Source: Spirochaetota bacterium
GTDB lineage: Bacteria > Spirochaetota > UBA4802 > JAFGDQ01
Direction of reading: 5' to 3'
Length of the DNA: 64,000 nt
Assembly: GCA_043803405.1 (NCBI GenBank)
Contig: JAZDKB010000053.1
Span: 1 to 64,000, forward strand
The translations under genes were made by a program, and so were the position numbers. This document shows positions 1 through 64,000 of the stretch, piece after piece; within the stretch, counting starts at the first letter, position 1, and every line of letters begins with the position of its first letter. The notes below the pieces were generated by a model. It saw only the letters and a program-made list of their open reading frames with translations, did not search any database and was not told the DNA's origin.

Positions 1-2
1 CG

Positions 3-242
3 CAGCAGAACGCTGCAGCAGCGGAAGAACTCTCTTCTACAGCCGAAATGCTTAGCACCAGCGCTCAGGATCTGCAGGAACTGGTTAGCTTTTTCAGGAC
101 AAAGGAAGACACAACGTACGGGAAGAACAGGAATATCGCAGCTAAAAAATCATCGGTAAAGAAAACAGCTGCAAGAGCGGATACAGAAGACAGTAAAAAG
201 AACGAAAGCATTAAAGAGAAAATAGAAGCGATTAATTCTTGA
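3..242 (+). CDS. Methyl-accepting chemotaxis protein, C-terminal end (5' truncated by window)
   Basis: Frame open from position 3 reads QQNAAAAEELSSTAEMLSTSAQDLQELVSFF, a typical MCP methylation-helix C-terminus; lies upstream of cheW/cheA. Confidence 0.85.
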   Translation, partial: QQNAAAAEELSSTAEMLSTSAQDLQELVSFFRTKEDTTYGKNRNIAAKKSSVKKTAARADTEDSKKNESIKEKIEAINS

Positions 243-385
243 ACTTGAATATAATAACGAGATAATTCAGGTGGGAGCGGTGATTGACTCAGTGTATACT
301 GCTCGATGTGTCCGCAGTCCTCAATATCGATGAAATCTCGCAGATTAATGCGACTAATGCTAAATTAGAAACTATGATAGTGTGA
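232..385 (+). pseudogene. Internally deleted cheW remnant
   Basis: 232-294 reads LILELEYNNEIIQVGAVIDSV (CheW G-x-x-x-DSV strand). After a 1-nt shift, 296-385 reads ILLDVSAVLNIDEISQINATNAKLETMIV* (CheW C-terminus). No start codon and the middle is missing. Confidence 0.65.
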
Positions 386-431
386 TTGGAAAGGTCTTTG
401 CGCTAAAGATGAAAAAGAGTTGGAGGCTAAA

Positions 432-941
432 ATGGATAGCTTTGCAGGGAAAACAGATAAAGCAATAAAAGCGGGTGTGACGGATAAAGAGAAAATGTAT
501 GTGATCGTTGCTATTGGCGGAGAAAATTACGGCATTGATGTTATGAACGTCAATATGATTAGCGCGTATACGGATATAAGGCAGGTGCCGAATGCAATGC
601 CTTATATGAGAGGCGTTATAACTATAGGCGACACCATCGTTCCTGTCATTGACATGAAGGTTAAGTTTGATCTTGGAGCTTCGGACTTTACCAGAACTAC
701 TGTAATTGTCATAGTAACCATTCATGACAAAATGATAGGCTTGATTGTTGATTCCGTGCTGGATGTTGCGACTCTGTCTTTATCAAAAATCCAGGATACG
801 CCGCATTTCAGCGCGAATATAGATGCTGACTGCATCATGGGAATAAGTGAAGTCGGCACCAGGCTGGTGATCATATTGAACACCGGTAAAATATTGACCC
901 GCGGGGAGCTGGAAAATTTCGAACATAAGGAAACCGACTGA
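432..941 (+). CDS. cheW: Chemotaxis coupling protein CheW
   Basis: YGIDV...VPNAMPYMRGVI...PVID...GLIVDSV motifs; GGAGG RBS before ATG 432. Confidence 0.9.
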   Translation: MDSFAGKTDKAIKAGVTDKEKMYVIVAIGGENYGIDVMNVNMISAYTDIRQVPNAMPYMRGVITIGDTIVPVIDMKVKFDLGASDFTRTTVIVIVTIHDKMIGLIVDSVLDVATLSLSKIQDTPHFSANIDADCIMGISEVGTRLVIILNTGKILTRGELENFEHKETD

Positions 942-1014
942 TGTAATGGTCGGTTAAAACAATTATTCGAGTTTTTTTGTGTTTTGTAACTGCTCTTAAT
1001 TAATGGAGAATAAT

Positions 1015-3231
1015 ATGATAAAATCATTTTCCGAATTAGATAATATTAAACAAACCTTTTTTATTGAAAGCAGAGAGATGCTGGATGAGATGGAAAGATG
1101 TCTACTGGCACTGGAGAAGGAACCGGGCGATCAGGAATCGATAAACGCGCTTTTCAGATCAGTGCATACAATCAAGGGCTCATCAGGTATGTTCGGGTAT
1201 AGTGAAATTGAAAGATTTTCTCATGTTGTAGAAAACATTCTGGATAGGCTCCGGAAGGGAGTCCTTTTAATTGACGCTTCTTTATCCTCCGTTTTGCTCG
1301 AAGCTCACGACAGGATTCAGGAACTATTCGACATTTTTGAGTCTAACTCGGATGTGGAAATACCGGCTGAAATGCGTGAAAAATTGGATGCTTCATTAAG
1401 TCTATTGAATTCGTATTCTTCGGAACCGGTTAAGGAGAAGGCAAAGAAAGAACAGCAGACAGCCAAAAGTGAAGAATCAAACGGCGGTAAAGATTACTGG
1501 CATATTTCGCTTCGTTTTGGGAGGAATGTTTTCCGCAATGGGCTTGATCCGTATTCATTTATTAATTTTTTAAACGAGATCGGAAAAATAGTTAAGGTGC
1601 GCACTGTCGCGGATGATATCCCTTCGCGCGAAGAAATGGATCCTGAAAGCTGCTACCTGGGATTTGAGATCAGTTTTGCCGGCGATGTTCAGAAAGAAAC
1701 AATTGAGGATGTATTTGAGTTTGTGAAGGAAGATTCCCAGATACGCATACTGCCTCCGAACAGCAGCATTGAGAAGTACGTAGCACTGATAAACGAGCTT
1801 CCGGAATCGTCCGTTCATTTAGGCGAAATGCTGGTGTCAGTCGGGAGCCTTACAAAAACCGAACTGGAAGCTGCACTTAATGCGCAGAAAATAAAAGCCG
1901 AAGCCGGCGACGAAGCAGGCAAAGCGCTTCTGGGCGACATCTTACTTGAAAAAAACATGATACAGAAGCCCGTACTGGATGCGGTTTTAAACAAGCAGCA
2001 GGATATTAAAAAAGCAGAAAAAAAGAATCAGAATGTGCTGCGCGTTAATGCTGAAAAAGTTGATATGCTCATTAAGCTTGTGGGAGAGCTTGTAATAAGA
2101 AGTTCTAACGTTAAACAACTTTCGGAAAAAAGTGAAGATTCCGAACTTATTGATTCTGTTTTGAGCATGACCGGGCTAATAGAGGAAATAAGGGACAATG
2201 CAATGAACATACGAATGGTCCCTATCGGGGATACATTTAAAAGATTCGAAAGAGTTGTCCGTGATTTGGGAAAGGAAAGAGGAAAGGAGATAGATCTTGT
2301 TATTACTGGCGGAGACACTGAACTCGACAAGACTCTTATTGATAAGATATCGGATCCATTGATGCACCTTGTCCGCAACTCAATCGATCACGGAATAGAC
2401 ATGCCCGACGAGCGGGTGCGCAACGGAAAGCCGCGCATGGGAACAATATATTTAAATGCTTATAATGAAATGGGCAGCGTTGTAATTGCTGCATCGGATG
2501 ACGGGAACGGTCTTGACAAGGATAGAATATATGAAAAGGCGGTTGAAGTAGGTTTTATACAACCCGGGGAACAAATAACGGAGAACGATATTTTTCAGTT
2601 CATTTTTGAGCCCGGTTTTTCCACAGCCAGGCAGGTAACCAATATTTCCGGACGCGGTGTTGGAATGGATGTAGTAAAACGCAACATCGAATCCCTTCAG
2701 GGAACAGTGGCTCTGGAAAGCGTAAAAGGCGCAGGCACTACAGTAAAAATTCATCTGCCGCTAACGCTTGCGATAATCGACGGTTTTATGGTTCAGGTTG
2801 GAAATCAGTTTTATGTTATTCCTCAGGATATGGTTATAGAATGCATCGATGTAGCGGGTGATAAAATAATGGTAAAAGAAGGCGGCAATTTTATCAGCTT
2901 AAGAGGGGAGATTTTGCCGTTTATGAGATTGCGCGATTTTTTTAATGATCATGAAGGCAAACCTGATAAGGAAAACGTTATAGTAGTCGAGCATTCAAAA
3001 AGAATTGCCGGGCTGGTTGTGGACCGTCCGATGGGAGAGGTTCAGGCTGTAATTAAACCGCTCGGCAAAATATTCAGCCAGCAGCGGTGGATAAACGGAG
3101 CTACAATACTCGGGAACGGCGATGTGGCTCTTATCTTGGACATACCAAAATTATTGCAGAAAATTGAAAATCGCTCTTTTAATAAGACAGAAAGGACCGG
3201 GAAAAATAATGAATACTGTTTCAATAACTGA
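1015..3231 (+). CDS. cheA: Chemotaxis histidine kinase CheA
   Basis: Hpt LFRSVHTIKGSS, HLVRNSIDHG, SDDGNG, FEPGFSTA, GRGVGMDVV and a C-terminal CheW-like domain; GGAG RBS before ATG 1015. Confidence 0.97.
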   Translation: MIKSFSELDNIKQTFFIESREMLDEMERCLLALEKEPGDQESINALFRSVHTIKGSSGMFGYSEIERFSHVVENILDRLRKGVLLIDASLSSVLLEAHDRIQELFDIFESNSDVEIPAEMREKLDASLSLLNSYSSEPVKEKAKKEQQTAKSEESNGGKDYWHISLRFGRNVFRNGLDPYSFINFLNEIGKIVKVRTVADDIPSREEMDPESCYLGFEISFAGDVQKETIEDVFEFVKEDSQIRILPPNSSIEKYVALINELPESSVHLGEMLVSVGSLTKTELEAALNAQKIKAEAGDEAGKALLGDILLEKNMIQKPVLDAVLNKQQDIKKAEKKNQNVLRVNAEKVDMLIKLVGELVIRSSNVKQLSEKSEDSELIDSVLSMTGLIEEIRDNAMNIRMVPIGDTFKRFERVVRDLGKERGKEIDLVITGGDTELDKTLIDKISDPLMHLVRNSIDHGIDMPDERVRNGKPRMGTIYLNAYNEMGSVVIAASDDGNGLDKDRIYEKAVEVGFIQPGEQITENDIFQFIFEPGFSTARQVTNISGRGVGMDVVKRNIESLQGTVALESVKGAGTTVKIHLPLTLAIIDGFMVQVGNQFYVIPQDMVIECIDVAGDKIMVKEGGNFISLRGEILPFMRLRDFFNDHEGKPDKENVIVVEHSKRIAGLVVDRPMGEVQAVIKPLGKIFSQQRWINGATILGNGDVALILDIPKLLQKIENRSFNKTERTGKNNEYCFNN

Positions 3232-4019
3232 AAAAGAATTTAAGGATATAAGCGGAATACTTTACGAAAGGACCGGGATATTTTTGCCGGATCCAAAGAA
3301 ATATCTTGTCGTTCACAGATTGATGAGACGGCTTAATGTTTTAAATATTAATTCTTTCAAGCAATATGTGGAATATCTGAAAAAGAATATAAGTACGGAA
3401 ATGCAGTACCTTATAGATAATTTAACAACGAACGAAACTTTTTTTTTTCAGGGAAGAAAAACATTTTGAACATCTTGGAGAAATAATTAAGACTGAATTC
3501 GCGATGAACAAATCGGTGCGCATCTGGAGTGCTGCCTGTTCATCCGGCGAAGAGGTCTACAGCGCGGCCATGGTCGCTGATGATTGTCTTAACGGCAGGA
3601 ACTGGGAGGTTATAGGTTCGGACATCAGCGATGTGGTTTTGAACAAAGCGCGGAAGGGAACCTACCCGATTGAAAGATCATCTCAGATCCCGGAAGATTA
3701 TTTAAAGAAGTACTGTCTTAAGGGTGTGCGTGAAAATTCCGGCGAATTTGTCATTAATAAGAATCTGCGGAACAAAATTTCTTTTTTTAAAATAAACCTA
3801 TACCAGAATATACCTAATATCGGATTATTCGAAATAATTTTTTTAAGGAATACCCTGATTTATTTCGACATGCAAACCAAAAGAGTCGTTATCCAGAATA
3901 TTTTGCCTTTGCTGAAAAAAAGCGGTTACCTGATCGTAAGCCATACTGAGAGCCTTGTCGGGATATGCAGCGATCTTGAACTTGAGAAGGGACGTTCCAG
4001 CATGTACAAAAAGAAATAA
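3209..4019 (+). pseudogene. cheR: Chemotaxis methyltransferase CheR, frameshifted in a T10 run (phase-variable, recent pseudogene, or sequencing error)
   Basis: N-half from ATG 3209 ends in LTTNETFFF; C-half has IWSAACSSGEEVYS, GSDIS and IFLRNTLIYF. Removing one T from 3439-3448 restores TNETFFFREEKHF and a 269-aa ORF. Confidence 0.9.
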
Positions 4020-4029
4020 TTGAGGCTGC

Positions 4030-5103
4030 ATGACAGACAAAATAAAAGTAATTATTGTTGATGATTCGGCATCAGTGCGCCAGGTGCTCTCCGATGTTTT
4101 AAGCTCCGATAAAAGTATAGAAGTGCTTACTGCTGCATCCGATCCGATAATTGCGATGAAGTATATGGAAAAGGAATGGCCGGATGTGATCATTTCGGAT
4201 ATAGCCATGCCGCGTAAAGACGGCTTGACATTTGTAAGAGAAATCATGTCGATACGGCCTACGCCGGTAATAATTTGCTCTGCTCTTACCGAGGAGAATG
4301 CCGATATCTCCCTGGAAGCAATGGCTGCGGGTGCGGTCACAGTCATCTCAAAGCCCAGGATCGGGGCCCGTGATTTTCTGCACGATTCGGCCCTGCTCCT
4401 GATCGAGTCGGTTAAGTCGGCTGCAACTGCGAATGTAAAGAACTTTAATTTAAAAAGGACGGTTAAAAAGATTGAGACTCAAAAGGCTGCTCTTTCTTCG
4501 CAGCAGCAGAAAAAAATTCCGCATGATGTCGCCGAAAAAATAATTGCTATCGGAGCATCTGCAGGCGGAACCCAGGCAATAGAAACTATACTGATGTCAT
4601 TGCCGGACGATTTGCCGGGTATTGTAATTGTACAGCACATGCCGGAAAAGTTTACAGAAGCCTTTGCAAAAAGACTGAATTCTTTTTGCGTTCTTACAGT
4701 AAAAGAAGCGGAAGATAATGAAACAATTAAAAGAGGCGTTGCATTGATTGCTCCTGGCAATTTCCATCTAACTATAAAGAAAAACGTTAACAGCTATATC
4801 GCTTCAGTAAAAATCGGCCCTCTTATCAGCAGGCACAGGCCGTCAGTGGATGTTTTATTTCGCTCCGTGGCTCAGAATGCTTCCTCGAACTCACTCGGTA
4901 TAATACTTACCGGGATGGGTGATGACGGGGCCATCGGTTTATCTGAAATGAAGGCCGCAGGCGCAAAAACAATTGCACAGGATAAAAAAACCTCGATTGT
5001 TTTCGGGATGCCTGCTGAAGCTATTAAAAAGGGTTGTGTGGATAAAGTAGTTCCGCTGGATGATATACATAAAGAGATAATTATTTTTTCTAAATATAAA
5101 TAA
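4030..5103 (+). CDS. cheB: Chemotaxis response regulator methylesterase CheB
   Basis: REC domain (VDDSASVR, SDIAMP) plus GASAGG, VQHMP, HRPSVDVLF and LTGMGDDG. Confidence 0.97.
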   Translation: MTDKIKVIIVDDSASVRQVLSDVLSSDKSIEVLTAASDPIIAMKYMEKEWPDVIISDIAMPRKDGLTFVREIMSIRPTPVIICSALTEENADISLEAMAAGAVTVISKPRIGARDFLHDSALLLIESVKSAATANVKNFNLKRTVKKIETQKAALSSQQQKKIPHDVAEKIIAIGASAGGTQAIETILMSLPDDLPGIVIVQHMPEKFTEAFAKRLNSFCVLTVKEAEDNETIKRGVALIAPGNFHLTIKKNVNSYIASVKIGPLISRHRPSVDVLFRSVAQNASSNSLGIILTGMGDDGAIGLSEMKAAGAKTIAQDKKTSIVFGMPAEAIKKGCVDKVVPLDDIHKEIIIFSKYK

Positions 5104-5170
5104 ACCGGTTAAAAAATTCTCATTTTGATTTTTTTGTTTTACAATAGTACGCCGTCACATTTTAATTTAT

Positions 5171-5297
5171 AAAACTGGAATACATAACAAAATTTTCTGC
5201 GGAATCAGGCCTTCAATGTTAATTATTCGGGTATTTCAATGTTTTTGCTTTAGGCCTGAAAGGCGTCCTCAAAAATTTTGTTATGTATTCCAGTTTT
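5171..5297. repeat. 127-bp palindromic MITE-like element with 26-bp perfect terminal inverted repeats
   Basis: AAAACTGGAATACATAACAAAATTTT (5171-5196) is the exact reverse complement of 5272-5297; inner TCAGGCCT/AGGCCTGA pair; partial copy at 13267-13322. Confidence 0.8.
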
Positions 5298-5369
5298 TGC
5301 CACTATTATTAAGTACTGATAACGAATGTTGCAATGAAATAGTACAAACCTAAATAGTTAATCATTTTT

Positions 5370-5846
5370 ATGCACGATAATACTGATAAAAAAAGCGTTT
5401 ATATGCGCATTGCGCTTGAAGAGGCAAAGAAAGCTTTTGAAAACGGCGAAATCCCTGTTGGAGCCGTTATTATTAAAGACGGCGAGATAATCTCCAAAGC
5501 GCATAACAGGAACAGAGAGACCCGCAATCCCATTAAACATGCCGAGATAATCTGTATTGAAGAAGCTTCGCGCGTATTGAATAATGAACGCCTTACTGAC
5601 TGTGAGCTTTATGTTACAAAAGAGCCTTGCGCAATGTGCTCGGGCGCAATTGTGCATGCACGGATAAAAAGCGTGTTCATAGGTGCGGAAGATGAGAAGT
5701 ACGGGGCGTGCGGCTCAGTACTGAATGTATGCGGCAGCGAGAGCCTCAACCATGTCCCGGAAATCGAGTTCGGCATCCTGCGCGATGAAAGTTCTCATCT
5801 TTTAAAAAATTTTTTTAAAATCAGAAGGCTTAATGCCAAAAAATAA
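5370..5846 (+). CDS. tadA: tRNA adenosine(34) deaminase TadA
   Basis: GEIPVGAV, HAE and EPCAMCSGA motifs. Confidence 0.93.
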   Translation: MHDNTDKKSVYMRIALEEAKKAFENGEIPVGAVIIKDGEIISKAHNRNRETRNPIKHAEIICIEEASRVLNNERLTDCELYVTKEPCAMCSGAIVHARIKSVFIGAEDEKYGACGSVLNVCGSESLNHVPEIEFGILRDESSHLLKNFFKIRRLNAKK

Positions 5847-5935
5847 TATTTATACAATATAGTTTTTCTCACCGATAATTATTCTATAAGGAAAAATCAA
5901 AAATATTTTTATTAATACGTTTTAAGGAATTAACT

Positions 5936-7186
5936 TTGCTGACCCGCATTCTTGAACATCCATATTACAGAACCCTGCGAGAGCTCGCTAACAGAATTAA
6001 AAAGAATTTTGCATTCAAACTTTTTTCCATAGGTTTTATAATCCTTTTAATATTTTCCGCCGCAATATATTATGCAGAAAAAGATTATGTTAAATATATA
6101 GTAAAAGACGGACAGAAAACAGAAGACAAAACCAGCAATATAAAAAACATAGAGGATTCATTCTGGTGGGCAATCGTTACGTCTACAACAGTCGGATATG
6201 GCGATTATTACCCGGTCTCAAGGCTGGGGCGGCTTGTCGGCATACTTATGATGTTTTTTGGTGTTGCGCTTATGGGCGTTATCACAGGTAACATTGCATC
6301 AAGCCTTGTTGAAAGACAATTAAAGGAAGGCAGAGGATTGGAGACTTTAAAACTTAAAAATCATTTTATAATTTGCGGATGGAAAAGAGAGATGGCGGAA
6401 TTTCTGCGCGATATTATGGAAAAAAATAAATCCTTTCTGCCATCCGAGATAGTGCTAATTAATAAAGCGGATCAGGAACTCATTGAAAATATCAGATCCG
6501 TTGAAGCACTTAAATACATTAATTTTATTCATGGCGATTATATCGATGAAAGAGTGCTTCAGAGAGCGAATTTGAAAAGCGCAAAAAGAGTTCTCATCCT
6601 TGCGGACCGTCTGGTAGAAGGATCGGCTCAGGAAGTAGACGCGAGGACGGTAATGACCGTACTCACAGTCAAATCGATTTCCAAATCGGTATATGTCTGC
6701 GCGGAACTTATGGACTCAAAATATGTCAGATATTTGCGCTTTTCGAACTGCGACGAAATAATATTATCCAGTGAGTACAATAAACTGCTGATTGCAAATG
6801 CGTCCGCAGGCACAGGCATATCTCATGTTATAAGCGAACTTCTGAATGTTAATATCGGCTCGAATATAAATACCGTTGAATTGCCGAAAAATTTTATAGG
6901 CAAAAAATTTTTCGAGCTTCAGGAATATTACAGGAATAAAGGAAATGCCATATTGATAGGGCTTCTGGAAAATACAGGAAATTTCTTTATGAGAAAGAAA
7001 GAAGCGCTCGATGAAGCTCAGAAAACTCCCGATATTTCAAAGTTAATCGATAGTCTTAAAATGGTAAAAACTCTGCTGCCGAATCAGCCGGTAATAAATC
7101 CTGAGCCCGAATATGAAATAAAAAAGTATACGATGGCAATTGTGATAGAAAGCGGATTGAAATCAGTAAAAAAGCAGGAAGTTTAA
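5936..7186 (+). CDS. Potassium channel (2TM pore plus RCK/TrkA-N domain)
   Basis: Selectivity filter WWAIVTSTTVGYGDYYP; RCK motif HFIICGW; TTG start. Confidence 0.9.
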   Translation: MLTRILEHPYYRTLRELANRIKKNFAFKLFSIGFIILLIFSAAIYYAEKDYVKYIVKDGQKTEDKTSNIKNIEDSFWWAIVTSTTVGYGDYYPVSRLGRLVGILMMFFGVALMGVITGNIASSLVERQLKEGRGLETLKLKNHFIICGWKREMAEFLRDIMEKNKSFLPSEIVLINKADQELIENIRSVEALKYINFIHGDYIDERVLQRANLKSAKRVLILADRLVEGSAQEVDARTVMTVLTVKSISKSVYVCAELMDSKYVRYLRFSNCDEIILSSEYNKLLIANASAGTGISHVISELLNVNIGSNINTVELPKNFIGKKFFELQEYYRNKGNAILIGLLENTGNFFMRKKEALDEAQKTPDISKLIDSLKMVKTLLPNQPVINPEPEYEIKKYTMAIVIESGLKSVKKQEV

Positions 7187-7189
7187 AGG

Positions 7190-7714
7190 ATGCCTAAATC
7201 TAAAATAGATGTTGCAGATGACGAAGTAATTAGAAAGCTTAAAGAAGTACAGTTTTTTAAAATGTACGCGGATAATAATTTAGTCATTAAAAAAATATCC
7301 GGTTTATGCACTAGAAAAAAATTCAAGGAAGGTTCTTCCATAATCAAAGAAGGCGATTTTGGTGATGAGATCTTTGTGTTTTTAAGTGGCGAGATCGAGA
7401 TTGTCAAGGAAACACTGCAAGGCGAGCATTATACTTTATCTACACTGAATTCGGAAACAGGCGGGATATATGTGGGTGAATTTGCGCTTATAGACAATGA
7501 CAGGCGTTCCGCGACCGTAATAGCAAAGACAGAATGCGAGTGCCTCGTTATTAAACGGGATGTGTTTCTGGAATTCGGAAATAAAAATCCTGAAATCGGA
7601 TTAAATGTTACAAGAGCTCTTGCAAGACAATTAAGCTTAATGCAGAGAAAGACAAATTCGGATGTAATTACGCTGTTTTCTGCACTTGTGGAAGAGATCG
7701 GAGGGAGCGACTAA
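7190..7714 (+). CDS. Stand-alone cyclic nucleotide-binding domain protein
   Basis: IIKEGDFGDEIFVFLSG and phosphate-binding cassette GEFALIDNDRRSATV; no HTH. Confidence 0.88.
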   Translation: MPKSKIDVADDEVIRKLKEVQFFKMYADNNLVIKKISGLCTRKKFKEGSSIIKEGDFGDEIFVFLSGEIEIVKETLQGEHYTLSTLNSETGGIYVGEFALIDNDRRSATVIAKTECECLVIKRDVFLEFGNKNPEIGLNVTRALARQLSLMQRKTNSDVITLFSALVEEIGGSD

Positions 7715-7816
7715 TAAAAGTAAAATCACTATATCAATTAAAATAGTAGCTGAATAGATTAGCCAAAGGCAGTGAGAATACTCGCGAATGAGCATAATTT
7801 TTTCAGTTTATTTGCA

Positions 7817-7845
7817 TTGACAAATCTAAAATTTAATAATAGAAT
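7817..7845 (+). promoter_or_regulatory. Sigma70-type promoter upstream of the 7965 ORF
   Basis: TTGACA-17 nt-TAGAAT. Confidence 0.6.
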
Positions 7846-7964
7846 AGATTTGCTGCAAATTTAGTAAGTCATTTTCGATATGAGGGCAATGTGTTTATAG
7901 CTGCGAATATGTAAATGATGATTCAGCAGCCAGAGTAAATGTATATCAATAAAAGGAGGGTGTT

Positions 7965-8483
7965 ATGATTCATTTAATATCGGATAAGCTTGTTGAGTTT
8001 GTTGAAAAAAACAGCGATGTAATACTTAAAGAGTGGTTAAATCGTGTATGTAAAAATAAAGTATCAACATTTACTGATGAGAATATCGATTTTGTCCGTA
8101 ATAAAGCTGAATTTATTTTGAGAAACTTAAAGGATTGGATCAGCTATGACAAATCGAAAGATGAAATAGGAGAAAGATATGCAAATGAAGGCAAAGACTT
8201 TTTTAATAAGGGCGTGCCTCTATGCGAAGTTTTCAGAACGACTGTTCTTCTTCGAAGGGTGTTGTGGCTGTTTGTTGTAAACGAAAGCGGTTTTGATTCT
8301 GCCTATGAGTTGCATCAAATGAGAGAATTAAATGATAGAGTAATTCTGTTCTTTGATAGGTCACACTATTATCTTACACGCGGTTATATGGAGGCAATGA
8401 ATGATAAAATGAAGAAGTTGTGGAAACTGACAGATGACGAGACCGAGAAAGTATTTTTCCATAATTCTTTTTACAATAAATAA
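7965..8483 (+). CDS. Conserved hypothetical protein, possibly RsbRD N-terminal (globin-like) domain
   Basis: Strong AGGAGG RBS; ILKEW...Y...G...KGVPLCEV pattern reminiscent of RsbRD_N. Confidence 0.55.
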   Translation: MIHLISDKLVEFVEKNSDVILKEWLNRVCKNKVSTFTDENIDFVRNKAEFILRNLKDWISYDKSKDEIGERYANEGKDFFNKGVPLCEVFRTTVLLRRVLWLFVVNESGFDSAYELHQMRELNDRVILFFDRSHYYLTRGYMEAMNDKMKKLWKLTDDETEKVFFHNSFYNK

Positions 8484-8527
8484 AAAATATATTTACAAAT
8501 TAGCTGTTACGGCTAAATATATTCCGC

Positions 8528-10924
8528 ATGAAATCATGTGGAATATATTTAGCGACAATAATAGTAATATCAATATGTCTTGTTATTCAGGACTACTCAG
8601 TTGCGGTATTGGCAGATGAGATAAAAGAAAGTAATGACATTTTATTTGAGAAAAATATAGAGTATATCGGCAGCAGCAAAGAAGAAATTGAACTGGCACA
8701 GGCTCCTGAGATTAAGAAAAAAGCTGCCGGGGATTCGGATGCCAATGCCGATGACTCAATAAAAAGCCCCGAAAAAGATAAAAAACCCACACTTAAGCCT
8801 TTAATAATAAAAGCGACAAAAAAAAGAGACCGTAAAAAACCTGAGATTCAAAGCATTTCACGTCAAACGTTGACAGCTGACGACATAAAGGATGTCCCTG
8901 GTTCCTTCGGCGATTCGGTAAGAGCGCTTACAAGCCTTCCGGGAATTATCCACGCATATAGCGGTTTTTTCGGGCCGCTTGTAATACGCGGAGCAGACCC
9001 AACTGCAAATAATTATTTTATTGATGATATTCCTATTAACGATCCGCTTCATTTCGGCGGCCTGCATTCAGTTATTAATACGAACCTTATGAAAGATATA
9101 GACGTATATTCTTCGTCTTTCCCGGCAGAGTTCGGATCAGCTACTGCAGCGGTTATTAATATAACTACTATCGATGAAGTGACCGAATTTAGCGGGTATA
9201 CGGATATAAGTCTTTTAACTGCTTCGGCTCTAGTTAAGACACCTATCCTTAAAGATAAGTCGGGTAAACTGCTGCCAGGTTCACCGTTGCATTTAAGTTC
9301 AGAAGAAGAAGCGGAGAACGCAGGTTATTTTATCGCTTCAGGACGATACGGGTACATTGTGCTCGGCATAAAAGCTGCTGAGCTTTTTACCGGAGACGAG
9401 ATTCCTATTTCACCTGAATACTGGGATTATCAGGTGAAAAGCAAATATAAAATAAACAGTAAAAATTCAATTACCCTGTTTCTCTTTGGGCACAAAGATT
9501 TCATGAGAGTGCTAATAAACGATGATTTGCTTGAAGAGGGTGACGATCCCCTATGGAGTGATACAAAGTTTAAATATAATATTATTTCTCACAATCAGGG
9601 ATTATATTTTGACACAAAACTCTCAAAGGATTTCAAAAACAGGCTATTATATTACAGCAGCCTTCCGGACTTATACTATTATTTAGATGTTCCGGCTTCT
9701 TCAGAATTAAAGGACTTTCGATACCACGCAAAACCATGGGTATTCGGTTTAAAAGATAAAGCCAGCTATAAATGGATGGATGGCCATTCAGATTTGAGAG
9801 GCGCTGCGGAATATACATTTTATTATTTTACAGCAAAGGGCAAGACGCTACAAACGAGAGGTATTGATACAACCGGAAATATTGACAACTTGGAAGTAAA
9901 AGATATTGGTAATTTAACAATAAAAAATCATAAAATCGGAGGTTATCTGGAAAACAATTTTACATATTCAGGATTAACTGTTCTTCCGGGCCTGCGTTCG
10001 GAATATCTTGACCGATCTGAGACAGCAACATTTGATCCGCGGCTTATGAGCAGTTATAAATTTCCGACAAATACTACAATATCGGCTGCAGGCGGGCATT
10101 ACAGTTATTTTGTCCAGACAAATCCTTTTATTTTTAGTTCGAACACTGATATATGTGAATTAGGCAAAAAGCTAAAGCCAGAAAAAGCATGGCATTCTGC
10201 CGTTGGTGCGGAACAGGAAATTGATCTGTTAACATTAAAGCTTGAATTTTTTAAAAATTATTTTTATGATAAACCTGTCTCATATCCTCATGAAGAACCT
10301 GATGGGAGTAAAGTTCAAGGTTTAAGTTCCGGTAAACAAAAAACTCATGGTTTTGAAATAATGTTACGGAAAGATTTAAAGGAAAATCAGAATGGTCTTT
10401 ACGCATGGACAAGCTATACATATACTCGCTCAAAATTTAAATCCGGATTGCCTACAACTAAAAATTACAAAGGAGTGGAACAGGATTATATAGGTGACCC
10501 CAACGGAAACAGATACATGACATCAGACTTTGAGCAGCGTCACTGCTTTAAATTAGTAGCAGGATACAAATTCAGCAATCACACGGTCAGCGGGAAATTT
10601 CAGTATTATTCCGGATTCCCATATACGCCGATTGAGGATAATGAAACTCCTGTTAACGGTCGATATGTTCCAAAAATGGGCGAAAGAAATTCCAAAAATT
10701 TTCCGCCTTACTGGCAACTTGATACGCGCTATACCCGGAGGCTACCACATTCATGGGGAAATGTCAGCTGGTACGTTGAAATAATAAATATATTTGCAAA
10801 TAAGCAATATGAATATAAATGGTACTGGGATCGGACATATTCCGAAGGAAGCAACCCCAGGGTCAGGAAACAGAAAGAAGGTCTGTCAATGCTTCCGAAT
10901 TTCGGAGTAGAAGTTAAATTCTGA
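8528..10924 (+). CDS. TonB-dependent outer membrane receptor
   Basis: Signal peptide, plug (VPGSFGDSVRALTSLPGI...IRG...HFGG...FPAEFG), beta-barrel, terminal GVEVKF. Confidence 0.88.
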   Translation: MKSCGIYLATIIVISICLVIQDYSVAVLADEIKESNDILFEKNIEYIGSSKEEIELAQAPEIKKKAAGDSDANADDSIKSPEKDKKPTLKPLIIKATKKRDRKKPEIQSISRQTLTADDIKDVPGSFGDSVRALTSLPGIIHAYSGFFGPLVIRGADPTANNYFIDDIPINDPLHFGGLHSVINTNLMKDIDVYSSSFPAEFGSATAAVINITTIDEVTEFSGYTDISLLTASALVKTPILKDKSGKLLPGSPLHLSSEEEAENAGYFIASGRYGYIVLGIKAAELFTGDEIPISPEYWDYQVKSKYKINSKNSITLFLFGHKDFMRVLINDDLLEEGDDPLWSDTKFKYNIISHNQGLYFDTKLSKDFKNRLLYYSSLPDLYYYLDVPASSELKDFRYHAKPWVFGLKDKASYKWMDGHSDLRGAAEYTFYYFTAKGKTLQTRGIDTTGNIDNLEVKDIGNLTIKNHKIGGYLENNFTYSGLTVLPGLRSEYLDRSETATFDPRLMSSYKFPTNTTISAAGGHYSYFVQTNPFIFSSNTDICELGKKLKPEKAWHSAVGAEQEIDLLTLKLEFFKNYFYDKPVSYPHEEPDGSKVQGLSSGKQKTHGFEIMLRKDLKENQNGLYAWTSYTYTRSKFKSGLPTTKNYKGVEQDYIGDPNGNRYMTSDFEQRHCFKLVAGYKFSNHTVSGKFQYYSGFPYTPIEDNETPVNGRYVPKMGERNSKNFPPYWQLDTRYTRRLPHSWGNVSWYVEIINIFANKQYEYKWYWDRTYSEGSNPRVRKQKEGLSMLPNFGVEVKF

Positions 10925-11096
10925 TCGAGATAAAATTTCTGAACCGGGATTTGTATGATTAAAGGAATTACAGGATTAGTTTTTTTAAAAAACCAGTTTG
11001 GATTGAATATTAATTTATAAAGTTTAGTATTGCTGGCTAAATTTAAGGTAATATTGCAGTCAGAAAAATCATAATTCAGCCAATAAGGAGTTAATT

Positions 11097-11471
11097 ATGT
11101 GCGGACATACAAAAATAATTTTTTATTCCATATTAATTATTATTACTATATCTTCATGTGCCACAGCGCCTGTATGCATTACTTCATCCAATACACCGCT
11201 TAACGATAAAAAGATTTCCGAGAATCTGGGCAAAGTTGAGGGCGAAAGTGATTCCTGGACAATTTCCTTGTTTTGCCTGTGGACACTAGGTAAGCCCGAC
11301 ATCCAGAGCGCCATTGACAATGCCCTTTCTAAAAAGAAGGGGGATGCTCTGATAAATATTAAGTGCTACGAAGACGGCTACAATTTTATATTATTCGGAT
11401 TAACAAAAGTTAAAATCGAGGGCGAAGCTGTTATATTCCAGAAGCAGAGTGAAGAACCGGATGTCGAGTAA
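11097..11471 (+). CDS. TRL-like/Bor-like small lipoprotein
   Basis: Lipobox ISSC; AIDNALSKKKGDALINI motif; AGGAG RBS. Confidence 0.65.
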   Translation: MCGHTKIIFYSILIIITISSCATAPVCITSSNTPLNDKKISENLGKVEGESDSWTISLFCLWTLGKPDIQSAIDNALSKKKGDALINIKCYEDGYNFILFGLTKVKIEGEAVIFQKQSEEPDVE

Positions 11472-11850
11472 TAATAATAAAAATATAATAAAAAAATATT
11501 TTTTGAGCGGGACAGCCTGGCTTCTGCTATCTTATCTTTTAATATTTTGTCCTGCATGCATCGGCATAAATACCCATGTGAAAGGGATAGAGCCAAGCGC
11601 TCATCCAATGGCAAACAGTAAATACGAAATATTGGAACCGGTTGAGTTCCGGATCAGCAGCTTTAAGTTATTCTGGGTAATTCCGGTTACGCCCGATTTA
11701 AAGATTTACGAAACAATAGATGAAACCGTGAATAATAAAGGCGGAGACAATCTCATAGAAATGCAGGTTTGGCATGAAAGACAGTACTGGATACTGGGCA
11801 GTGTAGATATACTGCATATAAAAGGGAAAGTGATACGCACTCTTGATTGA
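11461..11850 (+). CDS. TRL-like small lipoprotein (paralogue of upstream gene)
   Basis: Hydrophobic signal followed by Cys; KGGDNLIEM...YWILG...IKGKVI parallels the upstream protein; start uncertain (11449 or 11461). Confidence 0.6.
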   Translation: MSSNNNKNIIKKYFLSGTAWLLLSYLLIFCPACIGINTHVKGIEPSAHPMANSKYEILEPVEFRISSFKLFWVIPVTPDLKIYETIDETVNNKGGDNLIEMQVWHERQYWILGSVDILHIKGKVIRTLD

Positions 11851-11907
11851 AACCGCATGCTGAGACTTATTAAAAGTCATAACCCCGGACATTAATCATT
11901 ATTAAAC

Positions 11908-13128
11908 TTACGAAGATACATCAAAGATATGCTTTTTGCGGTGCCTGCTTTTATATAGTGCTACCTTGTCATCAATTTTTTTTCTGTCTATGACTCTTAT
12001 TATATAATCCGAAATATCTATATTCCTGTCGGATAAAAATTCGCGGATCGATTCATCGCTTTGATCCGATATCCCGGCCATTTTTTTTAAATCATAAAGC
12101 GAAAACGCAAAGACATAATCCTTCGGATTTGTATCCCATGATTTATTTTTTGAGTTGATATCTGAAATTAAAATTTGTATATATGAATACAGCATCCCGT
12201 TTGGGTCATCCATCCCAAAGATCGAAACCCGCTGATGAGCATACCATATCCTTCTGGCAAAACTTTCGAATATCTTCATCAGCAGTTTATCTCCGACAGT
12301 ATCCACGAAAGTGTCTATCGACAGCTTTAAAATATCGCTGTCATGAAATACAATAGCGGAAGCATTTCTTACTTTCTTGTTCAATATTGACATCTCGCCG
12401 AAAATTTCGCCGTCGCGGAGTATGCATAAAATGAATTCCAGATTGTTGACCAGCTTGGATATTTTTACAGCGCCCTTTTCAATTACGTAAAAATAATCAG
12501 CCGGCTCGTTTTCAATAAAAACAACATCGCCGGTCTTTAAGCTCATATTATGAGAGTCATAGTCAGGAGGTTTGTAATCCGGATAAATTTTGTTTAACAG
12601 ATTTTTTGCCTGTTCAATTGTTGTAAGATTCAGATGAGGACTGTTCTCCGCCCATTTTATATATTTATAAAAACAGTAAGCTGCCAGTTCATTTTGTTTC
12701 GAATCCGCATAGTATTTACCGTCCTCAAATAATTTTTGGGGATCTTCTGTATCCTGCTGCCCTGTATATTTCTTAACAAGATAGCTGTTAATCAATCTGA
12801 GCTGGTTAGAGTACAATGAGATAATTTTAAGACAGATGTTCTTGTTATCCCGGAAATATTTCCCAAGTAAAGCGATTGGAATGCGGATTACTTCGCATCC
12901 TGTCTCCGCAATTAATGTATATCTGGAAGGATTTCTGGTTAATCCTGATACAAGTCCGAATGTGTCACCTGCGCTGTATTTATTAAACAATTTATTATAG
13001 AATTCTACATCTGACTGAATATTTATACTTCCGGATTTTAGTATGTAGAAATATCCTTCATTATGCGAATTTTCGACTGTTATAGCCGAGCCTGCAGGAA
13101 ACTGGATAGATTTAATTTCATTTTCCAT
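11908..13128 (-). CDS. Crp/Fnr-type protein with two cyclic nucleotide-binding domains
   Basis: N-terminal degenerate CNB (FYILKSG...GDTFG) and second CNB (VFIENEPADYFYVIEKG...GEIFGEMSILNKKVRNASA). Confidence 0.8.
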   Translation of the reverse strand: MENEIKSIQFPAGSAITVENSHNEGYFYILKSGSINIQSDVEFYNKLFNKYSAGDTFGLVSGLTRNPSRYTLIAETGCEVIRIPIALLGKYFRDNKNICLKIISLYSNQLRLINSYLVKKYTGQQDTEDPQKLFEDGKYYADSKQNELAAYCFYKYIKWAENSPHLNLTTIEQAKNLLNKIYPDYKPPDYDSHNMSLKTGDVVFIENEPADYFYVIEKGAVKISKLVNNLEFILCILRDGEIFGEMSILNKKVRNASAIVFHDSDILKLSIDTFVDTVGDKLLMKIFESFARRIWYAHQRVSIFGMDDPNGMLYSYIQILISDINSKNKSWDTNPKDYVFAFSLYDLKKMAGISDQSDESIREFLSDRNIDISDYIIRVIDRKKIDDKVALYKSRHRKKHIFDVSS

Positions 13129-13266
13129 ATAAATGAGTTATTAGATATTTACATAAGATTGATAGAATGTTAGTAATATTTTTTTATTTATTCGGTATAT
13201 TAACATATGTAGAAATTTGTGTCTATAATTATTTGCGTGAAGTAATAATCGTTCACTATTTTACAA

Positions 13267-13322
13267 ATACCTATAATATTTTAATACTGAAAGGCGTCCT
13301 AAAAAATTATGTTATGTATTTT
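13267..13322. repeat. Collapsed copy of the 5171-5297 element
   Basis: CTGAAAGGCGTCCTAAAAAATTATGTTATGTATT closely matches 5256-5289 CTGAAAGGCGTCCTCAAAAATTTTGTTATGTATT. Confidence 0.7.
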
Positions 13323-13394
13323 AATTTCAAAAATATTCTTACATCCACAATTTTAAATATTACAGTATATTATATACTGAAAGCAGTAATTAAA

Positions 13395-13461
13395 AGAGTG
13401 CGCCTCAAAACCTATTGTCTGGGACTATCATCCTGTTCTCTTCGGTTTCGGGACGCACTCT
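13395..13461. mobile_element. MITE-like element, AGAGTGCGTCCTAAAACCTATTG family (short copy)
   Basis: Ends AGAGTGCGCCTCAAAACC...GGTTTCGGGACGCACTCT are imperfect inverted repeats shared with 18461, 31339 and 57652. Confidence 0.7.
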
Positions 13462-13518
13462 GATTTAGAAGGGGTAAAAACTAGGCAGTTAAAATGCGCA
13501 AAATTATAAAAACAAAAT

Positions 13519-14226
13519 TTACTGAAAGTTATATACTTGTGTTGCGTTTCCTCCGTGCAGGCCGTCAATGGACAAAATGCTTAAATCGATTCTATGATAT
13601 CCTTTAACAATATCATTCGGTATTGTTAATTCGTAAATATTTATACCGGACGCAGCCAGAATACCGTCGACAAACCACGTGTAAATTATATTCGAAGTAT
13701 CCAGGGTTGATCCTGTAATTATAAAATCTTTTTTACTGCTGATTATATTTTTGTCGCTGTCAAAACTTAATTTTATATTGTCTGTCCTTGGAGTAATCTC
13801 AAGAAATGGCGACTGGGAAATTGAAACTTTAATAGATCTTTTTGTTGTAGCATCCGGAAAAATTTTTATTAATTCCGCAGCCCCGCCGAATACGATTCCA
13901 TTATCAATTAATTGAACTGTTAAAAAATAATAACCCGAAGGTATTGAGGGATTATTATATGAATTCGATTCTTCGTTAAGACAAAAATCAATGGTTTCCG
14001 CTGAACCGATAGCCGGATCGAGAGTGACTTTTATAATGGCTGAATGTTTTAATGCCGGATCAAATAGACTTGTAAGTATAAAAGAACCGGTTTCATAACC
14101 AGAATTCGGGGTATGCAAATAATTAGCGGAAGCATTTCTGTTCATAATGCATTTGTTATTAATAGTATTTAATGATAACGCATTTAAAATTATACTTAAA
14201 ATGATTGAATAAAATAATATTCTCAT
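13519..14226 (-). CDS. Hypothetical exported protein
   Basis: 235-codon ORF, AAGAGG RBS, hydrophobic N-terminus; family not recognised. Confidence 0.5.
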   Translation of the reverse strand: MRILFYSIILSIILNALSLNTINNKCIMNRNASANYLHTPNSGYETGSFILTSLFDPALKHSAIIKVTLDPAIGSAETIDFCLNEESNSYNNPSIPSGYYFLTVQLIDNGIVFGGAAELIKIFPDATTKRSIKVSISQSPFLEITPRTDNIKLSFDSDKNIISSKKDFIITGSTLDTSNIIYTWFVDGILAASGINIYELTIPNDIVKGYHRIDLSILSIDGLHGGNATQVYNFQ

Positions 14227-14427
14227 AATATAGCCTCTTAAATTTATACTTTTGTATGCCAAAAGAAGAAAATTATTTAAAAATATAAGAAAAATGTTCT
14301 GTTTTATTTATTTTTTTTATAATTAAGGGGTTGCGACTTGACGGTAAGACAAGTAAATAATATATTATAAGTATACAAAATAAACAACTTAGTATGTCAG
14401 TTTGTCAAATCGGGCATAACCCCCGAA

Positions 14428-14459
14428 TTCTGGTCTCAAGTTGCAGCTTGAGACCAGAA
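14428..14459. repeat. 13-bp perfect stem-loop (REP-like or terminator)
   Basis: TTCTGGTCTCAAG-TTGCAG-CTTGAGACCAGAA followed by CCTTCTCTTT. Confidence 0.6.
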
Positions 14460-14701
14460 CCTTCTCTTTAAAAAAAAGCGTTGAAATAATCAATTTAATT
14501 CATTTTTTAACTGGCTGATCCTCAAATCTTTATAATTTATATAAATAATTTTTGATCGTCAACTAAATGAGCAATATTTTTTAATTTTATTGGAAAAAGC
14601 TTTAAAATTAATTATAATAAATGGCAGAAATATTAATTATTGACAATAATACTTGAACATTATTACTGATCACTTTAACTACTTTTGTTTAGGAGAATTA
14701 T

Positions 14702-16204
14702 ATGGTAACTAATATAAAGATAAGAAATCTTGATTTAAGAGACGGGCATCAGTCCAATTTCGCAACAAGGATGAATGATGATCAGATAGATAGAGTTCTT
14801 CCGTTACTGCTGGAAGCCGGATATTACGGGCTTGAAGTATGGGGCGGAGCCACACTTGATTCCTGTATGCGGTTTTTAAATATTGATCCATGGAAAAGGC
14901 TGGAAACAATAGCACAAAAAACAAATAAAAGAACACATTTAAGCGCACTTGCAAGGGGAATTAATTTATTCGGGTATAATCCATATCCGGATGATGTTGT
15001 ATATGATTTTATAAAGTTGTCAATTGAATCCGGCATTACAATAATGCGTGTTTTTGATGCTTTAAACGATCTCTCAAACCTTAAAGTAACAGTAAAAGCA
15101 ATAAAAGAATCCGGCGGCATCGCAGATTGCGCGATCTGCTACACAACAAATCCGGTAGATACAACAGTCGAAAAGTATCGGTCAGTATTTAATGTGGATT
15201 ATTTTGTGAGCAAAGCAGTTGAACTTGAAAAAATGGGAGCAGATATTATCACTATAAAAGACATGGCAGGTCTCATAGATCCTGAAATGTCATTTAAATT
15301 GATTAGCGCACTTAAGAAGAAAATAAAAGTCGACATTAATCTGCATTCACACTGTACGCCCGGATACGCAGTTGCCAGCCATGTTGCAGGGATGGTTGCC
15401 GGAGTTGATATTCTTGATGTTGTATCTTATCCTTTTTCAGGAGGGCCTTCTCATCCGGCAACTGAAATAATCTGCGAATTCGCAAGAAAACTGGGAATAA
15501 ATACAGGACTTAACGAGAATAAATTTCAGGAAATACGTCAAACTCTGCTTGAGATCAGAAAGGAGCTGGCACAGTTTGATGAATATAAAGAGTATGAATA
15601 TAATTTTTCCGGGACATTCTCTGATGAACAGCATTCTCTGATGGAAGATGCAATAAAATATATTAAGAATAATAACTTCCAGTCTGCACTGGAAGCTGTG
15701 CATAAACTTGAATCCAGTTTAAATTTGCCCCCGCCGGATGATGCCGTAAGACTGGCACAGATACCGGGCGGTATGTACTCAAATTTGCTAAGCCAGCTAA
15801 AACAATTAAAAATATCGCATTTGCTTGATGAAGTATTAAAAGAAGTGCCCAGAGTAAGAATGGATGCGGGTTTAGTTCCTCTGGTTACGCCTACAAGTCA
15901 GATAGTCGGAGCACAGGCCGTTCAGAATGTAATGCTGCGCAGTAAAGGGAAAGAGCCTTATTCCGCCAACAGCATTCAATATATTAACCTTGTCAGAGGT
16001 GAATACGGCGAAACGCCGGTTCCCATTTCACCGGAATTCAGAAAAAAAATCACGAAATCAACAGAAGAAAGACGGTTCGATGTTTCCAAATGGAAGCACA
16101 CAGATGCCCCGGAAGGACTGGTTAAAGATAAAAAAGATCAGATGCTTCTCGACTTATTCCCGGGAGTTGCTCTCGATTTCTTTAAAAAGAGAGAAAACAA
16201 ATAA
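14702..16204 (+). CDS. Pyruvate/oxaloacetate carboxyltransferase (OadA/PycB/transcarboxylase 5S-like) without a biotin-carrier domain
   Basis: RDGHQS, EVWGGAT, IKDMAG, HSHCT, QIPGGMYSNL, PLVTPTSQIVG; no AMKM motif. Confidence 0.9.
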   Translation: MVTNIKIRNLDLRDGHQSNFATRMNDDQIDRVLPLLLEAGYYGLEVWGGATLDSCMRFLNIDPWKRLETIAQKTNKRTHLSALARGINLFGYNPYPDDVVYDFIKLSIESGITIMRVFDALNDLSNLKVTVKAIKESGGIADCAICYTTNPVDTTVEKYRSVFNVDYFVSKAVELEKMGADIITIKDMAGLIDPEMSFKLISALKKKIKVDINLHSHCTPGYAVASHVAGMVAGVDILDVVSYPFSGGPSHPATEIICEFARKLGINTGLNENKFQEIRQTLLEIRKELAQFDEYKEYEYNFSGTFSDEQHSLMEDAIKYIKNNNFQSALEAVHKLESSLNLPPPDDAVRLAQIPGGMYSNLLSQLKQLKISHLLDEVLKEVPRVRMDAGLVPLVTPTSQIVGAQAVQNVMLRSKGKEPYSANSIQYINLVRGEYGETPVPISPEFRKKITKSTEERRFDVSKWKHTDAPEGLVKDKKDQMLLDLFPGVALDFFKKRENK

Positions 16205-16315
16205 AACGTATTAAAAAAAATAGCGACTAATAGTTGACGATTATAAAAAAATTTTGTAAATTATTTTGGTGTGTTTATACCTCCCTTAATTTAAGAAAGA
16301 ACATACTTTTTTCTT

Positions 16316-16342
16316 AGCCAGCCTGCCCAGGTTGGCTTTTTT
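16316..16342 (+). terminator. Rho-independent terminator
   Basis: AGCCAGCCTG-CC-CAGGTTGGCT followed by a T run. Confidence 0.65.
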
Positions 16343-16473
16343 GTTGACTTTTTATAATATTTATGCTATAAAATGTTAGAATTTTAGTGAATAAAAAATA
16401 ATTGTTTTTTGATTTTAAAAAAATGTGTGCTAAAATATTTCACTAATATCATATATAATTTTGGAGGCATTAT

Positions 16474-16656
16474 ATGAAGATGGCTGAAATTCAGAGGAAG
16501 GCACAGAATATGGGACTGGATCCCGGGAAATTAAAAAAGGATGATTTGATTCACAGCATTCAGGTAAAAGAAGGTTACGAATCGTGTTATAAGGCTAAGC
16601 AGGATAGTTGCAGCCAGTACGACTGCTGCTGGAGAGGAGATTGTAATCCGAAGTAG
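16474..16656 (+). CDS. Small SAP/Rho-N-like protein with Cys-rich C-terminus
   Basis: GGAGG RBS; EIQRKAQNMGLDPGKLKKDDLIHSIQ-EG-C...C-Q-DCCWR-DC. Confidence 0.75.
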   Translation: MKMAEIQRKAQNMGLDPGKLKKDDLIHSIQVKEGYESCYKAKQDSCSQYDCCWRGDCNPK

Positions 16657-16830
16657 TAATTGTTCAACCAGTAAATCCCGAAAGGTCAGAATTTTTATTG
16701 ATTTTTTTAATAAAAAAGCGGATATTTTTTCAATTAATTATCAGAGGTTATTATTATTTCTTCTTAATAAAAATAAATTAGCCGAACATAATATATAACG
16801 TATTTATTTTACGCAATTTAAGGTAATTAC

Positions 16831-17223
16831 TTGGATGAGGATAATACTTTGGCCTGCGCAAAAGATATAATGACTAAAGACATAATTACTTTGAAAGAGG
16901 ACGCCTCCGCAAAAGACGCTATTAAACTTCTTTTGGAAAAAAGGATAAGCGGGATCCCGATTGTTTCTGATAATATGAAACTGGTCGGAGTAGTAACTGA
17001 AAAAGACCTGTTAGAGCTGAGTTTCTATGATACCACTGAAAATATATCGGTAAGCGATATTATGACAAGCAATGTTGTTTCTATGGATAAGGAAACGGAT
17101 CTTCTGGAAATTTGTGAATTTTTTATGCATAATAATTACAAACGAATCCCCATTGTATCGGATAATACGCTGGTCGGCATCATAAGCAGAAAAGATATGC
17201 TTAAATATATTTTAGAGAAGTAA
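16831..17223 (+). CDS. CBS domain pair protein
   Basis: AKDIMT...ISGIPIV...LVGVVTEKDL and VSDIMT...KRIPIV...LVGIISRKDML. Confidence 0.9.
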   Translation: MDEDNTLACAKDIMTKDIITLKEDASAKDAIKLLLEKRISGIPIVSDNMKLVGVVTEKDLLELSFYDTTENISVSDIMTSNVVSMDKETDLLEICEFFMHNNYKRIPIVSDNTLVGIISRKDMLKYILEK

Positions 17224-18435
17224 ATTACGCTGCAGTATTTTTATATTCCAGAATTCGAATATAGCCTTCACCGTTGACCCGGTTGCCTGATTATTAATTA
17301 CAAACAGCGGTTCCTTTTTATAGGACTTATAAATTTTGTCGTAATAATTTTCCATAATATCTTTTAAAAAATCGCTGTATTGGTCATTATCTATCCATTC
17401 TTTATACTGTTCAATTTTTGTTTTGCTCAGCTTATTACCTAGAAATTGAAGCTGCTCTTTTATTTTTTCTTTTGATTCGGATTTTTTTTTATTACCTGAA
17501 TCCGCTGATGCAAAATAATCTTTCTCCAATCTTTCAATTCTTTTTTCAATTGGACATGTGAGGCAAATGTGTTCCTCTTTTTCAAGCCCTCTCTGGACGG
17601 CAGGCGGAAGCGTAAGCCCTCCGATTTTTTTGCTTTCGCTTTCGGATAAAAAGACTGGCAGGATGCCTTCTTCGTTTATGTAAGGGAGCACTTCCATAAA
17701 AATATTTGTTTCGAATTGCTTTTGATTGTTTTTCTTTTGATTTCTCATGGCGTACCGTATTTCGCCGAAAACAGAGGAAGCGTGGCCTGCGCATTCTTCC
17801 AGATGAAGCACGGGGAAATCAGGTTGGAATTCTTTAATGTATTCCAGGATTTCCGATTTTCCGCATCCTGTAATGCCGGACAGGCTGATTATTGGAATAG
17901 TTTTATTATATAAAAAATCGTAAACATTTTTTCTAAAACCTTTTTGGCCTCCCTGCAATCTTACAACATCAACATTATTTTTTTGCAGAATGCCTGCTGT
18001 ATATTTGCTTCGCGCTCCTCCGCGCCAGCAGTAGACTATTACCTTGCGACCGTTGGTATATTTTAATATGTTATCAATATAACTCTTTTCTTTTTTCTTT
18101 GCGAAATAATATGCTAACGACAGCGCTTTTTCTTTTGATTCTTTAAAATATATTAATCCAACTTTGTGGCGTTCTGTATTATTTAAAATCGGCAGGTTAA
18201 CAGAAAACGGAAGTGCATCGGCTGAATATTCCTTTTCCGATCTGACATCGATTATAATAAAATTATTTCTATTCTGCTTATATTTTTTTAGTACCTGAAG
18301 AAAGTCGGATTGACACAATTCCTTTGAATTTAAAGCAATATCCTTGAATTCAATATTTGGCAAATCGTAATCTTTTATTTCCTGCAGTATATCTCTTAGC
18401 TCATGCTCCTGATGATCTGCGTCTGTTTTGTGCAT
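17212..18435 (-). CDS. mnmH: tRNA 2-selenouridine synthase MnmH/SelU
   Basis: Rhodanese domain IDVRSEKEY...YCWRGGARS, P-loop GITGCGKS, LEECAGHASSVFG, ESESKKIG. Confidence 0.88.
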   Translation of the reverse strand: MHKTDADHQEHELRDILQEIKDYDLPNIEFKDIALNSKELCQSDFLQVLKKYKQNRNNFIIIDVRSEKEYSADALPFSVNLPILNNTERHKVGLIYFKESKEKALSLAYYFAKKKEKSYIDNILKYTNGRKVIVYCWRGGARSKYTAGILQKNNVDVVRLQGGQKGFRKNVYDFLYNKTIPIISLSGITGCGKSEILEYIKEFQPDFPVLHLEECAGHASSVFGEIRYAMRNQKKNNQKQFETNIFMEVLPYINEEGILPVFLSESESKKIGGLTLPPAVQRGLEKEEHICLTCPIEKRIERLEKDYFASADSGNKKKSESKEKIKEQLQFLGNKLSKTKIEQYKEWIDNDQYSDFLKDIMENYYDKIYKSYKKEPLFVINNQATGSTVKAIFEFWNIKILQRNLLL

Positions 18436-18460
18436 AGCTCTTTGTATTTATTATCCTTAA

Positions 18461-18495
18461 TTATGTTATTACAATAGGTTTTAAAACGCACTTTA
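18461..18495. repeat. Solo right end of the AGAGTGCGTCCTAAAACCTATTG MITE family
   Basis: TTATGTTATTACAATAGGTTTTAAAACGCACTTTA resembles 31481-31515 TTACGATATTACAATAGGTTTTAGGACGCACTCTA. Confidence 0.65.
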
Positions 18496-18597
18496 AATAA
18501 TATAGCTGACTCTTTACAATAATAAAAAATATTTTTAGCTTGCGGAAGTTATGAATTCGTTGTATTGTATTTTTAATTAAACCTAAGGAGGCTTAAT

Positions 18598-21006
18598 ATG
18601 ATACGGAGGATAAAGAAAGCGGCAGTAATTGGTTCGGGCGTTATGGGAGGCGGAATCGCGGCTCTATGCGCAAGCGCCGGCATTCCGACTCTGCTTCTGG
18701 ATATTGTTCCGCCCGATCTGAACGACGAAGAAAAAAGTAAACCAGAGGCAAGGAACAGAATCGTCAGAGCAGGTTTTGAAGCTACGAAAAAAGCGGTCCC
18801 TGCAGCATATATGGATACAGCAAGAGATATTGCGCTCGTTGAAACAGGCAATCTTGAGGACGATTTTAACAGGCTTAAGGATTGTGACATCATAATTGAA
18901 GTAATAGTTGAAAATTTAAAAATAAAACAGCAGCTTTTTTCCCGTCTCGAAAAAATACGGAAGAAAAATACAATCATTGCATCGAACACATCAGGCTTGC
19001 CGTTAAAAGATATGTCGCAGGGACGTACAAAAGACTTCAAAGATAATTTTTTAATAATGCATTTTTTTAATCCTCCGCGTTATATGAAGCTTCTTGAAGT
19101 TGTAAAAGGCGAAGCAAAAAAAGAAGTCTATGATTTTGCAACGCAGTGGGCAGAGAAGATTCTGGGCAAGGGAATAGTTCTGGCTAAAGATACGCCTAAT
19201 TTTATCGGCAACAGGATAGGCGTAGCTTTTATTGCACAGGCATTCCGGCTTCTGGAGTCCGAGAATATACCGGTTGCTGAAGTAGATTCAATGTTCGGGA
19301 CCGTGTTCGGTTTTCCGAAAACAGGGATATTTGCGCTATGCGATCTTGTCGGCCTTGACATAGTGGGACACCTTGGGCAGAATTCTTATAACTTTCTGCA
19401 AAAAGATGAGTTTAGAAATATTTATAAATATCCGGAATTTGTAATGGATATGCTCTCCAAAAAGATGTTCGGAAATAAGACAAAGGATACGGGCGGATTT
19501 TATAAAACATCGTTTGATCCCGGCACAGGCCAAAAAATAAAAAAGGTTCTGGATATTCATTCAATGGAGCACAAAGCATTTGATTTGAATACAGCGCCCG
19601 GTTTTGTAACACAGGCAAAGAAGCTGGCTTCTTTGCCTGAAAAGCAAAGAATGATAATTGAGTCGTCCTCTTTTGCCGCAAAACTGACGGCATTCCTGCT
19701 GGTTTACAGCGCAAACAGGGTGCCGGAAATTTCGGATACAATTACCGGAATAGATAACGCAATGAAATGGGGATATGCGTGGGAGGCAGGCCCGTTTGAA
19801 ATATGGGATAATATCGGAATAAAAAAATCTTTAAAAATTATTGAGGAAGCCGGCTTTAAAGTACCTTCAAAAATTACAAAGATGCTGGAAAGCGGCAACA
19901 GAACTTTTTACAGAATAAAAAACAGCAAAAAGCAGTATTACGATTTTAAGTCCGGCAGTTATAAAGATGTTGTTACTGATAAAAACTGCGTATTCCTCGC
20001 GGACATCAAGTCTTCACGAAAAAATATTATTAAGACAAGCGATTCTGCGTCTCTTGTGGATATCGGCGATGGAGTATTCAATATTGAATATCATTCCAAG
20101 ATGAACGCAATAAATAAAACAATGATCGATTTTATCCGTGAAGCTGCGGATTATACGGCGGATAACGGCATTGGCATGGTAATCGGAAACCAGGCCGGCG
20201 GAGCTATGGGTGCTTTTTCTGCGGGAGGCGATCTCCTGTATATGCTGACCCTTGCGAAGCAAAAGAAATATTCCGAGATCGATGAATTTATTAAAGACGC
20301 TCATAATACAATTATGGGGATTAAATACGCTCCGTTCCCGGTTGTTGCTGCGCCGTACGGGATGACCTTGGGCGGAGGATGCGAGACATGTCTTGCTGCT
20401 CACAGGATTGTAGCTCATTGCGAACTATACATGGGGCTGGTTGAAATAGGCGCAGGGCTTATTCCAAGCGGGGCAGGAATGATTCATCTGTGGCAGAGAT
20501 ATGTTGAGTCGATTCCTACGGGGACAAATATTGCCGACTGGGGAGCGTATTTTGTGCCTGCTTTTCAAACTGTGGCCATGGCAAAGGTATCCAACTCAGC
20601 TGCTGAAGCCAGGAATCTGGGTTTTTTAAGGCCAACTGACAGAATTGTTTTTAATAAGGATTATCTAATTGGAGAAGCAAAGAAAGAGGTTCTGAGGATG
20701 GTTGAAGATGGATTCCGGCCTGCATTGAAAAAAAAGATAATCGTAATGGGACAGGCAGCACAGGGTATGGTCTGGGCGGAATTACAGGACATGAAAACCG
20801 GCGGATTTATTTCACCGCACATGGAATTTACAGCGAAAAAAATTGCGTATTGCATGTCCGGAGGCGAAGCGTTTCAGAGACAAACTGTTTCCGAAGATTA
20901 TCTCCTGAAACTTGAACGTGAAGCTTTTGTCGAGCTCTGGGAAACTGAGAGTACTCTTAAAATGGCTGAACATATTTTAAAAACCGGTAAGCCGCTTTTA
21001 ATTTGA
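18598..21006 (+). CDS. fadN: 3-hydroxyacyl-CoA dehydrogenase/enoyl-CoA hydratase (FadN-like)
   Basis: GSGVMGGGIA, SNTSGL, HFFNPPRYMKLLE, KDTPNFIGNRIG and crotonase LGGGCE...GLVEIGAGLIP. Confidence 0.92.
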   Translation: MIRRIKKAAVIGSGVMGGGIAALCASAGIPTLLLDIVPPDLNDEEKSKPEARNRIVRAGFEATKKAVPAAYMDTARDIALVETGNLEDDFNRLKDCDIIIEVIVENLKIKQQLFSRLEKIRKKNTIIASNTSGLPLKDMSQGRTKDFKDNFLIMHFFNPPRYMKLLEVVKGEAKKEVYDFATQWAEKILGKGIVLAKDTPNFIGNRIGVAFIAQAFRLLESENIPVAEVDSMFGTVFGFPKTGIFALCDLVGLDIVGHLGQNSYNFLQKDEFRNIYKYPEFVMDMLSKKMFGNKTKDTGGFYKTSFDPGTGQKIKKVLDIHSMEHKAFDLNTAPGFVTQAKKLASLPEKQRMIIESSSFAAKLTAFLLVYSANRVPEISDTITGIDNAMKWGYAWEAGPFEIWDNIGIKKSLKIIEEAGFKVPSKITKMLESGNRTFYRIKNSKKQYYDFKSGSYKDVVTDKNCVFLADIKSSRKNIIKTSDSASLVDIGDGVFNIEYHSKMNAINKTMIDFIREAADYTADNGIGMVIGNQAGGAMGAFSAGGDLLYMLTLAKQKKYSEIDEFIKDAHNTIMGIKYAPFPVVAAPYGMTLGGGCETCLAAHRIVAHCELYMGLVEIGAGLIPSGAGMIHLWQRYVESIPTGTNIADWGAYFVPAFQTVAMAKVSNSAAEARNLGFLRPTDRIVFNKDYLIGEAKKEVLRMVEDGFRPALKKKIIVMGQAAQGMVWAELQDMKTGGFISPHMEFTAKKIAYCMSGGEAFQRQTVSEDYLLKLEREAFVELWETESTLKMAEHILKTGKPLLI

Positions 21007-21042
21007 ATAAATGATCTTTAATTCAAAGACAAGGGGGGATTT

Positions 21043-22248
21043 ATGAGAGAATCCTATATAGTTACTTCATTAAGAACACCTGTGTGCAGGAGAAAAGGCG
21101 CTTTTGCTTTTACAAGGCCGGAGGATATTCTGTGTGCCGTAATTGACGGCTTGATTGAAAGAACTCCGGGTTTGGAAAAAAAGGATGTTGAGGATATTTT
21201 GATCGGCTGCTGTTTCCCTGAAGCGGAGCAGGGATTTAATATAGCCAGAGTAACGGCTTTACTGGGGAAATTTCCGGATGAGACCAGTGGGGCAACATAT
21301 AACAGATTTTGCTCCTCCAGCCTTGAAACAATTGCAATACAGTCAATGAGGATAGCATCCGGGTGGTGCGAGGTCGCAATTGCCGGAGGCATTGAATCTA
21401 TGAGTATAGTGCCGATGACCGGCAACCTGCCGCGGCCTCATCCCGATCTTGCAAAGGATCGGCCTGAAGCTTTTACATCCATGGGAGTTACAGCCGAGAA
21501 TGTGGCAAAACGCTACAAAATAAGCAGGGAAATGCAGGATGAATTCAGTTATCATTCGCATATCAAGGCCGCTGAAGCGCAGAAAAAAAATCTGTTTAAA
21601 GAGATAGTGCCTGTACCTTCGCATAAGTATGTTGAAGATGCGGACGGTTCTGTAAGGAGAGAAATCAGGTCGCAGGATATTGATGACGGCATACGTGCTA
21701 ACACAACAATTTCCGGGCTTGCAAAGCTTCGGCCGATATTTTCAGCAAGAGGTACAGTGACAGCAGGTAATTCATCCCAAATGTCCGACGGGGCTTCGGC
21801 AACACTTCTAATGAGCGGGGATGCCGTAAAAAAATTTGGCGTTAAACCTGCAGCAATGCTGAAATATTTTGCAGTGACAGGCGTAAAACCCGATGAAATG
21901 GGCGTAGGCCCTCTATATGCAATACCAAAACTGTTAAAAATTGCAGGTATGAAAATTGATGACATTGGCCTGTTTGAGATCAATGAAGCGTTTGCTTCGC
22001 AGGCAATATATTGTCTTCGGGAACTCGGCCTTTACAATAAAGAATTATGGGAATCCGGCAGCAGTGTTAGAAAAATAAATGTTAATGGCGGCGCAATAGC
22101 TCTCGGGCACCCGATCGGTTGTACGGGAGCTAAACTCGCAGCTCAGCTGATTAATATGATGAAGGAAAAAAATGTGAAATACGGCATTGAATCAATGTGT
22201 GTAGGAGGGGGCATGGGCGCTGCTGCGCTTTTTGAACTGGTAGAGTAA
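21043..22248 (+). CDS. fadA: Acetyl-CoA C-acyltransferase (thiolase)
   Basis: NRFCSSS, EINEAFA, NGGAIALGHP, SMCVGGGMG. Confidence 0.95.
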   Translation: MRESYIVTSLRTPVCRRKGAFAFTRPEDILCAVIDGLIERTPGLEKKDVEDILIGCCFPEAEQGFNIARVTALLGKFPDETSGATYNRFCSSSLETIAIQSMRIASGWCEVAIAGGIESMSIVPMTGNLPRPHPDLAKDRPEAFTSMGVTAENVAKRYKISREMQDEFSYHSHIKAAEAQKKNLFKEIVPVPSHKYVEDADGSVRREIRSQDIDDGIRANTTISGLAKLRPIFSARGTVTAGNSSQMSDGASATLLMSGDAVKKFGVKPAAMLKYFAVTGVKPDEMGVGPLYAIPKLLKIAGMKIDDIGLFEINEAFASQAIYCLRELGLYNKELWESGSSVRKINVNGGAIALGHPIGCTGAKLAAQLINMMKEKNVKYGIESMCVGGGMGAAALFELVE

Positions 22249-22336
22249 GCAAATATTTTTACTACGTTGAGTAAATTACTTGCCTAAAATAATACTATGT
22301 TGCATTTTTGAAATAGAATGATAATACAGGAGTTTT

Positions 22337-23284
22337 ATGATGGCAAAAGTCGCTTATCTTTACGATGACATTTATTTACAACATGAAACCGGGTATGGGC
22401 ATCCTGAATGTCCTGAAAGATTATCTGCTATTAATTATAAAGTCAAGATGCTTCCTTTCTATAATGATATTATTAAAGTTGATAAGAAAAAAGCTGATTT
22501 TAAATATATTGAATTAATCCATGACAGGAGTTATATCGATAGAGTAAAAACTGAAATAGAATCCGGAACCAGATTCCTTGATTCAATGGACACCGTTGTA
22601 AGCTCAATGTCGTTTGAGGCGGCTATATATGCCGTAGGCGGATGCCTTAACATGTGTGATGTCATTATGCGCGGGGAAGCGGATTGCGGTTTCTGCGCTG
22701 TGCGTCCTCCAGGTCATCATGCTGAAAGAAATCATGCTGCCGGGTTCTGTATTTTTAACAACATAGCAATATCCGCGAAATATCTTCAAAAAGAATACAA
22801 AATAGAAAGAGTAGCAATAGTTGACTGGGACGTGCATCATGGAAACGGCACCCAGCATTCTTTTGAATCCGATCCGACCATATATTTTTTCAGCCTTCAT
22901 CAGTATCCCTATTATCCGGGTTCCGGCGCTGCCAGCGAAAGAGGGGAAGGAAAAGGTAAGGGTTTTAATCTGAATTTCCCAATGGGGCAGGGAAGCGGAG
23001 AAAAAGAATATATGCAGGCCTTTGAAAAAAGCATAATTCCCGAGCTGGAAAAATTTAAGCCCGAAATTATTTTAATATCGGCAGGTTTTGATTCTCATGA
23101 GGCTGATCCTTTGGCTTTGATAAGCCTTACGTCGGACTCGTATTATAAATTCACAAAGATGCTGCAGGGAGTTGCTAAAAAATATTGCTCGAACAGAATG
23201 ATTGCGTTCCTTGAAGGCGGATACGACCTTAATGCGTTAACAGACAGCGTAATAAGGGTAATGGAAGCTTTTAACGAAGGATAA
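22337..23284 (+). CDS. Histone deacetylase family (AcuC/AphA-like) protein
   Basis: HPECPERL, RPPGHHA, DWDVHHGNGT, SAGFDSH, LEGGY. Confidence 0.93.
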   Translation: MMAKVAYLYDDIYLQHETGYGHPECPERLSAINYKVKMLPFYNDIIKVDKKKADFKYIELIHDRSYIDRVKTEIESGTRFLDSMDTVVSSMSFEAAIYAVGGCLNMCDVIMRGEADCGFCAVRPPGHHAERNHAAGFCIFNNIAISAKYLQKEYKIERVAIVDWDVHHGNGTQHSFESDPTIYFFSLHQYPYYPGSGAASERGEGKGKGFNLNFPMGQGSGEKEYMQAFEKSIIPELEKFKPEIILISAGFDSHEADPLALISLTSDSYYKFTKMLQGVAKKYCSNRMIAFLEGGYDLNALTDSVIRVMEAFNEG

Positions 23285-23294
23285 CCGGCAGAGG

Positions 23295-23636
23295 TTATCG
23301 GCTACTGAAAGCAGGTGCGGACGAAGCGAAATATTCTGTCCCGCTAAATATATCACCAATAAGCCCTTCATCAAGCATTGATATTAATGCTTTTGTTTTC
23401 TGTTCCATCTCTCCGGTAACATCGCTTTTTATACTCTGAAGCTGTAAATATTCATCCGCGATATTTAGTGCAGCGAGAATTGCTAACTGGGCAATATTGC
23501 CGCTTGTAACTGATTTCCCGATTTCTTTCATCTTATTGTCAATATATTCGGCTAATTTTAAAATGTATTCAGGTTCAGCTTCGCCCATTATGCTGTATTC
23601 ATTGCCGTAAATATTGACTTTTACTCTGGATTCCAT
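23295..23636 (-). CDS. zapA: Cell division protein ZapA
   Basis: VKVNIYGNEY...LAEYIDNKM...LAILAALNIADE. Confidence 0.9.
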   Translation of the reverse strand: MESRVKVNIYGNEYSIMGEAEPEYILKLAEYIDNKMKEIGKSVTSGNIAQLAILAALNIADEYLQLQSIKSDVTGEMEQKTKALISMLDEGLIGDIFSGTEYFASSAPAFSSR

Positions 23637-23729
23637 TATTTCCTCATAACTATCATAATGAATTATTTAAATAATACAGGATATTTTTCCAGCTATGCCG
23701 GGAATTTGACTAATAGTCAGATTTAATAA

Positions 23730-24413
23730 TTATTTTTTCTTTTTATTCGGTTTCTCATCTTCTTCGATTATAATAAAATCATCGTCGCTTTCGGTTTTAT
23801 CTCCCTCTGCTTCGGAATCGTCAATAATAACCAGTTCGTCGTCAACATCATCTATAACAATCTCGTCTTCATCGTCATCCAGCAAGACTATCTCGTCATC
23901 ATCTTCTGCCGATTCGGATTTAACTACTATGTCATCATCTCCGGATGTTTCATCATCAATTATAATAATGTCGTCATCTTCTTCAGAAGCATCTTTTTCA
24001 GGTTCAAGCGCGTCTACAGATACGTCTTCCAGCTCTCCCAGGGTATCGTCGTCTTCTATCGGAGTGCCAATTGAAGATGACACAGCTGCAGGTTTTCTGG
24101 CTGGTTCTCCGGCAGGTATAGCGCCTTCCTTCACAGTTTCAAGCCTTGTGAGAAGTTCAATGATTTTCTTTTCGAGAACGTCTTCCTTCTCTCTAATTTC
24201 ATCCAGCTCTTTAATTTTAGCAGCAAGTTCTTTCTGAATTTTTTCCAACTCCTGCTCTTTTTCCTCAAGGCTTAGCTTAGCGTCTTCCGCCTGCGCCTGA
24301 AGAGACTCGTTATCCGTTTCAAGCTTCGAGTTTTCGGTTCTTAAATCTCCTATCAGTTGTAAAGCTTTTACTATCCTGCTTTCCAGTTCTTCCAGTTGCT
24401 GCATTGAAATCAT
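23730..24413 (-). CDS. zapB: ZapB-like coiled-coil protein with long acidic tail
   Basis: QQLEELESRIVKALQLIGDLRTEN coiled coil directly upstream of zapA; GGAGG RBS. Confidence 0.65.
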   Translation of the reverse strand: MISMQQLEELESRIVKALQLIGDLRTENSKLETDNESLQAQAEDAKLSLEEKEQELEKIQKELAAKIKELDEIREKEDVLEKKIIELLTRLETVKEGAIPAGEPARKPAAVSSSIGTPIEDDDTLGELEDVSVDALEPEKDASEEDDDIIIIDDETSGDDDIVVKSESAEDDDEIVLLDDDEDEIVIDDVDDELVIIDDSEAEGDKTESDDDFIIIEEDEKPNKKKK

Positions 24414-24628
24414 TATTATACCTCCGGTAAAACATTTATTAGTTAAATATTTATCTCATCTTCAATATCTGGCTCAATATCCGTTTCAGAAAATATACCC
24501 TGTAATGATATACGGAATAATTCGCCTTCAATTACAGGCTCTTAACCGTTATTTTTAAAATATAAGATTATACTTATTTTCGGCTGAAACAGGAAATAAG
24601 ACTATAACAAATTATAGTCTTATTTAAA

Positions 24629-25543
24629 TTAAAATTGCAAGCTAAAATCAAATCCGAGGACGGATTTAATATAATTTTTTTCTCTTATGGGATTTACGAT
24701 GTAATAAGTTCCCAGAAATAAAGAATTTGAAAAGAAATACCTTCCCCCAATGGATATTAATATCGGGTTAATTCCTGATCCTTCAACAGGAATATTTTCG
24801 TATCCGGATTGTTTTTTATAAACCCTGTGAGAAGCATAAAATTCAATAAATGGTATGATCGGGTAAATGATATCAGTATTGACTGCTGTTGAGCACACAG
24901 CATAATCGTTTTTCAGCCTGCTGCCCGAAAGAAAAGTATCTTTTGATTTGAAATTGAGGCCGAATAATTTTGAATAGGTTTCTTTTTTAGTAAGATTAAA
25001 ATAAAATCCGTTATAAAACCCCTCGTCCTCCCCCTCCCTGAATACATAAAATATATTGAGATGCAGGAATATTGATTTATATATGTCAAACTTAAACACA
25101 GGGCCTATCTTTAACTCGTTTTTACCAAACGAAACATTTCTCCATTCGCTTTCGGCGTATGCATCCGGCCCTGTCGGTAAACGGAACAGGAAAAGCAAAC
25201 CTGTATGCATAAAATTAAAAAAATCTCCCAGATAAAACCATGCTTTTAAATACGAGTCGCCCAGTTTGCTTGAAGACGCGTTTATTATATTATTATGAAT
25301 ATAATCCACCGAATACCAGACCGTGATGCTAGAGAACGCTCCGAAACCTATGGAATAGTTTTCTTTACGGAAGTTATTATTTACTTTTATGATTTCTTCG
25401 CGCAGACCAACTGTAATTTCGCTTTCCGGGATTGTGTAGATCGTTTCAGTTAGAGGCAGGCTTGCTTTAATATCAGTGCAAAAGTAAAATAAAATAAGCG
25501 CCACAACGGCGCTTATCATTCTAATTTTGTTTATGCTGTGCAT
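24629..25543 (-). CDS. Hypothetical outer-membrane beta-barrel protein
   Basis: Signal peptide, aromatic-rich strands, C-terminal LGFDFSLQF. Confidence 0.55.
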   Translation of the reverse strand: MHSINKIRMISAVVALILFYFCTDIKASLPLTETIYTIPESEITVGLREEIIKVNNNFRKENYSIGFGAFSSITVWYSVDYIHNNIINASSSKLGDSYLKAWFYLGDFFNFMHTGLLFLFRLPTGPDAYAESEWRNVSFGKNELKIGPVFKFDIYKSIFLHLNIFYVFREGEDEGFYNGFYFNLTKKETYSKLFGLNFKSKDTFLSGSRLKNDYAVCSTAVNTDIIYPIIPFIEFYASHRVYKKQSGYENIPVEGSGINPILISIGGRYFFSNSLFLGTYYIVNPIREKNYIKSVLGFDFSLQF

Positions 25544-25561
25544 TCACCTTTCGGGAAATTG

Positions 25562-25918
25562 TTATGCAAACTTTTCTTTAACAGTATCGACTATTTTTTG
25601 AAAAGCTTTCTGATCCTTTACCGCAATATCTGCCAGCATTTTTCGGTTTATTTCTATATTGGATTTCTGCAAACCGTTGATCAGCTTGCTGTAGGAAATC
25701 CCGCAAATTCTGGCTGCAGCGTTTATCCGAATTATCCATAATGCACGAAAGTCTCTTTTTTTAGCACGTCTGTGGATATATGAATTTGTAAGCGCTCTTC
25801 GTCTTGCATCTTTAGCTGTTCTAAAGAGCAGGCTTCTGGCGCCGATAAAGCCTTTGGTATCCTTCAGTATTTTTTTTCTTTTTTGATTATGTGTTTTACC
25901 GCTTATGGCTCTTGGCAT
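25562..25918 (-). CDS. rplT: 50S ribosomal protein L20
   Basis: KKRDFRALWIIRINAAAR...SYSKLINGL...INRKMLADIA. Confidence 0.97.
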   Translation of the reverse strand: MPRAISGKTHNQKRKKILKDTKGFIGARSLLFRTAKDARRRALTNSYIHRRAKKRDFRALWIIRINAAARICGISYSKLINGLQKSNIEINRKMLADIAVKDQKAFQKIVDTVKEKFA

Positions 25919-25949
25919 AGTTTTCCTCGTTATTATTAATAATTATTTG

Positions 25950-26153
25950 TTAGCAGCTCGCATACGGCATCATCTTTTTTAATCTGTTCGCAACTGCTGC
26001 AGGTTCAATTTCGGATTTTCTAAGATGCCGTTTGCGTTTTGTGGTTTTATTTTCGAGCAAATGGCTTTTGCATGCCTTGGCTCTCTTTACCTTGCCGGTT
26101 TTAGTTATTTTAAATCTTTTTTTTGCGCCACTGTTTGTTTTTAATTTAAGCAT
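25950..26153 (-). CDS. rpmI: 50S ribosomal protein L35
   Basis: KLKTNSGAKKRFKITKTGKVKR...H...KRKRHLR. Confidence 0.97.
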   Translation of the reverse strand: MLKLKTNSGAKKRFKITKTGKVKRAKACKSHLLENKTTKRKRHLRKSEIEPAAVANRLKKMMPYASC

Positions 26154-26155
26154 TA

Positions 26156-26737
26156 TTAACCTCGTTCTTCTTCATCTTGTTCTTTCGACTTTTTCTTTTT
26201 TTTGTTGCCTCCGGGGGCTACAACCATTGCAATAGCACGTCCTTCTGTCGTTGCCTGCTGTTCAACCTGAATTAGATCTTCAAGGTCGACAAGCACTCTT
26301 TCAAGGAGACTGAATCCAAGTTCGTTATGCACAATCTCTCTTCCCTTGAACCTGATTGAGAATTTAACTTTGTCGCCTTTTTCTAAAAATGATTTTGCCT
26401 GATTGATTTTAGTGTCATAATCGTGACTCGCAATAGCAGGTCTCAGTTTAATCTCCTTTAAATGAATTACTTTCTGTTTCTTTTTATTTTCCTTGGTCTT
26501 CTTCCTCTGATCAAACACAAATCTACTGTAATCAATTAGCTTTACGACCGGAGGATTCTGGTTAGGAGATATCTCAACTAAATCGAGCGTTTTTTCGCGT
26601 GCAATCCGTAATGCATCTTCAAGGGATACAATGGTCGATTCACCATCTTCTCCGACAAGCCTGACCTTATCCGCTCTTATCTCCTCATTGGTCCTTAATC
26701 CTTTGCTTTTTCCCATTTTTGAATCAGATTTGTTTAT
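26156..26737 (-). CDS. infC: Translation initiation factor IF-3, probable non-canonical ATA start
   Basis: NEEIRADKVRLV...DLVEISPNQNPPVVK...KEIKLRP...GDKVK. AGGAGG (26749-26744) lies 6 nt before an in-frame ATA at 26737. Confidence 0.95.
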   Translation of the reverse strand: MNKSDSKMGKSKGLRTNEEIRADKVRLVGEDGESTIVSLEDALRIAREKTLDLVEISPNQNPPVVKLIDYSRFVFDQRKKTKENKKKQKVIHLKEIKLRPAIASHDYDTKINQAKSFLEKGDKVKFSIRFKGREIVHNELGFSLLERVLVDLEDLIQVEQQATTEGRAIAMVVAPGGNKKKKKSKEQDEEERG

Positions 26738-26847
26738 AACGATCCTCCTAATTATAAATTTGGATTAGCTGAAAATAATAAATAGATAAAATCAACAAAA
26801 TTTCTATTAATTTAACATTATTTTTTTAGAAAATAAAGAATTTTTTG

Positions 26848-28770
26848 CTAAATTTTATCATTAATTTCTTTTTTAATGATTTTTATAAATTCTTCTGTAG
26901 AAAAAGATGCGGATTCTTTTTCGCCTCTTTTCCTTATGGAAATTGTTCCCTGTTCGGATTCTTTTTTACCAATGACACCGATATACGGCACTTTTTTGCC
27001 GATGGCATCCCTGATCTTGTAACCGATGGTTTCTTCCCTTAAATCGGATTCTGTACGAATATCTTCAAGTAAAAGCTTCTTTTCAAGTTTTTCGGTATAA
27101 TCTTTTGAGTCTTCGCCTACGTTTATAAGAATAATCTGTATGGGCGCAAGCCATGCAGGAAATTTGCCTGCATAATGCTCAATGAGTACTCCGATAAATC
27201 TTTCCATTGAGCCTAATAGCGCCCTGTGTATCATATAAGGTTGATGCTTTTTGCCGTCTTTATCAATATAAGATAATTCAAAGCGTTCGGGTAGATTAAA
27301 ATCGAACTGAATCGTTGAACACTGCCATTCGCGTCCGAGCGCGTCCATTATTTTAATATCGATCTTTGGGCCGTAGAATGCGCCGCCGCCTTCGTCGAGC
27401 TCGAATTTGATGCCTGCGCGCTTAACGGATTCTTCCAGCGCGCGGGTTGCGTCTACCCATGCGGATTCATCGCCTACGGATTTCTCCTTTGGCCTTGTTG
27501 CAAGATACACCTTAAACTTCTGAAATCCGAACGAGCGCAACATGAACAGGCAGAACGCAAGAACTCTGTCGATTTCCTCCGGCATCTGGTCGGGCCTGCA
27601 TATTAGATGCGCGTCATCTTGGGTAAACCCGCGAACACGCAGCAGACCGTGCAGTACTCCGCTACGTTCGTATCTGTATACTGTTCCGAGTTCTGCCCAG
27701 CGCAGGGGCAGTTCCCTGTAAGAGTAGCCCTTATTTTTATATATCATCAAATGAAATGGACAATTCATTGGTTTAATGAAATAATCCTGTCCTTCAATAT
27801 CCATTGGAGAATACATGTTTTCGTTGTAAAAATCGAGATGACCGCTTGTCTCCCATAGCTGTGCTTTGCCTATATGAGGAGTGGCCACCATTTCGTAGCC
27901 GTTTTTATAATGTTCTTCGCGCCAGAAGTTCTCAATAATGTTTTTAAGGCGCGCTCCTTTCGGATGCCACAATACGAGGCCGGCTCCCGTTTCTTCGTGA
28001 ATGGAAAAAAGATCGAGTTCCTTGCCCAGCTTTCTGTGATCGCGCTTCTTTGCCTCTTCGAGCATTGTGAGATGCGTTTTTAGAGCCTTCGCGTCCGGGA
28101 ACGCTATCCCGTATATGCGCTGAAGCATTTTATTTTTTTCGCTGCCCCGCCAGTATGCGCCCGCAACCGACAGAAGTTTGTAAGCTTTAAGATACGAGGT
28201 TCTCGGAACATGAGGCCCTCTGCAAAGGTCTACATATTCACCCTGCCTGTATATTGTTACAGGTCCTTCGCTTAGTTCGTTTAAAATTTCTACTTTATAG
28301 ATTTCATTTTTATCCCGGAACAGTTTAATTGCTTCATTCCTGGTTATTTCTTCGCGGATGATCTCAAGGTCATCTTTTTCGATCTTCTGCATTTCGGCTT
28401 CAATTTTTTCAATATCTTCGGGTGTGAATGTTCTGTCTATGTCAAAATCATAATAAAATCCATCGTCGGTTGAAGGGCCGATTGACGGTTTTGTCTGCGG
28501 GAACAGTCTTATTACAGCCTGTGCCATTAAATGCGAGGCCGAATGCCAGAAAACGTTTCTGCCTTCAGGTGTATCGAAGGTAAAAACGCTAAGCTTCGCG
28601 TCTTCGTTCATCTTATATGAAAGATCAACCAGATCGCTGTTAACTTTTGCGCATATTGCCGCTTTTTGTAATCCTTTTCCAATATTGCCGATTATTTGGT
28701 AAACAGTGTTTCCTTTTTGGGCAGATAGAATGGAAGAATCCGGCAGGGTAATATTAATTTCTGAACTCAA
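26848..28770 (-). CDS. thrS: Threonine--tRNA ligase
   Basis: TGS domain, HSASH, DLCRGPH, KPMNCPFH, RVRGFTQDDAH, HRALLGSMERF. TTG start at 28770 after AGGTGG; the ORF-track extension overlaps the tRNA. Confidence 0.97.
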   Translation of the reverse strand: MSSEINITLPDSSILSAQKGNTVYQIIGNIGKGLQKAAICAKVNSDLVDLSYKMNEDAKLSVFTFDTPEGRNVFWHSASHLMAQAVIRLFPQTKPSIGPSTDDGFYYDFDIDRTFTPEDIEKIEAEMQKIEKDDLEIIREEITRNEAIKLFRDKNEIYKVEILNELSEGPVTIYRQGEYVDLCRGPHVPRTSYLKAYKLLSVAGAYWRGSEKNKMLQRIYGIAFPDAKALKTHLTMLEEAKKRDHRKLGKELDLFSIHEETGAGLVLWHPKGARLKNIIENFWREEHYKNGYEMVATPHIGKAQLWETSGHLDFYNENMYSPMDIEGQDYFIKPMNCPFHLMIYKNKGYSYRELPLRWAELGTVYRYERSGVLHGLLRVRGFTQDDAHLICRPDQMPEEIDRVLAFCLFMLRSFGFQKFKVYLATRPKEKSVGDESAWVDATRALEESVKRAGIKFELDEGGGAFYGPKIDIKIMDALGREWQCSTIQFDFNLPERFELSYIDKDGKKHQPYMIHRALLGSMERFIGVLIEHYAGKFPAWLAPIQIILINVGEDSKDYTEKLEKKLLLEDIRTESDLREETIGYKIRDAIGKKVPYIGVIGKKESEQGTISIRKRGEKESASFSTEEFIKIIKKEINDKI

Positions 28771-28813
28771 AACAACCACCTGATAATAAAATACATCTAA
28801 AGTCTCCAGTAGC

Positions 28814-28887
28814 TGGGCGATATTGGACTTGAACCAACGACCTTCTGCGTGTCGAGCAGACGCTCTAGCCAGCTGAGCTAATCGCCC
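28814..28887 (-). tRNA. tRNA-Val(GAC)
   Basis: GGGCGATTAGCTCAGCTGGCTAGAGCGTCTGCTC-GAC-ACGCAGAAGGTCGTTGGTTCAAGTCCAATATCGCCCA folds as a cloverleaf; CCA not encoded. Confidence 0.95.
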
Positions 28888-29226
28888 TTGCAGGAAATTA
28901 TTAGTTTGTTTTAGCAGCGCGGACATTGTCAACTAATTTTTTTAGGGAAAGTTGACATCAGGCTTATTCTTGATTTGTATTTGACAGTTATAAAAAACTT
29001 TTTTGTATAATAATTTATTAAAAGACATCCTAAAATCTATATTATAATGTGGCAATTATCCTAAATTATTGTTTTCTCTGCAGATATATAAAAAAATCAA
29101 TAAATTCGAGTTTTATTTAAAATGTTGGATTTTGCCTTGACAAAATAGCTAACTATATTACTATATAAGTATATAATTATATAGTAATATGATATTAAAA
29201 CAAATAATTCATAAAGGAATAACCTG

Positions 29227-29979
29227 ATGGGTTATGTAATAGCTCTTGCAGGCAAAGGCGGAGTCGGTAAAACAACTATTGCTGCCCTGACTGTCAAATA
29301 TCTGCTCAATAATAACAAAACTCCAATTCTGGCAGTTGACGCTGACCCGAATTCGAATTTTCCGGAATCCATTGGGATAAATGTGAATGATACCATTGGA
29401 AGCGTTCTTGCCGATTTTCTGAAGAATAAATGCGCAGTCCCGCAGGGAATATCGAAGCAGTCATTCCTTGAACTGAGGCTGCATCAGATATTAAAAGAAG
29501 GGAAAGATATCGACATGATGGCAATGGGCACGCCCGACGGCCCTGGCTGTTACTGCGCTGTTAATTCGATCCTTAAGGATTATTTTGACACTTTGGCGAC
29601 TAATTATAAATACATAGTCATTGATAACGAAGCAGGAATGGAACATTTTAGCAGAAAGAATAACAGCATTATCGATCTTCTTATTGTTTGTTCAAATTAT
29701 TCGCGTAAAGGCATAATAACTGCGAAAAGGCTTTCCGATCTGGTTGATTCACTCGGCCTGGATGTTAAAGCAAGGGCTCTAGTTGTAAACCAGGCACCTG
29801 AGCAAATGGATGAAACTATACTTGAAGAAATAAAAAAAACAGGTTTGCCTCTGATGGGCAATATTGTGCCGGATAACCTGATTGAGGAATTTGAACTGAA
29901 CGGTAAAGCATTAACCGGTTTGCCGAATAATTCAAAAGCATATCAAAGAATAGAATTGTATTTGAAAAAATATATATAA
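29227..29979 (+). CDS. cooC: CooC/AcsF-type nickel-insertion ATPase
   Basis: GKGGVGKT, VDADPNSN, GPGCYC, DNEAGMEH. Confidence 0.9.
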   Translation: MGYVIALAGKGGVGKTTIAALTVKYLLNNNKTPILAVDADPNSNFPESIGINVNDTIGSVLADFLKNKCAVPQGISKQSFLELRLHQILKEGKDIDMMAMGTPDGPGCYCAVNSILKDYFDTLATNYKYIVIDNEAGMEHFSRKNNSIIDLLIVCSNYSRKGIITAKRLSDLVDSLGLDVKARALVVNQAPEQMDETILEEIKKTGLPLMGNIVPDNLIEEFELNGKALTGLPNNSKAYQRIELYLKKYI

Positions 29980-30126
29980 GTATTAGATTAAGTTGTTAAA
30001 ATTTTTTATTATTATAAATGCGCGATATCGAGTCAGAAAAGTTATCATTATTTACAAAAGAACTGGCAATATACATGTCCTCTTCGAATTAGAGACTGTA
30101 TGAAAAGTAAGGCTGTAAAGCTCCCG

Positions 30127-30240
30127 GCCCCCTAAATCCCCCTAGAGGGGGACTTAAAAGCGGAAAAAGCACAAGCCTTTCAATTTAAAAAAATCATAAG
30201 TCCTCCTCTAGGGGGATGGCGGCGAAACAGCCTAGGGGGC
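30127..30240. mobile_element. Empty CCCCCTAA(A/C)..CCC..GGGGG-family palindromic element (family A)
   Basis: GCCCCCTAAATCCCCCTAGAGGGGGACTTA (30127-30156) pairs with TAAGTCCTCCTCTAGGGGGAT[GGCGGCGAAACAGCC]TAGGGGGC (30197-30240). Confidence 0.8.
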
Positions 30241-30435
30241 TGCACTAGCAAAGGCATTATCTCTTTGTTTAGCGTGCGATTTTTCCTGCTGGTTGGGCGG
30301 GGTCGAAACCATCGGGAACTACTAATGCAATCATAAACCGCTATAGTAGTAATCCTGATATATATTATCAGTTGCTTATTCATTTTGCAATATACTCTAA
30401 ATTTATTTCTATAAATATAATTACCGGAGGACAGA

Positions 30436-31326
30436 ATGTCCGCAAGAATAATCAGCGGAAAGGATGTTGCTGCTGATATTAGAAAAGAACTTAAAGCTGA
30501 GGTTGAGATGCTTGTCAGCAGGCACAACATACAGCCCGGCCTTGTTACAATACTTGTGGGCGAGGACCCTGCCTCGCAAAGTTATGTTTCGGGAAAACAA
30601 AAGACTGCTAAAGAGCTCGGATTTTATTCTGTTCAGGATACGCAGCCTGCTGAAATATCCGAAGAAAAGCTTTTAAATCTTATTGATAAATATAATAAAG
30701 ATCCTAAGATTCACGGCATTCTAGTCCAGCTTCCTTTGCCGAAGCACATCAACGAAAACAGGGTGCTTTATGCTATAAATCCGGATAAGGACGTGGACGG
30801 ATTCCATCCTGTGAATGTCGGGAAGCTTATGATAGGCGAAGGAAGATATTTCCCTTGCACGCCTTTTGGCATTCAGCAGCTTTTAATCCGGTCGGGTGTA
30901 AAGACCGAGGGTGCTGAGGTTGTGGTGCTTGGGAGGAGCAACCTGGTAGGCAAACCGATTTCCATGATGCTTGTCCAGAAGGCGAACGGTGCAAATGCAA
31001 CAGTGACAATGTGTCATACAAAGACAAGGGATATTAAGTCGCATACTTTAAAAGCAGATATTCTGATCGTTGCTGCCGGAAATCCGAAGGCAGTGACTGC
31101 CGACATGGTTAAAGAAGGCGCGGTTGTAATTGATGTCGGTGTTAACCGCATAGGCATGACATCTGAGGGTAAAGCAAAACTGACAGGCGATGTTGATTTT
31201 GAATCTGTCAAAGAAAAGGCAGGTTTAATTACTCCTGTGCCCGGCGGGGTTGGGCCAATGACGATTACAATGCTGATGTACAATACTGTTAAAGCTGCTA
31301 AATTCGCAGCAGGTCTGGAGAAGTAA
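30436..31326 (+). CDS. folD: Methylene-THF dehydrogenase/cyclohydrolase FolD
   Basis: YVSGK, GILVQLPLP, KDVDGFHP, PCTP, GRSNLVGKP, TPVPGGVGPMT. Confidence 0.97.
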   Translation: MSARIISGKDVAADIRKELKAEVEMLVSRHNIQPGLVTILVGEDPASQSYVSGKQKTAKELGFYSVQDTQPAEISEEKLLNLIDKYNKDPKIHGILVQLPLPKHINENRVLYAINPDKDVDGFHPVNVGKLMIGEGRYFPCTPFGIQQLLIRSGVKTEGAEVVVLGRSNLVGKPISMMLVQKANGANATVTMCHTKTRDIKSHTLKADILIVAAGNPKAVTADMVKEGAVVIDVGVNRIGMTSEGKAKLTGDVDFESVKEKAGLITPVPGGVGPMTITMLMYNTVKAAKFAAGLEK

Positions 31327-31338
31327 AGCATTCATAAT

Positions 31339-31515
31339 GGTGCGTGCTAAAATCTATATTTCGCTATGTTGTTTATCAAGACAATAATAATCAATTTTCT
31401 CGCCGCTAATGCTTACGTCCTGTAAGAAGCGGCGTACGGCAACTTCCTGTTGCCTGAAAATTGATTATTATTGTCTTGTATTACGATATTACAATAGGTT
31501 TTAGGACGCACTCTA
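31339..31515. mobile_element. Nested palindromic MITE-like element (AGAGTGCGTCCTAAAACCTATTG family, longest copy)
   Basis: Outer IR GTGCGTGCTAAAATCTAT/ATAGGTTTTAGGACGCAC; perfect 23-bp inner IR 31377-31399/31456-31478; two central hairpins with TCCT loops. Confidence 0.8.
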
Positions 31516-31554
31516 AAAAAAATAACAAAGATAAAAATAAAATAAGAGGATGCG

Positions 31555-31773
31555 ATGGCAGATAAAGAAATTGAAAAAAAGGATTTCGCAGGCAGGACGA
31601 TTAAGATACTGGGCGAAACTTATGATGCAGGGTCTCCGGAATGTGTAGGCTGCGGAGAAGACCTTGGCTGGAGATCGCATTTTAAAACAAGAGAAGAGAA
31701 ATTGAAATATTTAAAGAGTGCGGAAAGATACTGGTACAGCAGGGACTGGTTCGGCAGCGAGAAGCAAAGATAA
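31555..31773 (+). CDS. Small hypothetical protein with CxxC in the Wood-Ljungdahl cluster
   Basis: 72-aa ORF, AAGAGGA RBS, ECVGCGED, aromatic tail RYWYSRDWFGSE. Confidence 0.65.
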   Translation: MADKEIEKKDFAGRTIKILGETYDAGSPECVGCGEDLGWRSHFKTREEKLKYLKSAERYWYSRDWFGSEKQR

Positions 31774-31812
31774 AATGACTTTAAGGTTTTTGTAGAGTTA
31801 TATTTTTTTTAT

Positions 31813-31919
31813 TAGACTTGTTGCAAATCTAAAGTGTCATTTCGACCGAAGGGAGAAATCTATTAACAAAATGAAAGATTTCTCCCTTCGGTCGAAATGA
31901 CACTTTTACAACAAGACTA
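31813..31919. repeat. TGTCATTTCGACCGAAGGGAGAAATCT-family palindromic element
   Basis: Perfect 31-bp IR 31831-31861/31876-31906 inside an outer TAGACTTGTTG/CAACAAGACTA pair; degenerate copy at 56741-56832. Confidence 0.85.
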
Positions 31920-31928
31920 TTCATTAAG

Positions 31929-31953
31929 CTCTGTGCCTCAGTGTCTCTGTGGC
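31929..31953. repeat. Solo arm of the GCCACAGAG(xCACAGAG)n family
   Basis: CTCTGTGCCTCAGTGTCTCTGTGGC, same as the right arms at 33139 and 40097. Confidence 0.75.
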
Positions 31954-32001
31954 AAATTTTTTTTTAGGAATATTATCATTCAATGATATGGAGGACATGC
32001 A

Positions 32002-32952
32002 ATGGGATTTGACATACCAAAGATAGATTACACAGGAAAAATAAAAGAAATCGTTTTAGGTTCAGGAGATACGGCAGTAACCGTTGGCGGCGACTCATGT
32101 TATCCGTTTTATTTATTTGAAGGAAATATGCCGCATAAACCCAGGATCGCGATGGAAGTTTACGATTCGGAACCGACAGACTGGGCTGAGGCAGCGATAG
32201 AACCATTTAAAGACGTAATCAATAATCCTGCTGCATGGGCAAAGAAGAATGTTGAAACTTACGGAGCAGAACTTATTGCTCTTCAGCTAAGGAGCATTGA
32301 TCCCAACGGTATGAACAGGGCTACGGATGAAGCTGTTAAGGTCGCAAAGAGTGTGATAGATGCAGTTAATGTGCCTGTTATTGTATGGGGAGTATCGAAT
32401 CCCGAGCGGGATACTGAAGTGTTAAAGGCAATTGCGGAACAATGCGCCGGAAAGAATTTGATCATTGGGCCTGTTGAAGAAAAGGACTACAAACAGATTG
32501 GCGCTGCTGGCATGGCTTACAAGCATGTTATAATCGCGACAAGTCCTATTGACGTTAATCTTGCCAAGCAGCTGAGTATTCTGCTTGGCAACCTTGGGGT
32601 TCCTGAGAAGCAGATGATAATTGATCCGACTACGGGCGCTCTGGGCTATGGTCTGGAATATACGTATTCGGTCATGGAGAGAATAAGAATGGCTGCTCTT
32701 ACGCAGGAGGACGACAAACTTCAGTATCCGATCATCTGCAATGTGGGTTACGAGACGTGGAAAACAAAGGAAGCGAAGATGGACGAGTCCGAGGCGCCTT
32801 TGCTGGGAGACGCTAAGAAGCGCGGTGTGCTTATTGAATGCGTGACTGCAATGAGCTTCCTTTTAGCCGGTGCTAATATTGTAATCCTGCGACATCCGGA
32901 TTCCGTTAAGCTGATAAATTCAATGATAGCTAAGATGACTGCCGAGGTTTGA
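32002..32952 (+). CDS. acsD: Corrinoid iron-sulfur protein small subunit
   Basis: SPIDVNLAKQL, IDPTTGALGYGLEYTYSVMERIRMAALTQ, ILRHP. Confidence 0.95.
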   Translation: MGFDIPKIDYTGKIKEIVLGSGDTAVTVGGDSCYPFYLFEGNMPHKPRIAMEVYDSEPTDWAEAAIEPFKDVINNPAAWAKKNVETYGAELIALQLRSIDPNGMNRATDEAVKVAKSVIDAVNVPVIVWGVSNPERDTEVLKAIAEQCAGKNLIIGPVEEKDYKQIGAAGMAYKHVIIATSPIDVNLAKQLSILLGNLGVPEKQMIIDPTTGALGYGLEYTYSVMERIRMAALTQEDDKLQYPIICNVGYETWKTKEAKMDESEAPLLGDAKKRGVLIECVTAMSFLLAGANIVILRHPDSVKLINSMIAKMTAEV

Positions 32953-32960
32953 TATTATTA

Positions 32961-33165
32961 TGCCACAGACTCACAGAGACGCAGAGAAGTAAAATAGGTC
33001 TTATTTTAATTTTAAAATATTTACAAGTCATCTCGAAATTAACTTTAATATTTTTTAAATTGTAATGTATTACAATTTAAAGTCAGCTATTTATGTAAAA
33101 TCATATTTTTGGGACGAGCTTTACTTATGTTTTTTTTATCTCTGTGTCTCCGTGACTCTGTGGCA
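32961..33165. repeat. GCCACAGAG-family inverted-repeat element
   Basis: 27-bp arms 32961-32987 and 33139-33165 (24/27 complementary) built from 8-bp xCACAGAG units; central perfect palindrome 33054-33081. Confidence 0.8.
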
Positions 33166-33262
33166 GATTCAGTAATAGCTTTTTAATAGTATATTCTAAG
33201 TTATTTCACTAAGTTATATAGTTTAAACATGATTTAAATCTGAATAAATTCAGGAAAACAAT

Positions 33263-35224
33263 ATGCCGGAAAACAAACCTATTAGTATAGATAAAGCCTC
33301 CCTTGAACTTTATGAGAAGGCAAAGAAAGACGGTGTCAACACTGTATTTGACAGGGCTGCGGACATGAAGCCGTGCCCGATCGGTGCTGAAGGGAGTTGC
33401 TGCAAAACCTGTTCAATGGGGCCGTGCAGGGTACCGCTTCCGGGAAAAGAAACTCCGGGGATGAAGGAGCAGAAAGTCGGGCTTTGCGGCGCAACTGCTG
33501 CAACTATTGCTGCGAGGAATTTTGTGAGAATGATAGCAGGCGGGTGCGCCGCACACTCGGATCACGGGCGCGGTGTGGCTGAGACATTCCTGCTTGCTGC
33601 GAAAGGCAAAATCCCAAACTACGGCGTAAAAGATGTGCAGAAGCTTTATCAGCTTGCCCTGGATTTCGGGATTAAGATTGAGGGACGGGAAGATAAGGAT
33701 ATAGCTATTGAGCTCGGGGAAAAGGCGGTTGCCGAATTCGGCAGGCAGAGTGGACATTCGGCTCTTATCGAAAGAGCCCCGGAAAAAAGAAAGGAGATAT
33801 GGCTAAAGGAAGGAGTGATGCCGAGAGGCGTTGACAGGGAAATAGTAGAGATAATGCACAGGACTGCAATGGGTGTTGACCAGGATTACAAGTCGCTCTT
33901 TAAGCAGGGAACAAGGGCGGCTCTTGCTGACGGCTGGGGCGGCTCTATGCTGGCAACGGATCTTCAGGATATTTTGTTCGGTGTGCCTGTGCCGGTTATT
34001 AGCGAAGCGAACCTGGGCGTTCTTAAAAAGGACGAGGTTAACATAATTGTTCACGGCCATGAGCCGCTTTTGTCGGAAATGGTTGTGCTTGCTTCGCGCG
34101 ATCCTGAACTGATCGCGCTTGCGAAATCAGAGGGCGCTAACGGGATCAATCTTTCCGGCATGTGCTGCACTGCGAACGAGGTGCTCATGAGGCACGGGAT
34201 TCCTATCTCCGGCAATTTCCTTCAGCAGGAACTCGCTATCGTTACAGGTGCAGTTGAGGCTATGGTTGTTGATGTGCAGTGCATCATGCAGTCGCTTGTG
34301 AGCGTTGCTTCATGTTATCATACAAAAATAATTACAACGAATCCTAAAGCACACATTACGGGCGCAGCAAGGATCGAGTTTGACGAACACGACGCGCTGA
34401 ATTCCGCGAAAAAAATTGTGAGGACTGCGATAGAGAATTTTAAAAACAGGAAAGGCGAGGTTGTAATCCCTGTGCATAAAAGCAAAATGATTGCCGGGTT
34501 CAGCCATGAGACTATCAATTACCTGCTTGGCGGTTCGTTCAGGGCATCGTACAGGCCTTTGAATGACAATATTATTAATGGCAGGATACGCGGGATCGCG
34601 GGCGTTGTGGGCTGCAACAATGCGAGGACTACACACGACAGCCACCATCTTATCCTGATAAAAGAGCTTATTAAAAACGATGTTATTGTTCTTTCAACAG
34701 GATGCAGCGCGATTGCTGCTGCTACTGCGGGGCTGCTGACGCCCGAGGCTGCTTATGAATTTGCGGGCCCCGGCCTGCGGGAGGTTTGCGAGACCGTGGG
34801 CATTCCTCCGGTCCTTCACATGGGCTCGTGCGTGGACAACAGCAGGATACTCATGGCTGCAACAGCTGTCGTAAAGGACGGCGGCCTTGGGCAGGATATA
34901 AGCGATCTGCCTGCTGCGGGCGCTGCGCCTGAATGGATGAGCGAAAAGGCGATCGCGATAGGCCAGTATTTTGTCGCGTCCGGTGTTTACACTTTGTTCA
35001 GCGGATCGGACTCGTTTCCTGTGCTGGGGAGCAGGGAAGTGACGAAGCATCTCTTTGAGGAGATGGAACAGATATACGGCGGGAAATGGGATTTCGTTAA
35101 TGACCCGATGGAGATGGCAAAGAAGATGATTGCTCATATAGATAAGAAACGCAAAGCGCTCGGTATAGACAAGGCAAGAGAAAGAGTACTTTTTGATATG
35201 GAAGCAAGAAGGGAGCTGGTGTGA
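33263..35224 (+). CDS. cooS: Anaerobic Ni-CO dehydrogenase catalytic subunit (CooS/AcsA)
   Basis: CPIG..GSCCKTCSMGPC, AAHSDHGR, HGHEP, CCTANE, DVQC, GCNN, TGCSA, GSCVDN, EWMSEKA. Confidence 0.97.
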   Translation: MPENKPISIDKASLELYEKAKKDGVNTVFDRAADMKPCPIGAEGSCCKTCSMGPCRVPLPGKETPGMKEQKVGLCGATAATIAARNFVRMIAGGCAAHSDHGRGVAETFLLAAKGKIPNYGVKDVQKLYQLALDFGIKIEGREDKDIAIELGEKAVAEFGRQSGHSALIERAPEKRKEIWLKEGVMPRGVDREIVEIMHRTAMGVDQDYKSLFKQGTRAALADGWGGSMLATDLQDILFGVPVPVISEANLGVLKKDEVNIIVHGHEPLLSEMVVLASRDPELIALAKSEGANGINLSGMCCTANEVLMRHGIPISGNFLQQELAIVTGAVEAMVVDVQCIMQSLVSVASCYHTKIITTNPKAHITGAARIEFDEHDALNSAKKIVRTAIENFKNRKGEVVIPVHKSKMIAGFSHETINYLLGGSFRASYRPLNDNIINGRIRGIAGVVGCNNARTTHDSHHLILIKELIKNDVIVLSTGCSAIAAATAGLLTPEAAYEFAGPGLREVCETVGIPPVLHMGSCVDNSRILMAATAVVKDGGLGQDISDLPAAGAAPEWMSEKAIAIGQYFVASGVYTLFSGSDSFPVLGSREVTKHLFEEMEQIYGGKWDFVNDPMEMAKKMIAHIDKKRKALGIDKARERVLFDMEARRELV

Positions 35225-35301
35225 GAGATAAGCTCTCTAACCCTAAAGGGGCATGGCTGTCTAATGCTGATTATTTTTGTTGTAAATCGGATATGCTCCC
35301 A

Positions 35302-35399
35302 GCCCCCTAACCCCCTAAAGGGGGCAACGGCTTGGAAATTATTTCGGCGAATGTTACGTTTTTTTACAAGAATATGCCCCCTTTAGGGGGTTAGGGGGC
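35302..35399. mobile_element. Empty family-A palindromic element
   Basis: Perfect 25-bp IR GCCCCCTAACCCCCTAAAGGGGGCA (35302-35326)/(35375-35399) around a 48-bp spacer; extra degenerate arm at 35232-35253. Confidence 0.88.
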
Positions 35400-35440
35400 C
35401 GAAGAAGCAAAGGCAATCATATAGTAAAATATTTCTAAAC

Positions 35441-35627
35441 TAGGGGAAGCAATCCCCCAGTTAGGGGAAACAATCCCCCTGATGGGGAAAAGAACTTCCC
35501 TCCAGGGAAATTAAATATCCCAACTGGGGAATGGAATCTCCCTCGAGGGAAATAGAATTTCCCAGATGGGAAAGAAGATATCCCTTGTGGGAGGAATAAT
35601 ATCCCTGATGGGGGAAATAGTTTCCCT
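35441..35627. repeat. Degenerate 21-bp tandem repeat array (about 9 units)
   Basis: GGG runs at 35443, 35464, 35484, 35505, 35526, 35547, 35568, 35589 and 35610, each followed by ...TCCC/CCCC. Confidence 0.85.
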
Positions 35628-35678
35628 TTAGTACATTTAAGTATAACGATTATGTAATAATTTTCAGGAGGCAACGAG

Positions 35679-37883
35679 GTGTCCAAGATTATAGCTTCTG
35701 CGGGCATTAGAGGCGCTTACAGGATTGTCGAAAGGGCAGAAACAAAACTGAAAGAGTCGATCGATAAATGGGGTCCGAACAGGGAAGTCGCGTTCCCCAA
35801 TACCGGATATTATCTTCCCATTATTTACGGAATACTCGGACATAGAGTAGAAAAACTGAAAGATATGGAATATGTTATTTCCGTGTGCCGGAATCTGCTG
35901 CCTCCGCCCGTAAGGGAGAAGCATCATCTTCCATACCTTGGCCCTGCTCTTGATGCCGGCATGGCTACTTTTTTTGCAGAAGAAATAATTGAAGCAATAA
36001 AATATATTGAGAACCCGAACGTGTATGTAAAGGGCGAGGATATCACTGACAGCAACATCTGGCTGGGAGCCGCGGACGATGTTATTTTAAGAAAGCGCGG
36101 TGTGGAATTCGTTGACGGCACAGCTCCCGGGTTCGCCGCGATCCTGGGCGCGCCCGAGGACCCGAAGGTCGCTGCAAAGATCGCGCTCGAGCTTCAGGAG
36201 AAGAATCTGTACGTGTTCATGTGCGCTCATACCGACGGGCGCAGCATGCCGGAGCAGCTTATAAGCGAAGGGGTGCAGGTAGGGTGGGGCACAAGACTTG
36301 TGCCCTTTGGCCCGGAGTCGTCCGCAGCAGTATTCGCGATCGGGTTCGCGACCAGGGCTGCAATGTCGTTCGGGGGCATTGAGCCCGGCGATTACCGCAA
36401 AATTCTCATCTATAACAAAGACCGCATCTTCGCGTTCGCAATGACCCTCGGTTACGTAAGCGACGACTGGTACGCGAACGGGCTGGGGTGCGTGAACTAC
36501 GGCTTCCCGATCATAGCAGATACCCCGATTCCGGAAATTCTGCCTACCGGGATCTGCACCTACGAGCATGTGGTATCGAACATTCCGCACGGGAATATTG
36601 TTGCAAAGGCGATCGAGGTAAGGGGGCTCAAGGTAAATGTCACAAAGGTGCCTGTTCCTGTCGCGTACGGGCCTGCGTTCGAAGGGGAAAGGGTAAGGGG
36701 GGATGATATTTTTCTGGAAGCCGGCGGCGGCCGCACACATGCAGTTGAGCTTGTGGTATCCGCAGACATGAATGCAATTACGGACGGAAAAATAGAAGTA
36801 GTAGGGCCGGATGTGAAAGATGTTGCTCCGGGAGCGACTCTCCCGCTCGCTGTATACATCCAGGTTGCAGGCAGGGAGATGCAGGAGGATTTTGAGCCTA
36901 TACTCGAAAGGCAGATCCATCATCTTATTAATTACGCGCAGGGTATAATGCATATCGGCCAGAGGGACATTGCGTGGCTAAGGGTGTCCAGGCAGGCTGT
37001 AGACAAAGGATTTAAGCTCTCCAATATAGGCGATATCATGCATGCCAAATTCCACCAGGAATTCGGCAGCATACTGGATAAGGTACAGGTAACCATATAT
37101 ACCGAAGAAAAAAAAGTAAGCGAGATACTTGAGCAGGCGAGGGCTGTGTACAAACAGCGCGATGACAGGATAGCCGGCATGACAGACGAGGACACGAATC
37201 CGTTTTATTCATGCACTCTTTGCCAGTCGTTCGCTCCGAATCATGTGTGCATCGTAACACCTGAGAGGACCGGCCTTTGCGGTGCTTATAACTGGCTGGA
37301 CTGCAAGGCATCGAATGAGATGAACCCGACAGGCCCGAATCAGCCTGTGCCCAAAGACAAAGTGATTGACGCAAAATACGGGCAGTGGAAAGGCGTGGAT
37401 GATTTTGTTGCAAAGGCATCAAGGGGAAATGTGCTGACAGTGGACGCGTACAGTATAATGAGGAACCCCATGACATCATGCGGGTGCTTTGAATGCATTG
37501 CGGCAATTCTTCCGCTGTGCAACGGCATAATGATAGTTGACAGGGATACATCCGTGATGACGCCCAGCGGAATGAAATTTACAACGCTTGCAGGCATGGT
37601 GGGCGGCGGCAATGTGACCCCGGGATTCCTGGGACACAGCAAGTATTACATTACCAGCAAAAAATTTATTCTGGCAGAAGGCGGTATTAAAAGGATTGTG
37701 TGGATGCCGAAGTCGCTTAAGGAAGAGATAAAGGAACGCTTTAATGAAATGGCTTCCAGAACCGGATGCCCCGATCTTCTGGACAGGATCGCAGATGAGA
37801 CTGTCGGCGTTGCTGAAGAAGAAGTACTGACTTATCTTACAGAGAAACAGCATCCGGCGCTTACAATGGATCCGATGTTTTAA
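35679..37883 (+). CDS. acsB: Acetyl-CoA synthase catalytic subunit (bacterial-type, with N-terminal domain)
   Basis: FPNTGYYLP, A-cluster ligands CTLCQSFAPNHVC, GLCGAYNWLDC and TSCGCFEC; AGGAGG plus GTG start. Confidence 0.97.
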   Translation: MSKIIASAGIRGAYRIVERAETKLKESIDKWGPNREVAFPNTGYYLPIIYGILGHRVEKLKDMEYVISVCRNLLPPPVREKHHLPYLGPALDAGMATFFAEEIIEAIKYIENPNVYVKGEDITDSNIWLGAADDVILRKRGVEFVDGTAPGFAAILGAPEDPKVAAKIALELQEKNLYVFMCAHTDGRSMPEQLISEGVQVGWGTRLVPFGPESSAAVFAIGFATRAAMSFGGIEPGDYRKILIYNKDRIFAFAMTLGYVSDDWYANGLGCVNYGFPIIADTPIPEILPTGICTYEHVVSNIPHGNIVAKAIEVRGLKVNVTKVPVPVAYGPAFEGERVRGDDIFLEAGGGRTHAVELVVSADMNAITDGKIEVVGPDVKDVAPGATLPLAVYIQVAGREMQEDFEPILERQIHHLINYAQGIMHIGQRDIAWLRVSRQAVDKGFKLSNIGDIMHAKFHQEFGSILDKVQVTIYTEEKKVSEILEQARAVYKQRDDRIAGMTDEDTNPFYSCTLCQSFAPNHVCIVTPERTGLCGAYNWLDCKASNEMNPTGPNQPVPKDKVIDAKYGQWKGVDDFVAKASRGNVLTVDAYSIMRNPMTSCGCFECIAAILPLCNGIMIVDRDTSVMTPSGMKFTTLAGMVGGGNVTPGFLGHSKYYITSKKFILAEGGIKRIVWMPKSLKEEIKERFNEMASRTGCPDLLDRIADETVGVAEEEVLTYLTEKQHPALTMDPMF

Positions 37884-37952
37884 GGTGTGAAATTATAGTT
37901 TCTAGCTGGGTATTTAAGCAGCCGATTTTTTAAGAATGATTATTTTTACTTC

Positions 37953-38481
37953 TTCAGCCCCCTAACCCCCAAAGGGGGCATAATTGGGAAGGTCTGGATA
38001 GTAAGTCATTATTACCAGATGAAAGGAATGTTGCAAAACAATGAACAAAGGAGTAAAAACGCCTGATTATATAATACAGTTGGCCAGAGATATGAGAAAT
38101 AATATGACCATTGCTGAAAAGAAGTTATGGTCGGCTATAAATAAGAAACAGATTGATGGCTTTAAATTTAGAAATCAGCATCCTGTAAATCGTTATATAC
38201 TTGATTTTTATTGCGATAATAAACAACTCGCTATTGAGGTTGATGGGGATGTTCATATTAAAAAGCAGGAAGATGATAAATATAGAGACGAATTTTTAAA
38301 TAGTCTGAGCATCAGAGTTTTACGTTTTAGCAATAATGATATTATGACTGATTTAGATACTGTTATAAATAAGATTAAAAAGGAATTATCTGCTTAATAG
38401 AAAATATTATCTAATAATAGCAGGATTTCTATTGAATAATGTTTTTCAGAATGTGCCCCCTTTGGGGGTTAGGGGGCCGAA
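37953..38481. mobile_element. Family-A element carrying a DUF559 endonuclease gene (candidate autonomous copy)
   Basis: 28-bp IR TTCAGCCCCCTAACCCCCAAAGGGGGCA (37953-37980)/TGCCCCCTTTGGGGGTTAGGGGGCCGAA (38454-38481), 1 mismatch, bracketing a single ORF. Confidence 0.8.
38041..38397 (+). CDS. DUF559 / Vsr-like endonuclease domain protein
   Basis: LARDMRNNMTIAEKKLW...GFKFRNQHPVNRYILDFYC...LAIEVDGDVH...DKYRDEFL...IRVLRFSN. Confidence 0.92.
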   Translation: MNKGVKTPDYIIQLARDMRNNMTIAEKKLWSAINKKQIDGFKFRNQHPVNRYILDFYCDNKQLAIEVDGDVHIKKQEDDKYRDEFLNSLSIRVLRFSNNDIMTDLDTVINKIKKELSA

Positions 38482-38631
38482 AGGGCAATTGCGATGTTAT
38501 GCAAGTATGTTTTTCCAAAAGCAAATAATAATAACAGATATTTAGCATGAGGCAGCCCTTGGGTGCAGGGTGGGAAGAAATATTAATAACGAAAATTCGA
38601 ATTACTAAATTATACTTCAGGAGATTACATA

Positions 38632-39981
38632 ATGGCGCTATCCGGAATTGAGATTTATAAAATGCTTCCGCAGACTAACTGCAAAGACTGCGGCGTACCG
38701 ACATGTCTTGCGTTTGCCATGAAGCTTGCTGCAGGCCAGGCAGAGCTCGATAAATGTCCTCATGTGTCAGCCGAATCCAGAGAAAAGCTTTCGAGTGCGT
38801 CAGCGCCCCCGGTTATTCCTGTGACAATAGGAGCAGGCGCGGATATTTTTAAAACAGGCGGCGAGACTGTGCTCTTTAGGCACGACAAGACATTCGTTAA
38901 TCCTACAGGCATTGCTGTTTTAGTATCAGATAAAATGAGCGATGCTGATGTTGACAGAAGGCTGAAGAATTTCAGAGAGCTGCAGTATGAGCGCGTGGGA
39001 CTTCATCTGAAGGCCGATCTTATAGCAATAAAATCCGAAAGCGGCGATGCGTCCGTTTTTGAAAAACTTATCGGTAAAGTAAAAGCTTCCGTGAATGCCG
39101 GGCTGATACTGATGAGCGATAAGACCGATGTTCTGAGCGCGGGCGTTAAGGCATGTGCAGAAAGAAAACCGCTTCTGTACGCAGCGACAAAAGAAAACGC
39201 AGAGGCGGTCGGCAACCTGGCAAAGGAAAACAAATGCGCTGTTGCCGTAAAAGGCAGCAGCATTGATGAAGTAATTGAGCTGACCACTAAACTTACAGGC
39301 ATGGGCATTAAGGAAATCGTGATCGATTCCGGATCGCGTACATTAAGAAAAGCGTTCGAAGAACAGATCATTATAAGGCGCGCTGCAATAAAGAAAGCCT
39401 TTCGGTCGCTTGGTTTCCCGACAATCACTTTCCCGTGCGAGATGACAAATGATCCTATGGAAGAAACGTTGATTGCCTCGACCTTTATTGCCAAGTACAG
39501 CGGCATTGTTGTGCTGTCCGGTCTTGAGGGGCACAGCCTGTTCCCGCTTCTGGTGCAGAGAATGAATATATTTACTGATCCCCAGCGGCCAATGGCAACC
39601 GAACAGGGCATATATCCGTTTAACAATCCGGACGAAAATTCGCCTCTGCTCATTACTTCGAATTTTTCGTTAACATATTTTATAGTGTCAGGCGAAATTG
39701 AAGGGAGCAGGGTGCCTTCATGGCTTTTGATTCTGGATACTGACGGATTATCCGTGCTAACAGCATGGGCAGCAGGCAAATTCGTTCCGGATATAATTGG
39801 CGCGTTCGTTAAAAAAAGCGGAATAACGGATAAGATAAAACACAGGTCGCTTGTTATACCCGGTTTTGTCGCATCAATAAGCGGCGAACTGGAAGAGGAG
39901 CTTTCCGGCTGGAAGATCACGATAGGCCCAAGAGAGGCGCAGCATATTCCGAAATTCCTTAAAGAATACAGAGCCGGATAA
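38632..39981 (+). CDS. acsC: Corrinoid iron-sulfur protein large subunit
   Basis: LPQTNCKDCGVPTCLAFA...CP [4Fe-4S] motif, ETVLFRHDK, FTDPQRP, TSNFSLTY, SVLTAWAAGKF. Confidence 0.96.
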   Translation: MALSGIEIYKMLPQTNCKDCGVPTCLAFAMKLAAGQAELDKCPHVSAESREKLSSASAPPVIPVTIGAGADIFKTGGETVLFRHDKTFVNPTGIAVLVSDKMSDADVDRRLKNFRELQYERVGLHLKADLIAIKSESGDASVFEKLIGKVKASVNAGLILMSDKTDVLSAGVKACAERKPLLYAATKENAEAVGNLAKENKCAVAVKGSSIDEVIELTTKLTGMGIKEIVIDSGSRTLRKAFEEQIIIRRAAIKKAFRSLGFPTITFPCEMTNDPMEETLIASTFIAKYSGIVVLSGLEGHSLFPLLVQRMNIFTDPQRPMATEQGIYPFNNPDENSPLLITSNFSLTYFIVSGEIEGSRVPSWLLILDTDGLSVLTAWAAGKFVPDIIGAFVKKSGITDKIKHRSLVIPGFVASISGELEEELSGWKITIGPREAQHIPKFLKEYRAG

Positions 39982-40025
39982 TGTATGTAAATTTACTAGT
40001 ATCCGGACTGGATAAATTCAAATTG

Positions 40026-40126
40026 ATTTTGCCACAGAGGCACGGAGTCACAGAGAAGACAAATTAATTATTTTTATAATAAAAACAAAGAAAAAACTCA
40101 GTTTCTCAGTGCCTCCGTGGTAAAAT
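40026..40126. repeat. GCCACAGAG-family inverted-repeat element
   Basis: ATTTTGCCACAGAGGCACGGAGTCACAGAG pairs with CTCAGTTTCTCAGTGCCTCCGTGGTAAAAT. Confidence 0.78.
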
Positions 40127-40173
40127 TTTTTCTGGATTGTCTTTAAGCAGCATAAATCAAAAGGAATAGAATA

Positions 40174-41058
40174 ATGTCATTCATCAGAATAGGCGAGAAT
40201 TTGAATGTTATGTCAAATGTACTCGGACCGGCAATGAAAGACAAAAATGCCAAACCTATTCAGGAAATGGCAGTGAGAGAAACTGAGGCCGGTGTAGATT
40301 ATATCGATGTGAATATTGGCCCTGCAAGGAAGGGCGGTCCGGAGATGATGGAATGGCTCGTAAAAATAATACAGGAAGTGACGGATGTCCCATTGTCGCT
40401 GGATACGACAAACATGGAGGCCACCGAAGCAGGCCTTAGAACAGCAAAAAATCCGCCATTAATTAATTCAATTTCACTTCAGTCCACAAGAATAGACGCT
40501 GGTTTAAAACTGGCAAAAAAATACGATGCCGATTTCATTGCACTTTTATGGAGCGACGACGGGATGCCGAGGGATGCAAATGAGCGCGCCATGCTAGCTG
40601 TAGACTTCATTCAGAAAGTGACGGATGCGGAAGTATCTACAGAGAAAATGTGGATCGATCCTATTCTTTCTCCCGTATCTGTGGATATTAATCAGCTGAA
40701 GGCTTGCGTGGAATTTGTGCGCATGCTCCAGGATATTGCTCCCGGTATAAAATCAACCTGCGGTTTATCGAATATATCGAATGGAGTCCCGGGCGAGCTA
40801 AGAACTTATCTTAATATTCCATACTCGATCATGCTTATGAAAAGCGGGCTTACTTCTGCCATTGTGGATGCGTTTGATGATAAACTGACTGACGTTGTGA
40901 ATGGCAGAAATACTGCATTGATCGATCTCATAGAAAAAGTTGCAGGAGGCGTAAAGGTCAGCACAGGCGGTTTATCAGCAGAGGAAATTAAATATATTAA
41001 AAGCGCAAAGGTTCTCACAGGCGAGACGCTGTTTTCCAATTCATGGCTGGAAATATAA
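40174..41058 (+). CDS. acsE: Methyltetrahydrofolate:corrinoid methyltransferase
   Basis: Pterin-binding barrel IGENLN, IDVNIGP, LSLDTTN, LINS, IDP, GLSNISNG, in the acs cluster. Confidence 0.88.
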   Translation: MSFIRIGENLNVMSNVLGPAMKDKNAKPIQEMAVRETEAGVDYIDVNIGPARKGGPEMMEWLVKIIQEVTDVPLSLDTTNMEATEAGLRTAKNPPLINSISLQSTRIDAGLKLAKKYDADFIALLWSDDGMPRDANERAMLAVDFIQKVTDAEVSTEKMWIDPILSPVSVDINQLKACVEFVRMLQDIAPGIKSTCGLSNISNGVPGELRTYLNIPYSIMLMKSGLTSAIVDAFDDKLTDVVNGRNTALIDLIEKVAGGVKVSTGGLSAEEIKYIKSAKVLTGETLFSNSWLEI

Positions 41059-41672
41059 AACAAAATAATTACGAGACAGCATATAACGAAGCTGCTGGCA
41101 ATCTGCTGCATAAAGATTTAACTGATGTGGCAGCTAAGAGCGGAGCCAGCCTGTCTAACCAGTCCGGATCAACATGCCTGGAAGTCCTGTTTTTTAATGA
41201 TATAATAATTATAACGCACCCGCAGGTTACATTAAAATATAAATCCAAAAATTCAGAAGTCAGCATGTGGGCAAGGATATTGCTGTTGCATTATTTAACC
41301 CAGGCAAAAGGAACCCCTACTACAGGCGAGCAAATCACTTTTAAACAGGTTCCCGGCGGCCTCGGTTATTATCCTGCCTTTAAGAGAAGAACAATAAATC
41401 CTTTGTTAAAAATTTTCGGAAATAATTTACAGGGGTTTGCCGCTGCTGCAGAAAGACTTGGCGGTATAAGATCGGATATCAGTAAATATTCTTTTCTTTT
41501 TAAGATATTTCCAAGGGTGTCTGTTCTGTTTACTTTATGGGAAGGCGACGAGGAGTTCCCGGCAGACGGCAATATTGTTTTTGATTCGTCAATTACAGAC
41601 TATCTGACTTCAGAAGATATTGCAGTCATGTGCAATATGAGTGCTTTAATGATTGTAAAAGAAGGACGTTAA
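41043..41672 (+). CDS. DUF3786 domain protein
   Basis: ILLLHYL...ITFKQVPGGLGYYPAF...FPRV...LWEGDEEFPA...FD...EDI. Confidence 0.85.
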   Translation: MAGNIKQNNYETAYNEAAGNLLHKDLTDVAAKSGASLSNQSGSTCLEVLFFNDIIIITHPQVTLKYKSKNSEVSMWARILLLHYLTQAKGTPTTGEQITFKQVPGGLGYYPAFKRRTINPLLKIFGNNLQGFAAAAERLGGIRSDISKYSFLFKIFPRVSVLFTLWEGDEEFPADGNIVFDSSITDYLTSEDIAVMCNMSALMIVKEGR

Positions 41673-41693
41673 AAAAATATAGAGAGTAATGAA

Positions 41694-42449
41694 ATGAAAA
41701 TCGCGATCTCAGGAAAAGGCGGCGTAGGTAAAACAACACTGGCAGGCCTTTTGAGTTATTATCTCGCAGGAAAAGGCAATCGTGTTATTGCAGTGGACGC
41801 GGACCCTGACGCGAACCTTGCTTCCGCGCTCGGCATAGACAGCAGTAATATTGTCCCCATTGCGGAAATGGAATCGCTCATTGAAGAGCGTACGGGAGCG
41901 AAACCAGGCTCATCCGGCGCGCTCTTTAAGATCAATCCTAAGGTCGATGATCTGCCTGAGAAGCTGTGGGTAGAGAAAGACAATATACGCCTTATGGTGA
42001 TGGGGACTGTAAAAAAGGGCGGGGGCGGATGTATTTGTCCTGAGAGCACATTGCTTAAAAATCTTATTTCTCATCTTGTCCTGTTCAGAAACGAAGTTGT
42101 TATTCTGGACATGGAAGCTGGGATAGAGCATTTAGGCAGAGCTGTCGCTTCGTCAGTAGATATTCTTATTGTTGTTGTAGAACCCGGCAAAAGAAGCATT
42201 GAAACAGCAAAGCATATAAAAACTTTAGCCAATGATATAGGGATAACAAGACTGGCAGTAGTGGGAAATAAAATACGGAAAAAAAGCGACGAGGATTTCA
42301 TATCGGGGAGTTTAAAGGAATTGAAAATACTGGGATATCTTCCCTATGACGAAGCTTTGATTGAATCTGACATGAAAGGATTCCAGGCTCCATCTAAATA
42401 CTCGACCCAAATAAACGATATTTTACAAAAAATTGCTGCTGAGTCCTAG
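41694..42449 (+). CDS. cooC: CooC-type nickel-insertion ATPase (second copy)
   Basis: MKIAISGKGGVGKTT, DADPDANL, GGGCICPE, DMEAGIEHLGR. Confidence 0.93.
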   Translation: MKIAISGKGGVGKTTLAGLLSYYLAGKGNRVIAVDADPDANLASALGIDSSNIVPIAEMESLIEERTGAKPGSSGALFKINPKVDDLPEKLWVEKDNIRLMVMGTVKKGGGGCICPESTLLKNLISHLVLFRNEVVILDMEAGIEHLGRAVASSVDILIVVVEPGKRSIETAKHIKTLANDIGITRLAVVGNKIRKKSDEDFISGSLKELKILGYLPYDEALIESDMKGFQAPSKYSTQINDILQKIAAES

Positions 42450-42613
42450 AATCTTCTGAGCAGAAATTCTATTTCTTTTTTATCCCTGGCATTCTTACCG
42501 GAATTGATGAGGGATTTTTTCAGCTTTTCGAGTAATTCTTTTTTTTCTGATAATGTCTTTTCGCTGTTGTGCTGATTTTTTTTCCCATTTGTGGTTTTTG
42601 GGTCCGAAGCCAT
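42446..42613 (-). CDS. Small basic hypothetical protein
   Basis: ATG 1 nt after the helicase stop, filling the gap to the convergent cooC; no clear RBS. Confidence 0.35.
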   Translation of the reverse strand: MASDPKTTNGKKNQHNSEKTLSEKKELLEKLKKSLINSGKNARDKKEIEFLLRRF

Positions 42614-42614
42614 A

Positions 42615-44225
42615 TCAGCTTTTCTTTTTATTACTTTCTTTTGCAAGTAATTCGGCACTTGGGATAAAATTTGCGCCGTATTTCTTTTTATAATATTCCA
42701 TGCGTTCCTGTACAGTTCCTTTCCTGTCCGCTTTTATTTTAACAGAAAGTTTGTTCTTTTTAGAACTCCTGAGATTTATAAATGCCAGCGCCTTTTGAAA
42801 GATGTTCATTCTTTTCTTAGCCGGAGATGGAACAGTATTTTGCTGTTCTACTGAAATATTCCTTTGCCTTTTTTGGGAAATATTTCTGGCAACTGTCCTG
42901 GAAGATACTTCGGCGCGTTCGTTAGCGTATACCTTCTCTTTTGCTTTCAGCTTATTGCGGACTCCGGGCTCTTTCAGTGTGAGCGATTTTTTAGCGTGCG
43001 CAGGCCTGCTTGCTTTGTGAGGCTGGTTACGCCTTTCCGAATCTTCCCTGCCAGGTTTTTCAAGGTAGAAGTGCATGCCTGCGCTTTTATCTTTAACAAA
43101 CATATCTTCGTCAGCCTGGACCACCGGTATTTTAAACTTGGTAAAAGCTTCGATCGCTTCCAGCCCGTACACATATTTCTCGCACGCAAGCGAAATTGCT
43201 TTACCCGATTTACCCGCACGCGCCGTTCTGCCTATCCTGTGAACGTAATTTTCACAGTCTTCGGGCAGATCGTAATTGATTACTAAATCGAGGTCGTCAA
43301 TATGAAGGCCGCGCGCCGCAACTTCTGTAGCAACCAGATATTTAATATTGCCCGATTTTACTTTTTCTATTATTCTAAGTCTTTTGCTCTGAGGAAGATC
43401 GCCCATTATGTACTGGCATTTTATTCCGTTGAATTCCAGCCTTCTGCAGACTTCGTGGGCTGTTCTCTTCATATTGGTAAATATGAGCGCGTTCTTGGGC
43501 TGCTCCTTTTTAAAAATGCCGAGTAACAGCTTTATTTTTTCATCCTTGCCTACGTGATACAGTTCCTGTTGAATTTTATCTACTACAATCGTATCCGGAG
43601 TTATCTGTACTTCAGCAGGATCATTCATGTATTTCCATGCCAGGTCTCTGACACGCGAATTCAGAGTGGCGCTAAAGAGCATCGTTATCCGGTCAGGGCC
43701 TTTCGGCATATTGACCATCATCCTTTGCAGATCCGGAAGGAAACCCATATCAAACAGGCGGTCCGCTTCATCTATTATAAGAATCCCTATATCCTGAAAA
43801 TGCAGTTTACCCTGCTCGCTGAAATCGATAAGCCTTCCAGGCGTGCCGATAATTACATCTACGCCGTCGGAAAGCATCTTTTCCTGCTCTGTATATCCTA
43901 CTCCGCCGTAAAAACAGCCGATTGAAAACTTTAAATATTTGCCTATTAATTTTGCTTCTTCTTCAATTTGAACTGCAAGTTCCCTGGTGGGAGCAACAAT
44001 AAGTGTTTTTTTATGTTTTAATGAATCATCTTCCAGAAATAACTGAAAGATCGAGACAAGAAAAGCACAGGTTTTGCCTGTCCCTGTCTGGGATTGAACG
44101 CATACATCTTTTTTCTTAAGGGTTTGCGCGAACGTTGCTTCCTGCACAGGCGTGCATTCGATATATCCGGCAGAATTAATGCCTTTGAGAAGATCCTTAT
44201 TTAAATTAAGCTCGGTAAAGTCCAT
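42615..44225 (-). CDS. DEAD-box RNA helicase (RhlB-like)
   Basis: Q motif, QTGTGKT, PTRELA, GTPGRL, DEAD, SAT, ARGLHI, HRIGRTAR; basic C-terminal tail. Confidence 0.95.
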   Translation of the reverse strand: MDFTELNLNKDLLKGINSAGYIECTPVQEATFAQTLKKKDVCVQSQTGTGKTCAFLVSIFQLFLEDDSLKHKKTLIVAPTRELAVQIEEEAKLIGKYLKFSIGCFYGGVGYTEQEKMLSDGVDVIIGTPGRLIDFSEQGKLHFQDIGILIIDEADRLFDMGFLPDLQRMMVNMPKGPDRITMLFSATLNSRVRDLAWKYMNDPAEVQITPDTIVVDKIQQELYHVGKDEKIKLLLGIFKKEQPKNALIFTNMKRTAHEVCRRLEFNGIKCQYIMGDLPQSKRLRIIEKVKSGNIKYLVATEVAARGLHIDDLDLVINYDLPEDCENYVHRIGRTARAGKSGKAISLACEKYVYGLEAIEAFTKFKIPVVQADEDMFVKDKSAGMHFYLEKPGREDSERRNQPHKASRPAHAKKSLTLKEPGVRNKLKAKEKVYANERAEVSSRTVARNISQKRQRNISVEQQNTVPSPAKKRMNIFQKALAFINLRSSKKNKLSVKIKADRKGTVQERMEYYKKKYGANFIPSAELLAKESNKKKS

Positions 44226-44389
44226 TATTACATTTAAACAGATTACAACAATCTTTATATATTATGGTGCGTCAGCAATATTATTAAATCTTAATAACTA
44301 TATGCCAAAATTTAAGGAAAGTCCATTAAAATACTTAAGTCAAGAATAAAAAACCGGATTTATAAAATATTAACCTGTTTTTTTAGTAT

Positions 44390-45721
44390 TTAATCCAGCG
44401 AGTGATTAAAATTGACTGAAACCGATGTATCTTCCCTGCTGAATCCATAATAGAAATGCACAATAGTATTTTTATTCCAGGCGATCACCAGGCCTCCGCC
44501 GTAACCCAGTTTATAGTCATTTATACGCGGATCGGTAAACGGATCTCCTGCTTTGTCGTAAACATTACCTGTATCTGCAAATCCGACTGCCTTAATGTTG
44601 AATTGCTGTCCGGATAATGAGAACTTACAAAAACTATAGCGGATTTCGATGTTGCCCATGGTCATTGTGGGCCCTAAAAAACGATCCTGCTGGTACCCGC
44701 GCAGGGTTCTGAATCCTCCCAAACCGTTAAACCTGTTATAGAAAAAGCTGAACGAATTCATTTCATAAAACGGAACATCGCCATTAGCGTCAGTATATGC
44801 TATTCTGCCTGTCACAACAAATGATCTGAATAAAGTTACATACATTCTTGCCCCGGCAGTCGATCTGTTGAAATTATAAGCGGAACCGGTGGTTTTACTG
44901 TTTAAGTCGAATACATAATCTATATAAGCGCCTCTATTCGGATCAGGTTCAAAATCGCGTGTATCCCAGGCAATCCCTGCGCGCGCAAAGTTAGTCCAGC
45001 CTCCGCTATAGCCCTCCGGGCGTACAGTGCTAAGCAAAGTAGGCATAGTTTGCGTGTAAGAGTCATTGTCAAAAATCCCCAGCCTGAATTTCCTGCCGTC
45101 CCACGGATCAATGTCGGCATACCGGAAACGGACGCCAAAAAGCAGTTTTATATCCTGCAAAATATCTCTGTAAAAGTCTGCGCTGTATTCAGGTGCTGTA
45201 ATCGTGTACTTATTATATTTGTAATTTGAATAATTATTCGTTTTCAAAAAGCGGCTTTCATAATCGCGGTAAGTGGAATATTTATTGCCGTTAGAGTCTG
45301 TAAGCTTTTGACTTGCTGCATAAGCGCCGGTTCCGTAAAAGTTCGCATTAAGTCTTTCTTCGTAAATAAACGATGTTTTTAACCGGAAACCGGTATTGAA
45401 AATATTAAAAGAATTAAGATTTAATTCATGATATTGATAGCCTTTTGTAGTGCTGAAGTACTGACAGTATATTTGAGTATTATAAGGGATATTGACAAAG
45501 TCCGGATCCGATCTGCTGCCGTTATTGTAAAAATAAAAACGCAGTCCGTATCCGACTCCGTCGTCGCTGGAGAAGTTTACGAGCGGAATCCCTGTAATGT
45601 AATTGCCTTCCCGTTTTTCCGCAATGTCTTCATCGTTCAGCCTGGCAAGTAAAAATGAATTATAAGCAAGTATAAATATTATACGGATTATTAGGAAAGA
45701 AAATTTTGTAATATATTTCAT
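44390..45721 (-). CDS. Omp85/BamA-TamA family outer membrane protein (no POTRA domains evident)
   Basis: DTRDFEPDPNRG, GLGGFRTLRGY..DRF, FADTGNV, GYGGGL. Confidence 0.85.
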   Translation of the reverse strand: MKYITKFSFLIIRIIFILAYNSFLLARLNDEDIAEKREGNYITGIPLVNFSSDDGVGYGLRFYFYNNGSRSDPDFVNIPYNTQIYCQYFSTTKGYQYHELNLNSFNIFNTGFRLKTSFIYEERLNANFYGTGAYAASQKLTDSNGNKYSTYRDYESRFLKTNNYSNYKYNKYTITAPEYSADFYRDILQDIKLLFGVRFRYADIDPWDGRKFRLGIFDNDSYTQTMPTLLSTVRPEGYSGGWTNFARAGIAWDTRDFEPDPNRGAYIDYVFDLNSKTTGSAYNFNRSTAGARMYVTLFRSFVVTGRIAYTDANGDVPFYEMNSFSFFYNRFNGLGGFRTLRGYQQDRFLGPTMTMGNIEIRYSFCKFSLSGQQFNIKAVGFADTGNVYDKAGDPFTDPRINDYKLGYGGGLVIAWNKNTIVHFYYGFSREDTSVSVNFNHSLD

Positions 45722-45801
45722 TTATAGCACAATTTTTAATCTGCTGAAAAAAGCTCAAAGCAAAATTCACACTAAGTCGGCCGCTGAAATGTGTTATGGA
45801 T

Positions 45802-48111
45802 TTAATTTATTGTTTTATTATTATAAATTAATCTATATTGAATTAAAAATTTTCCTGTTCGCAGTATATACGATCTTGTTTCCTCAAAAGGAATAAATTC
45901 TATAAGATAATCATCATCGGCATTAAAATCCCTGAGCCATTTTTTTACATTGCCTGCCCCGGCATTGTACCCGGCCATCATTGCTTCAAAGTCCGCCTTA
46001 AAGAACTTGCTGAGCCATGCAAGATAGTTGACTCCGAATTTTATTGAAGTGGACGGCTCCTTTAAGTCGAATTCTTTTATCTTAAATCCTTTTGCGATAT
46101 CTTTTGCTGTCGCAGGCATAAGCTGCATAAGCCCGACAGCTCCGGCAGACGACACAGCTTTGTGATTGAATGTCGATTCAGTCTTCATTACGGCATATAC
46201 CATCTCTGCCGGTATTTTACCCTCCGTTTCACCGCAAAGCTTTTCAACATCATCTTTAAATGCAGCCGGAAAAAGTTTTGCGATTGTACCGGCTGATAGT
46301 ACAGATATGTTTTCTTTTAATTTATGATATTTTAAAAGCTTCAATACTGATACGGCTGCGTAATTATAGTTGTTATACTTGCCTCCCATCTGTGCGAGTA
46401 CCCTGTACTTGTCCATACGAAATTCGGATTTATTCGGGATAATGGCCAGTTCCCTTGATATACCTTCGCTGTAACCGGCTCTAAAATATTTTTCAATTTC
46501 TTTCAGATTATATTTATATTTTGACCCGGGTTCGGTATCTGCAAGGCTTTCCTCGAATGATTTATACTTTTTCATAGTATCGTTAAAATCCATTGCTGAA
46601 ATTCTTTTGTCTCTTTCTGCAAAGTCCTTCTGATATAAAAATAACAATGTATGGTAAAACATTGCGTCAGTATAATTTTTTGCGCGCAGTGCTTCCGTAA
46701 AGTTTAATTGCAGCTCATCGGGTTTATAGTTTTCCTTAAACGTATCCAGCGTTTTCCATGTGTATGCGGAATCCGGGTTCAGGGCGGCCATCTCTTTTAT
46801 TCTTTGGAGCGCATCTGCCTTTCTTTCCCGGCCATACAGCTTAACAAGCCAGAACCTGCATCTGCCGGAGTAAGCTCCGTATGGATAAGCAGACAGGGAA
46901 TCTTCCATATATTTTATTGCGGATTTAGTATCTTTCTCTTTCAGCTTGTTTCTCGCTAAAATCCAGAAGAAATACTGCGAAGTCTTGTCTTTAGGATATT
47001 TGCCTATATAATCGAGCAATATATTTTCATGACCGGATCCGTTAGCTATCAAATACTGCGCGACTCTTTTCCTGGAATGCTTCAGGATATCATCGGAGGC
47101 ATCCCTGCTCAGCTTTTGATAAATGTTATAAGCAGGCTGTTTCTTTTTCATTATCCATAATTCATCAGCTTCTGCTTTTAATAATTTATGATACACCGGA
47201 GTTTCCGATGCAAGCGACGAAATCAGATTTTCGGTCTCACTGATGTTCCCGGACCGGACATAATTCCGCACTGCATATTTAAGCAGGTCGTTCCTTAACG
47301 GTTCGCTTAGCTCTTTGCCGGCAATGCTTTTTGCAATCCCGGCCGCTTCCCTGTATTTCGCATTGTGATACAGCGAAGCAATCAGCAATACCTTTTCATT
47401 ATCTTTCAGTTCGTAATTAGTTTTTGAAACAATGCCCTGTATGCGCTCACACGCAATTCCTGACTGCCATGTTTTCGCACTCAGCCTGAGCACATTAAAA
47501 TATTCCGCAACTGCGTTTTCCGTGTCCTCTTTGCGCTCATAAGCGGAAGCGATGCGTATCTGTATAATTGATCTGGAACTTACGTCGTCATACCTGACCA
47601 GCATCCCTTTTAGTAATGATATTACATCATCGTATTTACCAAGTTCCATAGATGCATTTGATTTCAGCAAAATTAAATCCCTGTACAGGGCGGAACCGGA
47701 TTTGTTTATAAGGCTTGTAAATTTAATGACATACTCGAACTCCCTGAATTCAAAGAAAAGCGCCGCGATTTCGTACACTGAGTCGTTATAGTATTCCGAC
47801 TTTATGTGAAAGCCATTCACGTATTTATAGACAGTAGAAGGGAATATCCTTAGATTCGGATTTGAGGAATACTGAAAACAGGAGTTGGCAAAATGTAATA
47901 TGGCTTTTTTGGGTTCTCCTTTTTTTTTGTAAGCTACGCCTAAAAGAAAATGTTCTCTATAGCCGGCATTTTTATTGTCCAGTTCCTGTATTATCCTGTC
48001 CGGTGGACTATAGAAGCCTGCTTTAGACAGATTATCGGTTTCAACCGCGTTTGCGGAACATGTGATAAAAAGAAAAACAGAGATTATTAAAATAATTTTA
48101 TATATTGGCAT
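45802..48111 (-). CDS. slt: Soluble lytic transglycosylase with TPR-like N-terminus
   Basis: AVMKTESTF...SSAGAVGLMQLMPATA...AGYNAGAG...IPFEETRSY. Confidence 0.9.
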   Translation of the reverse strand: MPIYKIILIISVFLFITCSANAVETDNLSKAGFYSPPDRIIQELDNKNAGYREHFLLGVAYKKKGEPKKAILHFANSCFQYSSNPNLRIFPSTVYKYVNGFHIKSEYYNDSVYEIAALFFEFREFEYVIKFTSLINKSGSALYRDLILLKSNASMELGKYDDVISLLKGMLVRYDDVSSRSIIQIRIASAYERKEDTENAVAEYFNVLRLSAKTWQSGIACERIQGIVSKTNYELKDNEKVLLIASLYHNAKYREAAGIAKSIAGKELSEPLRNDLLKYAVRNYVRSGNISETENLISSLASETPVYHKLLKAEADELWIMKKKQPAYNIYQKLSRDASDDILKHSRKRVAQYLIANGSGHENILLDYIGKYPKDKTSQYFFWILARNKLKEKDTKSAIKYMEDSLSAYPYGAYSGRCRFWLVKLYGRERKADALQRIKEMAALNPDSAYTWKTLDTFKENYKPDELQLNFTEALRAKNYTDAMFYHTLLFLYQKDFAERDKRISAMDFNDTMKKYKSFEESLADTEPGSKYKYNLKEIEKYFRAGYSEGISRELAIIPNKSEFRMDKYRVLAQMGGKYNNYNYAAVSVLKLLKYHKLKENISVLSAGTIAKLFPAAFKDDVEKLCGETEGKIPAEMVYAVMKTESTFNHKAVSSAGAVGLMQLMPATAKDIAKGFKIKEFDLKEPSTSIKFGVNYLAWLSKFFKADFEAMMAGYNAGAGNVKKWLRDFNADDDYLIEFIPFEETRSYILRTGKFLIQYRLIYNNKTIN

Positions 48112-48161
48112 ATTTCCTTCCTTATCTTACTCAGCTTTGACCAGGCATCGTTTGTTGTCAT

Positions 48162-48833
48162 CTATCTTCTTTTTGTTTTAAATTTTTTTGTCATGACAGT
48201 AGGCGAGTCGGGCAGCGAATGAACATGCGGCAGCTCGAATTTAAATCTCATGGCAGCAAGGCGGCTTAAGATCGTTACAAACATGCACGCAAAGATTATT
48301 ATTGTTTTGTCTGTTTCAAAGTTAATAAGAATAACCGGCACAAGACCGCCGAGCAGCGACGCCGTTGCGTAAAAATCTTTCCGGATAACGTAAGGAATCT
48401 CGCGCACCAGGATGTCGCGCACAACGCCCCCGCCAGTGGCTGTTGCCGCTCCGAGCAGCAGTATGCCGATAGGCCCCATCCCGCTTTCAACAGCTTTCAT
48501 TGTTCCGATCGCAGTGAATACGCCGAGTCCCACAGCGTCCGCTATCATCACAATGTCCCAGCGCTTTGCAATTTTCGGCGCAGCAAAGAATACGATTGCG
48601 GCCGCTACAAGGCAGATTATAAAATAGATCTCGTTCCTAAACGCGCTCGGAGGCGTGTACCCTATGACTACATCCCTCAGTATCCCGCCGCCAATGCCGG
48701 TTGCGGCTGCAAGCACCAGCAGGCCGAGAAAATCGAGCTCGTATTTCACTGCCTTGAACGCTCCCGAAATCGCGAACACGAACGTCCCGGAAATATCCAG
48801 CGCGTATATTAATGCTGTCTCAAATTCGCTCAT
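48162..48833 (-). CDS. UPF0126 / trimeric intracellular cation channel family membrane protein
   Basis: GTFVFAISGA...GGGILRDV...DAVGLGVF...GGGVVRDIL. Confidence 0.9.
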   Translation of the reverse strand: MSEFETALIYALDISGTFVFAISGAFKAVKYELDFLGLLVLAAATGIGGGILRDVVIGYTPPSAFRNEIYFIICLVAAAIVFFAAPKIAKRWDIVMIADAVGLGVFTAIGTMKAVESGMGPIGILLLGAATATGGGVVRDILVREIPYVIRKDFYATASLLGGLVPVILINFETDKTIIIFACMFVTILSRLAAMRFKFELPHVHSLPDSPTVMTKKFKTKRR

Positions 48834-48975
48834 AGTCAGTTACACTAAAATTAGGTTTTTATGCTATGTAAAACTTTTTAATTAAGTAATAAATAATGTG
48901 AAGTTTACATTAAACAAAAAAAGTCGCACATCGCGTTAGGCTTAAATATTATTATATCTTTTTGAAATATTGTAA

Positions 48976-49143
48976 AATGCCCTCACCCCAGGATTGCCTC
49001 ACGCTAAATGGATTACGCTTCAGTACCCTCACCCGCCTGGCGCTATCGCGCCAAGCACCCTCTCCCGCGAAGCGCGGGTGAGGGTTAAGTTCCTCCCTCG
49101 CCCGCGCTTCGCGGGAGAGGGAGGTTAGGAGGGTGAGGGCATT
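48976..49143. mobile_element. Empty CCCTCACCC..CCCTCTCCC..GGGAGAGGG-family palindromic element (family B)
   Basis: Outer AATGCCCTCACCC/GGGTGAGGGCATT; inner 27-bp IR 49058-49084/49095-49121; 48994-49088 is near-identical to 53021-53115. Confidence 0.85.
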
Positions 49144-49224
49144 AACAGTCACCCACATTATTATCCCGCATTCTTAAACAACTAGTCTATTGAAAATCGA
49201 ATACTATTTTTAGTAAATATATTA

Positions 49225-52020
49225 TTATTGCGTTATTATTTTAGTCTTTATCCCTTCTTTAGTAAATTCTAATTTTATTTTTATATCTTTTGTCGAAAAA
49301 AAGCGCGTAAGGATATCGGATTTGATTTCATCGGCTTTTATGTATGGAGAAGATAAATCACCGAAGACCGAGTTCCTTACTTTACCTGTTTTTGCGTCTA
49401 TTGTATATACTCCTCCCATTGGGCATAGGGGCTTGAATCCGAAAACCTCAAGTGACTTTTGTGCTATGTCCTTCTCTCCCGGGAACAAGGTATCCAGCAG
49501 TTTAATTGTTCCGAAATTTTTAAAGCTGCTTGACTGTGCGGATTCGAGAATGGACATTTCGTAGCTGCTTCTTTCAAGCTTCATTTCTGCCGGACGGTAC
49601 ACAGCCATGATGTTTCCCTGCTCAATATTTTTATCGTATTTGCTTTTGCCGGAATCTATTATCCTTTTCATGTAATCTTCGGTTGTGGCTATTTCCAGGT
49701 TATTATTGTGAATAGCAATAAATATACGGAACGTAATTGTCTCCAGAATAGTGATCTTTAAAACATTAATATCCCTTGATTTATACTCATAATTATAAAA
49801 GCTGTAACTCATTTCACGGGGCATATTATCGCTAAATATTATTTTGATAAAATTCCTGATGTCATCAACATTTGCCTGCTCCTTAAACGGGATTGAGAGC
49901 CGCAGCGGATGGAAGAGCGTCCACGCGAGGAAGCCGAAAGCAACGGCATCTTCATTAATTCTGGAGCTCATGAAATGAGTCATCATCCCGGAACTGTCGA
50001 AATCCGCGAGCGGAACAGTGTCCAGCACGTGAAGCTGTATTTCGTTTTTGAACTTATCGATGAGCAATTTATTTAATTCTGACTTTTCCTGCTGCCTGTG
50101 CGAAGTCAGTGCCTCCGGCATTGCCTCTTTCAGCAGATCCGTGTTAAGCTTAAAAAGCAGCCCCATTATCTCCCCGTCAACAGTGTTGCCTGCATGAAGG
50201 TCTATCGGTGCGCCGCCTATAATAGCAGTCACCTGTTCATATATCGAATTATTTATTAAAGGCAGAATGCAGGTCTCAACAGAGATGCCGTCATCCAGTT
50301 TAAATCTGACACCGATCGGGTCAAAGTAATCCCGCCAGAAATTGCAGTATTCATCAGAAAATCTTTTGTAACTTTCAGCTTCTTCTTTTGAGGCATATTT
50401 TAATTCTTTGTCAATATTGGGCTTCATAAAGCCCTGGCGGCCGTACAGTTTACTGAAAGCAGTAAAACTGTTTTTGTAAAATCCAAGCCCGTCGAACATA
50501 TCAGGCTTGTTCTGCTTCTTCCCTGCAAAGAAATCCAGCACGTTCGTAACACCCGCATCCTCTTCGCCTGAAGCATCCTTATATGTATTTACCATAAGTT
50601 TGGCATATGAATTTGCTTTTTCTTTGTTATCCTTTGCCTTGGGATTTTCTTTATTTAATTTTTCAGCAAGTCTCGTTATAATATTATACCACTGCCACTG
50701 GATCGGCTGCTTATCCTGCTTTGTCTGCGAAGTAATTTCGATCACTGTTTTATAAAGCTTGTCATTCTTAACTGCCGATACCTTTTCTTCCTGTTTCTTT
50801 GTTAAAGATGGCCTGGCTATAAGCCCGTGTATATCTTCCATTGTTTGCGGATATTTTTTATTTAGCTGATAATAAAATATAATATACCTTTCCAGCTTTG
50901 CCACGCGCAGGGCTTCGTTCATTCTTCGGGCTTCCTTGATCCGCAGTTCCGGGCCAACGAGGCGGCGTATAAAAGAATCGGACAAGTATATAAATCCGTC
51001 TTCATTCTCCTCTGCCGGATATATTGTCCGCATGTAAATATAGTCGTCCGCTTCTGCCATAGAAGGATTTTTTTTAGCTGCTGTAAGTATAACCGCCTCG
51101 AGCGCTTTGGCGGAGTTGGAGATTACTGCGGTGTCCGGATCAGTATAAGCGAGATAGGAATTAATTCTGTTGTCTTCAGTATAAACGCGGTTTGCCTTAA
51201 TGCCTCCGATTGTTACGTCTTCGCTTCCGGCTCCGGATTCCTCACGAAAGAACTTCCTGTAATCATTGATAGTGGAATTAAAAACAGAATCGTGCTTTAA
51301 TCTGAAAATCAGCGTGACATCCGATCCTTCAATAATAAAAGGGTCTGACCCTGTTATTGCCATTTCTCTTATTACCAGGTTGTAAAATTTCCGGGCTGCC
51401 TTGTTTTCTTTTAAAGCAAGCTGGGTGAGGATTTTTTCTTTTAGCATAAAGTCAGCCGACTGCGGAGTAAAGCGCTTATGCAAAGAGCCTCCGACTTTCC
51501 CGAGATAATCGAAAAAATCGAGCGACTTGGTCATGTTGTTAAAATGGAGATAATAAAAGTTCTCGGGACAATACTTATCCAGTTCCGACAATTTGGGCTT
51601 TTTTCCTTTGTACATTTCCTTAAACGGATGAGACTTGATCTCCGGCCCTGTTAGCTTCGATATTTCGACATCCTGCGCAGTATAGCTGCTAGGCCTGATT
51701 GTCCCGGTCTGAATTGATTCGCGTATAGCCAGCCCGCCGGACAGCAGGGAATAACCGTCAACAGTGGGCCTGTTAAAGAGTGAACGCCTGTCTGAATATC
51801 TTTGATGATATTTCTGATTCGGGGTTATGTTATGATTTTTTTTCAGGTGATCGAGTATTTCGCCGGCATATCCAAGCCGGTCTCCGCCCATCATCCCTAT
51901 CTCCGCCAGTTGGTCCGCGATCTTCTGCATTTTAATGTTTGCATCTTCAGCACCGGCCATGTAGAACGGGTTAATTGCAGAAACAGCCAGTATAAGAAAT
52001 AAAACAAGAACTCTTTTCAT
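49225..52020 (-). CDS. Large hypothetical exported protein
   Basis: 931-aa ORF, AAGGAG RBS, signal peptide, C-terminal CPMGGVY; family not recognised. Confidence 0.75.
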   Translation of the reverse strand: MKRVLVLFLILAVSAINPFYMAGAEDANIKMQKIADQLAEIGMMGGDRLGYAGEILDHLKKNHNITPNQKYHQRYSDRRSLFNRPTVDGYSLLSGGLAIRESIQTGTIRPSSYTAQDVEISKLTGPEIKSHPFKEMYKGKKPKLSELDKYCPENFYYLHFNNMTKSLDFFDYLGKVGGSLHKRFTPQSADFMLKEKILTQLALKENKAARKFYNLVIREMAITGSDPFIIEGSDVTLIFRLKHDSVFNSTINDYRKFFREESGAGSEDVTIGGIKANRVYTEDNRINSYLAYTDPDTAVISNSAKALEAVILTAAKKNPSMAEADDYIYMRTIYPAEENEDGFIYLSDSFIRRLVGPELRIKEARRMNEALRVAKLERYIIFYYQLNKKYPQTMEDIHGLIARPSLTKKQEEKVSAVKNDKLYKTVIEITSQTKQDKQPIQWQWYNIITRLAEKLNKENPKAKDNKEKANSYAKLMVNTYKDASGEEDAGVTNVLDFFAGKKQNKPDMFDGLGFYKNSFTAFSKLYGRQGFMKPNIDKELKYASKEEAESYKRFSDEYCNFWRDYFDPIGVRFKLDDGISVETCILPLINNSIYEQVTAIIGGAPIDLHAGNTVDGEIMGLLFKLNTDLLKEAMPEALTSHRQQEKSELNKLLIDKFKNEIQLHVLDTVPLADFDSSGMMTHFMSSRINEDAVAFGFLAWTLFHPLRLSIPFKEQANVDDIRNFIKIIFSDNMPREMSYSFYNYEYKSRDINVLKITILETITFRIFIAIHNNNLEIATTEDYMKRIIDSGKSKYDKNIEQGNIMAVYRPAEMKLERSSYEMSILESAQSSSFKNFGTIKLLDTLFPGEKDIAQKSLEVFGFKPLCPMGGVYTIDAKTGKVRNSVFGDLSSPYIKADEIKSDILTRFFSTKDIKIKLEFTKEGIKTKIITQ

Positions 52021-52094
52021 GATTTTTCTCTCCTTATGCAGATATATTATACAATTATTTCTTTGGGCATTGTTGTCTCATGCTAAGGCTGAAT

Positions 52095-53006
52095 CTATTC
52101 GACTGCTAAAAACAACCTGTTAAAAATCCTGCTGATATTTTTACTGTAAATAATGCCTTCTGCCCTGCCGATTACTGAATCTGTTTTAATCACTTCGAAT
52201 GAATCATCTTTGCTTCTGTTATCAAATGCTATAAAAAGCTCGTTGCTCCCAAGAGTGACCGGTTTAATAAATGGAGCATTTTTATCTTTGCCAGGTTTGA
52301 GTTTAACCGGATATCTTCTTTTCCCGTTTACTTCAAAAAAAAGATCCTCGGAATTAGTCAGTCCCATAGCAGTTAATTCGGACTTTGAAAAAATGTTATA
52401 AGATAGTGCTCCGTCGTTTATATAAAAATAATTTTGTTTTTTACTGACCGTATCGCCGTCCCTGCCTATTATTCTTCCTTCAATGATGCCGTTCTTTGAA
52501 CTAAAAAGAATTATATTTCCGATATCGATATGCCCGGCAGCATATTTATTTACAAGGATATAGTCGTTTTTCAGAAGAGCAGGATTCATGTTATCGGTCT
52601 CTATTTTCTCAATTGAAAAAAAAGAGGTCATTAAAAATACAGAAAGAATTACAAGAACAGAATTAACAAATGTATATAGCAGGTAAAAGGAAACAGAATT
52701 ATATTTTTTAAGATTATATGCGTTTTGTCCCTTTGCCGATTGCATTGCTTCGATCGGGGAGATCAGCCAGACTAAAATATGCAGGCCTGCTGCTGTGAGG
52801 ACAAATAAGACAGAGAAATCTTTCTGAATAATTAAATAAACAGGAATGAAGAGCAAGGATAAAATCCGCACTATGAAAAACACAATGCCCCTGGACAAAT
52901 CGCCGTTGTAAATCTGTCCCAGGCCAGTAAATACAAATGAAAGAGCGAATGCCAGCGTACGGTATCTCTTTAACGAACTTTCGGATTTTATTATTTCGCT
53001 TTTCAT
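52095..53006 (-). CDS. Signal peptidase I-like protein lacking the catalytic Ser/Lys
   Basis: N-terminal TM region (GLGQIYNG), S26 boxes MNPAL..NDYILVNK, RIIG..GD, DNR..D, VIGRA. Confidence 0.75.
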   Translation of the reverse strand: MKSEIIKSESSLKRYRTLAFALSFVFTGLGQIYNGDLSRGIVFFIVRILSLLFIPVYLIIQKDFSVLFVLTAAGLHILVWLISPIEAMQSAKGQNAYNLKKYNSVSFYLLYTFVNSVLVILSVFLMTSFFSIEKIETDNMNPALLKNDYILVNKYAAGHIDIGNIILFSSKNGIIEGRIIGRDGDTVSKKQNYFYINDGALSYNIFSKSELTAMGLTNSEDLFFEVNGKRRYPVKLKPGKDKNAPFIKPVTLGSNELFIAFDNRSKDDSFEVIKTDSVIGRAEGIIYSKNISRIFNRLFLAVE

Positions 53007-53020
53007 TTATAGTGTTCTTG

Positions 53021-53338
53021 TTGCCTTGTGCTAAGCGGATTACGTTTCAGTGTCCTCACCCGCCTGGCGCTATCGCGCCATGCACCCTCTCCCGCGAAAC
53101 GCGGGCGAGGGTTAAAAAATTTCTATATCAGTATCTATTTCTTTGGCGGTTTCATGTTCCTTAACTTAATATATTTCTGAGTTTGTCTTCCTCAGGTGTT
53201 GAGTCATGTCTAATATCTCTGAAAAATAATTTTTTCTATTGCATATAATATGTTTTTCCTGGTTCCCCTCTCCCTGACTGCCGACCCCCTGTTACGAATA
53301 ATACTAAATTCAGGGAGAGGGGTTAGGGATGAGGGCAT
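53021..53338. mobile_element. Family-B element enclosing a decayed DUF559 gene
   Basis: Left arm 53021-53115 (copy of 48994-49088); right arm CCCCTCTCCCTGA...TCAGGGAGAGGGGTTAGGGATGAGGGCAT. Confidence 0.75.
53112..53244 (-). pseudogene. DUF559 endonuclease remnant
   Basis: 53244-53161 reads MQ*KKLFFRDIRHDSTPEEDKLRNILS* (compare LARDMRNNMTIAEKKLW); a shifted frame then gives ETAKEIDTDIEIF* (compare SNNDIMTDLD); catalytic middle deleted. Confidence 0.65.
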
Positions 53339-53386
53339 TTAAAGTCAGCCCTTGAGTTAGGGTGATGAGGTCATCATGCCGAACAG

Positions 53387-55422
<2,036 letters not shown>

Positions 55423-55446
55423 TCAAATAATTATTTATCTCTAATT

Positions 55447-56718
55447 TTATTCTTCTATCTTAATAAGCGTAATATCGTTTTCCATAAAATCGAATGAATT
55501 GATTTTCTGCACAGACTGAAGCATTCCCTTCTCGGAACACCTATGTGTCATGATAATTACAGGAACGTAGGATGTGTTCTCGGCTTTCTGCTTAACAGAA
55601 GCAATGGATATATTGTTTTTAGCAAGTACGCCGGAAATTTTCGAAAGTATCCCCGGGCTGTCAAGTGTGCTGAGCCTCATATAATATCTGTGCATCTTAT
55701 CTTTCGATTCAACCAGCTTTGCCGCGACTATCGCCTTTTCTACTTTGCTGTTTGCCTTTCCTCTGAGAGCTATCTGCACAACATCGCTCACTACTGCGGA
55801 GGCAGTAGGCAGGCTGCCTGCGCCCTTGCCGTAAAGAATTACGGGCCCGGTCATATCTCCGGAAAACATGATAGCGTTGAATTCATTGCGCACTGAAGCA
55901 AGCAGGTGCTTTAACGAGATCATTGCCGGGCGCACGGAAATATCAAGCTTGTCGCCGATCAGCCTGCTTACGCCCAGAAGCTTAACGGCAAAGCCCATCT
56001 CCCTTGCGTAAATAATATCATCCTTGCTTATTTTCGTAATGCCTTCAACCGGTATCGTTTTAAAGCTGATTTTCCTGCTGAACGCCATACGCGAGACAAC
56101 CGCAAGCTTGTGCGCGGCGTCAAATCCTTCTATATCGAAAGTCGGATCAGCCTCGGCAAATCCCTTTTGTTGGGCATCCTTTAGCGCGTCTGCAAATGAC
56201 AGCCCGTCGTCTTCCATCCTTGTTAAAATATAATTCGTGGTTCCGTTCAGTATGCCCATAACGGACTCTATGCGGTTGCCGACCATACCGTCCCTTAAGG
56301 CCTGTATGCACGGTATGCCTCCGCCGACCGATGCTTCAAAAAAAATCCTTGATCCGGATTCATTTCCTGCTGCAAATATCGCCTCGCCTTCTTCCGCTAA
56401 AAGCTTTTTGTTGGCAGTAACGACATTTTTGCCTTTTGTAAGCGCTTCTATTACAATCGACTTCGCAGGCTCTATTCCGCCGACAAGCTCAATAACAGTG
56501 TCAATTTCAGGATCATTGACTATATCTTTCCAGTTTTTTGTTATATTAACGTTTTTAACTTTTTTCTTTATCTCATCGGCCCTTAAATCGCAAATACTCT
56601 TAATCGCAATATCAATACCCGACCTTTCATTTATTAAGGCGCTGTTTCTATCTAAAAGAGTGTATACGCCGCTTCCGACAGTTCCGAATCCTATAAGCCC
56701 CAGTTTTATATTTGCCAT
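55447..56718 (-). CDS. hom: Homoserine dehydrogenase with ACT domain
   Basis: GFGTVGSG, VVTANK, EASVGGGIP, GILNGTTNYIL, GFAEADP, GAGSLPTASAV. Confidence 0.96.
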   Translation of the reverse strand: MANIKLGLIGFGTVGSGVYTLLDRNSALINERSGIDIAIKSICDLRADEIKKKVKNVNITKNWKDIVNDPEIDTVIELVGGIEPAKSIVIEALTKGKNVVTANKKLLAEEGEAIFAAGNESGSRIFFEASVGGGIPCIQALRDGMVGNRIESVMGILNGTTNYILTRMEDDGLSFADALKDAQQKGFAEADPTFDIEGFDAAHKLAVVSRMAFSRKISFKTIPVEGITKISKDDIIYAREMGFAVKLLGVSRLIGDKLDISVRPAMISLKHLLASVRNEFNAIMFSGDMTGPVILYGKGAGSLPTASAVVSDVVQIALRGKANSKVEKAIVAAKLVESKDKMHRYYMRLSTLDSPGILSKISGVLAKNNISIASVKQKAENTSYVPVIIMTHRCSEKGMLQSVQKINSFDFMENDITLIKIEE

Positions 56719-56740
56719 TGCCGAATCCTCTTAAATATTT

Positions 56741-56832
56741 GACTTGTTGCAAATCAAAATTGGAGAAATCTATTTGATATTAAGAGATTTCTCGCTGCTG
56801 TGCTCTCTGAAATGACGGTTTCGCAACAAGTC
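56741..56832. repeat. Degenerate copy of the 31813 element
   Basis: GACTTGTTGCAAATC...GGAGAAATCT...AGATTTCTC...GAAATGAC...GCAACAAGTC. Confidence 0.75.
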
Positions 56833-57092
56833 TGTTTATTACTATAAATCATCAAAACTAATATTTTATATTATATAATAGTCAAGTTTGATTTTTAATG
56901 TAAATGGAAAAAGTATTAAGCGAATTTTACCGGGATGAAAAAATATTTAAGAATTATTTGCCGGATAAAAAACAGGATAGATAATGTCCGATGTCAAAAG
57001 CGGTTAAAAAGTAATAAGATAATATAAACAAAAATAAATAAAAAATATTCTCTGAATATATTCTCTTTCAGCAGACCTGCTGCATATAAAAG

Positions 57093-57380
57093 CTATGCAT
57101 AATAAAACTTATCATCAGGTATAAGCGAAATCGAATCTCTTATTATGTTGCCTTTAACATTTTTGCAGTTTTTATTTAACTCTTTTGCAAGCTGGTAAAA
57201 CCTGTCGAAATCAACCATTATCTTCATAGATACTTCGTTCAGCCTGTCGATATTCTCCCGGATTTCCTGCCCCAGATGGATAATTGTAACTTCTCTTTCC
57301 CTGCATTCTTTAATGAGATCTTTATGAAGTTCTCTCTCCTCCGGACTTAATGTTGCAACAATGTCGTCAATCTTTTCCAC
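57093..57380 (-). CDS. Hypothetical protein
   Basis: 95-aa helical ORF with GTG start in an otherwise AT-rich gap. Confidence 0.55.
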   Translation of the reverse strand: MEKIDDIVATLSPEERELHKDLIKECREREVTIIHLGQEIRENIDRLNEVSMKIMVDFDRFYQLAKELNKNCKNVKGNIIRDSISLIPDDKFYYA

Positions 57381-57651
57381 AATGCCAACCCTTTTAATTT
57401 TATACTCTATCTACTTATAATGTAAATTAACGATGGTCAACATTCAACTTAATTGCTAATAAAGCAAGAATTTTTTTTTATGTAAATGCGCAATTTGAAT
57501 ACAAGCCAGGATAGAAGAAAGTGTAGTTTCCTTTTTTGCGCTCTGAAAATTTCCTCCTTGACTAAGCCGCACTTTTTATACAATTAAGATTAAATTATTG
57601 AAAAATTACCATTGTTTATAGCTGTTTATATAAATCATGTACCTGTACACT

Positions 57652-57725
57652 TAGAGTGTGATTCAAAACCTGTTTTCTTATTATCTCGCATTACGACGTA
57701 ACAATAGGTCATGATATACACTCTA
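57652..57725. mobile_element. MITE-like element, AGAGTGCGTCCTAAAACCTATTG family (degenerate), TA-flanked
   Basis: TAGAGTGTGATTCAAAACCTG...TTACGACGTAACAATAGGTCATGATATACACTCTA. Confidence 0.65.
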
Positions 57726-57762
57726 ATTCAACCGTACCAGGCTATGGATAAACGGGATAATT

Positions 57763-59154
57763 ATGACAATACGCAAAATAATATTCTCAACTGTTTTAAT
57801 TATATGTGCAGCAATCGTCTCATGCGATAAAATAAAAAATATGAATTTCGGTTTATTTAATTCATATAAATACGAAGGCGAAATTAAACTTTCCGATTAT
57901 AAATGGCTTAAGGATAAAAAAATATTCCTCGATCCCGGCCACGGCGGGAAAGGCAAATCGGACAGATTCAGAATAGGGCATGGAGGTATAACCGAAGAAG
58001 AAGTCAACCTGAGGGTTGGGCTCATCCTGGGGGACATGCTGGAAAGGGCAGGGGCAGTTGTGCGTTTAAGCAGGGGAAAAGACATCGATGTGTCGCAGCC
58101 CGATCGCGTGAAAGCGGCAAACGCATTTCTGCCGGACCTGCTGGTAAGCCTGCACCATGACGGCTCGCCAAGGCCGATGGATAATGTAAATTTCCCGTCT
58201 GTGCTGATATGGGGCAATAAAAAAGTAAGGCCGTTAAGCTATGCATTCGCGGAACTTTTACTGGAAGAATTCAGCAGGATTATGGATGTAAAGGGAGCCG
58301 TTATTTCGGACTTTGCTGTATATAAAGAAACAGGCACCATGATACTTCGCGAAACGAGATATACATGCCCGGGCGTAATAGGCGAAGCGGGTTTCTTTTC
58401 GGATGAAAAACACGCGAAAAGATTAAGCGACATCCATTACAACCAGGCGGAAGCTGAAGCTTATTTTTATGCTATCGCAAGATTCTTTGAAAGAGGAATA
58501 CCTAAAGCCGAAGTGCTAATATCTTCGTCTTTAAATAATGAATCTTATCTACTGAACATGATTAAGGATGCGAATCCGGTGATCGCGATTAAAACAGAGA
58601 GCGGGCTGGAACGCGCAGGCATCATCAAAGAATCAATGAAAGCGACACTGGATGATGTTCCGGTTACATGCAGGGCGGCATCGGATGATCTTTTTTTTGT
58701 AGAATACGGGAGCAGGCTGTACCCGGGCGGGCACAGTATTAAGTTTTCTTTCAGGAATCAGCGCAATCAGAGCAGCATGATTTACACTGCCGGTTTTACT
58801 GTTGAAATAAAGAAAGGGGATTATGCCAGGCTCGTATCCGACGGTATAAAATTTTTAAATAACAGAAGGAATTTGACAGAAGGTCTTAAAATGCTTTTAT
58901 CGGCTTATTCAATGGGTATAACAGACCCGGATGCCGACAGAGTAATATTTCATATTGCCAGAGGATTTGCTTTAACAGGCAATAAAACAAACTCGAACTA
59001 TTATTATGCCAAGCTGTTAAATTTTTATCCTCAGAGCAAATATGCAAAAAAACTGGAAACGCGCTTCAGGGATTACCGTTTCCCTGTCGAATATAACGGC
59101 AAATGGCTGGATATAAAATACGAGCCGTTTTTAAAAGACGAAAGCAGGAAGTAA
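57763..59154 (+). CDS. N-acetylmuramoyl-L-alanine amidase (Amidase_3) lipoprotein
   Basis: Lipobox IVSC; FLDPGHGG, EEEVN, SLHHDG, GEAGF. Confidence 0.88.
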   Translation: MTIRKIIFSTVLIICAAIVSCDKIKNMNFGLFNSYKYEGEIKLSDYKWLKDKKIFLDPGHGGKGKSDRFRIGHGGITEEEVNLRVGLILGDMLERAGAVVRLSRGKDIDVSQPDRVKAANAFLPDLLVSLHHDGSPRPMDNVNFPSVLIWGNKKVRPLSYAFAELLLEEFSRIMDVKGAVISDFAVYKETGTMILRETRYTCPGVIGEAGFFSDEKHAKRLSDIHYNQAEAEAYFYAIARFFERGIPKAEVLISSSLNNESYLLNMIKDANPVIAIKTESGLERAGIIKESMKATLDDVPVTCRAASDDLFFVEYGSRLYPGGHSIKFSFRNQRNQSSMIYTAGFTVEIKKGDYARLVSDGIKFLNNRRNLTEGLKMLLSAYSMGITDPDADRVIFHIARGFALTGNKTNSNYYYAKLLNFYPQSKYAKKLETRFRDYRFPVEYNGKWLDIKYEPFLKDESRK

Positions 59155-59244
59155 ATATTTTCCTTAAAGAATATTTGACAAAAACAATAACAGCAGTGAT
59201 GATATAAACATAAAGGCAGAATAAACATTCAGAGGAGAACAAGT

Positions 59245-59724
59245 ATGAATAAAGCAGTCCTGGCTTTATCCTTTATTATTTTTTTAAGCTCATGCGGCAG
59301 CCTTACCTATGTTAAAAATATATTAAAGACAAAATTAAGCATTCAGCAGATAGTCGAAATTAAAGATGACATGGATAAAAAGGATAATCCCGCATATGCG
59401 TTTGAAAAAACTCAGAAACTCCGGAACACGCGCGTATATATCAATGACGTAAAAGTAAAGGATATTGTATCTTCCACAAATGTCGATTATAAATTCTGTG
59501 TTATAGTTACGGTATCCACTACAAAAGGAGACATAGACTGCTATATATATTCCGGGACCGACGATATATTTCCGGAAGAAGACGTTAAAACAATTTCAAA
59601 GCTGAAAAAGGGAGTTAGTATAATTGATATAGAGGGTGATTTCAGCAAATTTTTTACTTTGCTGGATGAAACATTCACTAAGATAGAAATTATTAATGCC
59701 AATATTGATATTAAAAAAAATTGA
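59245..59724 (+). CDS. Hypothetical lipoprotein
   Basis: GAGGAG RBS; lipobox LSSC. Confidence 0.75.
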   Translation: MNKAVLALSFIIFLSSCGSLTYVKNILKTKLSIQQIVEIKDDMDKKDNPAYAFEKTQKLRNTRVYINDVKVKDIVSSTNVDYKFCVIVTVSTTKGDIDCYIYSGTDDIFPEEDVKTISKLKKGVSIIDIEGDFSKFFTLLDETFTKIEIINANIDIKKN

Positions 59725-59822
59725 GTATTTTAAAAGTTATTTGTTTAATTGATATTCCGGATCAGCGGAGTATTTTTAGATACTGATTTGAAAAACATGC
59801 CGGGTATAATAGGGAATCTTTT

Positions 59823-62108
59823 ATGAACCTTTTAAAAAAACCTTTAATTTATTATATTTCTGCAGCGCTGATAATTGTAATCACTGTCTTAATAATAATA
59901 CTTATAAATAAAAACAGCGCCTCTTATGATGGCAAGGTCTATGCTGCGGTTGAATCGGAAATAACGATCGTGAGGGATGAAAACGGTATACCTTCTGTAA
60001 AAAGCAGCAGCATTAACGATGCGTATTTTTCAATCGGATTTTTGCACTGTCAGGACAGGCATTCCCTGATTGAATATTTCAGGGCTATAGCAAACGGGCA
60101 TCTTCCCGAATTAAAAAATAATGACGGGATATTGCTTAATAAACTGTCCTTGACAATCGGATTTGCAAGGGAAGCGGAAAAGATTTTAACAAGGATAAAA
60201 AATCCTTATAAGGATTATCTCGACTCTTACGTTAAAGGGATAAATGCTTCCAAAAAAGAATTTTTCGGAATAAGTCAAAAGAGATTTTCTTCATCCGAAT
60301 GGACTGCAAAAGATGTGATCTCAATTCTGATCATGTTCGAATGGGCTGATTCGTTTTTAAATAACAGAAAGCTCATATTCCCGCTCCCTGAAAAAATAGA
60401 CCAGAAAAACCTTAAAGAAATAATTCCGCCCGGGCTTCTGCATCAATATTCGGACGATGAACGGAGCAGCGTAAATCTGCTCGTAAAAATCAGGAACACT
60501 GTTCTGGAAAGCATAGGGCAGTTCCAGGAGGGTTTTGCTTTTTATATAGGCGGTGAGAACATGGAAGACGGCAAGGCCGTTTCCGGATTTTCCCTGGACG
60601 GCAGAATGAGTATATATCCGAAATGGTACCCGGTTACTGTTACTGTCGGTGAAAAACGAATACACGGCGTTACAGCTTCCGGTTTGCCTTTTATCTTTTT
60701 CGGCAGAAATGAGGACATTTCCTTTTCGGGATTTAATCTGAATGTCGAAACGCAGGATTTTTTCATTGAGCGAACAAGAGTATTTAACGGAACTAAGCAG
60801 TATTACATGAACGGAGTATGGAAGAATTTTAATCTTATTGATGAGAAGCTTGCTCCCGGCACAAAAGGCGACAGTGAAGATGAATCCGCCTTAGCTGTAA
60901 GGGCAACCGATATCGGGCCTGTGATAAGCGACCTGATAAGCAGGGAAGAAGATTCCTACACTATCTCAATAAATTCAATATTTCCGGATGAAAGCTATAT
61001 ACATCTTCTTTTCGAAATACCGCTGGCGAATTCAATTGCAAATGCGAAAAATTTGCTGTGGAATATTTATTCTTTACCGAGGCTGTATCTTTTTGCCAAT
61101 GATGATGATGCGGTTTGCGCGTTTTCAGGAAAAATTCCGCAGAGGTTCCAGGGAAGATTTTTTAACGACAGCAGCGCTTATACCGCAGGTATTTTCGATA
61201 TTCTCTACTACGGGAAAAAATCGGCTACCTATAATTTAATAATAGGAAATAATATTTTTGAAACTGAACCTGCAATAATAAAAGATCGCCTTGTATACAA
61301 GGATCAGCTCCGATACGATACATTAAAAGATCTGGTTGAGAAAGAGGACTATTTAACCTCAAAGGATATTACTGCGGCCATGAGCAATACCCGTTCGGCA
61401 CTGGCGGAACAGTTTGTACCTGAGTTTCTTTCAATGCTGGAGCAGATGCCGCTGCCGTCAGCCAAACTGTGCAGAATTTATTTCAACAACTGGAACTATA
61501 ATATGGCTCCGGATTCGGTTGCTGCAACTATCTTTAATACTCTTCTTATAAAAATGCTGGAAGAAACAATTAAAGATGAGATGGGTAACTCAAACCGCGT
61601 ATTAATGGAAAACTATTATTATTTAATAAACAGGTTTTATGATCTGGTTCTTAAAGGGAATTCAGCAATATTTAACGACATAACCACAAAGGGAAATATC
61701 GAGAACAAAGAGAATATTTTTGACAGGGCTTTTATAAAAATGCTCAGGAGTTTAAGTAAGCAGTCCGGACCTGAAATGAATAACTGGAAATGGGGAAAAT
61801 ATCATAAGGGAAATTTTAAAATGCCTGCCGACAGGAAAGAATTAAAACATATTGCGATTGCAGGCGGCAGCTCGACTATCAATAAAGGAGAAGTCAGTGC
61901 TGTAAATTTATTAAAACCTGTTAATGTCTCGCTGATTTCCGGAATTTTTTACATGGATTTGCATCTTTCTTTTTTATCTCTTGGGGTATCGCCGACTCTG
62001 GACACCAGTTCGGACTATTTTAAAAGCTCCGTTAGTTTCGGTAATTTTGTGAGCATTGACAGCACAGAGGCGCAACATACTTTAAGGCTGCTGCCCTTGA
62101 AAAAATGA
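59823..62108 (+). CDS. Penicillin acylase family (Ntn hydrolase) protein, catalytic Ser apparently absent
   Basis: IVRDENGIP, GFLHCQDR, LDSYVKGIN, GLPFIFFGRN, GPVISD, WKWGKYH. Confidence 0.8.
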   Translation: MNLLKKPLIYYISAALIIVITVLIIILINKNSASYDGKVYAAVESEITIVRDENGIPSVKSSSINDAYFSIGFLHCQDRHSLIEYFRAIANGHLPELKNNDGILLNKLSLTIGFAREAEKILTRIKNPYKDYLDSYVKGINASKKEFFGISQKRFSSSEWTAKDVISILIMFEWADSFLNNRKLIFPLPEKIDQKNLKEIIPPGLLHQYSDDERSSVNLLVKIRNTVLESIGQFQEGFAFYIGGENMEDGKAVSGFSLDGRMSIYPKWYPVTVTVGEKRIHGVTASGLPFIFFGRNEDISFSGFNLNVETQDFFIERTRVFNGTKQYYMNGVWKNFNLIDEKLAPGTKGDSEDESALAVRATDIGPVISDLISREEDSYTISINSIFPDESYIHLLFEIPLANSIANAKNLLWNIYSLPRLYLFANDDDAVCAFSGKIPQRFQGRFFNDSSAYTAGIFDILYYGKKSATYNLIIGNNIFETEPAIIKDRLVYKDQLRYDTLKDLVEKEDYLTSKDITAAMSNTRSALAEQFVPEFLSMLEQMPLPSAKLCRIYFNNWNYNMAPDSVAATIFNTLLIKMLEETIKDEMGNSNRVLMENYYYLINRFYDLVLKGNSAIFNDITTKGNIENKENIFDRAFIKMLRSLSKQSGPEMNNWKWGKYHKGNFKMPADRKELKHIAIAGGSSTINKGEVSAVNLLKPVNVSLISGIFYMDLHLSFLSLGVSPTLDTSSDYFKSSVSFGNFVSIDSTEAQHTLRLLPLKK

Positions 62109-62219
62109 TCTTACCATATCGTATTCACTTCTTAGTATTTTTAGTATGATTTATCATTGTACCCATGACCGGTTTCATCGCCGGTATTTTTTAATTAAAT
62201 TTATTTTTGGAAAATATAA

Positions 62220-62660
62220 ATGACTAAAAAAAGCGATATTGCAGTACAAAAATTTAACGAGGGATACAATTGTTCCCAGTCTGTGCTGTTTTCATTCTGC
62301 GATGACCTGAAGTTAGATAAGGACATTGCGCTTAAGCTCGCGTGCGGCTTCGGAGCAGGCATGGGCAGAAAACAGGAAGTCTGCGGAGCTGTTACAGGCG
62401 GCATAATGGTTCTGGGCGCTAAGTTTGGCAGGGGAGAGAAAGAAGATATTTCTTCAACTGAAAAGACTTATCCAAAGGTCAGGGAATTTATGGATAAATT
62501 CGCGAAAAAAAACGGCAGCTTTGTATGCGGTTGTTTGCTGAACGAGTGCGAGCTTCTCAGCGAAGAGGGACAAAAATGTTTCAGGGAAAACAGTCTAAGA
62601 AATAAAGTGTGCATACCTTGCGTTCAGAGCGCTGTTGAAATACTGGAAGAAATGTTATAA
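62220..62660 (+). CDS. C_GCAxxG_C_C family putative redox protein
   Basis: GYNCSQSV, GFGAGMG...VCGAVTG, C...C pattern. Confidence 0.88.
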   Translation: MTKKSDIAVQKFNEGYNCSQSVLFSFCDDLKLDKDIALKLACGFGAGMGRKQEVCGAVTGGIMVLGAKFGRGEKEDISSTEKTYPKVREFMDKFAKKNGSFVCGCLLNECELLSEEGQKCFRENSLRNKVCIPCVQSAVEILEEML

Positions 62661-63008
62661 AGTGCCTCCTATAGTATAAAGATCCTTCTATAGTACCCAC
62701 CAGCATCTAATATATTTTATGTGAGCAGTTAATAATTTAAATCAATTTATGCTGCATTCATATTTATGAATCCTCAGTCGGATCATTACGATTAATAAAA
62801 ACTTATTTGTTATATTCCTTTTCGTTATTCAGTAAAAAAAATCAGAATCTTTACAAGGAAAATAATATTCTTGTATCGTATTTTTCTTCCAATATTTAAA
62901 GAATAATTGTTGTATTTTATAGCTTATTTTTTTTATTATACTAAATCATTACTAATGATATTTACCGGCTGTTTTAAAGCAGCTTATTTTATAATACGAG
63001 GCAGCACA

Positions 63009-64000
63009 ATGAATACAGAAGACTTAATACGGATTGCGAATGCAAAACTACTCAAGGTCACAAACCGGCCGGACATTGTGATGGCAAAAGGCAGAGGCCT
63101 GTACCTGTACGATGTTGAAGGCAACAAATACCTGGATTTTGTGGCTGGCTGGGGCGTGAACGCGCTTGGGCATTCTCCTAAAGCCGTTGCAAAAGCGCTC
63201 GCGAAGCAGGCAAAGACGCTGGCGAACGCGAGCCCCGCTTACTTCAACGTGCCGATGATTGAGTTTGCGGAAATGCTCACTGGAGCCTCGTGCTTTCAGA
63301 GGGCGTTCTTCTGCTCAACAGGCGCGGAAGCGAACGAAGGCGCAATCAAGCTCGCGCGCAAGTACGGCTCAGTTCACAAAAAAGGAGCAAGCGATATAAT
63401 AACAACAATCGGGAGCTTTCACGGACGCACGCTGACTACCATGGCTGCTTCGGGGAAAGCTGCGTTTGAAAAGCTGTTCGAGCCGAAGACAAAAGGATTC
63501 GTTAAAGTCAAATTCAATGATTTGAACGCTGTCAAAAAAGCGATCACAAAAAATACCTGCGCTGTAATGCTGGAGCCTATCCAGGGTGAAGGCGGAGTAA
63601 ATGCTGCAAATAAAGATTATGTCCTGGGATTGCGTGAACTTTGCGATAAAAACAATATGCTTTTAGTTTTCGACGAAGTGCAGACAGGCATGGGCAGGAC
63701 AGGAAAAATGTTCTGCTATGAACACTTCGGGATAGAGCCGGACATTATAACTCTGGCAAAGGGGATCGGCGCTGGGTTCCCGCTTGCGGCCATGCTCGCT
63801 AAGGAAAAACTCAATATATTTGCTCCAGGAGAGCAAGGAGGAACATATACGCATCAGCCCCTGGCTATGGCAGTAGGCATTGCCGTGCTGAAAGAGTTTA
63901 AAGAAAAAGACGTTGTCGGTAACTGCGCGAAAATGGGAGCGCTCATCGTATCAAGGCTGCAGGCGCTGTCAAATGAATACGAGATCGAAAACATAAGAGG
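63009..64000 (+). CDS. argD: Acetylornithine aminotransferase (class III), 3' truncated by window
   Basis: Not in the ORF track. ATG 63009 after GAGG; YLDFVAGWGVNALGH, TGAEANEGAIKLAR, SFHGRT, EPIQGEGG, DEVQTGMGRTG, TLAKG. Confidence 0.9.
   Translation, partial: MNTEDLIRIANAKLLKVTNRPDIVMAKGRGLYLYDVEGNKYLDFVAGWGVNALGHSPKAVAKALAKQAKTLANASPAYFNVPMIEFAEMLTGASCFQRAFFCSTGAEANEGAIKLARKYGSVHKKGASDIITTIGSFHGRTLTTMAASGKAAFEKLFEPKTKGFVKVKFNDLNAVKKAITKNTCAVMLEPIQGEGGVNAANKDYVLGLRELCDKNNMLLVFDEVQTGMGRTGKMFCYEHFGIEPDIITLAKGIGAGFPLAAMLAKEKLNIFAPGEQGGTYTHQPLAMAVGIAVLKEFKEKDVVGNCAKMGALIVSRLQALSNEYEIENIR

Follow-up and report, generated by a model that had tools for sequence, protein, structure and literature searches.

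A DUF559 nuclease gene between BoxC-like repeats in the acs operon of a Spirochaetota bacterium: a candidate mobile cassette with an outer ISAs1-type layer

A small gene for a predicted nuclease in the acs operon of a Spirochaetota bacterium is bounded by short palindromic repeat arms, and across related genomes DUF559 genes of this kind are associated with arms whose type is specific for the clade of the protein. We analyzed the locus in a stretch of 64,000 nucleotides (contig JAZDKB010000053.1, hereafter the window) and observed, in addition, gene-less deletion derivatives of the cassette and shells with ISAs1-type ends around part of the copies. The reading that we prefer, with a somewhat better than even chance of being correct, is an element of two layers, in which an old selfish unit of nuclease and arms is here secondarily carried in ISAs1 mini-elements. 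Judging from sequence comparison, the repeats are likely spread by a partner of their own, the DUF559 enzyme, and a transposase encoded elsewhere has likely moved many gene-less copies via ISAs1-type ends in the host lineage. The repeats, the protein family and a REPtron-like layout are each already known; for their combination, no paper describing a pairing of DUF559 with BoxC was found in the openly readable main texts that we searched. The features of the inner layer are:

35679..37883, plus strand: acsB, acetyl-CoA synthase, upstream context
37953..37980, plus strand: left arm, composed of a C5 mirror block, TAA and a C5-AAA-G5 hairpin; a short BoxC/TM-like triplex motif, C-rich strand
38041..38397, plus strand: DUF559 (YcjD-like) gene for a predicted nuclease, a Vsr/EDxHD-fold endonuclease of 118 aa (PF04480, E 5.8e-36)
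38454..38481, minus strand: right arm, an inverted copy of the left arm in 27/28 bases
38632..39981, plus strand: acsC, corrinoid Fe-S protein large subunit, downstream context
35302..35399, no strand: gene-less doublet, arms 35302-35326 and 35375-35399, a perfect 25-bp inverted pair with a 48-bp spacer
30127..30240, no strand: gene-less doublet of the AAAT-linker subtype, with a small extra hairpin in the right arm between stem and mirror block
35232..35251, plus strand: degenerate arm, abutting an ISAs1-type end and likely the insertion target of that end

Both acs genes are part of a Wood-Ljungdahl cluster. An initial annotation, made from the sequence alone, had described an AT-rich DUF559 gene between acsB and acsC, which is confirmed by the PF04480 match and by a GC content of 29.4% compared with 51.1% in acsB, 47.3% in acsC and 39.1% in the whole genome. 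The 28-bp inverted repeat around the gene, the gene-less copies and the degenerate arm that it had reported are all present, and its statement that neither a transposase gene nor a target-site duplication is visible at the cassette also holds, since no transposase gene adjoins the cassette and its two flanks have no direct repeat of more than 6 bp in common. A promoter and terminator scan yielded six promoter-like sites, all on the minus strand, versus 3.8 +/- 1.7 expected by chance, and no terminators. The host genome contains four DUF559 genes in total: the second has the arm type of the window on both sides, the third is accompanied by a different palindrome family and the flanks of the fourth gave no detectable motif.

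The arm family is not a product of chance, as its pattern occurs in 52 copies in the 3.98-Mb genome versus 0, 0 and 0 in three block shuffles. Inverted doublets, 18 in number, account for 36 of these arms, and their core-to-core spacers fall into classes of 50-54 bp (nine doublets), 98-100 bp (two) and 141-145 bp (six), with the window DUF559 gene at 477 bp. The two empty doublets at 35302-35399 and 30127-30240 fold with z scores of -7.1 and -6.7 in a tool that models duplex pairs only, and a single arm alone folds no better than dinucleotide shuffles (z -0.8 and -0.3). The doublets of about 143 bp are informative for the origin of the gene-less copies: at about 72% they align to the left arm, the spacer and the first ~70-80 bp of the window DUF559 gene, they are 84-90% alike to the right end of the cassette, and 6 of 7 spacers of this class align to the left spacer plus the 5' end of the gene above the best of 200 shuffles. 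Judged by these alignments, this class consists of internal deletions of the window cassette, and the initial suggestion of a link between gene-less copies and the nuclease cassette is borne out in the form of such deletion derivatives. The spacers of ~50 bp and ~99 bp showed no convincing alignment to any flank among 103 DUF559 loci. The one read joint, from 35352 to 38448, stems from another repeat copy (two DNA runs with shares of 0.09 and 0.05, at sparse coverage of the site).

Known since the 1990s, the widespread BoxC/PIT/TM repeats have been tied to local genome variability. To our knowledge neither a function nor an enzyme has been assigned to them, and we know of no function for DUF559, which is a common family. 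On its G-rich strand the window arm is built of a pyrimidine stem, a loop, a purine stem, TTA and a mirror G block, and both arms are found by a class II triplex-motif detector at a stem of at least 5. This is the class II order of BoxC/PIT/TMECO with the TTA second loop of type A, and the arms also resemble these repeats in being intergenic and often arranged as inverted pairs, as far as described in the available part of Holder et al. (2015; PMC4666352). In contrast to them, the window stems comprise 5 nt, all G/C, and lie under the ITxF cut-off of 6-15 nt, and the TMECO consensus is not matched; therefore, the arms are BoxC-like in layout and fall outside the formal definition. Related DUF559 clades have mixed stems of 8-10 nt. 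A further difference is the nuclease gene between the arms and the IS ends outside them, whereas the available part of Holder et al. (2015; PMC4666352) names no partner enzyme, contains neither "ycjD" nor "endonuclease", and reports that neither mobility genes nor transposase remnants were found close to TMECO and that a stable triplex was not seen in vivo. In E. coli, TMECO no. 9 lies 168 bp downstream of ycjD, which is annotated as DUF559, and no such arm was seen in the 79 bp upstream.

The association of arms and DUF559 was analyzed at 103 loci, made up of the stronger 89 of 219 matches in the order, 10 further relatives and the four genes of the host; three loci with short flanks were dropped, which leaves 100 usable loci and, after removal of two duplicates, 98. 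A triplex-type motif within 300 nt is present on one side at 81/100 loci (79/98 without duplicates) and on both sides at 59/100 (57/98), in comparison to 0/16 Vsr loci and 7/1500 random windows. At PF01797 (HUH transposase) loci it was found in 0 of 28 cases at 500 nt; from several hundred matches the top one of each of 30 genomes had been taken, and 28 of these loci were scored. The enrichment of DUF559 genes between arms, which the initial annotation had proposed to check, is thus seen in 79 of 98 loci versus none of the Vsr and HUH-transposase loci. In all 10 further relatives (Spirochaetota, Bacteroidota and one unassigned), whose gene contexts are unrelated, inspection by eye shows C/G arms to the left and right of the gene, and 7 of them are scored by the strict detector. 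Across the order, and in Bacteroidota as well, the DUF559 cassette is found again at sites that are unrelated to each other.

Furthermore, the arm type tracks the protein clade, a second relationship that had been put forward for checking. On a quick tree of 101 proteins and 118 columns the arm label changes 13 times versus a shuffled mean of 48, and none of 200 shuffles was as low, with labels that are regular expressions written after the loci were seen and with kin that are not independent. The window protein belongs to a branch of 37 rows (SH-aLRT 96) in which every member has C5/G5 arms, and one supported clade of 12 rows is mostly without arms under the labels used (7/12). Single genomes hold several DUF559 clades with different arms, which argues that the arms follow the protein and not the host. 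Genomes were also compared by whether they encode a close homologue (E <= 1e-30): at least 10 exact arms occur in 12 of the 35 that do and in 5 of the 87 that do not. Five arm-rich genomes are thus without a close DUF559 homologue, and in 7 of the 35 the search pattern gave no exact arm. In four genomes the DUF559 cassette is inserted in frame in the C-terminal part of the type I HsdM, with the arms translated at the borders. In this type I restriction-modification protein, cassettes and also gene-less arms were seen in frame at L069, L071, L079 and L127, and no splicing element was seen there.

Ten residues are invariant in 53 DUF559 sequences, and all of them are present in the window protein (R19, E26, Q46, D55, E66, D68, G69, H72, D79 and R95). 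Its structure model (pLDDT 88) matches in a structure search, in this order, Neisseria 3hrl, the catalytic domain of I-Bth0305I (E 9e-5), with which a profile search agrees, and Vsr (Foldseek E 0.02-0.05 against 1vsr and 1cw0). The protein is a putative nuclease. Vsr genes usually have a cytosine methyltransferase as neighbor. The window gene shares the predicted fold of this repair endonuclease (PF03852) and differs from it in having acsB and acsC as neighbors and no methyltransferase, whereas Vsr loci are armless (0/16); no PF03852 match was found in the host genome. I-Bth0305I is a Vsr-fold homing endonuclease that cleaves the allele lacking its intron and has an extra DNA-binding region, according to the available part of the report (PMC3239194), and Vsr, DUF559 and 3r3p have been grouped in one clade in the accessible part of another study (PMC3424549). 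The initial statement that DUF559 has no established mobility role has to be softened in this respect, as the nearest solved structure of known function is the catalytic domain of a homing endonuclease. The EDxHD enzymes of this type (I-Bth0305I, PDB 3r3p) have a catalytic fold that the model predicts for the window protein as well, including conserved acidic and histidine residues, and are a precedent for a Vsr-fold enzyme that spreads its own gene. In contrast to I-Bth0305I, the window protein is a single domain of 118 aa encoded by a free-standing gene, without separate N-terminal DNA-binding region, intron or intein, and it is bounded by repeats. Substitution rates indicate that the clade of the window gene is under purifying selection, with a median dN/dS of 0.14 and 26 of 26 unsaturated pairs below 0.5 (35 genes; the window gene is in no pair).

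Taken into a mechanism, the arms would fold when single-stranded into a hairpin, possibly a three-stranded one, and the Vsr-fold enzyme would recognize its own arm type and nick at or beside the arm. Host recombination repair would then copy the unit enclosed by the arms, with or without the gene, to intergenic positions or into protein loops, and such copying would proceed without target duplication, as in homing or the RAYT-driven spread of REPINs. Internal deletion gives rise to gene-less doublets, and ISAs1 ends would later have captured some of the units, which may then have moved by ordinary transposition. We propose that folded arms attract insertions of ISAs1 and IS1182 and that the composite shells may have arisen for this reason. 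In a more general form, which we consider tentatively and at somewhat less than an even chance, DUF559/YcjD proteins would be the mobilizing enzymes of BoxC-type triplex repeats: a minimal Vsr-fold nuclease would read a three-stranded or hairpin DNA end that is specific for its clade and would spread the gene and the gene-less doublets without transposase, and a subgroup of ISAs1 would have become specialized in using these repeats both as targets and as cargo. If true, this would be a mobility mechanism that is neither DDE nor HUH nor recombinase, and possibly a case of DNA triplex recognition by a nuclease. The locus makes the link between repeat and enzyme testable with one protein of 118 aa and a substrate of 25 bases, and arms swapped between clades offer a built-in control for specificity.

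The likeness between copies runs past the arms to a 19-bp motif starting CAGGGCTG, and the outer layer of the window, whose ISAs1-type ends the initial annotation had overlooked, comprises the following features:

38542..38560, minus strand: ISAs1-type terminal inverted repeat on the outer side of the right arm, 84 bp from its core; differs at 1 position from the 19-bp end of autonomous ISAs1 elements and has no left partner
38482..38541, no strand: conserved AT-rich stretch that separates the arm from the outer end; taken together with these two, it is 81-90% alike in unrelated copies that lack the gene
35252..35270, plus strand: ISAs1-type terminal repeat with 3 mismatches, at a distance of 51 bp on the outer side of the 35302 doublet and directly beside the degenerate arm

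Outside 21 of the 52 arms such an end is present, at a fixed distance of 51 bp (11) or at 58-84 bp (10), versus 1 of 5000 random windows, and it also wraps other palindrome families. The identical 19-mer ends three metagenome elements of ~1.25 kb (L088, L091, L101) that encode ISAs1 transposases (NF033564); the range of this end outside the order rests on 18 metagenome stretches. Direct repeats of 9-10 bp that agree to at least 80% are found at the ends of 5 of 12 two-ended shells, three of them perfect, compared with 2 of 132 mismatched pairs. Ends beginning with CAGGGCT and, in those 5 shells, target duplications of 9-10 bp are shared with the ISAs1 family and its MITEs (NF033564), and similar ends and a 10-bp duplication are described for the published ISAs1 element ISArsp11 in the accessible part of its report (PMC6305408). 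The shells differ from ISAs1 elements as they are without transposase, carry palindrome doublets or a DUF559 gene, and show a strong bias for landing in C/G-run hairpins: a C/G run lies within the outer 25 nt at 29 of 49 ISAs1-type ends in the host genome versus 329/5000, and in 9 of 15 distinct metagenome contigs the ends had landed in arms (by eye). The window DUF559 copy has one ISAs1-type end only and therefore no two-ended shell. The designation of the element as transposase-free in the initial annotation consequently stands for the immediate surroundings of the cassette, but not for the repeats as a whole, with 21 of 52 arms in ISAs1-ended shells and several of these shells flanked by duplications. 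It had also named a transposase elsewhere with the same arms as a finding that would speak against it, and the result comes close to this: ISAs1 carries the outer shell, but not the arms. To the left of the cassette, at 37911-37923, two 6-bp matches in direct orientation to both halves of the right-hand ISAs1 end were noticed, which may be due to chance or represent a decayed end.

These data give some weight to a rival explanation, in which the arms are landing pads, DDE transposases like ISAs1, IS1182 and similar ones do all the moving, and DUF559 is cargo kept for another reason. The frequency of ISAs1-type ends 51-84 bp outside the arms and the duplications at two-ended shells are in line with it, as are the replacement of a hairpin by IS1182 within a shell and a 58%-identical DUF559 cassette in G004 (L121) that has ISAs1-type ends on both sides, the latter without duplication. 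We nevertheless regard this explanation as unlikely, although it is the strongest of the rivals. Among the 122 order genomes, 6 contain the ISAs1 end motif, of which five belong to the family of the host, and this end type lies within 300 nt of 2 of 103 DUF559 loci, both again in that family, which marks it as a local add-on. Furthermore, 31 of the 52 arms are without ISAs1 end, the in-frame insertions in HsdM end at the arms, and clade-specific arms are left unexplained by a status as cargo. In practice, the ISAs1 layer means that outer IS ends have to be checked for before the number of empty doublets is attributed to DUF559.

The cognate ISAs1 transposase was found neither in the host genome nor in the order: PF13808 gave a match in 0 of 122 order genomes, the host assembly being 94% complete and broken at shell copies. 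Homologues of the L101 transposase are relatives with 29-40% identity in 10 of 301 phylum genomes, none of them in the order genomes sampled, and viral contigs contained no cognate ISAs1. Shell spacers were considered as remnants of an ISAs1 interior and rejected, as a comparison with three ISAs1 ends revealed no likeness (5-11 of 26). IS1182 was rejected as owner of the outer ends: the ends share about 11 bases and IS1182 lies inside the shell, whereas the exact ends and the 9-10-bp duplications are those of ISAs1. At G000:C44:27043-28757 (L050) an intact IS1182 transposase element exactly replaces the 20-bp hairpin in an ISAs1-ended shell, with TTA on both sides. In L032 (G005) and L033 (G006), ISAs1-type ends are followed by a small unrelated ORF and no transposase, and shells may carry other cargo as well.

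The history of the site was followed in 40 relatives, eight of which have acsB and acsC adjacent with gaps of 84-392 bp. None of these eight gaps contains a DUF559 gene, and the gene is therefore not vertically conserved at this junction. Comparison of the junction in relatives, proposed initially for sites without the gene and for exact ends, thus delivered gene-free sites, but no clean filled and empty pair that gives the exact ends, because the intergenic regions of the relatives are too diverged and sequencing reads covered the site poorly. The acsB-acsC junction harbors a gene-less doublet of the window's arm in the congener G002 and a related palindrome family in G021. A derivation of the G002 doublet from the window cassette by deletion was rejected, since its spacer scores 19-21 against the cassette interior with shuffle maxima of 27-32; as the spacer is not alignable to the interior, an independent insertion is likely. 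Some DUF559 cassettes occupy orthologous sites in different genomes of a single genus (L066/L084 and L058/L064, by eye), which suggests that movement is rare.

A second rival explanation is a host function, with DUF559 as a repair nuclease specific for DNA structure, by which folded arms would be trimmed or resolved, with the arms beside the gene as operators or RNA-stabilizing hairpins and with doublets that spread by recombination accidents. Purifying selection on the clade, the Vsr fold, the long retention at some sites and the recurrence of arms of the window's or a related family at acsB-acsC in G002 and G021 are in agreement with this idea. On the other hand, the presence of DUF559 is patchy, with 1-13 matches per positive genome, unrelated neighbors and several copies with stops, cassettes are inserted inside HsdM, and arm counts among relatives range from 0 to 77, and we consider such a host tool quite improbable, even more so than the transposase explanation.

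The initial annotation had read the repeats as REPIN-like, which is supported with respect to the doublet architecture with its 36 of 52 paired arms, but the closest known repeat is BoxC/PIT/TM and not REP. REP/REPIN/REPtron systems with RAYT likewise have the enzyme gene between palindromic arms, dispersed gene-less inverted doublets and repeat-specific enzyme clades, as described in the available parts of two reports (PMC3116915, PMC3733652), whereas the enzyme here has a predicted Vsr-type PD-(D/E)XK nuclease fold instead of an HUH tyrosine transposase, and the arms have an extra mirror block. That the arms are ordinary REP/REPIN sequences moved in trans by a RAYT or an IS200-type HUH transposase that captured DUF559 is largely refuted and highly improbable: in spite of the REPIN-like doublets (PMC3116915, as far as available) and of PF01797 in 106 of 122 order genomes, an HUH transposase with the same arms, named at the outset as a contrary finding, was seen neither among the 28 scored PF01797 loci (best matches, one per genome) nor at the host's two PF01797 genes, which carry palindromes unlike the arms, a GTAG/CGTC-like tag lies within 8 nt of 2 of 52 arms only, and no PF01797 match was obtained in G002 and G119, which contain 29 and 10 arms, respectively. 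HUH-transposase genes at G000:C18:117600-118500 and C7:56060-56660 have their own palindromes, one of them GTAG-tagged, and it seems that classic REPtron- or TIRtron-like systems coexist with the DUF559 system.

The window contains several other repeats. A longer TMECO-like doublet at 48989-49140, with mixed stems of 9 nt and an inserted hairpin, is located behind another ISAs1-type end; a partial copy lies at 53021-53115, and a two-ended shell at G000:C30:38066-38250 has a perfect 10-bp duplication. At 31810-31920 a perfect 31-bp inverted pair is placed inside a looser outer inverted repeat, with 13 related arms genome-wide; it resembles TGTC/CGTC-tagged repeats, and no partner gene was found for it. 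A CACAGAG-type repeat family (31924-31958, 33135-33169 and 40024-40126) has 22 copies in the genome. The other repeat families of the window are absent beside the GxxExxY and GIY-YIG genes of the host genome, and the GxxExxY genes have their own, different repeat family (G000:C18:47272 and C19:62322). Just upstream of acsB, at 35437-35644, about ten tandem units of 21 bp consist of short CCC-N3-GGG palindromes, and a similar array is located inside an ISAs1-type shell in G004 (L035).
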